A stretch of 62,691 bases of DNA, the filler included. It is 6 parts of 6 records of this genome, joined end to end, with 100 filler letters (N's around TTAATTAATTAA, not from the genome) between each part and the next. Parts side by side here need not be neighbours in the genome. Positions count along the whole stretch, not along the records: positions 16,986 to 25,712 come from SRR31156797_45939; 5 more parts are not named here. The stretch is one strand, 5' to 3'. Positions 1 through 62,691 of this stretch are shown here, in pieces. Position numbers and translations under genes: made by a program. The notes below the pieces were generated by a model. That model ran no database searches. It saw only the letters and a list, made by a program, of their open reading frames with translations, and had not been told where the DNA came from. Every line of letters starts with the position of its first letter. The stretch's first letter is position 1.

Positions 1-10
1 ACGACTTTAC

Positions 11-55
11 CCCTCCGGGGTAGTTTTCACATTAATCCGCGATGAGCCGAAAAAA
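11..55. repeat. 45-bp dispersed repeat (probable IS end, MITE or REP-like element), copy 1
   Basis: CCCTCCGGGGTAGTTTTCACATTAATCCGCGATGAGCCGAAAAAA matches the reverse complement of 55058-55102 at 42/45 nt; both copies lie at contig ends. Confidence 0.75.
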
Positions 56-77
56 ATAAGGTGTGGTTGTTTTTTTC

Positions 78-127
78 TTGACACTAGATCGATCGATCGA
101 TATAAACTGTATCGAACGATCGATCTA
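78..127 (+). promoter_or_regulatory. sigma70 promoter overlapped by an inverted-repeat operator (likely TetR site)
   Basis: TTGACA (78-83), 17 bp, TATAAA (101-106); inverted repeat TAGATCGATCGATCGATA (85-102) / TATCGAACGATCGATCTA (110-127) directly upstream of the tetR gene. Confidence 0.75.
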
Positions 128-198
128 ATCTTGTTTTTGAAGTATTTCGTTGGTTCCAACCGTCCACTCCGTTCCTCATTTTTGAAAGGGGGCGCATT

Positions 199-783
199 TT
201 GGGAAGTATCAAAACCAACAAGGACAGAATTTTCAAAACGGCCATCTCCCTGTTTTCAGCCAAAGGGTTCCGGGGCACCTCCATTCGCGACATCGCCAAC
301 GAGATGCATATCAGCATCTCAAATATATATCATCATTTCGGCAACAAAGAAGGCCTGCTGGTTGCCATCCTGGAGCATTCATCCGAACGTCTGATCAATG
401 CCCTGAAACAGGTTTCAGAGCTTGAACTTCCGCCCAGGGAAAAACTCAAAAAACTGCTGGAAGCCCATTTGCGGCTTGCGGGAACCTATACGGACGAGAC
501 CAAAATCTTCTTTCTGGACGAGGAACATCTCTCGGAGGAAGGGGATCGAATCAACCGCAATATTCAACGTCGGATCTTCGGATTTTATCAAAAGGTATTG
601 CAGGACCTCGATGATGAGGGGCTGATTCAGTACCGGAGTATCAATGTTCTTGCATTTAATATCTTCGGTGTCATCAACTGGCAGCTTCGTTGGTATCGGC
701 CCGACGGACCCCTTTCCCTGGATGAGATACTGGATGAGATCATTTCATTTATCATGAACGGGGTTTTCGGGGCCACGGGCTGA
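199..783 (+). CDS. TetR/AcrR family transcriptional regulator (KstR2-like C-terminus)
   Basis: N-terminal HTH IFKTAISLFSAKGFRGTSIRDIA...IYHHFGNKEGLL; C-terminal WYRPDGPLS motif. Confidence 0.92.
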   Translation: MGSIKTNKDRIFKTAISLFSAKGFRGTSIRDIANEMHISISNIYHHFGNKEGLLVAILEHSSERLINALKQVSELELPPREKLKKLLEAHLRLAGTYTDETKIFFLDEEHLSEEGDRINRNIQRRIFGFYQKVLQDLDDEGLIQYRSINVLAFNIFGVINWQLRWYRPDGPLSLDEILDEIISFIMNGVFGATG

Positions 784-856
784 ACCGAAAGGATAGGGGA
801 AGTTTCATGGGCTGTTTTTTTTCCACACATAACATCAATTAAGGAGGGGAAAGGTC

Positions 857-2887
857 ATGGGGTATACGATTGACATTGACACGGGCGGAACCTTCACCGA
901 CGGGTTTTTCGTTTCAGGGGACCGGGTGGAGCCTGTGAAAGTGCCCACATCACCGCACGATTTGACGATTTGTTTCCTGGAATGCATCAAAGCGGGTGCA
1001 AAACGTTTCGGCGTAGCGGTGGCGGATCTGCTGTATGACACGGACATTATCCGGTTTTCAAACACCATCGGTACCAACACCATCATTCAGCGTGACGGCA
1101 GCAGGCTCGGATTGCTGGTGACGGCGGGTCAAGAAGATCTGGCCCCGACCCGTGAGAGTGACGGGAAAACGCCCCTGATGGATCCCGGGATGGTGATCGG
1201 CATTGAAGAGGAGGTCTCTCCCGCCGGAGAGGTGTTGAAGGTGCCTGATGCAAAAGCCGTGATGGCCGCGGCACAGACCTTGATCGACCGGGGCGCCCGT
1301 TGTCTGGTGACGGCACTGGCTTGTTCAGACACTAATCCCAAAAATGAACGGATGGTCCGGTCAATCATCAAGGAAGAGTATCCCAGGGATTTCCTCGGTT
1401 CGGTGCCTGTTTTCCTTTCATCCGATATTTCAAGCCGTGCAGGCGAAGGGGAGCGGATCAATGCGGCCGTGCTGAACGCCTACATCCACGGCAAATTGGT
1501 GAGCATGCTTTACAAGGCCGGGGAAGAGTTGCGCAGGCGCATGTACCCGAAGAACCTCTTTATTGTGCACAACAATCATGCGGTTGCCCGTGTGGCCAAG
1601 ACCCGGGCCATCAATACCTACAATTCGGGACCTGCCGCGGGCCTCATGGGTGCGAGGTTGACGGGATCGGCGTACGGTGCTGAACAGATTATTTCAGCGG
1701 ATATGGGCGGAACCTCTTTCGATCTGGGATATGTTCAACAGGGCCGGGTCAGCTATACCCTGAAGCCGGATGTGGAAGGCTTCCGGGTCAATGTTCCCAT
1801 GGTGGAGATTAAGGCCGTCGGCGCCGGGGGCGGATCCATTGCATCGGTTTTAGAAGGGGTGCTTTGCGTGGGTCCCCGGTCGGCGGGGGCTCTCCCGGGG
1901 CCCGTCTGCTTTGATCTGGGCGGGACGGAACCGACCGTGACCGACGCGGACCTTCTTTTGGGCATCTTCGATCCCGAATATTTCCTCGGCGGCACCATGA
2001 AACTCAACCTGGAAAAAGCCCAAAATGCCATGGCCGAAAAGATCGCCCGGCCCCTGGGCATGACGGTTGCAGCGGCGGCATTATCGGTTAAGGAGAGCAT
2101 CGATGAGGCCATGGGTAATGAACTGATGAAAATCAGGGAGAAGCTCACCGGCCATTCCGATCCCCTTCTTGTGGTTTACGGGGGCGCGGGTCCGGCCCAC
2201 TGCTGTCATGCGGCGAAGGTGGCGGGTATTCAAAAAATAGTGATTACGCCCTTTTCCGCTGTTTTTTCCGCTTATGCCTCATCCGGTATGGATGTGGGGC
2301 ACATTTACTATGCCCGCGCCGACGTCCCCTTTCATGAAAAGGCCGACTTTTCAGGATTGCCGGAAGTTTTAGAGAGACTACAAAAAGAGGCCGAAAGGGA
2401 TATTCGCGGAGAAGGATTTGACTTTGAACATATGAAGCTCTCTTTAGAACTGATGGTGCAGGGAGATGGGGCGGAAATCAAGTACAATGCCCCCTTTGAT
2501 TTTTTCAATTCGCCGGAAGGCGCGGCCCGTGCCGTATCCACTGCGCGGAAGCTTCTGGGGCAAAACGGCAATGATTTTAAAGGGGATCTCCGCCTCAGTA
2601 TGGTGAGTCTCATGGCCCAGGCGGAAACGCCCCATTTTGATGTGAAGGAGATTCCGCCATCGGGCGAAGATGCCGACGCGGCTAAAAAGGGTGTAAGGCC
2701 GGTGTTCCTGGACCGGGAAAAGGGTCTTCGGGAGATACCCGTATATGATCGGGCACTGCTCACCCATGGACACCATTTGCCCGGTCCGGCCCTGGTGGAA
2801 TCGGAACAGACCACCGTGCTGGTGTCCGATGGATGGCGCATGTTTGTGGATAAATTCAACAATGCCGTTCTGGAGGAGGTAACCTAA
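857..2887 (+). CDS. hydantoinase A/oxoprolinase family ATP-binding subunit (acetophenone carboxylase ApcA-like)
   Basis: DTGGTFTD, DMGGTSFD, GAGGGSIA, GPRSAGALPGP and PTVTDAD motifs; AGGAG RBS. Confidence 0.9.
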   Translation: MGYTIDIDTGGTFTDGFFVSGDRVEPVKVPTSPHDLTICFLECIKAGAKRFGVAVADLLYDTDIIRFSNTIGTNTIIQRDGSRLGLLVTAGQEDLAPTRESDGKTPLMDPGMVIGIEEEVSPAGEVLKVPDAKAVMAAAQTLIDRGARCLVTALACSDTNPKNERMVRSIIKEEYPRDFLGSVPVFLSSDISSRAGEGERINAAVLNAYIHGKLVSMLYKAGEELRRRMYPKNLFIVHNNHAVARVAKTRAINTYNSGPAAGLMGARLTGSAYGAEQIISADMGGTSFDLGYVQQGRVSYTLKPDVEGFRVNVPMVEIKAVGAGGGSIASVLEGVLCVGPRSAGALPGPVCFDLGGTEPTVTDADLLLGIFDPEYFLGGTMKLNLEKAQNAMAEKIARPLGMTVAAAALSVKESIDEAMGNELMKIREKLTGHSDPLLVVYGGAGPAHCCHAAKVAGIQKIVITPFSAVFSAYASSGMDVGHIYYARADVPFHEKADFSGLPEVLERLQKEAERDIRGEGFDFEHMKLSLELMVQGDGAEIKYNAPFDFFNSPEGAARAVSTARKLLGQNGNDFKGDLRLSMVSLMAQAETPHFDVKEIPPSGEDADAAKKGVRPVFLDREKGLREIPVYDRALLTHGHHLPGPALVESEQTTVLVSDGWRMFVDKFNNAVLEEVT

Positions 2888-2891
2888 AATC

Positions 2892-3221
2892 ATGAAAGTG
2901 AATATTACCGAGTATCTGGAGATCGATCTGGAACAGGAAGTATGGTGCTGCAATCGCTGCGGTCACGTGCTTACGGGGGCCCGGGAAAACTACAAAAAAG
3001 GATGTCTGGTGGCGGAAAAGCCGTTTTCCGAAGTCCATCCACCCCTGGTGGAAGGGAAAGAATACTCCTTTTCGCCGGATCCCGATTACTGTCGCCTGCT
3101 GGAGTTTTACTGCCCCGACTGCGGCGTGATCATTGAAAACGAATACCTTCCGCCCGGACACCCCATTACCCATGACATTGAGCTGGATGTGGACGCGCTC
3201 AAGAAACGGCACGGGTTATAA
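2892..3221 (+). CDS. acetone carboxylase gamma / ApcB-like small zinc-binding subunit
   Basis: CNRCG...ENYK and EFYCPDCG...ENEYLPPGHPITHDIELD motifs typical of the acetone carboxylase gamma family. Confidence 0.88.
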   Translation: MKVNITEYLEIDLEQEVWCCNRCGHVLTGARENYKKGCLVAEKPFSEVHPPLVEGKEYSFSPDPDYCRLLEFYCPDCGVIIENEYLPPGHPITHDIELDVDALKKRHGL

Positions 3222-3223
3222 AC

Positions 3224-4171
3224 ATGTCCACGGGAAGGGAGCTCTTCAACCGTTTTCTGAATGATGAACCGTTGCCGAGGCCGGTGTTCGTGCCCATGAT
3301 CCGGGGGCTTCTATCCAGGGTTGAAAATATGTCCATGGAAAGGCTCATGAATGATCCCACCCTCTGGGCCAACGCTTTGGTGAAAACCCACAAGCTGTTT
3401 TGTTTCGACGGCGTGGTGGTGGGTCTCGATTTCACCCTCATGGCCGAAGCCTGCGGCTGTGGGATTTCGTGGGAGGATGATCGACCCGTTGCTTCTCCGC
3501 CCGCAAAGGGCCTTTATGAAAAACCCCTGGAGACGGGGAGGATGAAACATGCCCTGGAGGTGGCGGCCCGGGTTTTCGAGGTCAGCCGGAAGGATCAGGC
3601 CTGCATTGCGGCCATAACAGGACCGCTGACGCTCTCCGATATGGTGTTCGGACGCGGCAAAGGCGCCGAACATCTGGGGGAAATCAAGCAATTGATGGTG
3701 CAAGTGGCGGAAGCTTTCTGCAAAACAGGGCCCGATGTGCTGATTTTCATGGAGGGGCGGCCCCTGGCTTCAGCCGAAATCAAACTTTCCCACAAAAAGA
3801 TCTACAACACCATGAAAAACATCACCGGCCATTACGATGTGGCGCCCGGGCTTTATGTCCAGGGGTATGATCCTTCCCGGGTGGACCGGTTCAAGGCCCT
3901 GAAAATGGATCTGTATGTTCTGGGTCCGTCAGAGGACGGGTCGCTGCCGGAGGTATCGAGGGTGTGGGAACTGGGCGTGGGTGCGCTGGGAGTGGGTCTG
4001 GGATTGCCGTTGGATGATTTGCATACGGCGCGCAAGCTCGTAAGCGAAGGGAGAGAACTGTATGAAACCAGCCGCGGTCGAGGCATCTTCTTTACCAGCC
4101 TGGGGCCGGCCACCCGGAATGTGGATATTGAAACGCTTCACGAACTGGTTCAGGAATTATTTCATATTTAA
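3224..4171 (+). CDS. uroporphyrinogen decarboxylase / MtaA-CmuA fold protein
   Basis: FDG...LMAEACGC.I.W and ITGPLTL motifs of the URO-D/MT2 superfamily; HxC zinc motif not evident. Confidence 0.7.
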   Translation: MSTGRELFNRFLNDEPLPRPVFVPMIRGLLSRVENMSMERLMNDPTLWANALVKTHKLFCFDGVVVGLDFTLMAEACGCGISWEDDRPVASPPAKGLYEKPLETGRMKHALEVAARVFEVSRKDQACIAAITGPLTLSDMVFGRGKGAEHLGEIKQLMVQVAEAFCKTGPDVLIFMEGRPLASAEIKLSHKKIYNTMKNITGHYDVAPGLYVQGYDPSRVDRFKALKMDLYVLGPSEDGSLPEVSRVWELGVGALGVGLGLPLDDLHTARKLVSEGRELYETSRGRGIFFTSLGPATRNVDIETLHELVQELFHI

Positions 4172-4222
4172 CAGATCAGAACAATCGCATCAGACAATTG
4201 CATGAAGATAAGGAGACGTGTC

Positions 4223-6358
4223 ATGGGTATCTCAATCAGCGTCGATATCGGCGGAACATTTACGGATTTTTACGCCCTGCGAGATGACGGCAAAACAAAC
4301 ATCACCAAGACCCCCAGCACCCACTACGATCTCTCAGTGGGGTTTATGAAGGGGATGAAGAGACTGGCCCGATCTTTCGGGATGGGACTTTCGGATTTTT
4401 TAGGCCAAAGCGACGTGGTGCGCTACTGCACGACGGTCGGAACCAACGCCCTGATTGAACGGAGCGGCCCTAAACTGGGATTTATCACCACGGCCGGTTT
4501 CGAAGACGCCATTTTTCTGGGTCGAGCCAGAAGCTGGGCCGACGGCGCTTCGGTGCTTGAAAACAAGGATCTTGCGCGCATTCAGAAGCCGGAACCGTTG
4601 ATCCGGCCGGAGATGGTGGTGGGTGTTCGGGAGAGGATCGATTCTTTCGGGAATGTCATGGCACCCCTCAAACGGGAGGAAGTGCTCGAAAAGCTGCAAC
4701 ACCTGGTGGACCGGGGCGCCATGGGGTTTGTGGTGGGACTGCTGTGGTCTTTCGGAAACCCCAGCCATGAACGGATGATCCGGGAGATCATCGAAGAGGA
4801 GTACCCGGAGGACTATTTGGGATCCATGCCGGTGATCCTCTCCAGCGATGTCTCCCCCAAATCCGCTGAATACACCCGGTTTACCACCACCATCGTCAAT
4901 GCCTATATTCACGGGGTCATGTCCGAAAAGCTCAACAAGCTGGGGAATGAACTGAGGGACGGCGGTTACCAAAGGCCCCTGGTGCTGGTACATAATACGG
5001 GGGGGATGAAAAAGATGTCCCGGACCCGGGCCGTGTTGACCCATAACGCGGGGCCCGTGGCCGGTCTTCACGGCGCACTCAGCGTGGGGGGCAATTACGG
5101 GCATGAAAAGATCATCTTCACCGATATGGGGGGCACCTCCTTTGATATCGGGGTGATCACCGGCGGCGAACTGAAAACCTACGATTTCATTCCCCTCATT
5201 GATCGCTGGCGCACCAATATTCCGGCCATTGAGGTGAAATCCATCGGCGCCGGCGGCGGATCCATCGCCTGGGTCAACACCCTCATGGACAATGCCATGG
5301 AGGTGGGACCCCAGTCGGCCGGTTCCATGCCGGGACCCGCCTGTTACGATCAGGGGGGGCGGGAACCCACAGTCACCGATGCGGATCTGCTGTTGGGGTA
5401 TCTCAACCCGGAGAATTATCTGGGCGGCAATATGCTCCTGGACCCGGATTTGAGCCGGGAAGTCATCAAAGAAAAGATCGCCGACCCCCTGGGGATCGAT
5501 CCGGTGGAGGCGGCTGTGCGCATCCGCCAGGTGGTGGACGCCCGCATGGGACAAGAGGTCTTTAACGAAGTGGCCCTCAAGGGGCATGACCCCAGGGAAT
5601 TCGTTCTCATGGCATGCGGAGGCGCCGGCGCCACCCACGCCTGCGGCTTTGCCCCCTACCTGAAGGTGGACAAAGTCATCGTGTCGCCCAGTTCGCCGGT
5701 TTTCGGCGCATTCGGCGCGTCAACCGTGAATGTGAGCCAGGTGTGGGAGATGTCCAGGACCATGAAGATTTTTCAATGGGCCAACCAATCTTATTCCGAG
5801 GATGTGGAATCATTCAATACAGTGGTGGCGGAGCTTAGAAACAAAGCGGTGCGGGATCTCCGATTGGAGGGGTATGATGAGGACAGAATAGAATTCCGCC
5901 TGGAACTGGATATGCGCTACGGTATGCAGTACAACCTCATGAAAGTGGTCTCCCCCCGTTTGATCCTCCAAAATTCCGATGATTTCAAGGAGATCTGCGA
6001 TGCCTTTACCCGGCAGTATGCAGAGGTTTACACTCCCGAGGCAACCTTTCCCATGGGGGGGATTAATCTGGAGTGTTTTCATTTGACGGCCATGGTGACG
6101 TTGCCGCCCTTGACCCTGGAATCCTTTGAGGAGAACGGCCAGACGCCCCCCCGGGAGGCGGGACTGCCTGCAAGAGACGCCTATTGGGCGGCCTCCGGCG
6201 GGTTTGTGGAAACGCAGGTTTTCGACTTCAACAAACTGCTGGTGGGGAATGTAATAGACGGCCCGGCCCTGGTGGAAGCGGAAGATACCACCTACGTGAT
6301 TGAACCGGGATGGCGATTTACGCTGGATCGTTTTCGAAACGCCGTTTTAAGCTGTTAG
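4223..6358 (+). CDS. hydantoinase A/oxoprolinase family subunit (ApcC-like)
   Basis: DIGGTFTD, TTVGTNAL, DMGGTSFD, GAGGGSIA and GPQSAGSMPGPACY motifs; AGGAG RBS favours ATG 4223 over 4202. Confidence 0.9.
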   Translation: MGISISVDIGGTFTDFYALRDDGKTNITKTPSTHYDLSVGFMKGMKRLARSFGMGLSDFLGQSDVVRYCTTVGTNALIERSGPKLGFITTAGFEDAIFLGRARSWADGASVLENKDLARIQKPEPLIRPEMVVGVRERIDSFGNVMAPLKREEVLEKLQHLVDRGAMGFVVGLLWSFGNPSHERMIREIIEEEYPEDYLGSMPVILSSDVSPKSAEYTRFTTTIVNAYIHGVMSEKLNKLGNELRDGGYQRPLVLVHNTGGMKKMSRTRAVLTHNAGPVAGLHGALSVGGNYGHEKIIFTDMGGTSFDIGVITGGELKTYDFIPLIDRWRTNIPAIEVKSIGAGGGSIAWVNTLMDNAMEVGPQSAGSMPGPACYDQGGREPTVTDADLLLGYLNPENYLGGNMLLDPDLSREVIKEKIADPLGIDPVEAAVRIRQVVDARMGQEVFNEVALKGHDPREFVLMACGGAGATHACGFAPYLKVDKVIVSPSSPVFGAFGASTVNVSQVWEMSRTMKIFQWANQSYSEDVESFNTVVAELRNKAVRDLRLEGYDEDRIEFRLELDMRYGMQYNLMKVVSPRLILQNSDDFKEICDAFTRQYAEVYTPEATFPMGGINLECFHLTAMVTLPPLTLESFEENGQTPPREAGLPARDAYWAASGGFVETQVFDFNKLLVGNVIDGPALVEAEDTTYVIEPGWRFTLDRFRNAVLSC

Positions 6359-6413
6359 CATTTAGCAGTTAGCCGTTAGCTGCCTGCTAACTGCTAACAG
6401 CTAATGGCTAATC
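6354..6413. repeat. inverted heptamer-repeat hairpin: 4 x (G/T)TTAGCN, GCCT, 4 x GCTAANN
   Basis: gttagca tttagca gttagcc gttagct gcct gctaact gctaaca gctaatg gctaatc; supplies the TAG stop of the upstream gene. Confidence 0.85.
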
Positions 6414-6464
6414 GCTTTTTTCAGCTTAAGCAATGGGGGGCACGGACCCCCGGGGAGGTGACGC

Positions 6465-8537
6465 ATGCAAAATATGGCCTATGGAAAGGATATGGAGGTG
6501 GTGAAACGGTTGAATCCCGAACCCATGACCTCCGATGAAACGTCTGCACAGAGCCTGGTCAATGATGTGGATTTCGATATTTTTACCCACAAAATCAATA
6601 TGATCGCACAGGAAGGGAAAGAGACCACCATGAAGCTGGGCGCAAGCTCGGGAATGCGCTGGGGAGATGTGGCTTTCGGTATCTACACGGGCCTGGGGGA
6701 TCTGGCCGTGGTGGCCACAGGTATCTGGTTCCACGCGGTTTTAGGTCAGATTCCGGTTAAATATATTGTCAAGCACTGGGTGGATGAGCCCTCGGTGGGC
6801 GTGAGGGAAGGGGATTCCTTTTTTTGGAACGATCCCTTCTACGGCGGGGTCCACGGCGCCGACATGGGGCTCTGCGTGCCGGTGTTTTACAAAGGCGAGC
6901 TGATCTGTTTTACCGGCGCCGTGGTGCATACCGGGGAATCCGGGGCCACGGATCCGGGAGGCATGAGTCTCAGGGCCCGGAGCAAATTTGATGAAGGGCT
7001 TCTGGCGCCCCCACTCAAGGTGGGGGAGAATTATGCTCTCAAGGAAGATGTGCTCAACATGTTCAGCGCCATGACGAGGGACCCCAGGACCATGATTCTG
7101 GACATCAAGGCGCGCCTGGCGGCCTGCCGTATTGCCCAGCGCCGCATTGTGGATCTCATTGAAGAGAAGGGCGTGGACTTCTTCAGAGGGTCCTTGCGCC
7201 GGGTGCTGACCGTGACGGGACAGGCGGCCCGGAAAAAAGTCTCCCTCTTGAACGACGGTGTCTTCAGACAGCCCCGATTCATGGATATGGTGGGCGGTGA
7301 AGCGTCTCTGACCAAGATCGATATCACCATGGAAAAAAAGGGGGACAAGATCCTGTTTTCCTTTGACGACACCTCCCCCATGATGCCGGACCTGCCGATG
7401 AACACCTTTTTTCAGGGGATCATCGGGCTCTCCATGGTCTATTTCTGCGGCTGGTTCTTCCATGATCTTCCCGCCAACAACGGACTGCTGGAGTCCGTGG
7501 AATGGGATTTCCCCGACAATACCTTCATCAACGCCAAGGGGGATGTGCCCACCAGCATGTCACCGCTCACCCAGACCTGTTTTGCCCACGGCATGTTTCT
7601 GGCGGGCGCCCGCATGACCTATCATCTGGAGCCAAGCCGGGCCGTGGCGGCCTGGTTTAACGGGTTCGGCGTGCCCGTTTACGGCGGCGTTAACCAGTGG
7701 AACGAGCCCATTGCCGACATCACCCCCGAAATGAACGCCACGGGTGCCGGTGCCAGGCCCGATATGGACGGGGTGAACGGGGCCGGTGCCTTTTTTGCCA
7801 CCATGAGCGACTGCTCCGATGTGGAGACCACCGAATCGGACAGGCCTTTTCTCTACCTGTTCCGTAATTACGCCGTCAATTCCTACGGCCACGGCAGATT
7901 CCGCGGCGGCGCCGGTGTTGGATTCGGCATGATGATGCACCATGTCCCCTGGGTGGCCATGGGGGCCTTCGGATACGGCACCAAATTTCCGGCCACCCTG
8001 GGCATCTTCGGCGGGTATGCCGTGCCGCCGGCCTTTATTGAAACGGTGGGACAGAGCAATGTGAAAAACCTGCTCTCTGAAAGCGACACCCGGTTGCCCA
8101 CGCGTCTGGAACAGCTCTACGAAGCGGACAACCCGGAAGAGGGGCAGGTGCAACTGCACAATATCACCATGAACATTCAGCCCCTCATGAACGGGGATAC
8201 CTTCTACATTCCCGCTGGTGGCGGGGCCGGATACGGCGACGTGCTGGAGCGGGACCCCGAGAATATCCTGAAGGATTTGAAAGAGGGCATGGTGTCCCAC
8301 TGGGCCGCCCGGAATGTTTACAAGATCGTCTATGACGAGGATACCCTCCGCCTGGATGAGGAAAAGACCCGATCATTGCGGGACCTCTCGCGCAAGGAGC
8401 GCATGGCCAGGGGAAAACCCTTTGAGGAATTTGAAGCGGAGTGGCTCAAGCTGCGCCCGTCGGATCAGGCCGTCAAGTATTACGGGAGCTACCCCCATCC
8501 CAGTGAAGGGCCGCCCCCGGGTCCGCCGGGGATGTAA
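6465..8537 (+). CDS. hydantoinase B/oxoprolinase family catalytic subunit (ApcD-like)
   Basis: NDPFYGGVHGAD and VHTGE metal-binding motifs, GHGRFRGGAG, GGGAGYGDVLERDPE; GGAGG RBS. Confidence 0.9.
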   Translation: MQNMAYGKDMEVVKRLNPEPMTSDETSAQSLVNDVDFDIFTHKINMIAQEGKETTMKLGASSGMRWGDVAFGIYTGLGDLAVVATGIWFHAVLGQIPVKYIVKHWVDEPSVGVREGDSFFWNDPFYGGVHGADMGLCVPVFYKGELICFTGAVVHTGESGATDPGGMSLRARSKFDEGLLAPPLKVGENYALKEDVLNMFSAMTRDPRTMILDIKARLAACRIAQRRIVDLIEEKGVDFFRGSLRRVLTVTGQAARKKVSLLNDGVFRQPRFMDMVGGEASLTKIDITMEKKGDKILFSFDDTSPMMPDLPMNTFFQGIIGLSMVYFCGWFFHDLPANNGLLESVEWDFPDNTFINAKGDVPTSMSPLTQTCFAHGMFLAGARMTYHLEPSRAVAAWFNGFGVPVYGGVNQWNEPIADITPEMNATGAGARPDMDGVNGAGAFFATMSDCSDVETTESDRPFLYLFRNYAVNSYGHGRFRGGAGVGFGMMMHHVPWVAMGAFGYGTKFPATLGIFGGYAVPPAFIETVGQSNVKNLLSESDTRLPTRLEQLYEADNPEEGQVQLHNITMNIQPLMNGDTFYIPAGGGAGYGDVLERDPENILKDLKEGMVSHWAARNVYKIVYDEDTLRLDEEKTRSLRDLSRKERMARGKPFEEFEAEWLKLRPSDQAVKYYGSYPHPSEGPPPGPPGM

Positions 8538-8558
8538 AAAAATGGAGAGCTAGGGAGT

Positions 8559-10193
8559 ATGTTGGATGACCATTATGGAACGGGAGTTATGAAGATGTCG
8601 TCAGTTGACCGAGTGCAGAACAGGACCATTCACGGGGTCTTGAAAGAGAAGGTGAAACAGTGCGGATCCCGTGAATTTTTCTATTTTAAAGATAAGACCT
8701 TTACCTACGAAGACCTGGATCGGGCTTCCGACCGGGTGGCGGCGGGGCTTCAAAAAATGGGCATCGGCAAGGGGGACAAGGTGGCCATTATCATGAGCAA
8801 CCGGCCGGAGTTTCTCTTCCTATGGTTCGGGTTGAGCAAACTGGGCGCAATCGAGGTGCCCGTAAACACGGCCCATCGGGGGGATCTTTTGACCTATATG
8901 ATGGATAAATCGGATTCCAGGATGCTGGTGGTGGAGTCCGGTTTCATGGATCGGGTGGCCCCCGTGTTGAAGGAGCTTCCCAAATTGGAGAAGGTGGTCC
9001 TCCTGGCGGACCCGGAAGATTCCGTGCCGCATACGGAAAAACAGGTGCTCGATTACGGGAAACTGATTCATAACGACGGGGTATTTGAAGCGCCCGGGGT
9101 CACCTGGAGTGATCCCTTTGTGATCATGTTTACAAGTGGCACCACCGGGCCCAGCAAGGGATCGCTTATGCCCCAGAATTACGCCCTTTTCATGGGGAAG
9201 GTCTGCATGGAGACGGCCGAATACACGGAAAACGACTGCCTTTACAACACCCTTCCCCTCTTCCACGGCAATGCACAGCTCCTTTCCACCATGCCGGCCC
9301 TCATGAGCGGGGCGCGCATGGTACTGGCGGAGCGGTTTTCCGCCAGCCGTTTCTGGCCCGAGGTGAAAAAATACGGCTGCACCGAGTTTAACTATATCGG
9401 CGGGGTTCTGCCCATCCTGCTCAAGGCGGAACCAAAAAAGGATGATGCAAAGAATACCCTGCGTGTCATGTTCGGGGGGGGATGTCCGCCCCACCTCTTT
9501 GATGAAGTGGAGACCCGGTTCGGGGTGACCCTGCTGGAAGGGTACGGCATGAGCGAGATCGGAATTCCCCTTTTAAATACCCTTAAAGAGAGAAAAATCG
9601 GCACCTGCGGCAAGCCCGCATACGGATGCCACGTGAAACTGGTGGATGATTACGGCATGGAGGCGGGTCCCGGGATCCCCGGCGAACTGCTCATCCGGAA
9701 CCGGGAGCCCTTCACCATGATGCTGGAATACTACAAAATGCCCGAGAAGACCGTGGAGGCGTGGCGGGATCTGTGGTTCAATACCGGCGATTACCTGGTG
9801 ATGGATGAAGAGGGGTACTTCAATTTCGTGGACCGCAAAAAGGACGCTTTGCGCCGCCGGGGAGAAAACATCAGCTCCCAGGAGGTGGAAAAGGGTATCA
9901 GCAGCCATCCCGCCGTGCTGGAGTCCGCCGCCATCGGCGTAAAATCCGACATGAGTGAAGACGAGGTCATGATCTGCGTCACCCTGAAACCGGGAGAGAC
10001 CCTTACGCCGGAAGCCCTGCTCGATTTTGCCCAGGAGCGGATGGCCTATTTCATGGTGCCCCGCTATGTGCGGGTGATGGATCAATTGCCCAAGACCCCC
10101 ACTGAAAAGGTGCAAAAGGCGGTCCTTCGCGAGGAAGGCGTCAGCCCGGACACCTGGGATCGCGAGGCCGCGGGGTACGAGGTGAAGAGGTAG
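8559..10193 (+). CDS. AMP-forming acyl-CoA ligase (CaiC/Bal-like)
   Basis: FTSGTTGPSKG, YGMSE, TGD, DRKKDALRRRGENISS and LPKTPTEK motifs; true start may be 8589 or 8595. Confidence 0.92.
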   Translation: MLDDHYGTGVMKMSSVDRVQNRTIHGVLKEKVKQCGSREFFYFKDKTFTYEDLDRASDRVAAGLQKMGIGKGDKVAIIMSNRPEFLFLWFGLSKLGAIEVPVNTAHRGDLLTYMMDKSDSRMLVVESGFMDRVAPVLKELPKLEKVVLLADPEDSVPHTEKQVLDYGKLIHNDGVFEAPGVTWSDPFVIMFTSGTTGPSKGSLMPQNYALFMGKVCMETAEYTENDCLYNTLPLFHGNAQLLSTMPALMSGARMVLAERFSASRFWPEVKKYGCTEFNYIGGVLPILLKAEPKKDDAKNTLRVMFGGGCPPHLFDEVETRFGVTLLEGYGMSEIGIPLLNTLKERKIGTCGKPAYGCHVKLVDDYGMEAGPGIPGELLIRNREPFTMMLEYYKMPEKTVEAWRDLWFNTGDYLVMDEEGYFNFVDRKKDALRRRGENISSQEVEKGISSHPAVLESAAIGVKSDMSEDEVMICVTLKPGETLTPEALLDFAQERMAYFMVPRYVRVMDQLPKTPTEKVQKAVLREEGVSPDTWDREAAGYEVKR

Positions 10194-10217
10194 ATGCTTT
10201 CAAGAGGAATGAAATAG

Positions 10218-10652
10218 ATGACAAATAACCAAACAGCGTCGATCCCTCCCATGCTGCCGGGTGTTTTCACCCTTCCGCCTTACGGGGAAAAACCGCCTGC
10301 CCTGTTGGGAGGGTATTGCGCTCATTGTGAAACAACGTTTTTCCCAAAGCCACGATATTGCCCGCGGTGTCTGGAGACGCCCGAGTCCGTGGAGATCGGA
10401 AACAGGGGGGTCATTCACAGCTTTACCGTGGTGAGGACCAAGCCGCCCCTGGGATTGCCCCAACCCTATGGTGTAGGGTATGTGGATCTGGACGAAGATA
10501 TGGTCGGGGCGGGGCTTCGCGTTTTTTGTTTGTTCGATCCGGAGTCAATGGATCAGTTGCGGATCGGCGCGAAAGTTACGCTTCAGGTTGAACCCCTGGG
10601 TCATGACGGCCGGGGGGAGGCGCGTCTCAGGCCCTTTTTTAAACCGACTTGA
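10218..10652 (+). CDS. DUF35 zinc-ribbon/OB-fold thiolase partner
   Basis: CAHC...FFPKPRYCPRC zinc ribbon followed by GVIHSFTVV...PYGVGYVDL. Confidence 0.9.
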   Translation: MTNNQTASIPPMLPGVFTLPPYGEKPPALLGGYCAHCETTFFPKPRYCPRCLETPESVEIGNRGVIHSFTVVRTKPPLGLPQPYGVGYVDLDEDMVGAGLRVFCLFDPESMDQLRIGAKVTLQVEPLGHDGRGEARLRPFFKPT

Positions 10653-10673
10653 TGGGAGACGGGAAAGGTAAAA

Positions 10674-11819
10674 ATGGTTTCAGCAGCAGTGATCGGAGTG
10701 GGGATGATCCCCTTCGGAAAGCATGAACAGCAAACCCTGGTGGGCATGGGGGCCGAGGCATGCCGTATGGCCCTGAAAGATGCCGGCATTGCGCCTTCCC
10801 GGGTGGATGCGGCCTTTTTTTCAAGCGGACTGGCGCCAAAACTATTCGGCGATTTCACTGTGGGCCAGAATGTGTTCTGGGAAGTGGGGATCAACCGGAT
10901 TCCCGTGGTGAATGTGGAAAACGCCTGCACATCCGGGTCCACGGCCTTCTATCTGGCCTACAACATGGTGGCCGCGGGCCAGGCGGAAGCGGCGCTGGTT
11001 TGCGGCGCCGAAAAGATGTGCGTGACCGGCTTTGGCCTCATCAGTTCCGGAGAGAGCCAACTGGATACCCAGCTGGGAATGGTGGCCCCCGCGGGGTTCG
11101 CCCTCCGGGCCGCGCGCCATATGGCGGAATACGGTACCACAAAGGAGCAGTTGGCCAAGATATCGGTGAAAAACCGTGCGCACGGTGCCCAAAACCCCAT
11201 GGCCCAGTTCCGGGATCCTCTCACCGTGGAAGAGGTCCTTTCCTCCCCCATGATCGTGGACCCCCTGACGCGGTTTCAATGCTGCCCCATTGCGGACGGG
11301 GCCGCGGCGGTTTTGATTGCGGCGCCGTCCGTTGCGGCACGCCTTGCGCGCAAAATCAATGTGGAGTGTGCCGTGCTGGTCACCGGAAACTATGAAAACC
11401 CTCAAAATTTGGCCAATTGGGAGACGGATCGCCTGGGGGCTTCCAAAGCGTATGAAAAGGCGGGGATGGGGCCGGAAGACATCCATGTGGTGGAATGCCA
11501 CGACGCCTTTTCCATCTCCGAGATCCTGCACTATGAAGCCCTGGGGCTCTGTCCGCCGGGAGAAGGGGGACGGCTGGTGGATGAAGGGGTCGTGGCGTTG
11601 GGGGGACGGGTGCCGGTGAATCCCTCCGGCGGTCTCTTGAGCCGGGGTCATCCGGTTGGGGCCACGGGCGTGGCCCAGATCGTGGAAGTGGTCACCCAGC
11701 TTCGCCGTGAGGCGGGACCCCGCCAGGTGGAAGGTGCCAGGGTGGGCCTGGCCCATTGCATGGGGGGGGACAAGGACGGGGACAGCAAGTCGTGCACGGT
11801 CTCCATTTTTTCCGTGTAG
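10674..11819 (+). CDS. SCP2/SCP-x-type thiolase
   Basis: ENACTSGS catalytic Cys, HDAF, NPSGGLLSRGHPVGATG. Confidence 0.92.
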   Translation: MVSAAVIGVGMIPFGKHEQQTLVGMGAEACRMALKDAGIAPSRVDAAFFSSGLAPKLFGDFTVGQNVFWEVGINRIPVVNVENACTSGSTAFYLAYNMVAAGQAEAALVCGAEKMCVTGFGLISSGESQLDTQLGMVAPAGFALRAARHMAEYGTTKEQLAKISVKNRAHGAQNPMAQFRDPLTVEEVLSSPMIVDPLTRFQCCPIADGAAAVLIAAPSVAARLARKINVECAVLVTGNYENPQNLANWETDRLGASKAYEKAGMGPEDIHVVECHDAFSISEILHYEALGLCPPGEGGRLVDEGVVALGGRVPVNPSGGLLSRGHPVGATGVAQIVEVVTQLRREAGPRQVEGARVGLAHCMGGDKDGDSKSCTVSIFSV

Positions 11820-11841
11820 TATGGAGATGGATGAGAAGATC

Positions 11842-12300
11842 ATGGCAAAGGTTCATCATGTGGCTCTGTTCGTTGCGGATATGGATCGGGCTCGATACCT
11901 GTTTCAGGACATTTTGGGATTTGCCTTAGTATGGCATGCGCCCATGGTCAAGGGGAGCCGGATGGCCGCGCTTATGGGAATCCCGGATGTGCAAATGGAG
12001 ATCGCCTATCTGCAAGACGGCCCCGGCAATACGGCGGTGGAACTGTGTCGCATGATCCATCCTGTCAAGAATCGGAAACCGAAAGCTTTCGGAAGCCCGG
12101 GTACCGCTTCCCTGAGTCTTGAAGTGGGAAACCTGGACCCACTTCACAAACGTCTGACCCGGGAAGGCTGGTGCCCCTTATCCCCCTGCCTGGAGATGTG
12201 CGACCCCGAAGGGCATCCGGTCAGACTTTTCTGTTTTCCCGCGGAAGAAGGCATCATAGTGGAATTGATTGAAAACGCCCGGAAGAGAGGACAATTATGA
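11842..12300 (+). CDS. VOC/glyoxalase family protein
   Basis: VHHVALFVADMDRA...F.D.LGF, TAVEL, EGIIVELIE; start at 11821, 11827 or 11842, not 11656. Confidence 0.8.
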   Translation: MAKVHHVALFVADMDRARYLFQDILGFALVWHAPMVKGSRMAALMGIPDVQMEIAYLQDGPGNTAVELCRMIHPVKNRKPKAFGSPGTASLSLEVGNLDPLHKRLTREGWCPLSPCLEMCDPEGHPVRLFCFPAEEGIIVELIENARKRGQL

Positions 12301-12530
12301 AATTCATGGTTCCGGACCTGCCCCAACGTCTGAAAACGGATCGTTACCCGGACGAAAACGGCAACATGGTAATGACCGAAAGATTTTTGATGGATCGCGG
12401 GGTTTGCTGCGGAATGGGTTGCAGGCACTGCCCCTACACACCCAGACACAAGGCCGGGAACCGGGAAGTCTCCCATGGGTTGGGGGATGATCTTGAAAAT
12501 GGACCCATCTCCTTTGCAAAGCCTGCTTGA
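12297..12530 (+). CDS. DUF5522 small cysteine-rich protein
   Basis: NGNMVMTERFLMDRGVCCGMGCRHCPY motif; ATGA overlap with the VOC gene. Confidence 0.75.
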   Translation: MKFMVPDLPQRLKTDRYPDENGNMVMTERFLMDRGVCCGMGCRHCPYTPRHKAGNREVSHGLGDDLENGPISFAKPA

Positions 12531-12625
12531 CGAACCGCCGGAAGGCAGGCAACAGGCCCAGACGCCACCTCAACCGCACCATCCCGCCCCACATTTCTAA
12601 AAATGAATCGCATTCAAAAAAAGAC

Positions 12626-12682
12626 TTGACTGTGACGGTCTGTTCGGCTAATTGGTATATATATACCAATGGTACTACCATT
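12626..12682 (+). promoter_or_regulatory. promoter with tandem GntR/FadR-type operators
   Basis: TTGACT at 12626; palindromes ATTGGTATATATATACCAAT (12651-12670) and AATGGTACTACCATT (12668-12682), the latter fitting FadR-family TGGT-N3-ACCA; FadR gene lies in the downstream unit. Confidence 0.7.
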
Positions 12683-12818
12683 GAGTCCCCGGGCCGTAAA
12701 TGCCTCTACATTCCGTCAGAGCCCATGCCATGCAAATTTGCGCAACGTGTTTTCAGAAGATTCTTGACAAACAATCAACACACGTCCGTCACCTTTCCAT
12801 CCCAGAGGAGATGAAAAT

Positions 12819-13022
12819 ATGCACAGCGTCACCATAAATCACAGGCTCTGCCGTGGCTGCAAGCGATGCCATGAGATCTGCCCCTCGGACATTTTCATTT
12901 TTAATGACAAATTATTCCTGTTGGAAGTGGCCCATCCGGACGAATGCTGGTATTGCGGCGCATGCCTTTACGAATGCCCCGAGGGGGCCTTGGCGCTGAA
13001 GCTCCCCCTGGCCTGCCTGTAA
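12819..13022 (+). CDS. 2x[4Fe-4S] ferredoxin (AprB-like)
   Basis: CRGCKRCHEICP and ECWYCGACLYECP. Confidence 0.9.
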   Translation: MHSVTINHRLCRGCKRCHEICPSDIFIFNDKLFLLEVAHPDECWYCGACLYECPEGALALKLPLACL

Positions 13023-13113
13023 ATGTGAGACCTTTGCCTCTCAAATATGGTTTTGATGCATGAGCCCTAAAACCCGAAATTACGATTCCGGAATATAAGG
13101 AAAGGGGATACAG

Positions 13114-14841
13114 ATGACCGATAAGACGATCGAAACGGATGTCCTTGTGTTGGGCGGTGGACTCGCCGGCTGTTTTGCGGCCGTAAAGGCGGCTGAAAGG
13201 GGGGTCAATGTCGTCGTTTTCGAGAAAGCACACATCGATAGAAGCGGAAACGGTACAACGGGGCTCCATCGGATCCCATTGATACATCCGGAATACAATT
13301 TTTCCTATGAGGAATTCGCCCAAAAGAATGTTGCCTGGGCAGGCGGTATCGCCGACGAAGATGTCGGTTATGCCTTTGCCCGAGAAACCATGGATCGCGT
13401 CCTCGACCTGGAAGCATGGGGATTGAAATGCAGGAAGGAAGACGGAGAGTTTCTTTTCAAAAAGGCTTTGGATATTGCACCCGGCAATATCGTTATCTGG
13501 CCCACGGAAAAATCGGCCTGGCACAACCTGAAACCGATTCTGGCCCGAAAAGTCAAATCCTTTAAGAACGTGAGAGTCTTTAACCGGACCAGTGCCCTTT
13601 CCCTTTTAAATAGAGATGGGGAGGTCGGAAACCGTGTGATCGGCGCCCTGGCACTGCGCACCAGAACGGGGGAATTCATCACCTGTAAAGCCAAGGCGGT
13701 GATCCTGACCTCGGGGGGATCGTACCGTTTGGGCCGCAACAAAGACAGCCTTTACGCCCCCACACGATTTGTTGAATGCGGCGCCCCCACCAATGCGGGG
13801 GAGGGCCATGTCATGGCATACAGGGCGGGGGCGAGGCTGGTTAACCTGGAGTTTGCCAAATATTCAAATGTCTGGAAGGATTTTTCCCACTGGGGAGGGG
13901 GTCCCTGTTTTTCCCTGTGCACGCCCGTGGACGGAAGCGGAGAATCCATCAAACCCGAGATTGGAAAACCGAAAAATTTCAGTATCTATGAGAAGGTATT
14001 CAACGGCGGGTACGCCTCCCGGGGGCCCCTCTACTATGATGCTTCGCCGGTGGATGGCTATCCCAAGGAAGAGGGGGAGATGAAAGACTTTCTCATAGCC
14101 CTGGAAAATGAATCCACCCACCCGGCATACGCCCTTTGGATGAAGGAGCGGGGGGAGGATTTTCAAAAGAACCCGGTGGAGTTCGAAACCCATCCGGCCT
14201 ATCTCCACAACAACCAGGGGGGGATCCATATGAACGCCCGAGGGGAATCAAGCCTCAAAGGCCTTTATGTGGCCGGAGACGTCATCGGCGGCAGCTGGCG
14301 GCAGAGCAGCGCGGGGGCCTTTGTTTTCGGTGCCAAAGCGGGATTGAATGCGGCTGAATTCGTAAGCCGCCGAAAGGGCCGGGACGGTGTTAATCGGGAT
14401 CAGATAAAAATGGAGAAGGGTCGAATACGCGACCCCCTGACCGTCTCCCCTGATGACGGGTACAGCTGGATCGATCTGGAGGACAAAGCCCGAAAGATTG
14501 CAACGGAGTACGGCCCTCCCTTTACCAACGATGCAAAGCTCAAAAGAGGCATTCATCATCTGGCGAGGATCCAAAGAAGGTACTTGCCCCTGCTGTATGC
14601 AAGTACTCCGAGGGATCTCATGAGAGTGTCGGAAGTCAAAGGGATCTTCCACATTGTGGAGATGTTTCTAAAGGGCGCCTTGTTCAGGAAGGAAAGCCGC
14701 CATCCCATGGTCAGCATGCTCTATAAAACGGACCATCCGGAAAAAGATGACCGCAATTGGTTGACGCACACTTCCTATACCCATGAAAACGGGGAATTGA
14801 AGTTGGGTAAAAAAGCGGTGAAAACACTCAAAGGCGCCTGA
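13114..14841 (+). CDS. FAD-dependent oxidoreductase, AprA/SdhA/FrdA flavoprotein family (APS reductase-like paralog)
   Basis: DVLVLGGGLAG FAD-binding motif, EKAHIDRSG, GHVMAYRAGA, GLYVAGD, ALFRKESR. Confidence 0.85.
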   Translation: MTDKTIETDVLVLGGGLAGCFAAVKAAERGVNVVVFEKAHIDRSGNGTTGLHRIPLIHPEYNFSYEEFAQKNVAWAGGIADEDVGYAFARETMDRVLDLEAWGLKCRKEDGEFLFKKALDIAPGNIVIWPTEKSAWHNLKPILARKVKSFKNVRVFNRTSALSLLNRDGEVGNRVIGALALRTRTGEFITCKAKAVILTSGGSYRLGRNKDSLYAPTRFVECGAPTNAGEGHVMAYRAGARLVNLEFAKYSNVWKDFSHWGGGPCFSLCTPVDGSGESIKPEIGKPKNFSIYEKVFNGGYASRGPLYYDASPVDGYPKEEGEMKDFLIALENESTHPAYALWMKERGEDFQKNPVEFETHPAYLHNNQGGIHMNARGESSLKGLYVAGDVIGGSWRQSSAGAFVFGAKAGLNAAEFVSRRKGRDGVNRDQIKMEKGRIRDPLTVSPDDGYSWIDLEDKARKIATEYGPPFTNDAKLKRGIHHLARIQRRYLPLLYASTPRDLMRVSEVKGIFHIVEMFLKGALFRKESRHPMVSMLYKTDHPEKDDRNWLTHTSYTHENGELKLGKKAVKTLKGA

Positions 14842-14870
14842 TGTTTTCTAAAATGCCACAATCGGCGTGA

Positions 14871-15605
14871 ATGTTTCCAGGAGTCGACATGTTTCAACCG
14901 TACAAGGGCAGAAGAGCCTTTGAGGATATCGCGGACCAGATCAAGACGGCGATTTTGTCCGGAAAGTTGTGTTCGGGGGACAAGTTACCCTCGGAGAGAG
15001 ATTTGGCCAAGGAGTTCCAGGTGGGGCGAGTGAGCATTCGCGAAGCCTTGAGAATGCTGGAAACCATGGGGTTTGTAAAAATCAGAAAGGGGAGTGCCGG
15101 CGGGGCTTTTGTGGGGTCAGGGGATTTTGAGGGGATGGCTCCCCTGATCCTGGACAGGCTGCTGCTCAGGGGCACCACCCATCATATGATGATCGAATCC
15201 AGGATCACCCTGGAAACCGCCGCCATCGGGTCGGCCGTAGAACACGCAAACGCCCGGGATTTGGATAAGATATTGGAAAATGTGGAAGATTCAAAAGAAA
15301 TTCTGGGGGAGGAATACGCACGGGATGTTGTGGGCAGAATGATCCAATTTCACCTTCTGGTGGCGGAAGCCTCACACAATATTCCCTATATCATATTCAT
15401 AGAATCCATGATGGAATGGGCCACCCGAAGACTCGAAAAATGGATTCCCACCCCCGAAGAGCAGGAATTCTCTTACCTGTCCCACAAGAAAATGTATGAA
15501 TCCATCAAGAACCTGGACAAACCCCTTGCCGTTGATCTCATGGGGAGACATATCCGGGAGGTTGGAAAGCTGTTGGTTTCAGGTGGATCGGTATCACTTA
15601 CATAG
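14871..15605 (+). CDS. GntR family, FadR subfamily regulator
   Basis: GDKLPSERDLAKEFQVGRVSIREAL HTH plus FCD domain (FHLLVAEASHN); likely start 14889. Confidence 0.92.
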   Translation: MFPGVDMFQPYKGRRAFEDIADQIKTAILSGKLCSGDKLPSERDLAKEFQVGRVSIREALRMLETMGFVKIRKGSAGGAFVGSGDFEGMAPLILDRLLLRGTTHHMMIESRITLETAAIGSAVEHANARDLDKILENVEDSKEILGEEYARDVVGRMIQFHLLVAEASHNIPYIIFIESMMEWATRRLEKWIPTPEEQEFSYLSHKKMYESIKNLDKPLAVDLMGRHIREVGKLLVSGGSVSLT

Positions 15606-15725
15606 GAGGATATCAATCGTTGTAATTGGAATCTTTGGTTTCATGTTGAACGGGGTGCATCATAATTTGCGGCCCCGAAAGCAAGTGTATATTGGACCGG
15701 TAATTTTCTAAAAAAGGAGGGTTTC

Positions 15726-16763
15726 ATGGGAAAATGGCAATCAAAGATTTATGCGGGTGTTTTTTCAGCGGTCATCCTGTTCCTCTTCTCGGTTCCGGCT
15801 TTGGCGGATAAGCCCATAAATCTGAGGCTAAGCAGCTTTCTCCCTTCCGGGCACTTCATGAATGTCAAAATCATTAAGCCATGGATCGCGGACATTGAAA
15901 AAAGAACCAACGGAAAGGTGAAAATCAAGGTTTATGCCGGCGGCGCCCTGGGAAAGCCCCAGGAACAATACGACATGGCCGCGCGTGGTGTTGCCGATAT
16001 CACGTGGGGTATCCTGGCATACAGCCCCGGAAAATTCCCACTGGCGACGGTCGTGGAACTTCCGTTCATGTCGCCTTCGGCCGAGATCGGCAGTCGGATG
16101 GTGCAAAGGCTCTACGACCGGGGATACTTTGAAAATGAATTTGATGAAGTGAAGCTTTTGACCCTGGCCATGCCCCCCAACATGGATCTCCATTCGCGCA
16201 AGCACCCCGTCGAAAAGCTGGAGGATGTGAAGGGGATGAAGATCAGAACCCCTTCCGCAATGATCGGGGGGCTCATCAAAAACTGGGGCGGCGTACCCGT
16301 GGCCATGCCGGCCCCGGATGTGTACATGTCGTTGGAACGGGGGGTGATCGATTCCATCTTCCTCGACCCTTTAACGCTCATGGGTCTTAAAATCAATGAA
16401 GTCACCAAATACCATACCCGTGTGGGAATTTCCACCACCGTTCTGTTTTTTGCCATGAATAAAAAGACCTGGGAGGGTTTGCCGCCGGATGTGCAAAAGG
16501 TCTTTGATGAACTCTCGGGCGAGCACCTGGGGGCCGACTTGAACGGTAAAATTGCGGACAGGACCGTTTTGGGGGTTTTAAAAAAACTGGCGGCGTCGGG
16601 CGATACGGTCATCACCCTCACACCCCGGGAAATGGAAAGATGGAAAGAATCGTCCCAACCGGCTTTTGACGCCTGGTTGAAAGCAATGGAAAAGAGAGGT
16701 CTTCCCGGGAAAAAAGTCCTGGATGAAACTTACAGGCTCAGAAAAGAGCTGTCCGGTTCCTAA
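15726..16763 (+). CDS. dctP: TRAP transporter substrate-binding protein
   Basis: signal peptide; RTNGKVKIKVYAGGAL, LEDVKGMKIR, YMSLERGVID. Confidence 0.92.
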   Translation: MGKWQSKIYAGVFSAVILFLFSVPALADKPINLRLSSFLPSGHFMNVKIIKPWIADIEKRTNGKVKIKVYAGGALGKPQEQYDMAARGVADITWGILAYSPGKFPLATVVELPFMSPSAEIGSRMVQRLYDRGYFENEFDEVKLLTLAMPPNMDLHSRKHPVEKLEDVKGMKIRTPSAMIGGLIKNWGGVPVAMPAPDVYMSLERGVIDSIFLDPLTLMGLKINEVTKYHTRVGISTTVLFFAMNKKTWEGLPPDVQKVFDELSGEHLGADLNGKIADRTVLGVLKKLAASGDTVITLTPREMERWKESSQPAFDAWLKAMEKRGLPGKKVLDETYRLRKELSGS

Positions 16764-16781
16764 ATATCCTTCGGTATAGCG

Positions 16782-16821
16782 GGAAAAATCCCCCCGGCGG
16801 TATTTCCGCCGGGGTTTTTCC
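16782..16821 (+). terminator. Rho-independent terminator
   Basis: GGAAAAATCCCCCCGGCGG-TATTT-CCGCCGGGGTTTTTCC after dctP. Confidence 0.8.
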
Positions 16822-16884
16822 ATGAAAACCCCGGATTGTGTGGCGACCCCATGTGCGTGAAACAATTTGCCCAAGGGTTTAAAA

Positions 16885-16985
16885 ANNNNNNNNNNNNNNN
16901 NNNNNNNNNNNNNNNNNNNNNNNNNNNNNTTAATTAATTAANNNNNNNNNNNNNNNNNNNNNNNNNNNNNNNNNNNNNNNNNNNN
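16885..16985. other. contig-joining gap (N-run with TTAATTAATTAA linker)
   Basis: N-run with a stop-codon linker. Confidence 0.98.
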
Positions 16986-17213
16986 GGCATCCACCAGCCC
17001 GGCGTAGGCCAGATCCGACGGATGCACGGTCAACTCTTCCGTGGTGATAAGGCCGCACCCGCCCTTGGCCCGTTCACGGTAGTAATAAATATGGCGTTCG
17101 CTGATTTGATGGTCTTCGGACAGATTGGTGAGATGGGCCGCGAAATTGATCCGGTTGGGAAGCACAACCGAACCGATTTTCAGGGGGGAGAAGAGATATC
17201 GATATGCGCTCAC
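16986..17213 (-). CDS. mycofactocin-system FadH/OYE family oxidoreductase 2 (5' fragment, truncated by gap)
   Basis: GTG start overlapping upstream TGA; YRYLFSPLKIG...NRINFAAHLTNL...YYRERAKGGCGLITTEE. Confidence 0.8.
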
Positions 17214-19153
17214 AGCCCTTCTCCCGCTTTTCGTCCTTCGTAAACGGCCATGCCCATGTCTCTTGGCGCCACGCAATCGCCGACCCGGTAGAGCCTTTTT
17301 ACCCTCCCCTTCAATCGGCGGTACAGGCCGTCGTCCGCCCGGTTTCCCATATCCAGGACAACGGTGTCGTAATCCTCAAAAAAAATCGCGCTGTTCGTGT
17401 AAATATTTCTTGCTTTCACCCGGTTCCCACGGATTTCATCCACCACCACGTCGGTGATAAAGGAGACTCCTTTTTGAAGCAGGCGCTGGCGGGTCAAATA
17501 GAGATCCCCCAGGGGCCCCAGCTCAACGCCGATAAAAAGATCGCCGGTGGCCATATCCACCTTTTTCCCCTGATCCGCAAGCCTTTCCACGGTGGCGGCG
17601 GCATGGTGCCCGCCGTTTTCATCGATAAAGAGAACCTTTTCCCCCACCGGGTAACTTTCTTTCATCACATCCCACACATTCTGCACAAAAGGCGGACCGT
17701 AGTCTCCGGGAACGGGCCTTTTGATGGGTCTTGATCCCGTGGCAATGATCACCGCGTCCGGACGTTTCTCTTCAATCCATGATGGCGTCGCCTCGCATCC
17801 CGTGATGATGGGAACGCCCAGCTGTTCCAGCCGGTGGGTCAAATAGCGGATCACTTCCCACATGCCCCCCCGTCCAGCGCCCTTTATGAGGAGGGTCATC
17901 TGTCCTCCCACCCGGTCCGCCTTTTCGTACACAGCAACATCATGCCCCTTTTTTCGAGCGCTCAGGGCGGCCGCAAGACCTGCGGGACCGGCGCCCACAA
18001 CCAGAACTTTTTTTGCAGGGGGATCCTTCTTTTCAACAATGCCGGTTTTCTCGAAGCCCACCTCCGGATTCTGGATGCAGCTAAGGGTTTTGGACTGGTT
18101 GATGCGGCCGATGCATCCCTGGTTGTCCCGCACGCAATAGCGGATGTCCATGGGCCGGCCTTGGAGAGCCTTTTTGGGGCAGTCCGGATCGCAGATGAGA
18201 TTGCGGATGAGGCCGACGGCGTCCCCCTGCCCTGTTTCAAGAATCTCTTCCGCCATTTGGGGCGTATGGATCTGGTGACTGGCGATCACCGGAATATTCA
18301 CGGCGGATTTAATCCGGGCCGCCGTCTCGATGGTGAAGCCTGAGGGCGTGTGCATGGAGGGCATCAAAAGATGAAGGTTGTAGTAGGTGCCCACGGCCAC
18401 GTTGATGAACTGCGCCTGACCCTCTTCTTCAAAGACCTTGGCCATTTCACAGGATTCATCCGGGGCTATGGCGCCCCAGAACTTTTCGTCGGCGCACAAA
18501 CGGATGCCAAAGGTGAAATCGTCCCCGGTCTTTTGGCGGACCTCTTTTAATATATCAAGGGGGAGCCGCATGCGGTTTGTAAGGCTCCCCCCGTATTCAT
18601 CCTGCCGGTGATTGCTCAAAGGGGAGAGAAACTGCCTGAGAAGGGATTCGGGCCCCATATCGATCTCCAGGCCGTCGAATCCCCCTTCCCGCGCCCGGAC
18701 CGCGGCCCGTCCGAAGGCGTCTATTACCGCGGCCATGTCTTCCGGTTCCATGGGTTTGGCCGTCTCTCCGAAGGCGATGTCCGACAGGGCCGAAGGCCCC
18801 CACACCGCATGGCGTGTGACGGCGCCGCTCCCTTGAAAGCCGTGATGGTTCAATTGGGCGAATACGAGGGTGTCGAAATGGTGAATGGACCGGGTGAGTC
18901 TTTTGAAGTCTTCCACCGCATGGGAACCGTACGCTTCGATCATACCCTCCCACGGACGGTCATTTTCATGGATCGCCATCTCTCCCACCACAATCAGGCC
19001 GCATCCCCCTTCGGCCCTGCGCCGGTAGTAGGCAACATGGCCTTTGCTCAACCTCCCTTTCCGGGCAAAGTTGGTGCGGTGCGCCAGAAAACAGATGCGG
19101 TTTTTGAGGGTTTTAGTTCCAAAATTGATGGGGCTTTTGAGATGATCAAACAT
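17210..19153 (-). CDS. mycofactocin-system FadH/OYE family oxidoreductase 1 (FMN TIM barrel, Fe-S, FAD/NAD domains)
   Basis: NRICFLAHRTNF, RQDEYGGSLTNRMR, CVRDNQGC...CIQNP, VVGAGPAG; directly downstream of mftC. Confidence 0.88.
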   Translation of the reverse strand: MFDHLKSPINFGTKTLKNRICFLAHRTNFARKGRLSKGHVAYYRRRAEGGCGLIVVGEMAIHENDRPWEGMIEAYGSHAVEDFKRLTRSIHHFDTLVFAQLNHHGFQGSGAVTRHAVWGPSALSDIAFGETAKPMEPEDMAAVIDAFGRAAVRAREGGFDGLEIDMGPESLLRQFLSPLSNHRQDEYGGSLTNRMRLPLDILKEVRQKTGDDFTFGIRLCADEKFWGAIAPDESCEMAKVFEEEGQAQFINVAVGTYYNLHLLMPSMHTPSGFTIETAARIKSAVNIPVIASHQIHTPQMAEEILETGQGDAVGLIRNLICDPDCPKKALQGRPMDIRYCVRDNQGCIGRINQSKTLSCIQNPEVGFEKTGIVEKKDPPAKKVLVVGAGPAGLAAALSARKKGHDVAVYEKADRVGGQMTLLIKGAGRGGMWEVIRYLTHRLEQLGVPIITGCEATPSWIEEKRPDAVIIATGSRPIKRPVPGDYGPPFVQNVWDVMKESYPVGEKVLFIDENGGHHAAATVERLADQGKKVDMATGDLFIGVELGPLGDLYLTRQRLLQKGVSFITDVVVDEIRGNRVKARNIYTNSAIFFEDYDTVVLDMGNRADDGLYRRLKGRVKRLYRVGDCVAPRDMGMAVYEGRKAGEGL

Positions 19154-20180
19154 GGGATACCTGACGTCTGAAATCGGATCTCAAATTCACCAAACATTCC
19201 GGGTCCGGCATGTTGATGTCTTGGTAGGTGTGATAGGCCATTGCCGGGCACCCTCCCCGGCAGACCTCGAACCGTTCACAGGTCACGCAGGTCTCCACAT
19301 TCAGATTGCGCAACTCCCTAAAAACCGGGGCCTGGTCCCACATGGTCTTGAACGACCCGTCCCGAACGTTTCCCACCAGAAAGGGCGGTTCCTGCAAAAA
19401 GGCGCAGGGGTAGACATGGCCCGTGGGGGAGATGCAGCAGGTCATCTTGGCGGCCCCGCACATATCCAACCCCTTGCGCCGCCGGTTTTCTGAAGTAAGA
19501 CAAAAAAAGGAATCCCCCGTCCGCACCAGATCATGCCCTTCCAGCCACCGGGCAAAGGCCTCCAGCTGCCATTTTGCAGGCCCCAGCGAATCCCGGCTCC
19601 CCTTGGCCCTGCCGGACGGCCGGAACCGGGAAACCCGCAGTTCCGACCCGTAAGTGCCGGCTATTTTCCGGAGGTCTTCCAGTTGCGGGTAATTGGTGCG
19701 GGTCAAAACCGTGTTAAGGCTGAACTTCACCCCGTGGCGCGCCAGGCAATCGGCGGCTTTAAGGATCTTTTGGTAGGTCCCTTCACCCCTTATGGGATCG
19801 TTAACCTCCGCCGTGGCGCCGTCCAGGCTCACCTGCAAATAGAGCATCTTCAGCCGGGACAACTGCCGGGCCATTGCGTCGTCAATGAGCAGGCCGTTGG
19901 TGCTGACGCAGGTCACCAGCCCCTTTTCATGGCAATAATTCAGCAGATCCGGAAAATCGCCCCGGATGAACGGTTCCCCGCCGCCGATATTAACCTGAAA
20001 CACCCGGAGTGACGTCAATTGGTCCACCAGCTTGCGGCATTCACCATGGGTCAACTCGTTTTCACCGGGGAGACCCGCATCGGAAAGGCAGTGAACGCAA
20101 CGGAGATTGCATTTCAGGGTGATTTCCCAGGTGACGTTCACCGGCGCCCGAAGCCCCATTCTGGCCATTTTAGCACTCAA
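19146..20180 (-). CDS. mftC: mycofactocin radical SAM/SPASM maturase
   Basis: WEITLKCNLRCVHC, VNIGGGEP, QVSLDGA, RFRPSGR, SPASM cysteines (CGAAKMTC...YPC...CxxC...CRGGC...PDPEC); adjacent to mftAB. Confidence 0.93.
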   Translation of the reverse strand: MSAKMARMGLRAPVNVTWEITLKCNLRCVHCLSDAGLPGENELTHGECRKLVDQLTSLRVFQVNIGGGEPFIRGDFPDLLNYCHEKGLVTCVSTNGLLIDDAMARQLSRLKMLYLQVSLDGATAEVNDPIRGEGTYQKILKAADCLARHGVKFSLNTVLTRTNYPQLEDLRKIAGTYGSELRVSRFRPSGRAKGSRDSLGPAKWQLEAFARWLEGHDLVRTGDSFFCLTSENRRRKGLDMCGAAKMTCCISPTGHVYPCAFLQEPPFLVGNVRDGSFKTMWDQAPVFRELRNLNVETCVTCERFEVCRGGCPAMAYHTYQDINMPDPECLVNLRSDFRRQVSHV

Positions 20181-20445
20181 TGATGACCCCTTTCCCTTTA
20201 AGACGATCCAAGCCTCTCTCCATTTCCCTCACACGGTCTTGTGCCACCCGGCCCGCCCGGTTTTCCCTTTCCAACCATTCCTCCAGGGTATGATCACCTT
20301 GGAAAAACCCCTCATCCAGCGATGTGCCGGAAGAGAGAAAATAGAGTCTCGGCCCTTTCATGGTGTAGAACAACAGACCGAAATCCTCGTTTCTCACCTG
20401 GGTGCCGGGAGCCAGGACATACCTTGAATTGTTTAGTGCATTCAT
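20170..20445 (-). CDS. mftB: mycofactocin biosynthesis chaperone (RiPP recognition element)
   Basis: QVRNEDFGLLFY...PRLYFL motif, about 91 aa, located between mftA and mftC. Confidence 0.88.
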   Translation of the reverse strand: MNALNNSRYVLAPGTQVRNEDFGLLFYTMKGPRLYFLSSGTSLDEGFFQGDHTLEEWLERENRAGRVAQDRVREMERGLDRLKGKGVIIEC

Positions 20446-20467
20446 GTGGCTGAATTTTAAAAGGCGG

Positions 20468-20590
20468 CTAATAAACGCCGCAGATGCCGTCAATGGCCAT
20501 TTCTTCGATCTCGATCTCTTCGGTTGCGAAGATATCTTCCTGTATATTTTCCGTGCTATCTAATTTTACCGTTTTTTCTTCATCTTTCAT
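20468..20590 (-). CDS. mftA: mycofactocin precursor peptide, 40 aa: MKDEEKTVKLDSTENIQEDIFATEEIEIEEMAIDGICGVY
   Basis: manually translated; acidic leader and C-terminal IDGxCGVY signature; AGGAG RBS upstream; absent from the ORF track. Confidence 0.96.
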   Translation of the reverse strand: MKDEEKTVKLDSTENIQEDIFATEEIEIEEMAIDGICGVY

Positions 20591-20729
20591 CGTTTTGTTA
20601 AATCTCCTGTTTATTAAAATTTTGTTTCGAGTTTCTTTTTCGGGACTTAATTCTTTTTAAATATTATCCCTGATTCATGTCACAAGGGGAATTTCATTTT
20701 GATTTACCCGCCCATGCAAAGGAAGCACA

Positions 20730-20744
20730 GCAATATTTGTGCCA
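20730..20744 (-). promoter_or_regulatory. sigma-54 (-24/-12) promoter of the mft operon
   Basis: minus strand TGGCAC-AAATA-TTGC, an exact match to TGGCAC-N5-TTGC. Confidence 0.8.
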
Positions 20745-21094
20745 AGAAGAATAAATTCAGGGGAAGAGGAATATCCGCATAAGCTTAGAGGAGAATTGAT
20801 TCCCACCGAGGCTTTCCACATGGGGCACACAATTCATTTATGGGGACAAATGCCCCATGCATTGAATAAAAATTACGGGTTAACTTTAAGATATTATTAC
20901 CTAATATATTCATTCGGGGCCAGATGGGGTCAAAGAGGATATAACTGATCCATTCTGGAAGCCCCTTCAACAGTCGATGAAAGCTATCTCACATTTTTTC
21001 AAATGGAGTAGCTTGTGCCTAACGTTTTCAACTCGTTTTCTATACCGTTCCACGCCTCCTTCGAAGCCAGGGATGAAAATATAAGGGTGGTATC

Positions 21095-21109
21095 TGGTGC
21101 GATTATTGC
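21095..21109 (+). promoter_or_regulatory. putative sigma-54 promoter of the amiS/ureI-like gene
   Basis: TGGTGC-GATTA-TTGC with correct GG-N10-GC spacing. Confidence 0.55.
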
Positions 21110-21365
21110 ACAGGTTCCCGGCATTGAGTTCGGGAACTTTTCTTATGGAAATCGTGAGCGAGGGTTTATGACCATTTCTGAAGTCCCATGTGAACCTTCA
21201 AAACCGGTTGGATTTCCTTGTTCAAGCTTGTGGGGATTCACGCGCCATTCTAACGGAAAGGGGTTGGTAGCCATGTGCCGGATGCATTAAAAAATACTGT
21301 TCTTGGTTTTCCATGTTATGTGAACCTTTAGTTTTCACTAAAACAGTCAAACAAGGAGGAATGAG

Positions 21366-21899
21366 ATGACTTTAGCAGTTCTTGTAGCAATTAGCGTCAT
21401 GTGGGTGCCTCTGGCGATTTTTTTGTTGGGTAAAGGTGAGGGCAAAAGCACCGGTGCCGTCTGCGGCATGGTGGGAACGGTTGTGATCATAGGTGCGATT
21501 CTTCAGGCAGCCGTTTTCAAGGATGGTTTCGTTGCCGGGTTGCTCTTTGCACATGGTCTCCTGTACTTGACCACTTCCTACGCTCTGGTAACCGGCGTGG
21601 AAGACGGCCTCAAAACCAACTCCAACGTCAGTTTGACAGTGGCCGTTATATCCCTAATCTACGCCATTCTCTTCTTCACGGGCGGGCCGGTCCTGGAAGG
21701 CGGCAAGAGATTGCTGGAATCCAGCAATTACTTTGGATTTTGTTGCCTGGGTTATGTGGTCCTTACCCTTGAGGTATGGGGTTTCGGTTACGGCAAGTGT
21801 TCGGCCCCGCTTTTGGCCTGGTCACTCATCCTGTGGGCATTTATCGGCCTGTGGGCTCCTGCCTTCTGGCTGTTTACCACCGGCGTCCTGCCGTTTTAA
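21366..21899 (+). CDS. AmiS/UreI family small-molecule channel
   Basis: 177 aa with about six hydrophobic helices; LLGKGEGKSTG, LLFAHGLLYL, WAPAFWL pattern; AAGGAGG RBS. Confidence 0.7.
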   Translation: MTLAVLVAISVMWVPLAIFLLGKGEGKSTGAVCGMVGTVVIIGAILQAAVFKDGFVAGLLFAHGLLYLTTSYALVTGVEDGLKTNSNVSLTVAVISLIYAILFFTGGPVLEGGKRLLESSNYFGFCCLGYVVLTLEVWGFGYGKCSAPLLAWSLILWAFIGLWAPAFWLFTTGVLPF

Positions 21900-21950
21900 A
21901 TAATCCCCGGGGCTACCTCTGTTTCAAGCACAGGTTATACGACCATATCA

Positions 21951-21983
21951 ATACCAGCCCAGGGCGTTGCCCCGGGCTGGTAT
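21951..21983. terminator. hairpin between convergent genes (likely terminator)
   Basis: ATACCAGCCCAGGGC-GTT-GCCCCGGGCTGGTAT. Confidence 0.6.
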
Positions 21984-22001
21984 GTGGGCCTTACCGAACG
22001 G

Positions 22002-23234
22002 TTATCGATTGCCGAAGTCCGTTTCTTCACCCATGCAACAGGTGAACATCTTCTTTGCGTCTTCGAAGCTCACATCCTGGGGATTGCCTTCCGTACAGAT
22101 GTCGTTGAGTACGCCTTTCGCGCAAACATCCAGATCTTGCTTATTCATGCCAAGATCCTTAAAATTCTTGCGGATACCGAGTTCGTACCGAAGTTCTTCC
22201 ACAGCATCAATGAACTTTTCCCCCGCCTTGTATGCCGACATGCCGATAGTGTTGATATGAGCCGCTTCAGCCATCATCTTGAAACGCTCGGGACATGCAG
22301 CCAGGTTGTAACGGCAAACATCCACAAGGCCGATGGCGTTGCACAATCCATGGGGAGCGTCGTAGCGTCCCCCCAGAACATGCGCCATGGAATGAACGAT
22401 TCCCAGGCCTGCACTGTTGAAACTGATACCCGCCGCCAATTCGGCCCAAACCATTTGTTCAATGGCCTGGTCATTGTTACGGTTTGCCGATGATTGGCGT
22501 ACATTGTCAAAGATCTGTCCGATGGCCCACAACCCCGGTCCATAGGCTGACTGCACAAGCAATCGTGACGCGATTGCTTCCACGGAATGGGTTAGAGCGT
22601 CCATCCCGGTATAGGCGGCAATATCTCCGGTCATGCACTGATGGAGAGCCGGGTCGTTGATGCCGAGACTCGGCGAGCAATTCGGATCAAAGAGCGCCAT
22701 TTTATAACTCTCATCCGTCTGATTGATAATGGAAAAACAGGACGCTTCAGACCCTGTGCCCGACGTGGTATTGATGGCAAGATGAGGGACCTTGTTGGGT
22801 TTGGTGGCCTTGAACGCACCTTCAAATTCTCTGACGTTTTGCCCCCCGTGCGCATGAACCAGCCTAATGGCCTTACAACAGTCCGTAGAGCTGCCGCCGC
22901 CAAGACTTACCAGCCCGTCGAAACCGCCGTAGCTGAACTTTTCATAGCCTTCCATGACCTCGTGGTCCTTGGGATTTCCCGTAACATTGTCGTACACGCT
23001 GCATTCAACGCCTGCATGTGTCAAAATCCCCTGGATTTCATCAACAATCCCGGTTCCATTTAAGCCGGTGGTCACGAGCAGGGCATTGGTCATGCCCAGA
23101 TCCTTGGCTTCATTTCCCACCATGGTGTGAGCGCCCCATCCGATGATTAACCTCGGGTATGCATGCATCATCTTTAGAGGATACTCAGTTCTTTCCTTTT
23201 GAATGGTTCGCTTCGTGTCTGCAAAATGTACCAT
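22002..23234 (-). CDS. mdo: type III (Fe-ADH family) nicotinoprotein alcohol dehydrogenase, Mdo/Mno (NDMA-dependent methanol dehydrogenase)-like
   Basis: YPLKMMHAYPRLIIGWGAH...GNEAKDLG...TTGLNGTGI...NPKDHEVM...GGGSSTD...AHGGQNVREFEG...FNSAGLGIVHS...DICTEGNP parallels actinobacterial Mno/Mdo from memory; TAAGGAG RBS before ATG 23234. Confidence 0.8.
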   Translation of the reverse strand: MVHFADTKRTIQKERTEYPLKMMHAYPRLIIGWGAHTMVGNEAKDLGMTNALLVTTGLNGTGIVDEIQGILTHAGVECSVYDNVTGNPKDHEVMEGYEKFSYGGFDGLVSLGGGSSTDCCKAIRLVHAHGGQNVREFEGAFKATKPNKVPHLAINTTSGTGSEASCFSIINQTDESYKMALFDPNCSPSLGINDPALHQCMTGDIAAYTGMDALTHSVEAIASRLLVQSAYGPGLWAIGQIFDNVRQSSANRNNDQAIEQMVWAELAAGISFNSAGLGIVHSMAHVLGGRYDAPHGLCNAIGLVDVCRYNLAACPERFKMMAEAAHINTIGMSAYKAGEKFIDAVEELRYELGIRKNFKDLGMNKQDLDVCAKGVLNDICTEGNPQDVSFEDAKKMFTCCMGEETDFGNR

Positions 23235-23569
23235 ATTACCACTCCTTATTCCGTTTCTCGGGGTTGTTGGTAATCCCAACTCAAGCAGACGTCCAGAGAG
23301 AAAAAGGGTCGATTGCGCCATTCAATCGCTTGAGCAGGCGCTTTTAGCGACCGATTTGAACTCACCGGATGCAAGCTCAATAGAAGGAGGTCTATGTTTT
23401 AGCTATCACCTCCCTTCCGGATCCATAGTGTTTCTCCACATAGCATCTTCCTCAATTATGTGGCACAAACTGAACAACACCGTGCCGTTACAATTCGGTC
23501 TCGTACTCTTTCAGGTGGGCTGTATGACTCACAATCGAATTTTCCAGACCTTAACATTCATCAATCTCA

Positions 23570-23584
23570 GCAATATTCATGCCA
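23570..23584 (-). promoter_or_regulatory. sigma-54 promoter upstream of the mdo-like gene
   Basis: minus strand TGGCAT-GAATA-TTGC; 13/15 identical to the mftA promoter. Confidence 0.75.
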
Positions 23585-24088
23585 ACGAGTTTATCCAAAG
23601 CGGGTGGAAGATGCCAGGGCGGGGGAACAGCAAATAACATATTAAAATTCTAAGCCATATCGCAAAAACGCTGCCTGACCGATCAGCAGGTTAGTGTGTA
23701 TCTGAAGGCTCCACGCCGACCCTGGACATTTTGTAAGAGGGGTCTAAAAAGAAGATGATCCGGCTTTCAAGTCCAAACAAACATCCAAAAATACGTAGCA
23801 AACAAGCTAAAAGCAGTTATGGGGCAAAATTGGACATATGGCCCCACACAATCGTCCGCCAGGTTAGAATCCATTGCAGAGAAGCGATTCGTTGATTCCA
23901 AAGCTGAAAGAAAAACACCGCTATCACGTAAAAAACGCCCTTTACTTAACCATGATTTTGTTGACCAGCGGACTGATGGCGGAGCAAGGTCGACCTGTAA
24001 TGAAAAATTTGCAATCTCCTTTTAGCTATGGTAAAGACCGATACACCACATATGGTTATGAATTTTGAATCTAAGGTGGGCTATAAAA

Positions 24089-25249
24089 ATGGATCCTTCC
24101 GATGACGCTCTGTTAAAATTTGAGCTTCCTGAAATCATTTACGGGTTGGGTTCTTTGTCCCAGATCGGACAGTGCGCCAAACGGTTGGGCGGGGAAAGAG
24201 TTTTTTTGGTGACCGATCCGGGTGTCATTGAGGCCGGTTGGGTCCATGACGGCATCAAATCCCTGGAACGGCAGTCTCTCAGGCACGTCATTTATGACAA
24301 TGTAGTCACCAATCCCCGCTGTTTTCAGGTGGAGCAGGGTGCCAAACTTTATAATGAAAAGAAATGCGATGTGATCGTTGCCGTGGGCGGCGGCAGCCCC
24401 ATGGATGCAGCCAAGGGAATTGCCATCCTGGTGTCAAACCGCGGTAAAATAGACGATTACGCCGGATGCAACCTGATCACCCAACCGATCCCACCGCTCA
24501 TATGCGTGCCCACCACAGCCGGCACCGGTTCGGATGTCAGCCAATTTTCCATCATTGCGGATCCTCAAAAGCAACTCAAAATGACGATTCTAAGCCGGGC
24601 CATTATGGCTGATATTTCCCTGATCGATCCCCGGCTGCTTAAAACCAAATCCCGCGAACTGATGGCCGCCACGGGTATGGATGCTCTGACCCATGCCATT
24701 GAAGCATATGTTTCCTCGCTGGCCTGGCCCCTTACGGACCCCCATGCCATCCATGCCATTGAACTGGTTTTCGCGCACTTGCGGAAAGCGGCCGACACCG
24801 GAGACATCAAATCGCTGGAGGGCATGGCCGTTGCCAGTCTTGAAGCCGGAATCGCATTTTCCAATGCGATCTTAGGCGCTGTTCATGCGCTGGCCCACCC
24901 TTTAAGCGGCGTTTATGATATCCATCATGGTATCGCCAATGCCATTCTGTTGCCGGTGGTGGTCCGGAAAAACATGCCGCACGCAGTTCAAAAATTCGCC
25001 CGTATCGCCAATGCCATGGGTCTGGATACCCGGGGAAAATCCGATGTGGAAGCTGCCGGATACGTTCCACGGATGGTCCAAGAGTTGGTTACATACCTTG
25101 ATCTTCCCACCACCCTTTCAGAAATCGGAGTCAAATCCGTCGACATATCAACCATGGCCAGGGACGCAGCGCGGGATCTTTGCATGCAAACCAATCCGCA
25201 CTGCTACGGAATTGAGGAAATCGAATCCATGTACCAAGAGGCTCTATAG
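24089..25249 (+). CDS. iron-containing alcohol dehydrogenase, ErcA-like regulatory type
   Basis: KFELPEIIYG...LVTDPGVIEAGW, GGGSPMD, PTTAGTGS, DALTHAIE, HALAH, HGIAN; followed after 9 bp by a PAS sensor gene. Confidence 0.85.
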   Translation: MDPSDDALLKFELPEIIYGLGSLSQIGQCAKRLGGERVFLVTDPGVIEAGWVHDGIKSLERQSLRHVIYDNVVTNPRCFQVEQGAKLYNEKKCDVIVAVGGGSPMDAAKGIAILVSNRGKIDDYAGCNLITQPIPPLICVPTTAGTGSDVSQFSIIADPQKQLKMTILSRAIMADISLIDPRLLKTKSRELMAATGMDALTHAIEAYVSSLAWPLTDPHAIHAIELVFAHLRKAADTGDIKSLEGMAVASLEAGIAFSNAILGAVHALAHPLSGVYDIHHGIANAILLPVVVRKNMPHAVQKFARIANAMGLDTRGKSDVEAAGYVPRMVQELVTYLDLPTTLSEIGVKSVDISTMARDAARDLCMQTNPHCYGIEEIESMYQEAL

Positions 25250-25258
25250 GGTTTTACC

Positions 25259-25712
25259 ATGGCCGATACCCAAATAGAAATATCCCATGATTTTAAAGGG
25301 ATCAACTATTCAAAGATCGGTTATTTCAAGGAAGTTCAATCCAAGATCAAAGAATTGGAAAAACTCAACCTCGAACTGGCACACCGCCATAGCAGGCTCG
25401 AGGCCATATTCAACAGCATGAGCGACGGTCTGACCATATTGGATAGAAATTTTACGATCGTGTTTACCAATCAGGTTCAGAAAAGCATGTTTCCGGATAT
25501 TACGACAATCGGGGAAAAATGCTTTAAAGCTTTCTTTCACAAGGAGAAAACATGCCGTGAATGTCCGGCATTGCGCAGTTTGGAGACCCTGAAAACCTTC
25601 CAGGGTGAAACCTTGATCAAGTCGGGGGCATATGCCGGACGTTACTATGAATGGACCAGTTCTCCCATCAAGGGCGCCAAGGGAAACGTGGATGAAATCA
25701 TTCTGCTCATGC
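25259..25712 (+). CDS. PAS-domain sensor protein, probably a histidine kinase (truncated by gap)
   Basis: coiled coil then LEAIFNSMSDGLTILD...IVFTN PAS domain with CFKAFFHKEKTCRECP. Confidence 0.8.
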
Positions 25713-25812
25713 NNNNNNNNNNNNNNNNNNNNNNNNNNNNNNNNNNNNNNNNNNNNTTAATTAATTAANNNNNNNNNNNNNNNNNNNNNNNNNNNNNNNN
25801 NNNNNNNNNNNN
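25713..25812. other. contig-joining gap
   Basis: N-run with TTAATTAATTAA. Confidence 0.98.
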
Positions 25813-25854
25813 TTCCAAAAGGTTCTTAAGCCGCCGGAGGCATCCCTTCCATAT

Positions 25855-26487
25855 TTATCTGCTCGCGACTTCGTCACCTTCGGCAACAGGCTCATCCACG
25901 GCGATGTAGTCGATCACTTGAGTGATATCACCAATTTCAGAGGCAATGGCCACGGCAGCTGTCTTTTGTGAATAGTTCTGTGCTTTACCAAGAAGAATGG
26001 CCTGTGAGCGAATGACTTCCACACGTAGATCAGCACCTCGTAAGCGGAGGGTCTTCTTGAATTGTTCTGCGAGTTCTGCGTGAATCCGTTGATCTTTTCG
26101 GGCTTCTCGGCGTGTGGTGAGTGGATAGAATTTGCAGGTAATGGTTTTAATACCCTGCACTGTGGATGCTGTCTGAATGGCGTAGTTTGCACGAGCGCGA
26201 TCTGATATTTGCCCGACGAGATAGGCCTTGGCATTGATGACATGGGCAGACAGGTTCATACCGTTGATTTGTAACCGTTCGCGCAGTCTGCGCTGGAGCA
26301 TTTTGTCTTGATTGACTGTCAATCCGCCGCCTTCCACATGCCCACGGGGGATGTATTCGTCGGCCAACATGGCAGCATCATACCCGGTCATTGCCCCGCC
26401 TGCGACCTGCACAGCAGGATAGACGGCACATCCGGTGGTGGACGCGACTAAAATGACAATGAGTATGAAGAGTGTTTTTTTACCCAT
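25855..26487 (-). CDS. dual BON-domain lipoprotein
   Basis: lipobox TTGC; two BON repeats (AYLVG...VQGIKTI; AILLG...ITQVIDYI). Confidence 0.85.
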   Translation of the reverse strand: MGKKTLFILIVILVASTTGCAVYPAVQVAGGAMTGYDAAMLADEYIPRGHVEGGGLTVNQDKMLQRRLRERLQINGMNLSAHVINAKAYLVGQISDRARANYAIQTASTVQGIKTITCKFYPLTTRREARKDQRIHAELAEQFKKTLRLRGADLRVEVIRSQAILLGKAQNYSQKTAAVAIASEIGDITQVIDYIAVDEPVAEGDEVASR

Positions 26488-26553
26488 GACTAATAAATGA
26501 CTATAGTGGAATGTCTAGACTTTGTCTAATCCCATCGAAGCCATGGGACGCGA

Positions 26554-28176
26554 TTATCCCTTGATGGCAACCAGATAAATCATTCCGGCAATGGACTGTC
26601 GATCCACTATGTGAAAGGCCGGGAGCTGATCTTTCCATTTATTCCAATGTCGTTCACGTATGGCGAGCACAACCTTGTCTTCGTTTTCTGTCCATTCGAT
26701 GAATTCTGGCAGATGGTTGGTTTCCCTGAAATTGTGCTCGGCATAGTACGTGAAGATGCCGGAGTATATTTTGAGCGCGTAAGGGGCGTAGCCTCTGTCC
26801 ATGTATTCACTCATGATTTCGGCCTGCCGCTTGGTGCTCATACCGTTGTCCAGAGACGGAGCAACCATGAGCCCGACAGGATAGAGCCAGATGATCATGG
26901 CGAGTGCGGTCGTGAGGAGTGCGGCCTTGTTGCCGTATTTGCGCATCAGGAAAATGGCTGCACCACCGGCGAGCAAGAGGGTCGCGGCAATGCCCATGCC
27001 CCGGATGGGGACTGCGAAGGGCAGCAAGTCGCCGGCCAATATCAATCCGACGCCAAATACCGCCCAGAGCCCGCCAACGAGTGCCCAGAGTCGGTGAGTA
27101 CGGGCTTCATCCATAGAATGCATGGCCGCGCTTGTCAGGATGGCTAGTGGCGCGAACATGGGCAGGATGTAAATGAGCACCTTGCCACTCAGGCTCGACA
27201 GGAAGATGAAAGTTGCGGCGAACATGATCCATAGGAAGGTGCGAGGACCAGCCTGTTTGCGGACAGTCCAAAGTTCTCCCCACGTCTTGATGGAAAAGTA
27301 TTTTTTTATAGGCACGACGAATAGGAACAATGTCCATGGCAGCCATGCCAGCGGGAATGCTATGAGGTAGTAATAGAAAGATTCACGATGGTGGAATGTT
27401 CTTGTGGCGCGTTGAATAACGTGCTTGCCGAGGACTGTGTTCAGGAGAAAGTCCGGGCCTTCAGCGAGCATGACGCCGGCCACCCATGCGAGCAGAATCC
27501 CGATCATGGCAAGCAGGCTAAGTCCCATCTGACGGGTGAAGAGTTTTTTCAGCTCGCCTCGCCATGCCAGATAGATACCGGATGTCAATAATGGAAAGAT
27601 GAATGCGAGAGGGCCTTTGATCAGTGTGGCAACACCGGCCAGTAGAAAGGCGTAGAGCGGCCATTTACCTTGTGTCTTTTCGTTGAATGCGCGGAACAGA
27701 CAGGCATGGCTGAGCAAAATGAACGCGGCAAACATGAGGTCCATGCGGGAATAATGAAACAGGGCCACCAGAAAGAATGTGGAGAGCAAAATCAGCGTGG
27801 AAGCCAAACTGATAGAGCGGTCGAAATTAAGGGAGCGGGCTAGAAAATATGCTCCATAGAGAAAAAACAGACCGGATAGGGCTGCGCCGAGGAAAAAGAC
27901 ACCGGGCATGTCCATGGGGGTGATGGTGTCCAGCAGCCAGAGAAACCAGAAATAGACGGGCGGCTTGTCGGGATAGGGTTGGCCGTTCAGTGAGAGAACC
28001 ATCCACTTTCCGCTGTGAACGAGATTTTGGTAGGCGTTGGCGTAACGCACTTCATCGGAAAACCAGAGGGCACGGTTGCTGAGGCAGAACCATGTCTGGG
28101 CGAACACGGCGAATGTCATGGTCAGCCATGGGTGTTTGGCAAGCCTGTCCCAGATGGCGGCAGTTGTATATGTCAT
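26554..28176 (-). CDS. ArnT/GT83 (PMT_2) family membrane glycosyltransferase
   Basis: DEVRYA, YPDKPPVYFW, RMD, LIKGP, WLPW, KVLIYILP; start MTYTT overlaps the PAP2 stop (ATGA). Confidence 0.88.
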   Translation of the reverse strand: MTYTTAAIWDRLAKHPWLTMTFAVFAQTWFCLSNRALWFSDEVRYANAYQNLVHSGKWMVLSLNGQPYPDKPPVYFWFLWLLDTITPMDMPGVFFLGAALSGLFFLYGAYFLARSLNFDRSISLASTLILLSTFFLVALFHYSRMDLMFAAFILLSHACLFRAFNEKTQGKWPLYAFLLAGVATLIKGPLAFIFPLLTSGIYLAWRGELKKLFTRQMGLSLLAMIGILLAWVAGVMLAEGPDFLLNTVLGKHVIQRATRTFHHRESFYYYLIAFPLAWLPWTLFLFVVPIKKYFSIKTWGELWTVRKQAGPRTFLWIMFAATFIFLSSLSGKVLIYILPMFAPLAILTSAAMHSMDEARTHRLWALVGGLWAVFGVGLILAGDLLPFAVPIRGMGIAATLLLAGGAAIFLMRKYGNKAALLTTALAMIIWLYPVGLMVAPSLDNGMSTKRQAEIMSEYMDRGYAPYALKIYSGIFTYYAEHNFRETNHLPEFIEWTENEDKVVLAIRERHWNKWKDQLPAFHIVDRQSIAGMIYLVAIKG

Positions 28177-28802
28177 TGTCTGGCCTTTTTCCTGAAAAGC
28201 GTTGAGCCTGCAATGATGGTGGTGGCAAAGCCTCCCACGCTGCCGAGCAGCCAGGCAAAGAAGACATCGGAAGGGTGATGCCAGCCGAGATAAATTCGTG
28301 AAAAGCCTACGGTTCCGAGGAACAGACCGAAAAGTGCAGTGATCCATGTGTGGTTCAATCGTTGAACCAGTGGCAGGGTCCACCCCGTGATTTCCGTAGT
28401 GTGTCCAGATGGCAGTGAATGTTGTGCGCCGCGAGTAGAAAGCGGTTCAAACCATTCCCCTTGTCCGGGACGGGGGCGGCCAATGGTCATTTTCAGGAAA
28501 TGAACACACAGTCCGGCCACGATGGCCTGCACAACGAGCAGGACAAGAACGAAACGCAGTCGTTCGCGATTGTGGGTCTTGATGGCCACGATGAGCATGA
28601 CGGCGTAGACCGCATAGAAAAACGGATTGCTCCAGTCCGTGATGAATTTCATGACGGCTTTGAGTACGGGGTGAGCCGCCCGGTGGGCCTTGAAATAGAC
28701 GGCCACGTCAGCTTCGGCGTTGAAACCGAACCAAAGTATGGCGAGGAGTATCAGAAGGGGCGCGGAAAAGAGCGCCCACTGTGTCAGGGAATGTCTGCGC
28801 AT
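28173..28802 (-). CDS. PAP2 family phosphatase
   Basis: KMTIGRPRP, SLPSGH, SRIYLGWHHPSDV. Confidence 0.92.
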   Translation of the reverse strand: MRRHSLTQWALFSAPLLILLAILWFGFNAEADVAVYFKAHRAAHPVLKAVMKFITDWSNPFFYAVYAVMLIVAIKTHNRERLRFVLVLLVVQAIVAGLCVHFLKMTIGRPRPGQGEWFEPLSTRGAQHSLPSGHTTEITGWTLPLVQRLNHTWITALFGLFLGTVGFSRIYLGWHHPSDVFFAWLLGSVGGFATTIIAGSTLFRKKARQ

Positions 28803-28860
28803 GCGGTTTTATATGATATACAGGGTGTGGGAGCAAGCCGGTGCAATCGGTACACCGTTT

Positions 28861-29052
28861 CTATGATTCGTCGGACTCTGGATATTTCTCATGCGTGTAC
28901 TTGGCCCATATCTCTGGGCTGGCGTTCAGCTCGGTGAGAATTTCGGTCATGGGCTTGCCTTCCTGTTTCCAGTATTTGTAGGCGTTGTCCGAGCACTCGA
29001 AGGGGATAACCAAGGTTCCGTCGTCAGTGAGGTAGGGTTTCTTATCGTCCAT
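28861..29052 (-). CDS. small hypothetical protein
   Basis: protein-like 63-aa ORF (PYLTDDGTLVIPF...YKYW) co-oriented with its neighbours. Confidence 0.65.
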   Translation of the reverse strand: MDDKKPYLTDDGTLVIPFECSDNAYKYWKQEGKPMTEILTELNASPEIWAKYTHEKYPESDES

Positions 29053-29106
29053 GGGCGTGGACTATTTCACTTTTCGAGGTGAACCGCAAGCCACGCCTCG
29101 GAAACG

Positions 29107-29139
29107 AAAAATCCCCTGACATGCAGGGGATTTCTTTTT
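29107..29139. terminator. Rho-independent terminator
   Basis: AAATCCCCTG-ACATG-CAGGGGATTT flanked by A and T tracts. Confidence 0.75.
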
Positions 29140-29157
29140 CGATAAGTGAGCGGGCCG

Positions 29158-30933
29158 CTATGCCGCTGATTGTTTGGCCTTGTCTCCTGCGCCGCAGACC
29201 ATCCGGTCCATTTTGCGAACTTTTTTCAGGATGTTTTTGGCGATTCGTTTAAATTCGGGCAGGTCTTTTTTTTCATATGTGGCTTTTGCCCGTGTCAGTC
29301 CTGCCAGGTCCAGAGTTTCATTGAAGAGATACGGAACATAGAGTGGGTCCTGCTTGATGAATAGCTCAATGCGCGTCAAGGCCCCGTGGATTTCCGACTG
29401 GTTCCCTGCAAGGTTGCGGAACAGCTTGGTCAGATGTTTTTCGGCGTTGCGCAGGGAGGTTGTCCACATGGGCGAACGCGGCTCCAAACGGATGGGCGGG
29501 ATGTTGCCGCGACAATTCAAAAGGGCGGAACGGAGACGGTCGACGCTTCCGGGTGCCGAAGCCAAGATGCCTTCGTTGTAGACCTTGTCGATGCTTACGA
29601 CCTGTGTGCCCTCGATTGGGACACCACCGCCGTATAAATTGTAGATGGGAAACTGTGCCTGTTTGAGGTCGCCTTCCAGTTCGCGTTTGGCGGTCATGTA
29701 CTGGACCGTGGTCAGAATATCTTCGCCATCCAGATTTTGTGTGGTCTGGTGGTAGGATTGTTTCGTCATGTTTGTTGTTTCGTTGTGGTGACCGCCTGAG
29801 TGGGATCTCCCATTCAACCATGCGTAGTCCTGACCGGCCAACAAAAGGTGGTTTACACCGCAGGCGCGGAGGAAGCGGGACAGGGTCACGGAAACGTTAC
29901 CTCCCGCGTCCATCACCATGTCGCGTTCTTTAAGTACGTATGTCCCGAGTCCGCCGATAGTCCACAGCGGAAGTGTGGAACCGGGGTACCGTTTGAGCAC
30001 CATGGGATCGATTTTGGTGGAGTAGACGAGCGGCACATCCTGCACGAAATCAGGGTCCAGTCGTTCAAAAATTTTGAGCATTGATTTGTCGTAGTCAATG
30101 GCTGCGCACATATGTGGCTTGATGCCGAGGCGTTGGAGTGTCGGCACTGTCTGAAGCGCGCAGGTGTAGAAGACATGCCCCTGCTTTTCTTTGAGCTTGG
30201 GAGCCATTGCTTCGAGGCTTGGACCGGCACCGAGAATGACCGCACCCACGCCTGCGCCCTTGCCTTCAATGGATTTGAGGCTGCCGTCCTGCATGGCGCG
30301 TTGGAAATTATTGATTTCGTTGCCGACCATGACATCCTGTCGAAAGCGCAGGGTGGAAAGTTCCAGTGAGAAGTTTTCCAGCCGGTTCTTGATGATTCGT
30401 GACCACTTGGCGTATTCCGGGCCGAGCTGACGGCTGGGGATGTCGCTTTTCAAGTGAATTTGGCCGTAGACGAATTGGAGGTCGAGGTTGCGGACAACTT
30501 CTGCAAGGAAGCGTTCGTCCGGTATCATGAGATGAAATTTCTTGTTTTCGAAGAATGGGCGGTAATCGGTTTGACCGAGACAGGCGAGCACCATTTCCGC
30601 ACGAGGTTCCATGAGCATGACCTTGTGGGAATCCGGCGTGTTTTTGAGCAGGTGGTTGATGCCGTATCCGAGGTTGGCGCCTACCACGATAGTCGCCGAG
30701 GTCCGGGCTTTTTCCGGGTGCAGCCAGTCGGCGTATAAACCGTCCGGCGGCAGGGATTCAAACATGCCTTTGCCATCTTCCATACGCCAGTCGTGGATAC
30801 CGAACTGATTGATGAAAAGATTGTTCATCAGCATTTCTTCGTGAAAATCACTGGTGGACAGCCATTGAAACGCCGGGTTTCCGGTGCGTTGCAGGTACTC
30901 GATATTGTCCTTTAGAAAGGGATATGCGCTCAT
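29158..30933 (-). CDS. motility-associated factor (Maf/DUF115, MptE-like) glycosyltransferase
   Basis: AVILGAGPSL, LGIKPH...D, AGGNVS, LLAGQDYAW; GAGGA RBS before MSAYPF. Confidence 0.82.
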   Translation of the reverse strand: MSAYPFLKDNIEYLQRTGNPAFQWLSTSDFHEEMLMNNLFINQFGIHDWRMEDGKGMFESLPPDGLYADWLHPEKARTSATIVVGANLGYGINHLLKNTPDSHKVMLMEPRAEMVLACLGQTDYRPFFENKKFHLMIPDERFLAEVVRNLDLQFVYGQIHLKSDIPSRQLGPEYAKWSRIIKNRLENFSLELSTLRFRQDVMVGNEINNFQRAMQDGSLKSIEGKGAGVGAVILGAGPSLEAMAPKLKEKQGHVFYTCALQTVPTLQRLGIKPHMCAAIDYDKSMLKIFERLDPDFVQDVPLVYSTKIDPMVLKRYPGSTLPLWTIGGLGTYVLKERDMVMDAGGNVSVTLSRFLRACGVNHLLLAGQDYAWLNGRSHSGGHHNETTNMTKQSYHQTTQNLDGEDILTTVQYMTAKRELEGDLKQAQFPIYNLYGGGVPIEGTQVVSIDKVYNEGILASAPGSVDRLRSALLNCRGNIPPIRLEPRSPMWTTSLRNAEKHLTKLFRNLAGNQSEIHGALTRIELFIKQDPLYVPYLFNETLDLAGLTRAKATYEKKDLPEFKRIAKNILKKVRKMDRMVCGAGDKAKQSAA

Positions 30934-30978
30934 GCTTTCCTCGTTGTGCTCAAAAAATGACGGTGCTGGCTCTGAATT

Positions 30979-30993
30979 GCATGTAGTATGCCA
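30979..30993 (-). promoter_or_regulatory. putative sigma-54 promoter of maf
   Basis: minus strand TGGCAT-ACTAC-ATGC, about 45 bp upstream of the start. Confidence 0.5.
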
Positions 30994-31071
30994 GTTGCAC
31001 TGGAAATCAATTTCCCCTACCGTGCGGACAAGAATTGCCAAATCAGCCCAGGGAATTATGAGGGGGCTATC

Positions 31072-33351
31072 ATGAATAATAATTTACTCGCATTAATCGG
31101 AAATACACCGTTGGTGGAGATACGCCACCTGAACCCTAATCCAAACGTCAGGATTTTGGCGAAACTGGAGTGCCAGAACCCCGGAGGTTCGGTAAAAGAC
31201 CGCGTGGCCGCCGCCATGATTCAGGCTGCCGAGGATTCTGGCGAATTGACCCCTGAAAAAACCATCATTGAACCCACGTCCGGGAATACCGGCGTTGGGC
31301 TTGCCATGGTCGCAGCCATCAAGGGGTATCGGATCAAATTGCTCATGCCGGAGACTGCTTCCGAAGAGCGCAAGATGATCATGGCCGCATATGGGGCCGA
31401 GCTTGAATTGACTCCCGGCCATCTTGCTACGGACGGAGCTATTGAGCAGGCATATCGCTATGCGCGTGAGGAACCGGATAAGTATGTCCTCATGGACCAA
31501 TACAACAATCAGGCATGTATCACCGCGCATTACAACGGCACTGGATTGGAAATCTGGGATCAGACAAACGGTGAAGTGACGCATTGCGTGATTTGTCTTG
31601 GTACATCCGGTACAGCCATGGGCATAGCCAAGCGACTGCATGAGATGGGTGACGTCCATGTTGCGGCAGTTGAGCCGTATGCTGGTCACAAGATTCAGGG
31701 CCTCAAGAATATGCTCGAATCCTACCCGCCCGGAATTTATGACAAGAAGAGCCTTGATGAAGTCCTGCACGTTGAAGATGATGTAGCCTTCGACTATTGC
31801 CGTAGACTGGCGCGGGAAGAGGGTATCTTCGCAGGCATGAGTTCAGGTGCGGCTCTTGGCGGGGCTATCCAGTTGGCCGAGCGCATGGAATCCGGCACCG
31901 TGGTTGCCATCTTCCCGGATTCTGGTGAGCGATATCTTTCTACGCCGCTGTATCGGCAGCAGCCCGGTAGCGGCGTGACTATTTACGACATGGCATCCGG
32001 TTCGGACAAGATGCTCAATGGCTCGAACGGCTTGGGCCTGTATACCATGGGGCCGAGCCTTGATGACCCGGACTCTATTGATTCATGGCGCAGGCTTTCA
32101 TTACTTGATGTTTTTATTCGGCACATGACGGCTTCCGGCGTGGCTGTGAATGCCGCCGCCGGTTTGACGGATATGGATGATCGTACACTGGCCGCTGCCC
32201 GTGAGGGTGGGCTTAGTCGTGAAGCGTTCGCCGCCGATCGGTTGACTGCGGTGCTTGATCGCGCCCGTGATATGGGGTTGACCGAATCCATCAGTTTCCC
32301 GCTGTCGTCCGGCAGTAATGATACGTCCTTGTCTCTGTGCAGTAAGCTGCTCGGCAAGGGATTGGCGTATGAGAAGCTGAGAAGCGTGTATTTCGATGTG
32401 TTCCGCGATAAGCGATACGGTGAGATCGCAGATGTTGATATGGATAAGGTTTCCGGCGGTCATACCGTGGACCTGAACTCCTACGTCAAGGATAACCCGC
32501 TTGATTTCACGTTGTTGAAACGGGCCACCCTGTATGATTTGAAACGGGGTGAGGTCGTGGAAACCCAGTGGGGCAATGTGCGTCCAAGTTGGTTCTTGCA
32601 ACACGCAGCCACCGCGCTGGATGTGCTGCCACGCATTGATGTCATGATCGGTTCGGAAAAACACCGCTTTCCGCATCTGGAGAATCTGCGCGCCATCTGG
32701 TCAACGGCTGGCCGGGAACTTCAAGCATGGATGGTCTGCCAGCAGTCGTCGGATAGCGACGGCGGCAGACTGGATGCCGTGGCCGAAAAACTCGGCGGCT
32801 ACCGTGCGGCCCGTTGCTGGTTGCTCTCGGTGGCGAACCGCAAACCACTGTGCGCATCCGATGAAAATCTTTCCATGTGGGCGCGCAACTGGCGCAAGGT
32901 GCAGGAAGGCGCAGCCGTCCTGACCCTCGCCCTCGACGCGAAAGGCGACTCGGTTTCCCGTGACGTGGAGCAGGCCGTCTTCGACCTCAAGGCTGGCTTC
33001 AAAACAGCCATGGACGATGGCCTTAAGTTCCACCACTTCTGGCCCGCGCTCTTCAAGTTCGTCAAAAGAATCAACGGCTGGGATGCAGATAACTCCCTCA
33101 CCGGAGCCGCCGCCAAAGCCTGCCATGATGAACTCATGAATATCGATTCCATCCTCGGCATTCTCGACCCCACCCAAATGCCCGTCCCCCTCAGCGATCT
33201 CCCCGCCGAGGTCCAAGGCATGGTGGCAGATCGCCAAAAAGCCCGCGAAGCCAAAGACTTCGCCCAGTCCGACGCCCTCCGAGACACAATCGAAAAAGCC
33301 GGATTCCGAGTAGAAGACACCGCCGGAATACCGAGAGTGTTTAAAGCGTAA
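31072..33351 (+). CDS. cysteine synthase (PLP) fused to a degenerate cysteinyl-tRNA synthetase-like domain
   Basis: N-terminal IGNTPL, NPGGSVKDR, PTSGNTG, GTSGT, SSGA, DSGERYLST; C-terminal KDNPLDFTL, WGNVRPSW, FPHLEN, REAKDFAQSDALRD...VED. Confidence 0.9.
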   Translation: MNNNLLALIGNTPLVEIRHLNPNPNVRILAKLECQNPGGSVKDRVAAAMIQAAEDSGELTPEKTIIEPTSGNTGVGLAMVAAIKGYRIKLLMPETASEERKMIMAAYGAELELTPGHLATDGAIEQAYRYAREEPDKYVLMDQYNNQACITAHYNGTGLEIWDQTNGEVTHCVICLGTSGTAMGIAKRLHEMGDVHVAAVEPYAGHKIQGLKNMLESYPPGIYDKKSLDEVLHVEDDVAFDYCRRLAREEGIFAGMSSGAALGGAIQLAERMESGTVVAIFPDSGERYLSTPLYRQQPGSGVTIYDMASGSDKMLNGSNGLGLYTMGPSLDDPDSIDSWRRLSLLDVFIRHMTASGVAVNAAAGLTDMDDRTLAAAREGGLSREAFAADRLTAVLDRARDMGLTESISFPLSSGSNDTSLSLCSKLLGKGLAYEKLRSVYFDVFRDKRYGEIADVDMDKVSGGHTVDLNSYVKDNPLDFTLLKRATLYDLKRGEVVETQWGNVRPSWFLQHAATALDVLPRIDVMIGSEKHRFPHLENLRAIWSTAGRELQAWMVCQQSSDSDGGRLDAVAEKLGGYRAARCWLLSVANRKPLCASDENLSMWARNWRKVQEGAAVLTLALDAKGDSVSRDVEQAVFDLKAGFKTAMDDGLKFHHFWPALFKFVKRINGWDADNSLTGAAAKACHDELMNIDSILGILDPTQMPVPLSDLPAEVQGMVADRQKAREAKDFAQSDALRDTIEKAGFRVEDTAGIPRVFKA

Positions 33352-33379
33352 GATTGAATTAAGAAATATGATTGAAAAG

Positions 33380-33416
33380 AGCAGGGCCGCCCATAAGGGC
33401 GGCCCTGCTTGTTTTT
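33380..33416. terminator. bidirectional Rho-independent terminator
   Basis: AGCAGGGCCGCCC-ATAA-GGGCGGCCCTGCT between convergent genes. Confidence 0.88.
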
Positions 33417-33426
33417 AAAGTCGTGT

Positions 33427-34839
33427 CTAGTTGCCAAACACTTGGGATATATAATTTGTAATAGAATTTTCAACTTGCGCAATAAATTTTGTAGGACTTG
33501 CAAAAACGGCACGTCCAAGCTCTACTAGTTGTGAAATTTCCATTTTCTCAATCTGATCGCCTAAATTTTTATCTACCGTCGAGTAATCTGTTTTGTGCTT
33601 TCGTTGATTTTGTAGTTCCTTTAATGACGTTGGCGTGCTTTTCTTTTTCCTTTTGTAAATTGCCGATATTCGTAAGTCATCTTCCATTCCGGTCCCTAGC
33701 CGCTCTAAATCATTTAGGAACGAAGTTGTTTGGCCTACAGCTTTTTGTGTTTTGCACACATCAAGTACGGTTGAAATGTGAACACTTGAACTAAGAAAGC
33801 AAATTTGAATTTGGATTTTTCTTCTTTTTGAAGATTCAAGGGCATCTTCAATGGATTTACTTTGAGGAACTGACAAAGTGAAGGAAAGGCATTTGGATTC
33901 TAGGAGTGAATGAAGAATTTTATTTTTACGGTCTTCCAGATTCGTTTTTTCTTTTTTGGTTTGTTCAAGATAAACTTTATATTTAGTTTTTAAATAGGCG
34001 CGATAACAAATGTCTTGTTCTTCGTGCATCCAAGGGGTTGCAATAGCATCAAGGATGGCTGGATTGATTTTGGCTCCATTTTGTAGCTGTCTAAGTTCTT
34101 TGACAGAGGAACTCCAACCTTTTCCCATATGTTCAAAGTGGCCCACATTAATTTTGGGATCATCCAAGTAACGAATGAATTCTTCTAGAATATAAATTTG
34201 GTCGACGTCATACTGCTCTTCGCATTTAATTTGACATGCACTTTCGATGACTTGTTCTGCTTTGGTTCTTATATAAATCCATGACCAATGGTATATGTTT
34301 ACATTCCGATCATTTAGTTTCTCAGCGATTGGAGTTTGGAAAGGAGTTGAAACAATTTCGTCTGATATGGTGATCAAGTCCACGCCGTGTTTTCTTGCAA
34401 TGTCGAGATAACGGTTGATTTGATTAGCTTCTAAATTGGAGTTCACCTTAACTTCTACGAATGCAGCCCATTCAATGGTTTGAATTTTGCCAGTAGTGAG
34501 AACGATTAATCCATCTGGTCGTCCATTTTTGGTTGTTGAGCCATCTGAATCTATATCGTTTATTTCGGTATAAACGTGAAGCTGTGCAGTCTTGTTGCTT
34601 ACTTTTTTGGCTTTGGAATTTAGTATCCCTAGCAAAGTTTCGCGATATGGTTTTATCGCCATTAGAGTGGATAAGAAGATAGAAGTAAGGTTTGTCTCTT
34701 TTGATTTTTTAATTGAAATGCCTGAAGGAAATAGTCTTGCTGTTTTAGCGTCAGCAAATGATTCTATATCAATGTCGAAGTAATTAAGCCTTTCAGGTAG
34801 ATCATTTAGAGTGCTCCCAATAATTTGATTATTCGCCAC
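33427..34839 (-). CDS. low-GC hypothetical protein with a PD-(D/E)XK nuclease-like motif
   Basis: 470-aa ORF with GTG start and AGGAG RBS; RPDGLIVL...AAFVEVKV...QINRY; markedly AT-rich relative to flanks. Confidence 0.75.
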   Translation of the reverse strand: MANNQIIGSTLNDLPERLNYFDIDIESFADAKTARLFPSGISIKKSKETNLTSIFLSTLMAIKPYRETLLGILNSKAKKVSNKTAQLHVYTEINDIDSDGSTTKNGRPDGLIVLTTGKIQTIEWAAFVEVKVNSNLEANQINRYLDIARKHGVDLITISDEIVSTPFQTPIAEKLNDRNVNIYHWSWIYIRTKAEQVIESACQIKCEEQYDVDQIYILEEFIRYLDDPKINVGHFEHMGKGWSSSVKELRQLQNGAKINPAILDAIATPWMHEEQDICYRAYLKTKYKVYLEQTKKEKTNLEDRKNKILHSLLESKCLSFTLSVPQSKSIEDALESSKRRKIQIQICFLSSSVHISTVLDVCKTQKAVGQTTSFLNDLERLGTGMEDDLRISAIYKRKKKSTPTSLKELQNQRKHKTDYSTVDKNLGDQIEKMEISQLVELGRAVFASPTKFIAQVENSITNYISQVFGN

Positions 34840-34990
34840 GACTAACTCCTTATTTTATAAAAATTGATAGCACTCTATAGTAATAGCTTTGATCTCACAA
34901 GTTGTTCATATATTAATAGAGGTTTGAAACATTATATTCATTTATTTTTGTTTGATTTTTTGTTGTTAATTGTTCTAAGCCCTTTCAAAC

Positions 34991-35117
34991 CACCAACGGC
35001 TTAGAAGCTGACGAATCGGAAAGCTGCGGCTTTTCGAAACTTGGAGGGAGCGAATAGCGACTGACTGTTTCGGGAGCAGCCCGATTCGATCAGATTCTTG
35101 CCGGGGATGGTTGGGCG
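34991..35117. repeat. long imperfect palindrome (REP/attC-like hairpin)
   Basis: AGAAGCTGACGAATCGG pairs with CCGATTCGATCAGATTCT, inner GCTGC..CGAAAC / GTTTCG..GCAGC; bounded by CCAAC and GTTGG. Confidence 0.5.
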
Positions 35118-35154
35118 GATAAGCTAGCGCAAGCGCCTTTTCTTTCGTCTATTT

Positions 35155-35254
35155 NNNNNNNNNNNNNNNNNNNNNNNNNNNNNNNNNNNNNNNNNNNNTT
35201 AATTAATTAANNNNNNNNNNNNNNNNNNNNNNNNNNNNNNNNNNNNNNNNNNNN
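35155..35254. other. contig-joining gap
   Basis: N-run with TTAATTAATTAA. Confidence 0.98.
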
Positions 35255-35319
35255 GAGTGAAAAATTCATGAATTTTTCAGGTTAGTACGAAATTTCAATA
35301 TGATCGATTTTTTTGGCAT

Positions 35320-35347
35320 AAAAAAACCCTGACACAAAGGTCAGGGT
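35320..35347 (-). terminator. Rho-independent terminator
   Basis: ACCCTGAC-loop-GTCAGGGT followed by a U-tract on the minus strand. Confidence 0.75.
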
Positions 35348-35422
35348 CGCGTTATGGTTTCCTGGTTAATAAATTTTCACGTTAATTGGTATTCAACCAG
35401 GCAAAGGTTCAAATTCCGGACC

Positions 35423-35824
35423 TTATCTAACCTCTGCATATTCTTCAAGGGGTTTATAATAAAGGTCTTTTCCATTAGATTTTACAATTGCAGTAGAAGA
35501 AACCACGTCATCACCGTTGGTTAATTCATACGTAAAAATGCCGTTTGGGAATTCTGCAATTTGATGGGTAAAAAGCAGGTTGTTTTTATTCTTGATTTTT
35601 TTGGAATACACTTTTCTGTCCTTTTGGTTATAAACATTGATTACCAGCACTTCACCGTCAGGTATCATCATTCTGATCTCAACTTTGTCTGTACCTTTAA
35701 GGGTCATGGATGTCCACACTTTGTCAGCTGCCTTTTGTGAAAATGCAAAAGTCGCTATCATCATAAGCACTAAGGTAAGTTGGATTGCTTTTGATTTCAT
35801 GATATCTGTTTTTTTAAAGTTCAT
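35423..35824 (-). CDS. secreted hypothetical protein (beta-sandwich-like)
   Basis: signal peptide ending AFS; beta-rich mature part; terminator downstream. Confidence 0.7.
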   Translation of the reverse strand: MNFKKTDIMKSKAIQLTLVLMMIATFAFSQKAADKVWTSMTLKGTDKVEIRMMIPDGEVLVINVYNQKDRKVYSKKIKNKNNLLFTHQIAEFPNGIFTYELTNGDDVVSSTAIVKSNGKDLYYKPLEEYAEVR

Positions 35825-36005
35825 AGTTTGTTGAATTGTTATGAAGCAAAAGTAGGTAGGATGCTACCCCTGATGCAATGGAAAAGCTGCGAAGTGAATT
35901 TTGATCCAGGTGAAATGACAAATAGTTGTTGCGAAATGAATGGGTATTTTTATGAGATGAACTTTCAGCCTCTAAAATCCTTGTATCGATACTAAAATTG
36001 AACAC

Positions 36006-38465
36006 TTGACCAAAAAAGAACTCTACGATATTGCTGATCAATGGTTTGAGGGTAAAGGGTGGAAGCCGCTCAAATTTCAGAAAGATGTACGTGATGCTTA
36101 TTTGCAGGGTAAACACGGCATGCTGAATGCCCCGACAGGTAGCGGGAAAACCCTGGCTCTATGGATACCGATCGTTTTGGATTTTATAAAACGGCATCCC
36201 GACTCCTGGCAACAGCCTCAAAAAACCGGACTGGTTGCTTTGTGGATCACACCTTTAAGGTCACTTTCAGCAGAAATTAAAAAGGCGGCAACTGAGTTTT
36301 GTGATGGCATTGCAATTCCGCTGCAAATTGACATCCGTACAGGAGATACAACTGCATCTGCAAGGGCAAAGCAAAAACGCAATATGCCGGCCCTGCTCAT
36401 CACCACACCTGAGAGTCTTCATCTTTTACTGGCTCAAAAAGGTTATGCAAAAATGTTTGCCGGGCTTCGTGCTGTCGTTGTGGATGAGTGGCACGAATTG
36501 ATTGGCTCTAAGCGGGGAGTCCAGGTTGAATTGGCTTTGTCGAGACTGAAATCCGTCAGCCGGGATATGCGTATCTGGGGAATCTCGGCAACCATCGGAA
36601 ATATGGATGAGGCCATAGATGTGCTTTTTGGGATGGGGAGATTGAAAATGAAATTTGCCACTATTAAGGCAAAAATCAAAAAGAAAATAGAAGTGGAATC
36701 GATTATGCCTGATGAAATGGATCGGTTTCCATGGGCAGGCCATCTGGGCACAAAGTTGCTTCAAAAGGTCATTCCGATAATTCATAAAAGTAAAACCACA
36801 CTTATTTTTACGAATACCCGTGCGCAAACCGAAATCTGGTTTCAGAAATTGCATGAGGCTGATCCTGGCCTGGCCGGACTTGTGGCCATGCATCACGGAT
36901 CGTTGGATAAGCAGGTGAGGGAATGGGTGGAAGAGGCTTTACGGGAAGAGCGACTCAAAGCTGTGGTTTGTACATCAAGTCTTGACCTGGGTGTGGACTT
37001 TTCTCCGGTTGAAACGGTGATCCAGGTAGGTAGTCCCAAGGGTGTAGCACGATTCATGCAACGTGCCGGCCGGAGCGGCCATCAGCCCGGGAAAACCAGT
37101 AAAATTTATTTCCTGCCCACCCACGCCATTGAGCTGATTGAGGCATCTGCCTTGCGGGATGCAATTTCTGAGGGGAGAATTGAGGCCAGGATTCCTTTTG
37201 TCAGGTCGTGGGATGTGCTGATCCAGTACCTGGTCACACTATCAGTATCTGATGGTTTTATCCCGGATGAGATTTTCAGGGAAATCAAAAGTACGTTTAG
37301 TTACAATTCCATTTCTGTGGAAGAGTGGGGGTGGCTGCTGAATTTCATTACACTTGGAAGTCAATCACTATATGCCTATGATGAATTTAAAAAAGTAGAA
37401 ATTGATGCTGAAGGTATTTTTAGAATCGCAAACCGCAGGTTGGCCATGTATCACCGGATGTCCGTTGGGACCATCGTGAGCGATGCCGTAATGCGGGTAA
37501 AGTATCTGAAAGGAGGAAATATCGGCACCATTGAAGAATGGTTCATTTCCAAGCTAAAACCAGGTGATGTGTTTTGGTTTGCAGGCCGCAGCCTCGAATT
37601 ATACCGTATAAAAGATATGCAGGTGCAGGTTAAAAAATCCGGTAAGAAAACCGGCAGGATACCAGCCTGGATGGGTGGCCGAATGCCGCTTTCATCGCAA
37701 CTGGGCGAAGGATTACGAACCAAACTACGTGATGCATCTTCCGGAGGATCACCGGATCCTGAGCTTGAACAGCTTTTGCCATTGTTGGATTTGCAAAAGC
37801 ACAGGTCATGCCTTCCGACTGATGAGGAATTCTTAATAGAGCTTTTTAAAACACGGGAAGGTTATCATGCCTGTTTTTATCCTTTCGATGGGCGCAATAT
37901 TCATGAAGCCATTGCCTCGTTGCTGGCCTGGCGCATTTCATTGCTGAAACCCATCTCGTTCACCATTGCCTATAACGATTATGGATTTGAACTGCTGTCA
38001 GACATCGAAATTCCGATTGAGGATGCCCTCGACAACAACCTCCTAACCACCGACGACCTTACGGATGACCTGTTACAAAGCATGAATGCAAGCGAAATGG
38101 CACGACGGAAATTCAGGGATATTGCTGTGATCTCAGGATTGGTTTTTCAGGGCTATCCCGGGCAACAGGTCAAAACCAAACACCTGCAATCATCCTCACA
38201 ACTTTTTTTTGAGGTCTTTCGGGATTACGAAAAAGACAACCTGCTCTTCAGGCAGGCGTATGATGAAATTCTGGATCACCAGGTTGAACTGGCAAGGTTG
38301 CATGATACAATGACTCGAATCAACAATCAGAGAATTATCATCGAGCGCCCTGATAAGCCTACACCATTTGCTTTTCCGATAATGGTCGACCGGCTGCGTG
38401 AAAAACTTTCATCCGAAAAACTGGAAGACCGGATAAAACGGATGACAATCCAATTTGAGAAATAG
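36006..38465 (+). CDS. Lhr-core / ligase-associated DNA damage response DEXH-box helicase
   Basis: APTGSGKT, TTPESL, DEWH, SAT, HHGSL, SLDLGVD, QRAGRSGH, ARRKFRDIA. Confidence 0.9.
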   Translation: MTKKELYDIADQWFEGKGWKPLKFQKDVRDAYLQGKHGMLNAPTGSGKTLALWIPIVLDFIKRHPDSWQQPQKTGLVALWITPLRSLSAEIKKAATEFCDGIAIPLQIDIRTGDTTASARAKQKRNMPALLITTPESLHLLLAQKGYAKMFAGLRAVVVDEWHELIGSKRGVQVELALSRLKSVSRDMRIWGISATIGNMDEAIDVLFGMGRLKMKFATIKAKIKKKIEVESIMPDEMDRFPWAGHLGTKLLQKVIPIIHKSKTTLIFTNTRAQTEIWFQKLHEADPGLAGLVAMHHGSLDKQVREWVEEALREERLKAVVCTSSLDLGVDFSPVETVIQVGSPKGVARFMQRAGRSGHQPGKTSKIYFLPTHAIELIEASALRDAISEGRIEARIPFVRSWDVLIQYLVTLSVSDGFIPDEIFREIKSTFSYNSISVEEWGWLLNFITLGSQSLYAYDEFKKVEIDAEGIFRIANRRLAMYHRMSVGTIVSDAVMRVKYLKGGNIGTIEEWFISKLKPGDVFWFAGRSLELYRIKDMQVQVKKSGKKTGRIPAWMGGRMPLSSQLGEGLRTKLRDASSGGSPDPELEQLLPLLDLQKHRSCLPTDEEFLIELFKTREGYHACFYPFDGRNIHEAIASLLAWRISLLKPISFTIAYNDYGFELLSDIEIPIEDALDNNLLTTDDLTDDLLQSMNASEMARRKFRDIAVISGLVFQGYPGQQVKTKHLQSSSQLFFEVFRDYEKDNLLFRQAYDEILDHQVELARLHDTMTRINNQRIIIERPDKPTPFAFPIMVDRLREKLSSEKLEDRIKRMTIQFEK

Positions 38466-38640
38466 ACCATTTTATCCTTCGAAAGCCATAATGTTAAGGG
38501 CTTATTATAAGTGCCTGGTATGCATTTATTAATGCTTAAAAAAATATCCCGGTTGCCATTATATTTTTCTGCAACTTTTTGAATACGGTAAAAAATTCCC
38601 GTATTTTTGCCCGTACCTTGTCCGGTAAAATCTATAAGAA

Positions 38641-39735
38641 ATGAATCGCGTTTTCAGAATCATAGGTGGTGTTTTGCTTGCAGCCCTTGTCATTTATTTG
38701 GTGTGGCGCTTTTCGAATATTGTAACCTATGTATTCATCTCCATAATCTTATCGTTGATTGGCCGTCCGCTGGTACAACGTTTTAACAAGCTACGGATCG
38801 GCAAGGTACATATTCCCAATTCAATAAGTGCCTTGTTGTCACTGATGGTGCTTCTGCTCGTTGTATTTACCTTTCTGGGGATATTTGTGCCGCTTATTGC
38901 TGCCCAGGCCAATGTGATTACGGGTATAGATTTTACATCCCTGGGGCATTCGGTTCAGAAACCATTGCAGGAACTTGAAGTATTCCTCCACGAATATGGC
39001 TTCCTGAACCAGGACGAAACCGTCAAACAGATCATCGCCGATCAGTTAAATACCATCCTTAACTTTGCCTCGTTTTCTGATACCGTTTCATCCATTGTCG
39101 GGGTAACGGGATCAATTTTTATAGCCATGTTTTCCATCCTTTTCCTCACCTATTTTTTCATGAAGGATGCTTACCTGCTGGACGAACTGCTGGAGAATCT
39201 TACACCAGTAAATTATCAGCATGAGGTAAATAATATTCTGATGCAGACCAAACGTTTATTAAGCCGCTATTTTATTGGGTTGGTGATTGAGCTGACAACA
39301 ATGGTTACTTTGCTGAGCACCGGGCTTACGATTTTTGGTGTTGAAAATGCCCTGCTCATTGGCTTTTTTGGCGGTATCATGAATGTGATCCCATATCTTG
39401 GCCCTGTGATCGGTGCTACAGTTGGTATGCTGTTGGCCGTTGTTACTGCATTGGGTTCCGGAATGTACAGCGAGGTATTTCCACTCATTTTTATTGTGCT
39501 TGGTGTTTTTGCCGGTTCAAACCTGATTGATAATATTGTGCTGCAACCACTTATCTATTCGAACAGTGTAAAGGCACATCCTGTAGAAATTTTCCTGGTG
39601 ATTTTAATTGCAGGCAGCATGGCAGGTATACCCGGAATGATATTTGCCATTCCCTCATATACGGTTTTAAGGGTGATAGCCAAGGAGTTCCTTAGCCAAT
39701 TCAGGGTTGTTCAAAAGCTCACGAAAAATATTTAA
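38641..39735 (+). CDS. AI-2E family transporter
   Basis: multi-TM; NVIPYLGP, QPLIYSNSVKAHP, GIPGMIFAIP. Confidence 0.9.
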   Translation: MNRVFRIIGGVLLAALVIYLVWRFSNIVTYVFISIILSLIGRPLVQRFNKLRIGKVHIPNSISALLSLMVLLLVVFTFLGIFVPLIAAQANVITGIDFTSLGHSVQKPLQELEVFLHEYGFLNQDETVKQIIADQLNTILNFASFSDTVSSIVGVTGSIFIAMFSILFLTYFFMKDAYLLDELLENLTPVNYQHEVNNILMQTKRLLSRYFIGLVIELTTMVTLLSTGLTIFGVENALLIGFFGGIMNVIPYLGPVIGATVGMLLAVVTALGSGMYSEVFPLIFIVLGVFAGSNLIDNIVLQPLIYSNSVKAHPVEIFLVILIAGSMAGIPGMIFAIPSYTVLRVIAKEFLSQFRVVQKLTKNI

Positions 39736-39805
39736 CACCTTTTATAGTTGTAACAGTGTGCGTATTTTGTTATATTTGTGAATCTAACACTAAAATTAAA
39801 AAACA

Positions 39806-40090
39806 ATGTCAAATTCAACAGGAAATTTTATAGTAGGATTATTAAGTGGTGCTGCAATTGGCGCTGCTGTAGGAATTTTGTTCGCACCAGATAAAGGTGA
39901 AGTAACAAGAGACAGACTTACCAAAAAAGCCGAAGATCTTAAAGAAGATTTTGATGATCGTTTTGATGAGTTGAAAGACTATGTAAACGACACCATGGGC
40001 GATATGAAGGAAAAGCTTGCTGACGTCAAAGAAAAAGTTTCTGACGTTAAGGAAAAAGTCCAGAAAAAGGAGAAAGAAGCTACAGCCTGA
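39806..40090 (+). CDS. YtxH domain protein
   Basis: GAAIGAAVGILFAPDKGEVTR followed by a coiled coil. Confidence 0.9.
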   Translation: MSNSTGNFIVGLLSGAAIGAAVGILFAPDKGEVTRDRLTKKAEDLKEDFDDRFDELKDYVNDTMGDMKEKLADVKEKVSDVKEKVQKKEKEATA

Positions 40091-40113
40091 TCATATTTAA
40101 AATTAAAGATATT

Positions 40114-40152
40114 GGAATTGTCCACCACCCACAGGGCAATTCCTTTTTCTTT
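40114..40152 (+). terminator. Rho-independent terminator
   Basis: GGAATTGTCC...GGGCAATTCC followed by TTTTTCTTT. Confidence 0.65.
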
Positions 40153-40166
40153 TTAACCCAACCGGC

Positions 40167-40559
40167 ATGAACAAGGATAACTTTAACAAAAATCTGCAAA
40201 GCACCATCGATAATGTGAGGGAGTATATCGACATGAAGATCGAACTATATTCCCTGATTATGATCGAGCGCATCTCAAAAATGTTGTCGAAATTCCTTGT
40301 GGCCATCATCTTTGTGTTTTTCCTGTTTTTCTTCCTGTTGTTCATTTCGCTGGGTTTTATTAACTGGTTCCACGAAGCCACCGGCACAACATTGATGGGA
40401 TATGTAATTGCAGCCGTATTTTACCTGATCATCGGACTGATCGTTTTTGGGATGAGCAAAAAGCTATTTTTGAATCCCATGCTGAAAGGATTTACAGAGG
40501 TTTTGTTTGAGGAGGAAGATAAGTTGGATGATGATAAAAAACAGGAATCAAAGAAATGA
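40167..40559 (+). CDS. phage-holin-like (YqjE/holin-X) two-TM membrane protein
   Basis: REYIDMKIEL followed by two TM helices; typical YtxH-adjacent gene. Confidence 0.75.
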   Translation: MNKDNFNKNLQSTIDNVREYIDMKIELYSLIMIERISKMLSKFLVAIIFVFFLFFFLLFISLGFINWFHEATGTTLMGYVIAAVFYLIIGLIVFGMSKKLFLNPMLKGFTEVLFEEEDKLDDDKKQESKK

Positions 40560-40828
40560 AAAAAATCGCCAACCTCGAAGACCTCCGTTATCGCAAGCTT
40601 TACCTGCGTTCTGAAATTAAATTTAAAGAACAAAAAATAGGAACCCAGGTTGCAGAGCTCCGTGAAGAGATCAACAGTGTGGATTTCAAGAGTGAGATCG
40701 TTCAATCCGCCATGAAAAACCCTGCTCTGGTAATCAACATTGCCCGGATTGCATACAATCTTACCATGCGTATTCGCAAGCAAAAACGGAAAAAGAAAGC
40801 CAAAAGAAAAGCGAAGCAGATTGATTGA
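40556..40828 (+). CDS. hypothetical protein
   Basis: ATGA overlap with the upstream gene; KIANLEDLRYRK helix and basic tail. Confidence 0.7.
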   Translation: MKKIANLEDLRYRKLYLRSEIKFKEQKIGTQVAELREEINSVDFKSEIVQSAMKNPALVINIARIAYNLTMRIRKQKRKKKAKRKAKQID

Positions 40829-41200
40829 CCTCAATCAGTTTTGTGAATCATTATCTTTCTGCCAAACGGGTTTTTCTGCTGGTTAATTAGCATGTCCAGC
40901 TACAGTTCTCCAAAATATTTGAATTTCAAATCATGGATTTTTTGGCATTGATGCCGAAAGTTATTGTCCGGCTGATGAGTTTTATTTTGGATAGTCAGTT
41001 TTATGTTTTCTCCCTTCGTAACTTTTTTTGTAATACTTATTCTACTGTTTCATCCAGAAGTATGATTCCAGAGAAGGTTCCACACTAACAACTACTAAAA
41101 GGTAACTGAAGGTTGCTATCGTGTTACTGTTGAGGTTTTCGGATATTGATTATTTTTACCGTTCAACCCGTTGTAGGCATATCGATATAGAGAACATAAA

Positions 41201-43033
41201 GTGAAACGTAAAAACCAACTCATAAGAATATCCCTCAATCTTTACGGTCTCTTGTTTTTTGTCTGTAGGGTATATGGAGCACCTGTGCAAATTTCTCCGC
41301 TATTGGACAATCAGCACTACAGTGTTCAGTTTTCAGATACTGCATCCATTTCAAGGGCACGGTTGCAGGTGGAAAAAGCACCACTTCAGGATGCCGATGA
41401 AGCTGTAGCCGAGCTGAAAAGAATCAGGAGTTTCGCTGAAGGTATCGGCTATGATAAAGGTGTGGGGGAAACTTTTTATCAGACAGGTGTAATTGAGTAC
41501 CGGCTAAACAGGTATAAACCGGCACTCGGTAACTTTGATAGCGCTTATAATGTGGCCAAAAATATTGGCGATACTTTGCTTATGGCCCGAAGCCTGGAGC
41601 GGATGGCATCAGTAAACCTGACTCTTGGTGACGATCACCTTTCGCTGAAATTGTACTACGAATCACTACCATTGTTCCAAACCATGAAAAATAAGGTTGG
41701 AATTGCTACGGTTTACAACATAATCGGACTTTATAAAAGTGCGCAACAGGAGTATGATTCCGCTGAGGCCTATTATCAAAAAGCGATACAGATGAATGAA
41801 GAGGCCGGTAATGCAACCGGCATAGTTCACAACAAAGGAAATCTCGGGTACCTGTACGAAAAAACCGGGAATTATAAAAAGGCCAAAAAAATCTATGATG
41901 GATTAGTTGATCTCCTGATTAATAATGGTGACAGCCTTAATTTGCCGATGGTTTACTATAATTTGTCCTCGCTGTTTCAAAAACAAAATCTACCGGATTC
42001 CGTCATGTTTTATCTCAGACGGGCCATTAAGATTGCAGAACCAAAGCGGGATACATCATTACTTACAGCACTTTACGGAGATTATGGCAAAAGCATGATT
42101 GACTTGAATGAACCTGATTCAGCAAAGTATTATCTCGAAAAATCGGCTGTATTTGGTCATGCAATAGGAGACTACAATAACGAGCTTAAAGCGCTTAAAG
42201 CAATGCTCCACACCGACACCATATCGGGAAATTACCAACGGGCTGCCGCACGTTTTGAAAAAGTCCTGATGGTAAAAGACTCAATTAACAACAGGAAAGT
42301 CAGGAATAATTTAAAGGCTTCTGAACTTCGTTACGAAATGCAAAGAAATAAGCTGCAAATCAGGGAAAAGGAATTGCAATTGAAATCTGTAAATCGGCAA
42401 AAACAGTTGTACTACCTTTTGTTGATTATATCATTTCTGGCGACTGGGCTGTTGATTGCAGTAATCATTTTGATTGTAAAAAATAACCGTAAACAGCGCA
42501 GGCTTCAGGAGGAGAAACTGCGATTGAAAGACCTCCGGATTCTGAGTGCGGAAAAATCGAAAGAGCTCCATGAGATTAAAGTGATGCAGGCCAAAAAAGA
42601 GATAAATGTAATGGTGAATGAGCAGGTCAGCAATGCTCTGGCATTAGATCAGAAAAACATGTTACTAAGCCAAATACATAAGAAATTCTCTAATGCAATG
42701 CAAGAAACCGGCACAATAAACCAGGAGTTGATAAATGAGATTGTTTCATCACTTAAAGTCCAAATCAGGGGTTCTTCAGACATGGATCTGTTCAACCGGA
42801 AATTCAGTCAGCTTCACAGGGATTTTTACAATAATCTGAAGCAGGCTCATCCTGACCTTACTAAATCAGAACTTAAATTTTGTGCCTATCTGAAGTTGAA
42901 CCTCAGCAGCAGTCAGATTGCAAAAATCCAGAATGTTTCTTCCGAAGCCATCCGCAAATCCAGATATAGAATCCGTAAAAAATTCCAGCTTCAAAAGGAA
43001 GGTTCCTTAGAGGGTTATATTTCAAGGTTTTAG
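41201..43033 (+). CDS. membrane-anchored TPR sensor with C-terminal LuxR-type HTH
   Basis: TPR repeats, one TM helix, coiled coil, PDLTKSELKFCAYLKLNLSSSQIA...RYRIRKK. Confidence 0.88.
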   Translation: MKRKNQLIRISLNLYGLLFFVCRVYGAPVQISPLLDNQHYSVQFSDTASISRARLQVEKAPLQDADEAVAELKRIRSFAEGIGYDKGVGETFYQTGVIEYRLNRYKPALGNFDSAYNVAKNIGDTLLMARSLERMASVNLTLGDDHLSLKLYYESLPLFQTMKNKVGIATVYNIIGLYKSAQQEYDSAEAYYQKAIQMNEEAGNATGIVHNKGNLGYLYEKTGNYKKAKKIYDGLVDLLINNGDSLNLPMVYYNLSSLFQKQNLPDSVMFYLRRAIKIAEPKRDTSLLTALYGDYGKSMIDLNEPDSAKYYLEKSAVFGHAIGDYNNELKALKAMLHTDTISGNYQRAAARFEKVLMVKDSINNRKVRNNLKASELRYEMQRNKLQIREKELQLKSVNRQKQLYYLLLIISFLATGLLIAVIILIVKNNRKQRRLQEEKLRLKDLRILSAEKSKELHEIKVMQAKKEINVMVNEQVSNALALDQKNMLLSQIHKKFSNAMQETGTINQELINEIVSSLKVQIRGSSDMDLFNRKFSQLHRDFYNNLKQAHPDLTKSELKFCAYLKLNLSSSQIAKIQNVSSEAIRKSRYRIRKKFQLQKEGSLEGYISRF

Positions 43034-43059
43034 TGCGTTTCTCATGAACGGCTTTATGT

Positions 43060-43081
43060 TTTTGTCCGCATTTTGTCCGCA
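43060..43081 (+). promoter_or_regulatory. perfect 11-bp tandem repeat, putative regulator-binding site
   Basis: TTTTGTCCGCA TTTTGTCCGCA between the TPR-LuxR gene and the T9SS gene. Confidence 0.6.
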
Positions 43082-43185
43082 CTGGACATTTATGTTTCTG
43101 ATGCTTTTGAAGCTACCTTTGCGAAAGGATAATAAATCATACAGCTACCTTTTAAAAAGTTGTATATCTAACAAACAAAATTAAA

Positions 43186-46100
43186 ATGGGGACTCTCAGA
43201 TTAAAAAATTTAGCGCAGGCACTTTGTCTGCTTTTTTGCATGGGCGTTATGCTGGCCAATGGACAATCTAAATCAACATTATCCAGTGAATATTCAGATG
43301 ATGACTGGCTGGGTATGATCCAGGATCCAAATGTGGATTTTCGCAAAGCACAGGAAACTTTTTATGAATTTTGGAAAGATCGCTCTGATTACAAAGGAAA
43401 CGGGTACAAAATATTCAAACGTTGGGAATATATCAACGAACCCAGGGTACTTGAAAACGGCAGGTTACAATCCCAGGGTTATATTTTGAACGAGTATAGC
43501 AAATATGTTCAGGAAGTTGAAGCTGCAAAATCTGCTTCCGGAAACTGGTCGTTGGTAGGCCCATCATCCTATCCGGTAAACAATACCAGCCAGCCAACAG
43601 GTATGGGGCGTATCAATACCATTGCTTTTCATCCTACAGATGCCGATATTATATTTGTTGGAGCCCCCTCAGGTGGTTTTTGGAAAACCATAAATGGAGG
43701 TGCTTCATGGATCAATCTCTCATCTGATTTACCAAAACTGGGAGTATCCTCCATTTTAATCGATCCTGTTGATCCTGATGTTATTTACATCGGGACCGGC
43801 GACCGAGATGGAGGCGATGCGCCGGGATTAGGGGTATTTAAGTCCGTTGACGGCGGACTGTCATGGGATCAGATGAACAATTCCATGGGTGATGTCACTG
43901 TTGGGGCAATGGTGATGCATCCCTCCGATGAAGAAACCATCATAGCAGCAACAAGTGGTGGTATTTACAAAACCATTGACGGCGGAGTAAGCTGGAGCTA
44001 TAGGTTTGGCCCGATAAATTGTAAGGACATAAAGTTTAATCCCGGCAACCCAACCATCGTGTATGTTGCTACTTATTCTTCTTCATCCGGAGCAAAGTTT
44101 TATCGTTCATCCAATACCGGGGATAACTGGACCCAGATCACTTCAGGCATTCCTGATGCAGGAACCGCTGCTGCCGGAGCGAGATTTGTGATAGGTGTTT
44201 CGGCCGCCAATCCTTCCTATGTATATCTTGTACAGATCAAAGAATCAGATGACACATTCCGCAATTTATTGAGATCAGAAAATAGTGGTGTTGATTTTGC
44301 CAGCACTTCAAACAGTCCAAATATTTTAGGTTATGAATGCAACGGCAGTGGTACTGCCAGTCAGGCTACCTACGATTTGTGTATCACAGTTGACCCAAAT
44401 GATGCGGATGTGGTCTATGTGGGTGGTATCAACAACTGGAAATCAACCAATGGCGGTGTAAACTGGTCTATCGTTTCACATTGGTATAGTGATTGTTCCA
44501 CAGGCATATCTGCTTTACATGCCGACCAGCATTGCTATGCATGGTCAATTAACAACGAAAATTTGTATGTTGGTCACGATGGCGGCATTAGTTACACAGC
44601 CGATGATGGTGGTAGCTGGACAGAAATCACCAATGATCTGACGATCACACAAATTTATAAAATCGGCCAGGGGGCTTCAAATAATAATTACACCCTGTTT
44701 GGTTGTCAGGACAATGGCTCAGCGGCAACTTCCGACGGGAGCACTTTTTATACTACCCGTGGAGGTGATGGCACCGAATGTGCAATCGACTTCAGCAATA
44801 GCAATTATTGCTACAACACCTATATAAAGGGTGATATTAGCCGATCCACTACAGGGCCGACAGGCTCATATGCGCAAATTGCAGCAACAGGAGTTAATGG
44901 CATTGCTGCCGGGGATATTGGTGCCTGGGTAACACCCTATATGCTGCATGAAACCGATGCCAGTGTTATGTTTGCAGGGTACATGAACGTTTACAGATGC
45001 GATGACGTGAAAGCAGGATCAGTAAGCTGGTCGGCCATTTCTTCAGGGGAAACCAATACCTGCCGTGTGCTTGAGCAATCACCAGCCGATGAGGATATTC
45101 TGTATGTTGTTAGGCCTGACTACTGGAATGGTTCTACCTGGCTGACTGGTAATTTTAAACGATCGGATAACGCAAATGCTACTGCAGGTTCAGTTACCTG
45201 GACGGTATGTACATTGCCGGGAGGAGATTACCCCACCGACCTTGAAGCACACCCGACAAATGCAAACGTCGTTTACGCAACTGTAGATTATGGGGTTTAC
45301 AAATCGACGGATAAGGGCGCAACATGGACGGATATTTCAGGAAATTTGCCGAATCTGTTTACAAATTGTCTGGTGTATGACAAAAATACGGATGAAGGCA
45401 TTTATGTGGGAAACCAGACTGCAGTTTGGTATAAGAATTCTGTTTTAACCGATTGGGTGCTTTTCAGTGACGGTCTCCCTCCGGTTGATGTGAGAGAATT
45501 AGAAATCTATTATGATGCCACACCGGCAAATTCGCGGATAAAGGCAGCAACTTATGGACGTGGGCTCTGGGAAAGTGATTTGATTACTCAAAGCCCAATG
45601 ACTTATGTTTCTTCAACAACTACACAGAACAATACTTCTGTTGTTGACAGAGGATCTGCCAATCAGGAAATTATTGGCATCGAAATAGTGACTTCAGGAA
45701 TCATTACTCCACAAGACGTCACACAATTTAATATTAACACAAATGGAAGTACTCATGCAAGCAATGATATTGATGCAGCAAAAATTTATTTTACCGGAAA
45801 ATCTTCTGAATTTTCCGCAACCAATCAATTTGGAGTGGATTTTGCTGATCCAAACGGAGCTTTTACAATAAGCGGAACCCAAACATTGGACTTTGGAACT
45901 AACTATTTTTGGTTAGTATATGATATCAAAGCTTCTGCTGCAGTCGGGAATTTTATAGATGCAGAGTGTAGTTCGATAACCATGGCAGGAAATACTGAAA
46001 CACCTACAATTACAGCACCATCCGGTACAAGGGAAATAAATTCTTGTACCTATTGTACACCTACAGCCAGCATTGATGATGCTACAGGTGTTACCAATGT

Positions 46101-48093
46101 TAATTTTAATACCATTAATAATGGTTCGCCTGGTGACCCGGCCTACACTGATTTTACTTCAATAGCAACAGATGTTGCCAAAGGAAATTCCTATACATTA
46201 ACGGTGAATGTTAATACTGGTGGAGGCTATAACATTATAGCTAAAGCCTGGATAGACTGGAACCAGGATTGTGATTTTGATGATGTCGGAGAAGATTTTG
46301 ATCTTGGTTCTACAAGTAGCCATGGACCCACATCCCTAACACCATCCATCACTATCCCTTCAGGTGCTATGTTCGGAAATACTGTTTTAAGAGTGAGAGC
46401 CTTATATAATGATGGTTCTACTCCTGAACCTTGTGGAAATCATAATTGGAGTGAAGCTGAAGATTATTCGATCTTTATTGGGTCAGGTGCAACCTGGGAT
46501 GGAAGTGAAAGTACAGACTGGAACACTGCTGGTAACTGGTTCGATAATTCGGTACCGACTGGAATATCCGATGTTACAATTCCTAATGTAACCAACGACC
46601 CGATTATAAATCAACCCATTGAGACCCCGGCATTAACAAATAACCTTACAATTGAGGCAGGGGCAACTCTGACAATCAACCCAGACAAGGCCCTTACAGT
46701 CAATGGAACTATAACCAACCAGGCAGGAACAAGAGGCCTGATACTAAAATCAGATAACACCGGAACGGCCACACTGATCCATTCAACTGCTGATGTTTCA
46801 GCGTCCGTAAAAAGGTATGTTGCAAAGTATGATAATGTGAATGATCAGATGTATCATTTCATCTCATCACCTGTAGAAGCTCAGTCCATTCAGCCTGATT
46901 TTGTTGCTGACCCTCCAACACCCGGTCATGACTTTATGGCGTGGGATGAACCCGGCTACCAGTGGTTAAACTCAAAAACTGCTGCTGGTGTGTGGAACGA
47001 TGATTTTGATGATGAATTTGTTGTTGGTAAAGGTTATCTGGTTGCCTGGCCGGATAATGAAACCAAAACCTTTGCTGGTGAGCTTAACTCATACCCGGCA
47101 GGCAATCCTCTGGTAATTACCTGTACCAACACCAACAACGGCGGATGGAACTTATTGGGAAACCCGTTCCCCACTTCACTTGACTGGGATTTGGTAACAA
47201 AAGGTGATGGTATGGATGACGCATTGTACTATTATGATAACCAAAATGAGAATTATAAATATTATGTGCAACTTGGTGGTTATGGGGTGGGCGGTGGTTC
47301 ACGATACATTCCACCCATGCAGGGATTTATGGTGCATGCCAAAACAACCGGCACAAAAACATTATCGCTCGACAACTCCCAAAGGACACATCAATCTTCG
47401 GATATATATTACAAATCGGAAACACCTAATTTGTTGATGCTTCAAATTCAGGGTAATGATAAAACGGATGAAACTGTTGTTTTCTTCCACGAAGGCACTA
47501 CCAACGGTTTCGACAGCCATGCCGATGCCTACAAACTATTTAGCAATGCTAATACGGTCCCGCAGGTATACACACTAACTCCATCAGGAACCCAGCTGGC
47601 CATCAATACACTTCCTGACATGTCAGAAAATTCGCAGGTGGCTGTTGGAATTCGGGTTCCTGAGCCCGGGAGCTATCAGCTGTATGCTTCAGGATTGGAA
47701 TCCTTCGGGCCGGCCAGTGAAATTTCGTTGTATGATTCGCAATTGGGGGTTGACTACAATTTAAGGTTACTTCCAACGTATGTGTTTCAGTCAGATCTTT
47801 CAGGCCTGATAACCGACCGGTTTGTGCTGCAATTTAAAGGTGAAACCGGAATTGCTGAACCCAATGAAAATTTGCAGGTTTACTGGCAGCAAGGATACAT
47901 CAGGGTTTTGTTACCTAATGAGATGTCAGGGTTGGTAACCATTACAAATATGATAGGGCAGCTTATTATGTCAGAAAATGTGGTGCTGAACCGTGAGGCA
48001 CAAATACCCTTTACTGATCTGGCAGCCGGGGCTTATGTCATCAGGATTTCAAATGAAGAGAAAGTAATGATAGGAAAAATTGTAGTCCATTAA
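43186..48093 (+). CDS. large T9SS-secreted protein (BNR/VPS10 beta-propellers, BNR-associated Ig domain, GEVED domain, type A CTD)
   Basis: signal peptide; repeated KSxDGGxxW Asp-boxes; ATYGRGLW; NYFWLVYDI; WIDWNQD.DF.D...EAEDY; C-terminal LAAGAYVIRI...GKIVVH. Confidence 0.88.
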   Translation: MGTLRLKNLAQALCLLFCMGVMLANGQSKSTLSSEYSDDDWLGMIQDPNVDFRKAQETFYEFWKDRSDYKGNGYKIFKRWEYINEPRVLENGRLQSQGYILNEYSKYVQEVEAAKSASGNWSLVGPSSYPVNNTSQPTGMGRINTIAFHPTDADIIFVGAPSGGFWKTINGGASWINLSSDLPKLGVSSILIDPVDPDVIYIGTGDRDGGDAPGLGVFKSVDGGLSWDQMNNSMGDVTVGAMVMHPSDEETIIAATSGGIYKTIDGGVSWSYRFGPINCKDIKFNPGNPTIVYVATYSSSSGAKFYRSSNTGDNWTQITSGIPDAGTAAAGARFVIGVSAANPSYVYLVQIKESDDTFRNLLRSENSGVDFASTSNSPNILGYECNGSGTASQATYDLCITVDPNDADVVYVGGINNWKSTNGGVNWSIVSHWYSDCSTGISALHADQHCYAWSINNENLYVGHDGGISYTADDGGSWTEITNDLTITQIYKIGQGASNNNYTLFGCQDNGSAATSDGSTFYTTRGGDGTECAIDFSNSNYCYNTYIKGDISRSTTGPTGSYAQIAATGVNGIAAGDIGAWVTPYMLHETDASVMFAGYMNVYRCDDVKAGSVSWSAISSGETNTCRVLEQSPADEDILYVVRPDYWNGSTWLTGNFKRSDNANATAGSVTWTVCTLPGGDYPTDLEAHPTNANVVYATVDYGVYKSTDKGATWTDISGNLPNLFTNCLVYDKNTDEGIYVGNQTAVWYKNSVLTDWVLFSDGLPPVDVRELEIYYDATPANSRIKAATYGRGLWESDLITQSPMTYVSSTTTQNNTSVVDRGSANQEIIGIEIVTSGIITPQDVTQFNINTNGSTHASNDIDAAKIYFTGKSSEFSATNQFGVDFADPNGAFTISGTQTLDFGTNYFWLVYDIKASAAVGNFIDAECSSITMAGNTETPTITAPSGTREINSCTYCTPTASIDDATGVTNVNFNTINNGSPGDPAYTDFTSIATDVAKGNSYTLTVNVNTGGGYNIIAKAWIDWNQDCDFDDVGEDFDLGSTSSHGPTSLTPSITIPSGAMFGNTVLRVRALYNDGSTPEPCGNHNWSEAEDYSIFIGSGATWDGSESTDWNTAGNWFDNSVPTGISDVTIPNVTNDPIINQPIETPALTNNLTIEAGATLTINPDKALTVNGTITNQAGTRGLILKSDNTGTATLIHSTADVSASVKRYVAKYDNVNDQMYHFISSPVEAQSIQPDFVADPPTPGHDFMAWDEPGYQWLNSKTAAGVWNDDFDDEFVVGKGYLVAWPDNETKTFAGELNSYPAGNPLVITCTNTNNGGWNLLGNPFPTSLDWDLVTKGDGMDDALYYYDNQNENYKYYVQLGGYGVGGGSRYIPPMQGFMVHAKTTGTKTLSLDNSQRTHQSSDIYYKSETPNLLMLQIQGNDKTDETVVFFHEGTTNGFDSHADAYKLFSNANTVPQVYTLTPSGTQLAINTLPDMSENSQVAVGIRVPEPGSYQLYASGLESFGPASEISLYDSQLGVDYNLRLLPTYVFQSDLSGLITDRFVLQFKGETGIAEPNENLQVYWQQGYIRVLLPNEMSGLVTITNMIGQLIMSENVVLNREAQIPFTDLAAGAYVIRISNEEKVMIGKIVVH

Positions 48094-48281
48094 TGATGTT
48101 TTGGTGAAATTGTTTTCACCACTTCCTCATAGCTGCAATTCCGACGGGCACAGCGTTGGAAGGATCTGAATATTTGAAATGCGGCTTTTGTTTTAATAGG
48201 AAAACAGGAGTGCCGAAATCATTGGCAACATCCAGGTTTCTCTGAATTCTCATATTGCAGTTGATTTTCGCTGATCTTATG

Positions 48282-48348
48282 TTAATGGAATATTAATATC
48301 CCGCCTTTTTATTAACCCTTTCTTAATGCAGAATTAAGGTTGTATTAA
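48282..48348 (+). promoter_or_regulatory. TTAA repeats with 11-bp periodicity (OmpR/PhoB-box-like)
   Basis: TTAA at 48282, 48293, 48312, 48323, 48334 and 48345. Confidence 0.5.
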
Positions 48349-48445
48349 CCACCTTTTGTCATCATTCCCCCACTTTTGCATCGGTTTTAAAATTCGAAAT
48401 AATTCTCGTAATACATTAAAAATAAATTAATTAAAAAGTTTAGAA

Positions 48446-49156
48446 ATGATGACGAAACTCAACCTGAAAAATCTTGCCATGTTTTTTATGGCATTTGCAA
48501 TGAGCCTTTCTTTCGTTGCTTGCGACAATGGTGATGATCCGCAGCCTGAGCCAGAGCCGGAACCGGAAACCGAATTTGATGTTACCGAAAACATCACCGA
48601 AAACACAACCTGGGAATCAGGAAATGTGTATGTGCTTACATCACGCATTGCTGTTGAATCAGGTGCAACGCTTACCATTGAGCCCGGTGTGGTTATTAAA
48701 GGTGAATCAGGAAGTGGTGAAAACGCAACTGCGCTGTTAGTTGCCCGTGGAGGCAAGCTCATGGCCGAAGGTACTGCAGATGCACCCATAATTTTCACAA
48801 CAATTGCCGACGAAATTGAGCCCGGTATGATCGCTAGTCCAAACCTCGACGAAACATATAACGGCCTTTGGGGTGGTTTGATCGTGCTTGGAAATGCACC
48901 TATTTCTGCTGACGAATCTCCTGCACAAATCGAAGGTATTCCACCCTCAGATCAAAACGGCCTTTATGGTGGTAATGCTCCTGCTGATAATTCAGGTGTA
49001 ATCAGGTATGTATCCATCCGTCACGGTGGTGCTAACATTGGTGAAGGTAACGAAATCAACGGCCTTACACTTGGTGGTGTAGGTTCAGGAACAGTTATCG
49101 AAAATGTTGAAATTGTTGCAAACCAGGATGATGGTATCGAATGGTTTGGTGGAACT
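48446..49156 (+). CDS. beta-helix-like lipoprotein (truncated by gap)
   Basis: lipobox FVAC, PQPEPEPEPE linker, LTIEPGVVIKG, WGGLIVLGNA, DNSG.IRYV, EINGLTLGGVGSGT, DDGIEWFGG. Confidence 0.85.
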
Positions 49157-49256
49157 NNNNNNNNNNNNNNNNNNNNNNNNNNNNNNNNNNNNNNNNNNNN
49201 TTAATTAATTAANNNNNNNNNNNNNNNNNNNNNNNNNNNNNNNNNNNNNNNNNNNN
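49157..49256. other. contig-joining gap
   Basis: N-run with TTAATTAATTAA. Confidence 0.98.
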
Positions 49257-49879
49257 AATTTTCAAGAAATTTCCTGTGGGAGCCGTGGGATCTGTTCCCG
49301 AAAAACGGTCGTGCTCTGATTAGTCCCGTCTATTCTTGCCTTTTTGAACGAGGTGGGGGAGAGCCGGGTTTGTGGGATAAGAAGAGCCCCATCCAACGGT
49401 TTTCCGAGTGGTTGAAGGACCTGGGAAGAACCATCGATTACCTTGAAACCCGTGAAGATATTGATACGGCGAACCTGGCTTTCATCGGCGTCAGTATGGG
49501 TGCGCTTCTGGGGCCACTTTTTGCGCCTTACGAGGAACGTATTAGGTCTCTGATCCTCGTCTCAGGCTGCATCTATTTGCCTGTCGGAAGGCCCAAACCT
49601 AAAGGTCTGGTACATCCCCTTGTGACAGTTCCGTTGCTCATGCTCAGCGGAAAATACGACTATACCTGGCCGGTCAGAACCCACCAGAAGCCCCTCTTTG
49701 ATCTGATCGGAACCCCTCCTGAGCACAAAAAGCATGTCATCTACGAGACGGGTCACCTGCCTCTACCGCGGGCGGCCATGATGAAAGAAATTTTCGCCTG
49801 GCTGGAGAAATACCAGGGGCCGGTTGAATGCGGCGCCACGAACGAGGCTATTGTTTCGACTGTTAAACAGGTCAGGTGA
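49257..49879 (+). CDS. alpha/beta hydrolase (dienelactone hydrolase-like) C-terminal fragment
   Basis: GVSMG nucleophile elbow, GKYD, ETGH; reading frame open from the contig edge. Confidence 0.8.
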
Positions 49880-50005
49880 AATTTTTATCCGGTTCAGCAA
49901 GCTGCATGGAGTGAATAATATTTTTATACGTACTGAAAACTGTCTTGATGGAGGGTATTTTTGTGTGTATTTTATTACGTATAAATATCCGGTGAGGGAG
50001 GGTGA

Positions 50006-50257
50006 ATGATGAGTACGGATGTTGTTCGATTAAATATTACGCTTCCAAAAGATATCGCTGAATCTTTGAATCTAATGGCCGAACCGAGAAAGCGCAGCCG
50101 GTTTATTGCGGAAGCCATTGTAGAACGGATTGAGCGAACACGGAAAGCCAGGCTTGAGAAGGACCTGGAAGAAGGCTACAGGGCAAACAGAAAGGAAATC
50201 TTTGTACTTTCAAAGGAATTTGAAACGGCTGATCTGGAGGGTTGGGATGAATATTAG
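50006..50257 (+). CDS. ribbon-helix-helix antitoxin
   Basis: VRLNITLPKD...RSRFIAEAI...LEEGY...ADLEGWDEY; overlaps the mazF start. Confidence 0.85.
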   Translation: MMSTDVVRLNITLPKDIAESLNLMAEPRKRSRFIAEAIVERIERTRKARLEKDLEEGYRANRKEIFVLSKEFETADLEGWDEY

Positions 50258-50500
50258 AAGGAGGGGATGTTATCTTGCCGCCCTCGATCCCGTCATAGGG
50301 CATGAAATCTCAAGAAGATATACCCTTTTGAAGCATTCTTGGCCAAGGGTGAGGGGAATCTTCCGAAACACTCAAAAGTCAAAGCCGATCAAATTCGAAC
50401 GCTGGATAAAAGCAGGTTGGTCAAATTTATCGGGATGTTGCAGGATCAACAAATTCAGGAGGTCGAAAATGCAACAGAAATCCATCTGGCTTTGTTCTGA
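50247..50500 (+). pseudogene. mazF: PemK/MazF toxin pseudogene (internal deletion plus frameshift)
   Basis: MNIRRRGCYLAALDPVIGHEIS joins, in another frame, KIYPFEAFLAKGEGNLPKHSKVKADQIRTLDKSRL...IHLALF; the K.RP.VVVS...TVLPITS segment is missing. Confidence 0.82.
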
Positions 50501-50633
50501 TTGAAAAATTCCCTTCTCCCGGCGGAGGAGAATGCCGGAAGAAGGGGATGAAGCATCATGTTTCGGGTCCTGAATCATGAGCCCTGCCAGGGATTAAACC
50601 AGAACATAATGTTACGGGTGGCTTCAGGAAGGC

Positions 50634-51878
50634 TCATGTAGAGGGTCTGAAACAGGGTCTGTACATCTGCGGATGTGTACTCCTCGGTCCCCTGCTGATG
50701 ATGGGGGCGGCTTCGGAAGCATCCCACAGGATCCGTTTGGGTCCGTCGATGGTTGTTGACCATTCTTCCCAGAGAGGGAGGTCCCCGCCGTTTGGATCGT
50801 TTGTGCGGACGAAATTGGCCACATACGGCATCATACCCGCGGAAAGCGCCTGACGCCCCGGAGTGTCGTTGCCGGGCGAAAAGGCCGCACCGTAAAACAG
50901 GCTCATTTTAGCGCCAAAGAAGAATGGAATACCTGTTGCGTGAGCAGCTCCCCAGGTAAACTGGTAGGGTGTTCCGTCCCGACCGTCCCATTGCAACAGA
51001 TAGGCGTAAACCGGTTGATCCACATGGGTTTTGAGTGCCCTGGCAAAGTCGTCCACAAAGTTGACCCGCCAACAGAGGCTCCCGTAAGCGTTGCAAGCCG
51101 AATACATGTCCCGGTCCGCCTGCTGAGGGAAAATATCCTCCAGGGTGACCTCATCCCTGGTGACGACACTTGAGTCAGCCACCAGTTGCGGAACCACCAC
51201 CTTGAACTGATCCGCCCAGGTGTAGGGGCCGGATGGGACCGGCTCGGTGACGCCGTATTGGGGGTTCATGTAGGCGTATTTCACGGCAAGGCCCGAGGGC
51301 GGCAAATATATTTTCATTTCATCCGCGTTGCATCCCAGGGTTTCCAGACGGTATTGAACAAAGACCACCACCATGTTGGACCGGCTGGCGATCATGGAAC
51401 CCCAGTAATTGTTGGCGATGCCGTTGAAATTGTTGGAGCCGCCATGTGCCCAGAAGTAGACCGGTAGATCCGTCTCATCCGTATCGGGCCTCCAGACGGC
51501 CAGGATCAGGCAATCCTCGCTCCCGATGGGCTCGGTTTTTTCAAGGGAGCCGGTGATCGGTTTCATTCCCATCTGGCTGCACGGGACGCACTCGGTGGTG
51601 GCTTCAAGGGATGGCAAAACCCCTTCCCAGGGTTCCGGGTCCTGGGGCGCCTTCCAGCGAAGATCATTGGCCCGGGTCGGTGGCTTGGCGTACGAGATGC
51701 CCAGTTAGGCCATGGTGTCGCCGGCGTAGGAAGTATAGGGAATCCCGGACACCTTGCCGAATTCGGTGGAGCGGACGAATCTGTCAACGGGTGAGGTGCT
51801 GTTGCTGTCCGAATCGCTGCAACCCACCATCATGAGTAGGGGAAGCAGAAGGACCCATAATAAAAATCTCTTTTTCAT
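50634..51878 (-). pseudogene. type-B carboxylesterase lipoprotein pseudogene
   Basis: AAAGGAG RBS, MKKRF...VGC lipobox, in-frame TAA at 51705-51707, GISYAKPP..DLRWKAP, SEDCL, WAHGGSN, QYRL; GESAG region absent. Confidence 0.8.
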
Positions 51879-51948
51879 TTACGTCTCCTTTCTTTTTAAT
51901 AAAAATGTTTATATGAAATTGTAGCCATGTTACAGTGGTTTCCGGAAA

Positions 51949-51970
51949 GTTGACGGTTCGAACGGTCAAC
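51949..51970. promoter_or_regulatory. 22-bp palindrome, copy 1
   Basis: GTTGACGGTTCGAACGGTCAAC in the divergent intergenic region. Confidence 0.7.
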
Positions 51971-52038
51971 TTTTCTCGTTTTTCATTAATTTCCCACGAA
52001 AAGATCTTTATAAAAGCCCTTCATTCGTCAATAGGACC

Positions 52039-54444
52039 ATGGTTAAAGGAAAAGAACCGTCCTTTCAGATTGACCTGGAGCAGTTTAAGCTGCACGTGAA
52101 CATCCCGGGGCGTATGGTCCTGAGCCTTCAGTTTGACACCCCTTCCCGTCGATTTTACTTGTCCCTCATGGCCTTTGTGGTGGACCGTATGAAACAGGCG
52201 GGCCGTATTTCGTTTGTGCCCCTTCATTCGCACATGGATGTCCTGGCCCTGTTAAACGAAACCGTCGGCGGCTCGGCCGGTTCCTCCGAAAAGAAAAACA
52301 TGCTGTCCCGGATTTACCGGAAATGGAAGGACGCCCTGCCGGATTTGGAAAGTGCACCGCTTTTCAAAGTGGTGGGCCGAAAAAAGGGGTATGATGACGC
52401 GGCGGAAAAAACGTACCGGTTTGATGAGCAGGTCAAGGATGCCTGGGCCAATCTTTTTTCGTACCGGGGAAGCCGCGCAAACATCAGCTTGCTGTTATCC
52501 ATTGATCGGCTGGGGATTTCGCTGGATGATGTAACGATTGTTTATGGTCCGGAGAGCCGGGAGGATGGAACATCCCCCTGGGAGCTGTTTTTGAACAATT
52601 TGAGAAAAAATGATCTGTCGGATTCGGAACAGACTCCCGCCAGGGCGTCGGATTCGGATACGCCAATATCCGGAGATGATAAGCCTTTCGGTGAAGAAAA
52701 ATCCACAAAGGTTAAATGGCAAAATCCGTTGTTATGGGTACTTCTCATTTTGATGGCGCTGGTTGCCCTGTTTCTGGGCCTGAAATCCTTGCTTGAACCT
52801 GCCGGTGTAACGGATATTGAACCGGCGCAAAGCACATCGGCTCCTCGGTTGGCGAAGCCTTCCATTGCGGTACTTCCTTTCACAAACCTCAGCGGCGACC
52901 CCACGGAAGATTACCTGAGCGACGGTATCACCGAACAGATCATAACCGCCCTGGCCAAGACACCCAAAATGTTGGTCATCGCCCGAAATTCAAGCTATAT
53001 TTACAAGGGAAAGCCGACGAAGGTCCAGGAGATTGGGCGTGAACTGGGGGTTCGCTATGTGCTGGAAGGGAGTGTTCAGAAATCGGGGGATCGCATACGG
53101 ATTACGGCCCAGTTGATTGATGCGGCCACGGGACATCATCTGTGGGCGGAATCCTATGAAAGGGATCTGACAGATCTCTTTTCCTTTCAGGATGATATCA
53201 CTAAAAATGTGATAACAGCGCTGCAAGTACAATTGACGGATGGTGAATCCGCCCGGATTAACAGCAGAGGCACCGAAAATCTGGAAGCCTATCTAAAAGT
53301 CATGAAAGGGATACACCATGTTTATCGCTGGAATAAGAACGACAATGAGATTGGCAGGCGGTTGTACAATGAGGCCATCGCCCTGGATCCGGAATATGCC
53401 AATGCCTATACCTTGCTGGGGTGGACCTATCGGAATGAAGCCCTTTTCAAATGGGTCCGGACACCGGCACAATCCTATAAAAAGGCTATGGAAATAGGGC
53501 AAAAGGCCCTGTCCCTGGATGAGCAGGCCTCAGGGCCTTACATGCTTTTTGCAACAATTTACGCACAGACCGGGCAGCCCGATAAGGCGCTTGAAGCGGC
53601 CAACGAAGGCCTTTCCCTGGATCCTAATCTGGCTCGGATCAACTGGCTTTACGGCTACGCCCTTTTCGCAATAGGTAAATTCAGGGCGGCGATTCCGTGG
53701 ATCGAAAAGGCAATCGAAATAAACCCACTTATACAGCCGCGCTATCTTACCCATCTGGCTTGGGGCTATTTCTGGCTGGGAAACACGAAAAAATCCATCG
53801 CCATGCTTAGAAAAGCCGCCCATTATTATCCCGAGGATGCGGATACGCGTGCAATACTGGCGCTGGCGCTTCTTCAGGCCGGTAAACCGGGGAAAGCGTT
53901 TGAGGAGATTGATAAAGCTTTAGCCCTTAGGGGGAAGGGACCGGTATGGTTTACGGCGACCCGAGCCGTTGCCCTTTATGCCACCGGAAAGCCTGATGAA
54001 GCCATTGCCGTCATGGAAAAACTTATGGTGCACCGTCTGGATGATCCGGATGTGCTACGCCATTTTGGGCGTCTGTTGGGGTTGAACGGACGTCATGAAG
54101 AAGGGATTCTGATGGCGGAAAAGGCGGTCCGGATGCGACCCGGGCAGCTGACCCATCTGTTTCTGGGTCGACAGTATGTCATGGGCGGACAGTATGAAAA
54201 AGCCGTTCCGGAATTGAAAGAGGCCATCAGGCTTGCACCGGATCGCCTGCTGGGGCATCTCTGGCTTTCGGCCGCCTACAGCCTGGGCGGCAAAGTGAAG
54301 GAAGCGCGTGCCGAGATGGAGACGGTGCATCGGTTGAATCCTGATCTGTCCTTGGCAGTCTGCATGCGCAACAGTTTCAATGAATACCAATCGGAGGATA
54401 AAAAGCGGTTTATCAATGCCCTCAAAAGCGCGGGTTTGAAATGA
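52039..54444 (+). CDS. membrane-anchored protein: N-terminal putative wHTH, TM helix, TolB-N-like domain, TPR repeats
   Basis: PSIAVLPFTNLS.D..EDYLSDGITE, VIARNSS, ELGVRYVLEGSV; multiple TPRs; TM LLWVLLILMALVALFLGL. Confidence 0.88.
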   Translation: MVKGKEPSFQIDLEQFKLHVNIPGRMVLSLQFDTPSRRFYLSLMAFVVDRMKQAGRISFVPLHSHMDVLALLNETVGGSAGSSEKKNMLSRIYRKWKDALPDLESAPLFKVVGRKKGYDDAAEKTYRFDEQVKDAWANLFSYRGSRANISLLLSIDRLGISLDDVTIVYGPESREDGTSPWELFLNNLRKNDLSDSEQTPARASDSDTPISGDDKPFGEEKSTKVKWQNPLLWVLLILMALVALFLGLKSLLEPAGVTDIEPAQSTSAPRLAKPSIAVLPFTNLSGDPTEDYLSDGITEQIITALAKTPKMLVIARNSSYIYKGKPTKVQEIGRELGVRYVLEGSVQKSGDRIRITAQLIDAATGHHLWAESYERDLTDLFSFQDDITKNVITALQVQLTDGESARINSRGTENLEAYLKVMKGIHHVYRWNKNDNEIGRRLYNEAIALDPEYANAYTLLGWTYRNEALFKWVRTPAQSYKKAMEIGQKALSLDEQASGPYMLFATIYAQTGQPDKALEAANEGLSLDPNLARINWLYGYALFAIGKFRAAIPWIEKAIEINPLIQPRYLTHLAWGYFWLGNTKKSIAMLRKAAHYYPEDADTRAILALALLQAGKPGKAFEEIDKALALRGKGPVWFTATRAVALYATGKPDEAIAVMEKLMVHRLDDPDVLRHFGRLLGLNGRHEEGILMAEKAVRMRPGQLTHLFLGRQYVMGGQYEKAVPELKEAIRLAPDRLLGHLWLSAAYSLGGKVKEARAEMETVHRLNPDLSLAVCMRNSFNEYQSEDKKRFINALKSAGLK

Positions 54445-54533
54445 AAGACCCTGCTTAATGCCCAAGTCTATTTACTCTTCCTTCCATCGCTATAAACCCG
54501 TTTATTATAAAAAAACCTGAAAATTGAAAAAAT

Positions 54534-54555
54534 GTTGACGGTCAGAACCGTCAAC
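54534..54555. promoter_or_regulatory. 22-bp palindrome, copy 2
   Basis: GTTGACGGTCAGAACCGTCAAC. Confidence 0.7.
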
Positions 54556-55035
54556 AAGTCGTCACAAATGCTAAGGATGGCAGAATTTTCTGTTTTGGTG
54601 CGCCATATTGAAATGAATTGCCCATGAGATGTTATAGCTGGCGAGGGTTCTGGAGTACACTCTGGATTAATGATCCGGTGGATGAGACAGTGGTGATGTT
54701 CATGTCACAGATTCCGCAGGCGGGTCTTCCATGGGGCTATAGGGTAAAAAATGCGGCAGGTGCGGCGGTGATACAATAAGGAAGATATGCTTTCGGAGAA
54801 CAAATTGAGCCCGACTTGAAATACCACACCAATACGTTCCCTCGTTCCCTGGTCTTGCCCAGGAGTGAGGGGACTCTTATTTGGGGAAATCGCCGCCTCT
54901 CGGGTGAGTTCTCAAATGGCCTTAATGGTTCATGGCGTTATCCGGATTATCCTGATGAAGCCTCCCCCATAGAATCGAATCCGCTCAAAAAAATCTTTTT
55001 TTCAGAATTATTTTAATGTTACAGTCCACAACTCT

Positions 55036-55057
55036 TTGGACGATTATAACCGTCAAC
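55036..55057. promoter_or_regulatory. 22-bp palindrome, copy 3 (degenerate)
   Basis: TTGGACGATTATAACCGTCAAC. Confidence 0.55.
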
Positions 55058-55102
55058 TTTTTTTGGCTCATTGCGGATTAACGTGAAAACTACCCCGGAG
55101 GG
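55058..55102. repeat. 45-bp dispersed repeat, copy 2 (inverted relative to 11-55)
   Basis: 42/45 identity to 11-55; lies at the contig end. Confidence 0.75.
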
Positions 55103-55202
55103 NNNNNNNNNNNNNNNNNNNNNNNNNNNNNNNNNNNNNNNNNNNNTTAATTAATTAANNNNNNNNNNNNNNNNNNNNNNNNNNNNNNNNNNNNNNNNNN
55201 NN
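55103..55202. other. contig-joining gap
   Basis: N-run with TTAATTAATTAA. Confidence 0.98.
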
Positions 55203-55296
55203 GATTCACCACTTCTCGTGTTGGTCACCCTTTTTGTAATTCACAACTGCCCTGAAGCCCTGAACAGTATATCCAGCTCATTGACGAGTTCAAATT

Positions 55297-55327
55297 AAAA
55301 AACCGTTCCCAACCAGGTGGGAACGGT
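55297..55327 (-). terminator. Rho-independent terminator
   Basis: ACCGTTCCCA...TGGGAACGGT with a U-tract on the minus strand. Confidence 0.8.
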
Positions 55328-55360
55328 GGAACTTCTTCTCCTTGAAAGACGATCCTGTGC

Positions 55361-56350
55361 TTAAGAAGCCGCCTTTTCTTTCTTGGGTTTCTTTTTGTCG
55401 ACAGGCTTGGCCTTCTTGAAATTGAAACCGAGGTTATTGGCCACCTGCCTGAGATGCCCCTTCTTGCCGCCGTGAATGGATTTGTTCACCAGCTTGTGTT
55501 CTCCCGTCTTCGGGTCCTTGAGGATCATTGCAGTTGATCCACCACCATCAAGATTCAAAGCATGATATGCACCAAGATCCGCAAACATGTGAGCCAGTTC
55601 ATACAGCGTCATTCCCTCACTGACGCCTTCCTGGCGACCATCTGCAACAATCACAAACAGTTTTTTTCCTTTTTGATCAACACCAATAGCCGTGCGAGGA
55701 TTCACGTCGATGAAATTCGGATTCACGCCTTTTGTCGTCTTTTCAACGACATCCTTCCCGTCAATCAGCAGCATGTGGAAACCGGACACCGCATCATCAA
55801 TCTCTTCCAGTTTGTAAGGCGGATTGGAGATCACAATGTCCCCATCTTTTTCCAGAATGAATGCACCAAAGCGATCATCCTGGGGAGAATAGACCTTCCC
55901 TTCACAGGCACCGAGACCGACAACCTGCATAGGTTCTCCCGCTTTCTTGCGGAAAGGTGCAAACGCACTGGCATTGATCGCAAAATCCACGTCTTCTCCC
56001 TGGGCGAACTCAAGCGTGTTCTCACAAAGCGTTTCATGATCCGGTTTGGCTTTTTCCGATCCGCACGTTGCCACGATTTCAACCGGTTGCGTCAGGTCGA
56101 TAATCGCAACCCAGCACTTCAGAGGACGCGGAGATTCATATCGTCGATACTCCAACTCAAGACCCGGATATGGATTATTCTGCTGAGAGTCAACGATCTT
56201 CTTGAAAGGTGTTACGGAAACCGGTTTCTTCTGCTCCGGGGCATCTTTGGGTTTATCCACGTCTACTGCCAGGGCTGGCGCTGCCAATCCCACAACAAAC
56301 AAACACGTTACTGCAACAAACACTTTTTTCTGTAAACAACACTGGAACAT
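55361..56350 (-). CDS. phosphodiester glycosidase (NAGPA/DUF2233) family secreted protein
   Basis: signal peptide; AINASAF, NPRTAIG, DGRQ..SEGM, ALNLDGGGS. Confidence 0.9.
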   Translation of the reverse strand: MFQCCLQKKVFVAVTCLFVVGLAAPALAVDVDKPKDAPEQKKPVSVTPFKKIVDSQQNNPYPGLELEYRRYESPRPLKCWVAIIDLTQPVEIVATCGSEKAKPDHETLCENTLEFAQGEDVDFAINASAFAPFRKKAGEPMQVVGLGACEGKVYSPQDDRFGAFILEKDGDIVISNPPYKLEEIDDAVSGFHMLLIDGKDVVEKTTKGVNPNFIDVNPRTAIGVDQKGKKLFVIVADGRQEGVSEGMTLYELAHMFADLGAYHALNLDGGGSTAMILKDPKTGEHKLVNKSIHGGKKGHLRQVANNLGFNFKKAKPVDKKKPKKEKAAS

Positions 56351-56602
56351 TTTTCACAACCTTTCCAAGAATTATGCCAAAGAATACTCGCCCTGCTCTG
56401 CTGCAGATTCAAAGACCATACTCATACCGATATTCTCCACAAAGGAGCCTGGCTACTGTGTATGCAGCATACATGCTTACCCTGAAGAAAAACACAGCAG
56501 AAAACGGCAAAGTACCAATATACAAGTTGAAAAATCTTCATGTTATGCAAATAATAAAACAGGTGCATTTATTGAACTCATAGCCAGAAAGCACGTGAGG
56601 AC

Positions 56603-57358
56603 ATGAATAATCATCTGGGCGCCGTGTGCGACGACTTTTATATGAACTGCCGGCTTCAACTCCGGCTCGAAATCCCGTTTGAACAGGAGACGTTCCTGCG
56701 GTTCTTCGAGCGGATCGGCAAGACCTTCCCGGAAATGCGGAAACTCCGTCACCGGGAAGACGGCTCGCTTCTCCTCGAGGAGGAGCCGGACGGAAGGAAT
56801 CCGCGCAAATGGCTCCGGGTGGAATCGTCGGCACTCCGATTCGGAGCGTTTCCGGTAACCGATCCGTCTTACTTCTTCACACTCGCTGAAACGGTTCTGG
56901 AATTCGCCCCGTATTACCTGACGCTCAGCCCCATTAACTTTGAATACTTCGAAGTCCTTTATGGATTCGATCTGGATTACAGGGGAAATCACGACCAGTT
57001 ACTCGCTGAAACCTTCTGGGGAGATTCTCCGTTTGCCGGTTTCATCATGGGCGAAAAGGCAATCCATGCTATCGAATGTCAACCCTACTTCGGCATCTCC
57101 ATGCGTCCGGATTGTGATCTCCAGGCGTACGTGGAAATCAAATCCCGGTCCTCAACTTGGGAAATCCGGACCGGCGAATACGACGGTTCCCCGATCAGCG
57201 TCTTTCTGACAGCACGAAAATACTGGGGATTTGATGATCCTCCCTCATTGATGAATGCCGCGCGGGATATATCATCTCAACTGGACGAAATCGCTGCTGA
57301 GCAGGTTGTTCCCCTGATGGTGAACCCCCTTGCCCAGGCAATAGCAGGACGTACCTGA
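56603..57358 (+). CDS. hypothetical protein (resembles a Planctomycetota-conserved family)
   Basis: 251-aa ORF with GAGG RBS, co-oriented with rpe; CDDFY..., GFDLDYRGNHD. Confidence 0.78.
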   Translation: MNNHLGAVCDDFYMNCRLQLRLEIPFEQETFLRFFERIGKTFPEMRKLRHREDGSLLLEEEPDGRNPRKWLRVESSALRFGAFPVTDPSYFFTLAETVLEFAPYYLTLSPINFEYFEVLYGFDLDYRGNHDQLLAETFWGDSPFAGFIMGEKAIHAIECQPYFGISMRPDCDLQAYVEIKSRSSTWEIRTGEYDGSPISVFLTARKYWGFDDPPSLMNAARDISSQLDEIAAEQVVPLMVNPLAQAIAGRT

Positions 57359-57371
57359 CGGAATCTCAATA

Positions 57372-58055
57372 ATGGAATACAATCTCACCGAACCGGGAAT
57401 CCGGATCGCTCCATCGATCCTGTCCGCTGACTTCACAAAACTGGCCGATGACATTGCGGTAGTCGAAAACGGCGGTGCGGACATCCTCCACCTGGATGTC
57501 ATGGATGGGCACTTCGTTCCCAATATCACATTCGGTCCTCCGCTCGTGAAATCAATCCGCCAGACAACGAAGCTGTTTCTCGATACACATCTGATGATTA
57601 CGGATCCGATGAAGTATGCAGAACCGTTCATCAAAGCTGGAGCGGACCTTCTGACGTTTCATATCGAAGTCACCCAGACACCCCTGAAAATAATCAAGCA
57701 CATCAGGGATCTCGGAGCGGGTGTCGGCATTTCGCTGAATCCGGGTACTGCGGCGGAAGACATCTTCCCTGTCCTCGATGAAGTAGACATGGTGCTGGTC
57801 ATGAGCGTCTGGCCTGGTTTCGGAGGGCAGGCATTCATGCCTGAAGTACTGGAGAAGGTAACCGCGATCCGCGAGCGACTTCGTCCGGACCAGAGACTGG
57901 AGATTGACGGCGGAATCGATGTGAACACTATTGTGGGTGCCGTCACCGCCGGTGCTGATACGTTTGTGGCAGGCTCAGCGGTGTTTAATACGGAGTCGCC
58001 CCCTGCTGCTATCGCAGCTCTGAAGAAAACAGCAGCAGCAAAGCATACTGCGTAA
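57372..58055 (+). CDS. rpe: ribulose-phosphate 3-epimerase
   Basis: IAPSILSADF, HLDVMDGHFVPN, DTHLM, MSVWPGFGGQ, IDGG. Confidence 0.97.
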   Translation: MEYNLTEPGIRIAPSILSADFTKLADDIAVVENGGADILHLDVMDGHFVPNITFGPPLVKSIRQTTKLFLDTHLMITDPMKYAEPFIKAGADLLTFHIEVTQTPLKIIKHIRDLGAGVGISLNPGTAAEDIFPVLDEVDMVLVMSVWPGFGGQAFMPEVLEKVTAIRERLRPDQRLEIDGGIDVNTIVGAVTAGADTFVAGSAVFNTESPPAAIAALKKTAAAKHTA

Positions 58056-58239
58056 CCCGAAACTATTGTTTTTTCCAACACTGCTCTCGCAGATCTATTG
58101 GGATTCACTGGCGAATCCACGAAATCAGGCTACAATACAAGATTGGTGTACGCGTCAGGCAACTCCGGAGGTCTATGGTCCTGCTGGCCTGGCAAGATCA
58201 ATTGTCATAGAAGAATGATCTTTCATAGAGGTATCCCGA

Positions 58240-59070
58240 ATGACTCAGAACGATAAAGCAGTGAGTAATCGCCAGGAAGTCAGCGTTCCTGCAGGTGTCT
58301 GGGAAAGCTGCGACAAGTGTGGCGCCATGCTGTATCGGCAGGATGTCGAAGAGAATCTGTACGTTTGCCCCGAATGTCAGCATCACCGTCGCATTGATGC
58401 CAGGACCCGGGTGAAGCAGCTTGTCGATCCGGATACCTTCGAAGAGTTCATGGAAGACCTCACCACCACCAATCCTCTGAAGTTCAAGGATCGCATTCCA
58501 TATGATGAACGCATTGAAGCCCAGCAGAAAAAGACGGGCGAAAAGGATGCCGTCGTTGTGGGCTATGCCTATATCCGCGGCCGTCGTGTCGTTCTGGCCG
58601 TCATGAATCCAGCGTTCATCATGGCCTCAATGGGTTCGGTGGTCGGGGAAAAAATCACATCAGCGATCGAAAAAGCTGCTGATGACAACCTTCCCATGAT
58701 CGTGGTCACTGCCTCGGGTGGTGCCCGCATGCAGGAAGGAATGGTTTCCCTGGTCCAGATGTCGAAAACCTCAGCCGCCCTCGCCCGTCTCGATGATGCA
58801 GGCGGACTCTATATTGTCATTGCCACTGATCCCACGACTGCAGGCGTGGCTGCCAGTTTTGCCAGTCTCGGAGATATCACAATAGCCGAACCGAAAGCCA
58901 TGATGGGCTTTGCAGGTCCCCGCGTGATCGCCAATACGATCAAGGCGGAACTGCCGGATGGTTTCCAGACGGCGGAGTTCATGCTCGACCATGGCTTCGT
59001 TGACCGGATCGTGCACCGCAAAGACCTCCGCACGGAGATCGCACGCATCATTGACTATTGTGGAAAGTAG
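58240..59070 (+). CDS. accD: acetyl-CoA carboxylase carboxyltransferase beta subunit
   Basis: CDKC...CPEC zinc finger, SMGSVVGEKI, SGGARMQEG, PTTAGVAASFA, GFAGPRVI. Confidence 0.97.
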   Translation: MTQNDKAVSNRQEVSVPAGVWESCDKCGAMLYRQDVEENLYVCPECQHHRRIDARTRVKQLVDPDTFEEFMEDLTTTNPLKFKDRIPYDERIEAQQKKTGEKDAVVVGYAYIRGRRVVLAVMNPAFIMASMGSVVGEKITSAIEKAADDNLPMIVVTASGGARMQEGMVSLVQMSKTSAALARLDDAGGLYIVIATDPTTAGVAASFASLGDITIAEPKAMMGFAGPRVIANTIKAELPDGFQTAEFMLDHGFVDRIVHRKDLRTEIARIIDYCGK

Positions 59071-59265
59071 CTCCTCAGTGTATACACACAATATGTAGTA
59101 GCTTATGCTTCCAGTGGCGACGGGAGGCATAAGTTCTTCATTTACAAGAAGAAAAGTGAAGTTTTATCGGGCTTCTTGCCGATGTTATCATTGGCAGGTG
59201 TTTTGGCGCGTCTTGTTGATAAGACAACCTGCTGAAACTCACACCCTCTGTTGATGGAATAAGGC

Positions 59266-59823
59266 ATGAACGAACGACGTCGTATGATTTCTGTGCTTGG
59301 CTCCTTGGTCCTGATGATGACTGGAACAGCGTACCTGCTGTCCATGATCCAGCCTTCGACCACGGAACAAGTCAGGATGAATCCGATCGTGATTGCCGAA
59401 AAAGCCAGAACAGCGGTGGGAAATGACCTGATGATCCCGGAAAACCGCTGGCGTGAGGTAGAACTGGATGGCCTGACCTCCAGCCTTCGTACAGGCGAAA
59501 CCTTGACCGCAGTCACCCAGACCAACGACTATCACTTCGTGATTACTGCAGATGGTCAGGTTCAATCCTGCAGGCCTTGGTCAAACCAGGCACAGATTGA
59601 TAAAAGCCCGGCTACCGTGCGGATTGCGATCCTGTTCTCGGAAACGGACCCAGCGCTGACGGATTACCAGGAAGTCGCCCTGGATACGGTTTTGAACGAA
59701 CTGGATAAGCGGTGTTCGAAGGATGGGGAATTGCTCGCGTGCCGTATCCAGAAAGCAGATACGGACCAGGCGCACACGTTCGCCCTGTCACTGCTCAATC
59801 ACCTCGATGGAACTGTACAATAG
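59266..59823 (+). CDS. membrane-anchored protein with a degenerate Amidase_2-like domain
   Basis: N-terminal TM; YHFVITADGQVQ..RPWSNQ and TDYQEVAL resemble N-acetylmuramoyl-L-alanine amidase; zinc ligands not evident. Confidence 0.6.
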   Translation: MNERRRMISVLGSLVLMMTGTAYLLSMIQPSTTEQVRMNPIVIAEKARTAVGNDLMIPENRWREVELDGLTSSLRTGETLTAVTQTNDYHFVITADGQVQSCRPWSNQAQIDKSPATVRIAILFSETDPALTDYQEVALDTVLNELDKRCSKDGELLACRIQKADTDQAHTFALSLLNHLDGTVQ

Positions 59824-59895
59824 CCCTATTCAGCGACTGACCAGCGAACAGACGCACGCTGATTGTCGACTCACCAACAAACCGTTAGCTGGATC

Positions 59896-60183
59896 TCACG
59901 CATACAGGTCAAGTCCATCATGGTTCTGGGCAGTGCTTTCGCTGTCTGCCTGCTGGAACCGATCAGACTGCCCGTTCCCGGGAGCTCCTCGATTTGCCGA
60001 GTCTTCTGTTGTGGAATCCATTGTCTGGATTCCTGTCCGGAGGACTTTTGACGCAGCCACCTCATTGCTGAGGATAGGGGCCAGGTTAGACTGATCCTGC
60101 TGCCTGTTTGTCTCGGCGGCACGGACCTGTCCCTGTACCTGGGCTGTGTCGGCTGTCCCGATTGCATTCACAAGCCCAATCAT
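59896..60183 (-). CDS. small low-complexity hypothetical protein ending GLDLYA
   Basis: AAGGA RBS; C-terminal LDLYA motif of a type seen in flagellar-associated small proteins. Confidence 0.55.
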   Translation of the reverse strand: MIGLVNAIGTADTAQVQGQVRAAETNRQQDQSNLAPILSNEVAASKVLRTGIQTMDSTTEDSANRGAPGNGQSDRFQQADSESTAQNHDGLDLYA

Positions 60184-60598
60184 TGTCCACATCCTTTACG
60201 GCGAAACCCTGGTTCATCTACCCTGGGCTGTCGTTTCCCGTTCAACGTGGACTGTATCGCCCGTGAAGCGTCGTGCTCTTCTTTCACCCCTCCACCCACT
60301 GACCCGGACTGGGATGGAGAGATCCACCATAAAAATACGATATCAACCGTAGATGCAGCAAATCCGCACCGGTCTACCTCACCCTCCAGGCGGATTATCG
60401 GACCCCAATTCGGCGTCCGATAAGTCAGGTTTCACGAATTGTTTTGCCCGATAACTGCAGTCAGATTTTTTATCTTCCGATATTCCATTGAACGAAAGGC
60501 CCGAAATCGCGATGCGCGCCTTGGAAACAGGTATCGGACCCTGATCGGCAGCATGCGAGTTATCGGTACTCTCGAGGCTTTTGAAAGGGTAACAACTG

Positions 60599-62691
60599 AT
60601 GAGCCGCAACGGTATCCGACTGGATCGAAATCCGTTTTCGACGCCTGACCAGAACATGACCACTGGATCCATGCCATCCCGGCAGACTCTTCTGGATTCG
60701 ATTGTAAAATCCATTCAGAAAGGTGACCCGGTCATCGCAATTTCTGCGATGCGGGGCATGGGCAGGACGACGGTCTGCCATTCTCTGATCCAGCATGAGA
60801 ACCTGCGGAACCGAAATGCATATTACATCGATGCCCAGGCTGCACGTGAGCATGTTTTGCATCACATATGCTCTCTGCTCGGAATCCCATTTGATCGAAC
60901 CATCTCCATCACCGAACTGGTCGCTCAGCTTCGCATGAAACTGGAGTCGGACACCAGTCGGAAAGGACGCAATGCAACGGTCATCATAGTAGATGGTGTC
61001 GAATGGCTGGATCGTCAGTCAGTTCACGAACTGTCAACTCTGGCACGTCTGCGTCTGAAGGGAAACACCGCGATTCATCTGGTTCTTACGGGAAGCCCGG
61101 ATGTTTCATCGGTTCTCCGCCAGACGGATGACGGGAAAAAGCTGAATGACAGAATCAGGACTTCACTCACACTACCTGCGATGCGAGAAGATGACATCAT
61201 CACCCTTCTGCAGGAAACAATCCAGGCGACTTCCGGAAATCCAGAGGACCTGTTTACGCCAGAAGCATTGAAAACGATTGCCCGAAAGAGCAAAGGGGCT
61301 GCAGGAACCGCATTCAAAATTGCTGGAGCTGCATACGATCTGGCAGTACAGGCAGGCGTACATCAGTTGTCTGAGACCATGGTCAGTCAGATCGACCCAA
61401 ACCGGATGTTCTCGCACGTATTTCCAGAATCCTCTACACAGAAGACCGCTTCTGAAACGAAACCCGTTTCTGCGAAAGATGAACAACCCATTGCTGATGT
61501 AGTGGTCCCCGGTAGAAACGAAGCAGGATATCCCGAATTCGGAGAGAATGAAATGGTGGACGGAACTCCTGTCGCCATGGAGATCAGCCAGGAAATGCTG
61601 TCACAGAATACTGAAGATGAAAACGCTGTCAGCGATTCCAGGGCAGTTCTTGAAGAAATGCTCGTGAAGGTGTCAAACGCAACCGAAAACGCCAGTCGAA
61701 AAATCAAAGAGTTCGAAGAACGGCTCAACATGATCGCTAGCCAGTCTATGTCTGGTGTTGAACTGGCAGCGAAGCATCTCGATCGCAGAACGGAAGACAT
61801 CAAGACGCACATAGCCAAAGCCGAAGAAATGTGCGAAATAGCCGGACAGGCTGAAAACGCAATCACGAAACTCTCCCAGGAAGAGTTGGGCAAACAGATC
61901 GATCTTGTCGAACGAGCCATCGATGCAAAGGTCGGATCTGTAAATAACAGGTTTGAACACCAGATCGACAAGGCAGGAGAGATGCTTCAGACTCTCCAGC
62001 AGACTGTCGACGGCGTGGAATCCAGATGGTCAGAGCTACAGCAGGGTCTCTCCCAGTTCGATTCAATCCAACAACAGGCTGAGACCTCAATCGAGGAAAT
62101 CCTCAGCAGTGTTCGTGAAGACCTGGACCAGCAGCGATCCTCCACCGTTGCTCTGACAGATGAGCAGATCAACCGCGTGATCGAAGAGGCTTCCGCTACA
62201 GCCAGCTCCGTTGCTGAAGATGTACGATCTTCCGTTCAGCAGCAGCTATCAGAGCTGCTGGAAACGATCGAGAATCTCAAGGCAGATGGGGATTCACTGA
62301 TCAGCAAACTGCCTGACACCCTGGAAAATCAGAGAAAAACGGTTGTCGAGAAGGTAGAACAGGTCACAAACGAACTGCTTGAGCACGCAGTGGATGAAAC
62401 CAATTCACTGAAAAATGAACTCGTTTCATACAGGGAAGATATTCATACTTCGATCGAATCTGCCGAACAGAGTGTTTCGAAAATTGCAGACTCACTGGAA
62501 GGCCAGATCACAGATCAGTACCGCTCAATGACCTCCGATCTGGAAAAGAAGATTCTGCACGCCCGCGACCAGGTCGCCCAGACCATTGCAAACTCAACCC
62601 GGGTAGCGGAAAAAACACGTGACCTGCTCGAACAGTCACGTCAGGAGATCGAAGATCGCCATTCCAATATCGTGGGAACCATTGAGGAAGA
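60599..62691 (+). CDS. ExeA/GspA-like AAA domain plus long coiled-coil protein (3' truncated; not in ORF track)
   Basis: manual translation MSRNGIRLDRNPFSTPD...IAISAMRGMGRTT...VIIVDGVEWL...LVLTGSP; frame appears open to the window end. Confidence 0.8.
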   Translation, partial: MSRNGIRLDRNPFSTPDQNMTTGSMPSRQTLLDSIVKSIQKGDPVIAISAMRGMGRTTVCHSLIQHENLRNRNAYYIDAQAAREHVLHHICSLLGIPFDRTISITELVAQLRMKLESDTSRKGRNATVIIVDGVEWLDRQSVHELSTLARLRLKGNTAIHLVLTGSPDVSSVLRQTDDGKKLNDRIRTSLTLPAMREDDIITLLQETIQATSGNPEDLFTPEALKTIARKSKGAAGTAFKIAGAAYDLAVQAGVHQLSETMVSQIDPNRMFSHVFPESSTQKTASETKPVSAKDEQPIADVVVPGRNEAGYPEFGENEMVDGTPVAMEISQEMLSQNTEDENAVSDSRAVLEEMLVKVSNATENASRKIKEFEERLNMIASQSMSGVELAAKHLDRRTEDIKTHIAKAEEMCEIAGQAENAITKLSQEELGKQIDLVERAIDAKVGSVNNRFEHQIDKAGEMLQTLQQTVDGVESRWSELQQGLSQFDSIQQQAETSIEEILSSVREDLDQQRSSTVALTDEQINRVIEEASATASSVAEDVRSSVQQQLSELLETIENLKADGDSLISKLPDTLENQRKTVVEKVEQVTNELLEHAVDETNSLKNELVSYREDIHTSIESAEQSVSKIADSLEGQITDQYRSMTSDLEKKILHARDQVAQTIANSTRVAEKTRDLLEQSRQEIEDRHSNIVGTIEE

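Follow-up and report, generated by a model that had tools for sequence, protein, structure and literature searches.

To our knowledge, work on mycofactocin has been confined almost entirely to aerobic mycobacteria, and actinobacterial mycofactocin (mft) genes are controlled by MftR. How would mft genes be switched on when they lie beside an alcohol dehydrogenase gene (adh) and an ErcA-like sensor pair? The window analysed here (the whole stretch of DNA, 62,691 nucleotides) strings together six unrelated contigs with N linkers between them, and the locus that raises this question is exactly one of them (16986-25712, 8.7 kb). From sequence comparison, we consider this contig likely to be a piece of an alcohol-oxidation regulon, in which a circuit of ErcA, kinase and sigma-54 would govern mft, adh and probably a channel gene.

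The contig encodes the core of the mycofactocin system as described by Haft (MftA, MftB and MftC). Each product exceeds its curated NCBIfam cut-off, confirming the mftA-mftB-mftC series of the original prediction, and the set is of the variant type. The precursor gene mftA (20468-20590, minus strand) encodes a variant-type peptide of 40 aa with the C-terminal end IDGICGVY, which scores 32.7 bits against the variant model NF040489 (cut-off 30) and 27.7 bits against TIGR03969 (cut-off 25). On the same strand lie the chaperone gene mftB (20170-20445; TIGR03967, 43.5 bits, cut-off 33; start codon uncertain) and the radical SAM/SPASM maturase gene mftC (19146-20180; TIGR03962, 360.5 bits, cut-off 265), whose product is 89% identical to two Desulfatiglandales MAGs.

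Near-identical sigma-54 motifs had been predicted before mftA and the dehydrogenase gene. A generic −24/−12 score finds exactly two sites with 7/7 consensus positions in the 62.7 kb of the window, in those two places and both on the minus strand (20729-20744 before mftA, predicted start near 20718; 23569-23584 before adh, predicted start near 23558). The pattern TTGGCAYRAATATTGC is found twice against 0.16 expected, the pattern itself being drawn from those same sites. A motif of the adh type also lies 346-360 nt from the start in four related loci (L085, L087, L089, L123). Each motif has an enhancer-like site upstream. That of mftA (20821-20857) holds a perfect 17-bp palindrome, TGGGG-N7-CCCCA, at 20841-20857 and an adjoining partial copy; the palindrome is 113 bp above the mftA motif and 254 bp above a candidate channel promoter. 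That of adh, a 27-mer (23820-23846), consists of two imperfect 17-mers that overlap; it lies 262 bp above the adh motif and at the equivalent position in L085, L089 and L123. Under a model trained without the window, the 20841 site ranks first on the contig (p 0.002 vs shuffles) and the 23830 site second (p 0.018), with two sites on another contig (14.8) scoring above the adh site (12.6). The motif of a larger group (67-74% identity) fits neither the mftA promoter of the window (p 0.47) nor six of the seven close adh promoters. The window site therefore depends on a model built from 7 promoters, of which three are orthologous to the window adh promoter. On statistical support, mft and adh share a predicted upstream activator site on the contig and in relatives.

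Of 80 ADH-anchored loci (duplicates uncollapsed), 26 hold mftA. In this uncollapsed set, mftA has its own sigma-54 motif in 14/14 loci where it lies 3.8-9.3 kb from adh, and in 0/12 where it lies at most 300 bp behind adh. De novo motif discovery on 42 adh promoters gave a pattern that reaches p ≤ 0.05 in 12/14 further mftA promoters, usually around −155 (a count that leaves out L061, L063 and L065, whose "promoters" lie inside coding sequence), and also in 17/24 divergent promoters. When the loci are collapsed to 38 groups, a motif with at least 5/7 positions is present in 19/24 (shuffles, mean 1), ErcA is encoded upstream in 9/11, and the activator and channel are found in 10/12 and 6/8, respectively; of the 9 groups with at least 8 kb of downstream sequence, only 4 show mftA. 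The conserved linkage predicted for dehydrogenase and ErcA with mft is supported. For mftC-anchored loci, a motif of at least 6/7 faces mft in 10 of 16 upstream regions, two of these ten sites (G393, G347) lying approximately 10-12 kb upstream of mft, and no motif of at least 5/7 precedes mft in G267, G332 and G146 (3/16 loci). Of the 19 loci retrieved with mftC, 17 proved to be remote radical SAM genes and were excluded, L012 serving as a handle only. Some close ADH relatives show sigma-70-like or LuxR control instead of sigma-54, and the predicted sigma-54 control of mft and adh is not universal among relatives.

Read depth in the putative source run is 71.6 over 16986-20611 and 34.5 over the remainder of the contig, indicating a second upstream context for the mft block. 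The doubling falls at 20582-20611, about 20 nt ahead of the mftA start, where a branch point in the assembly might have joined promoter and mftA artificially. We find this very improbable, as a contig from a second study carries mftC and mftA, then the motif at 20724-20762, then the channel leader, in identical order, and the promoter-mftA layout is found again in 14 other loci. The gene orders mft-motif-channel and adh-motif-ercA both recur on contigs from the second study. An Rfam search of the contig gave no match, and a scan for sigma-70 promoters and terminators gave results not above shuffles.

Upstream of adh lies the putative sensing cassette. The ErcA-like Fe-ADH (24089-25249, plus strand, 386 aa) has NF041833 as its best match of 17 families (472 bits, below the cut-off of 550), and ErcA-like proteins form their own 100/100 clade. 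The next gene, also on the plus strand, is for a soluble PAS histidine kinase (25259-25712; PAS_4, conserved GxxxSKIG), of which the N-terminal part is present up to the contig edge, after the PAS domain. The pair foreseen by the original prediction is thus present, with the ErcA family cut-off missed and the kinase truncated. The fragment matches, at 54-61%, full PAS-HisKA-HATPase kinases that are followed by sigma-54 activator genes. No activator gene is present on the 8.7-kb contig; one lies behind the equivalent kinase in L123, L124, L055 and L057, and 45 of 51 activators keep the GAFTGA-type motif. A histidine kinase gene directly follows the ErcA-like gene in the window and in 28 of the 30 loci inspected among 43 matches. 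The ErcA-like protein is the probable sensory partner of the kinase; a complex prediction for it with the kinase N-terminus, run with no alignments, scored 0.11 (mark, 0.34) and speaks neither for nor against this pairing.

The ErcA-like gene is present in 9/19 mftC genomes vs 30/382 others (Fisher p 1.4e-5, which is optimistic because the genomes are related). Thirty of the 39 carriers have no mftC match, and in those checked its neighbours are mostly an aldehyde oxidoreductase and an ordinary ADH, so the circuit is no peculiarity of mycofactocin. These carriers would also fit an arrangement in which sigma-54 control is real and mft and adh have separate activators or respond to a non-alcohol signal, the ErcA cassette controlling adh only and the mft block being a neighbour. 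The same arrangement could account for the unequal quality and distance of the two upstream sites in the window (113 vs 262 bp), the kinase-activator pair without ErcA in G001, and the second context of the mft block at equal depth. We regard it as unlikely: in relatives, one motif is common to the promoters of adh and mftA and to divergent promoters, the presence of a separate mftA motif splits by mftA-adh distance, and the ErcA cassette is enriched in mftC genomes. The motifs, the shared site and the 14/14 vs 0/12 split argue instead for the proposed sigma-54 co-regulation of mft and dehydrogenase through an activator linked to the ErcA-kinase pair.

The presumed output enzyme (22002-23234, minus strand) is a group III Fe-alcohol dehydrogenase with the loop TGNPKDHEV; setting its start to 23234 gives 410 aa, the length also seen in relatives. 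A tree places it with the Mdo clade at 100/100, apart from NPTD-type enzymes of mftC-negative genomes and from ErcA-like proteins, with a long-branch warning, and support is 99 without the outgroup. Its N-terminal 110 aa match the NDMA-dependent methanol dehydrogenase family TIGR04266 best (93 bits vs 56.5 for the next family), and the whole protein is 36-37% identical to three TIGR04266 members and scores 287.9 bits, below the cut-off of 625. The expected Mdo/Mno-like dehydrogenase is therefore Mdo-related as a sister subfamily and not as a member. The missed cut-off, a C-terminal 300 aa better matched by lactaldehyde reductase, a best PDB match to an NAD-dependent methanol dehydrogenase, and the guarded terms in which Haft puts the Fe-ADH assignment (PMC3023750) would suit an ordinary NAD-exchanging alcohol dehydrogenase, with the mft genes serving some other client. 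We think this quite unlikely given the clade support, the MadB-like AAA gene found behind Mdo (10/10 loci) and behind many relatives of the window ADH, and the 12 loci with mftA directly behind adh. The ADH is thus, by its sequence and neighbours, a probable mycofactocin client. We rejected NPKDxE as a mycofactocin marker: the loop is also present in ErcA-like proteins and so is no proof of mycofactocin use. Counting against the regulon reading, the ADH subfamily is found in only 1/401 sampled genomes, and other mft loci use Zn-ADH, SDR or different Fe-ADHs. A plasmid search for Mdo returned ordinary Fe-ADHs only (40%). The adh leader (~325 nt) contains a Shine-Dalgarno-like GGGAGGTGAT (23405-23414, minus strand) with no start codon behind it; such an element occurs in 14/19 leaders of relatives vs 0/19 control stretches.

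The gene divergent from mftA (21366-21899, plus strand, 177 aa) had been named an AmiS/UreI channel, which on that proposal would serve substrate entry. Its product has no direct Pfam match, and the family assignment stands on its homologues, two of which match PF02293 at 23.6 and 25.1 bits (cut-off 25, borderline), on a family profile with UreI as its only PDB match (E 0.1), and on top Atlas matches (0.95-0.96) that are AmiS_UreI clusters. A weaker candidate sigma-54 motif for this gene, absent from the original prediction, lies at 21095-21110 (plus strand, 5/7 positions, uncertain); its spacing to the palindrome, 254 bp, compares with 251-274 bp in close adh promoters. A hairpin with a 15-bp inverted repeat (21951-21983) between the convergent channel and adh genes is a probable terminator.

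Downstream of mftC are the two predicted OYE flavoproteins, both assigned to the OYE_2 type and neither to OYE_1. The first (17210-19153, minus strand, 647 aa) is a FadH/OYE flavoprotein and OYE_2-like paralogue scoring 750.9 bits against TIGR03997, just below the cut-off of 793. In alignment it lacks the His of the ELQxGH motif and its Fe-S motif is CxxDxxxC; its predicted structure (pLDDT 80.9) matches NCR, FadH, TMADH, histamine dehydrogenase and HisD. The second is a 5′ end of 74 aa (16986-17207, minus strand; best match TIGR03997) that ends at the contig edge and is 93-95% identical to the full-length OYE_2 of L001/L002, the L001 orthologue scoring 866.9 bits. OYE_2 exceeds the TIGR03997 cut-off in 16/20 mftC genomes and reaches 587-736 bits in 3 more, and an OYE_2, ETF and membrane Fe-S chain is encoded after mftC in relatives.

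Neither mftF nor ETF is on the 8.7-kb contig. The glycosyltransferase MftF is above cut-off in 20/20 related mftC genomes, and MftR, MftD and MftE are each above cut-off in 0/20, with no full-length MftD-like match whatsoever; MftG is found in 0/5 mftC genomes searched. A lack of mftE/mftF was to have counted against the locus, and mftE is indeed missing from the relatives; with mftF in every one of them, we read this as a variant pathway and not as a refutation. As the standard oxygen-dependent finishing enzyme is absent from the relatives, the cofactor may arise by another route. Generic creatininase homologues occur in 13/20 mftC genomes; the best match in G001 was rejected as MftE, being an unlinked fusion protein. 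A 380-aa gene beside mftF, considered as a peptidase, proved to encode a radical SAM protein. Two further radical SAM families co-cluster with mft loci, a third radical SAM enzyme (7/19 mftC genomes vs 3/382 others, enriched) and a second extra family (8/20); the former was rejected as a general replacement of MftE and MftD, occurring in only 7/19 genomes.

The regulon may thus be right and the carrier another molecule, an MftC-modified peptide left uncleaved or finished otherwise by the extra radical SAM enzymes and MftF. We hold this for a real possibility, though not the favoured one. The missing MftE and MftD beside the MftF control, an MftD step described in the literature as aerobic, and the co-clustering radical SAM families point towards it; the confinement of those families to some of the mftC genomes, the MftA peptide tail kept across relatives, the creatininase homologues, and M. 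smegmatis, in which loss of mftE merely delays growth on ethanol, point away. Such a carrier is compatible with the regulatory reading.

For finishing the cofactor without oxygen, OYE_2 is the best candidate. It is a relative of the trimethylamine, histamine and 6-hydroxypseudooxynicotine amine dehydrogenases, and a tentative and rather doubtful scheme has it deaminate the AHDP core and pass electrons to ETF in place of aerobic MftD, with a chain of ETF, multiheme cytochrome and CCG Fe-S (or FixC-like) protein replacing MftG and the ErcA-kinase-sigma-54 cassette switching on the whole oxygen-free route. The scheme draws on the absence of MftD, the distribution of OYE_2, fold matches and gene neighbours. 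Against deamination, the closest structure is the reductase NCR, the covalent-flavin cysteine is absent and one mftC genome, G356, has no close OYE_2; the role of OYE_2 could be restricted to re-oxidation.

The link of Fe-ADH and mft was already described in Geobacter uraniireducens and Desulfotomaculum acetoxidans by Haft 2011 (PMC3023750), where MftD, MftE and MftR were noted as not universal. The clusters there resemble ours in mftA-B-C(-F) and in a neighbouring group III Fe-ADH that carries the NPKD loop (PMC3023750; NF040489, TIGR03997). The text of Haft 2011 makes no mention of sigma, sensor or OYE_2, and the genome paper of P. carbinolicus holds nothing on sigma-54 regulation of mft/adh. 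This earlier account qualifies the original prediction. It describes neither the sigma-54 promoters nor the common upstream site nor the ErcA cassette found here. Actinobacterial mftABCDEF(G) with Mno/Mdo (M. smegmatis; PMC11303327, PMC11778925) is similar in MftA/B/C/F and in an Mdo-clade enzyme followed by MadB/MadC-like genes, and differs in possessing the MftD, MftE, MftR and MftG missing from the relatives here. The absence of MftR agrees with a sigma-54 circuit "instead of MftR", but that contrast was overstated, because in mycobacteria the client Mno is likewise controlled by a two-component system, MnoSR, with an Fe-ADH-like gene in the operon. MnoR binds a single site, before mno and not mft genes (PMC11303327, PMC11778925), unlike the one predicted sigma-54 activator that cofactor and client genes would share here.

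In Pseudomonas, the Fe-ADH-like gene of the ErcA/YiaY-ErcS/PP_2683-AgmR system is co-transcribed with a kinase gene and needed for a peptide-derived cofactor operon and alcohol dehydrogenase (ped, pqq), and loss of ErcA/YiaY-kinase represses the PQQ dehydrogenase and pqq genes (PMC12997753). Porin and FIST genes lie nearby both there and in mft/ErcA loci. That system is aerobic, makes PQQ and has a LuxR-type output regulator, unlike the sigma-54 activator and the ErcA-like protein below family cut-off found here. Closer in regulator type is DVU2394 of the sulfate reducer Desulfovibrio vulgaris, a sigma-54 response regulator of an alcohol dehydrogenase operon (PMC3333781, PMC4641369); it targets adh-hdr genes with no mycofactocin, and the site it binds is a direct repeat instead of a palindrome. 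The generic ErcA cassette beside ordinary ADHs resembles this control of the adh-hdr operon. An Fe-ADH and a kinase gene presumably precede DVU2394.

In the regulon we propose, mftABC-OYE and adh each stand behind a sigma-54 motif with a common palindromic upstream site, and relatives usually keep the ErcA-like gene, PAS kinase and receiver-AAA-HTH activator beside mft/adh. The ErcA-like protein would sense a short alcohol or its aldehyde, and the kinase would phosphorylate the activator, encoded off the contig here, which would bind TGKGG-N7-CCMCA-type sites and turn on the genes for the dehydrogenase, the cofactor and, probably, the channel. Holding NAD tightly, the dehydrogenase would pass electrons to a mycofactocin-like carrier, to be re-oxidised by the OYE_2, ETF and membrane Fe-S chain. 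The sensing cassette may be a common alcohol-response module of Desulfobacterota, with mycofactocin and the Mdo-clade enzyme as one payload, as are PQQ and its dehydrogenase in Pseudomonas. On this reading, if correct, some 5% of the Desulfobacterota species sampled (18 of 400 drawn) would run alcohol oxidation through a mycofactocin variant, and a named inducer circuit with predicted start and binding sites would offer a way to switch the pathway on in cultured Geobacter, making testable the identity of the cofactor and its synthesis and recycling without oxygen-dependent MftD, MftE and MftG. One sensing module would then be reused for two unrelated peptide-derived cofactors, PQQ and mycofactocin, and for plain NAD enzymes.

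The feature under study is a single 8,727-base contig (16986-25712) in a window of six contigs joined by N linkers. Its minus strand encodes mftA, mftB and mftC, as originally predicted, and all three products exceed their NCBIfam cut-offs, the 40-aa MftA being of the variant type. The two predicted OYE flavoprotein genes are present on the same strand, but the first OYE_2-like product (647 aa) falls slightly below the family cut-off and only the initial 74 codons of the second lie on the contig. Divergent from the mft genes is a 177-aa membrane protein, a putative AmiS/UreI-type channel to judge from its homologues, from a profile search and from the Atlas, although a Pfam search of the protein itself gave no direct match. 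A 410-aa group III Fe-alcohol dehydrogenase (ADH; 22002-23234, minus strand) is divergent from an ErcA-like Fe-ADH gene and a PAS kinase gene. Of this anticipated ErcA-sensor pair, the ErcA-like protein scores 472 bits against a cut-off of 550 and the kinase gene is interrupted by the contig end. MftC is 89% identical to MftC of two Desulfatiglandales MAGs, which supports, without proving, a Desulfobacterota host. In the relatives G001 and G002, a VapC-like toxin-antitoxin pair sits between mftC and the first OYE gene (L001:11060-11781).

A generic seven-position score for sigma-54 sites revealed perfect motifs at 20744, before mftA, and at 23584, before adh; these are the sole perfect sites in the 62.7 kb, in agreement with the prediction for both genes. 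We collapsed the best 80 of 175 metagenome ADH loci into 38 groups at 97% identity. A motif of at least 5/7 was found in 19 of the 24 groups with 400 nt upstream (shuffles: mean 1, largest 4). Of the 26 uncollapsed loci among these best 80 that carry mftA, 14 place the gene 3.8-9.3 kb from adh, each time with its own motif, and 12 place it within 300 bp behind adh, each time without one. The window has the split-type arrangement, with mftA away from adh. Motifs facing mft were also present upstream of mftC in relatives (n = 16 loci; at least 6/7 in 10, 5/7 in three, none in three). Some close ADH relatives are exceptions, with a sigma-70-like upstream region or a kinase-LuxR pair. In one subgroup of the same ADH (L132, L133, L152, L164), the promoter is sigma-70-like and overlaps a palindrome that is rich in A and T and that we take to be Fur-like; the leader there is long and contains a conserved G/C hairpin.

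Two palindrome models were used to search for enhancer-like sites. The first, a de novo motif, was derived from 42 adh promoters belonging to the 67-74% group. At p ≤ 0.05 it matched 12 of the 14 other mftA promoters, as well as 17 of the 24 divergent ones, and did not fit the window's mftA promoter (p 0.47) or six of seven close adh promoters. The second, for the window's own subgroup, was trained on seven promoters with the window left out and scored 117, versus 88-98 in 20 shuffles that had fewer restarts. On the contig it ranks 20841 first (p 0.002) and 23830 second (p 0.018), while two sites on another contig of the window score above the 23830 site. A weaker motif at 21095 could be a channel promoter using the same palindrome as mftA. 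The two higher-scoring sites (14.8) lie on the neighbouring contig at 8559-16763, the closest in composition (0.91), which may come from the same organism; by eye, its genes encode an acyl-CoA ligase, a thiolase pair, a flavoprotein, a GntR regulator and a TRAP binding protein. We also observed a GGAGGTG string resembling a Shine-Dalgarno sequence, but not followed by any conserved start codon, at 23405-23414 and in the adh leaders (180-360 nt) of L085-L164 (14/19 versus 0 controls), and a similar string in the channel leader at about 21254-21270; it is possibly an mRNA-stabilising element.

In run X1, which may be the source run, the mft block (16986-20611) has twice the read depth of the contig remainder, with a branch point about 20 nt before mftA. 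The block therefore has a second upstream context, a duplicate or a sibling strain. Contigs from a second study preserve the gene order through both promoter regions, and each of the two motifs coincides with a conserved island.

The dehydrogenase had been predicted to be Mdo/Mno-like. It is not a member of the Mdo/Mno family TIGR04266 (287.9 bits, cut-off 625). A tree of 53 sequences places it, at 100/100 support, in one clade with three true Mdo proteins, enzymes of the TSNPKDHEVH type and seven actinobacterial relatives that score under the cut-off; ErcA-like proteins lie outside this clade, as do the NPTD-type enzymes found in genomes negative for mftC. Support for the clade is 99 once the outgroup is removed, and the tree tool flags long branches. 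The best match of the first 110 residues is TIGR04266 (93 versus 56.5 bits); the remainder is better matched by lactaldehyde reductase. A MadB-like AAA gene lies downstream in 10/10 actinobacterial Mdo-type loci and downstream of many ADH relatives. A link between such Fe-ADHs and mft in Geobacter and Desulfotomaculum, via the loop TSNPKDYEVH, is already known from Haft 2011 (PMC3023750), which grades its own reading "guarded". Cultured Geobacter strains that are positive for mft include G. uraniireducens Rf4 and Geobacter sp. M18. Because ErcA-like proteins carry an NPKD-type loop too, the loop is not proof of mycofactocin use. In seven Actinomycetota (L245-L251), a sister group of Mdo reaches 496-526 bits, less than TIGR04266 requires, and a MadB-like gene lies next to it.

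Conserved linkage of ercA and adh with mft, as predicted, was seen among the 38 groups from the best 80 of 175 ADH loci: upstream ErcA in 9/11 groups, a sigma-54 activator in 10/12, the channel in 6/8, and mftA in 4/9 with 8 kb downstream. Among 401 genomes of Desulfobacterota, 19 encode an MftC above the cut-off, the centre genome counted, and an ErcA-like gene occurs in 9/19 of these versus 30/382 others (p 1.4e-5, optimistic because the genomes are related). The kinase gene directly follows the ErcA-like gene in 28 of 30 loci examined. Wider context was covered for seven of 30 mftC-negative cassettes; an NPTD-type ADH adjoins six, five of them accompanied by an aldehyde oxidoreductase, and a Zn-ADH adjoins one. 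Judged from these neighbours, the ErcA cassette is a putative general alcohol-response module, with mft as one payload. Clients beside mft also vary (Zn-ADH, SDR, other Fe-ADHs), the window's ADH subfamily being found in 1/401 genomes. The kinases encoded downstream of ErcA-like genes have an N-terminal GxxxSK(I/L)G(F/Y) in common, placed ahead of a coiled coil (window 25259-25350 and A5), in mft-positive and mft-negative genomes alike, a possible docking site. SDR-type mft operons (DUF362, Mrp ATPase, larB-larC, aldehyde oxidoreductase) stand behind the same ErcA or a FIST kinase cassette (L055, L057, L059, L061, L063, L065 with L072, L074, L076, L078, L080, L083).

Several further observations concern the genes around mft. 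An unnamed radical SAM family clusters with anaerobic mft genes in 8/20 mftC genomes (L127:8323-9420) and a second occurs in 7/19 mftC genomes versus only 3/382 others (L075:10769-11914); no curated family covers either. MftA-like tails ending DGxCGGY follow MoxR-VWA genes, in addition to a normal mftA (L064, L098, L100, L102, L103, L109, L111, L113, L115, L129, L134, L149, L151). Copies of mftA immediately after a client dehydrogenase gene, without adjacent mftB/C, occur in L053 (two; 1273, 13283), L062 (15738), L091, L118, L121 and L122. A creatininase domain fused after a large unnamed domain, beside an epimerase-like gene, has no mft linkage (L165:1-2268).

In Actinobacteria, the mft genes are controlled by MftR. 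In 20 mftC genomes (19 of the 401 plus G002), MftR over cut-off was found in 0/20, in line with its predicted absence. The prediction had also hinged on mftE and mftF elsewhere in the genome; MftF exceeds its cut-off in 20/20, but MftE in none. MftD likewise exceeds its cut-off in 0/20, with not one full-length match, and MftG (PMC11778925) was found in 0/5 genomes tried. PMC8406134 describes the MftD step as aerobic and PMC6529628 reports that mftE loss merely delays ethanol growth. OYE_2 exceeds its cut-off in 16/20 and scores 587-736 bits in three more; in relatives it is followed by ETF, which is joined in some by a multiheme cytochrome plus a membrane protein of the CCG/Fe-S kind and in others by a FixC-like protein. 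The OYE structure model resembles naphthoyl-CoA reductase, FadH and amine dehydrogenases. OYE_2 is the best candidate for carrier re-oxidation, MftD replacement, or both.

Gene identities, motifs, linkage and the missing-gene pattern make it fairly probable that an ErcA-kinase-sigma-54 circuit co-induces adh and mft. The ErcA-like protein would sense alcohol or aldehyde and signal through the kinase to the sigma-54 activator, which would induce adh and mft-OYE together and probably act on the channel gene too. NADH bound to the ADH would then pass electrons to a mycofactocin-like carrier, to OYE_2/ETF and to the membrane. The proposed circuit resembles the Pseudomonas ErcA/YiaY circuit, which controls PQQ synthesis and its dehydrogenase together (PMC12997753), and, in its sigma-54 regulator as output, D. 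vulgaris DVU2394 (PMC3333781, PMC4641369). The proposed substitution of a sigma-54 two-component circuit for MftR agrees with the missing-gene pattern, but according to PMC11303327 the mycobacterial client is under two-component control as well, yet its regulator binds solely before mno. A literature search, mostly of papers outside subscription, returned nothing on mycofactocin with sigma54 or on the regulation proposed here. The locus represents a regulatory variant that is real, well conserved, made of known parts and apparently undescribed.
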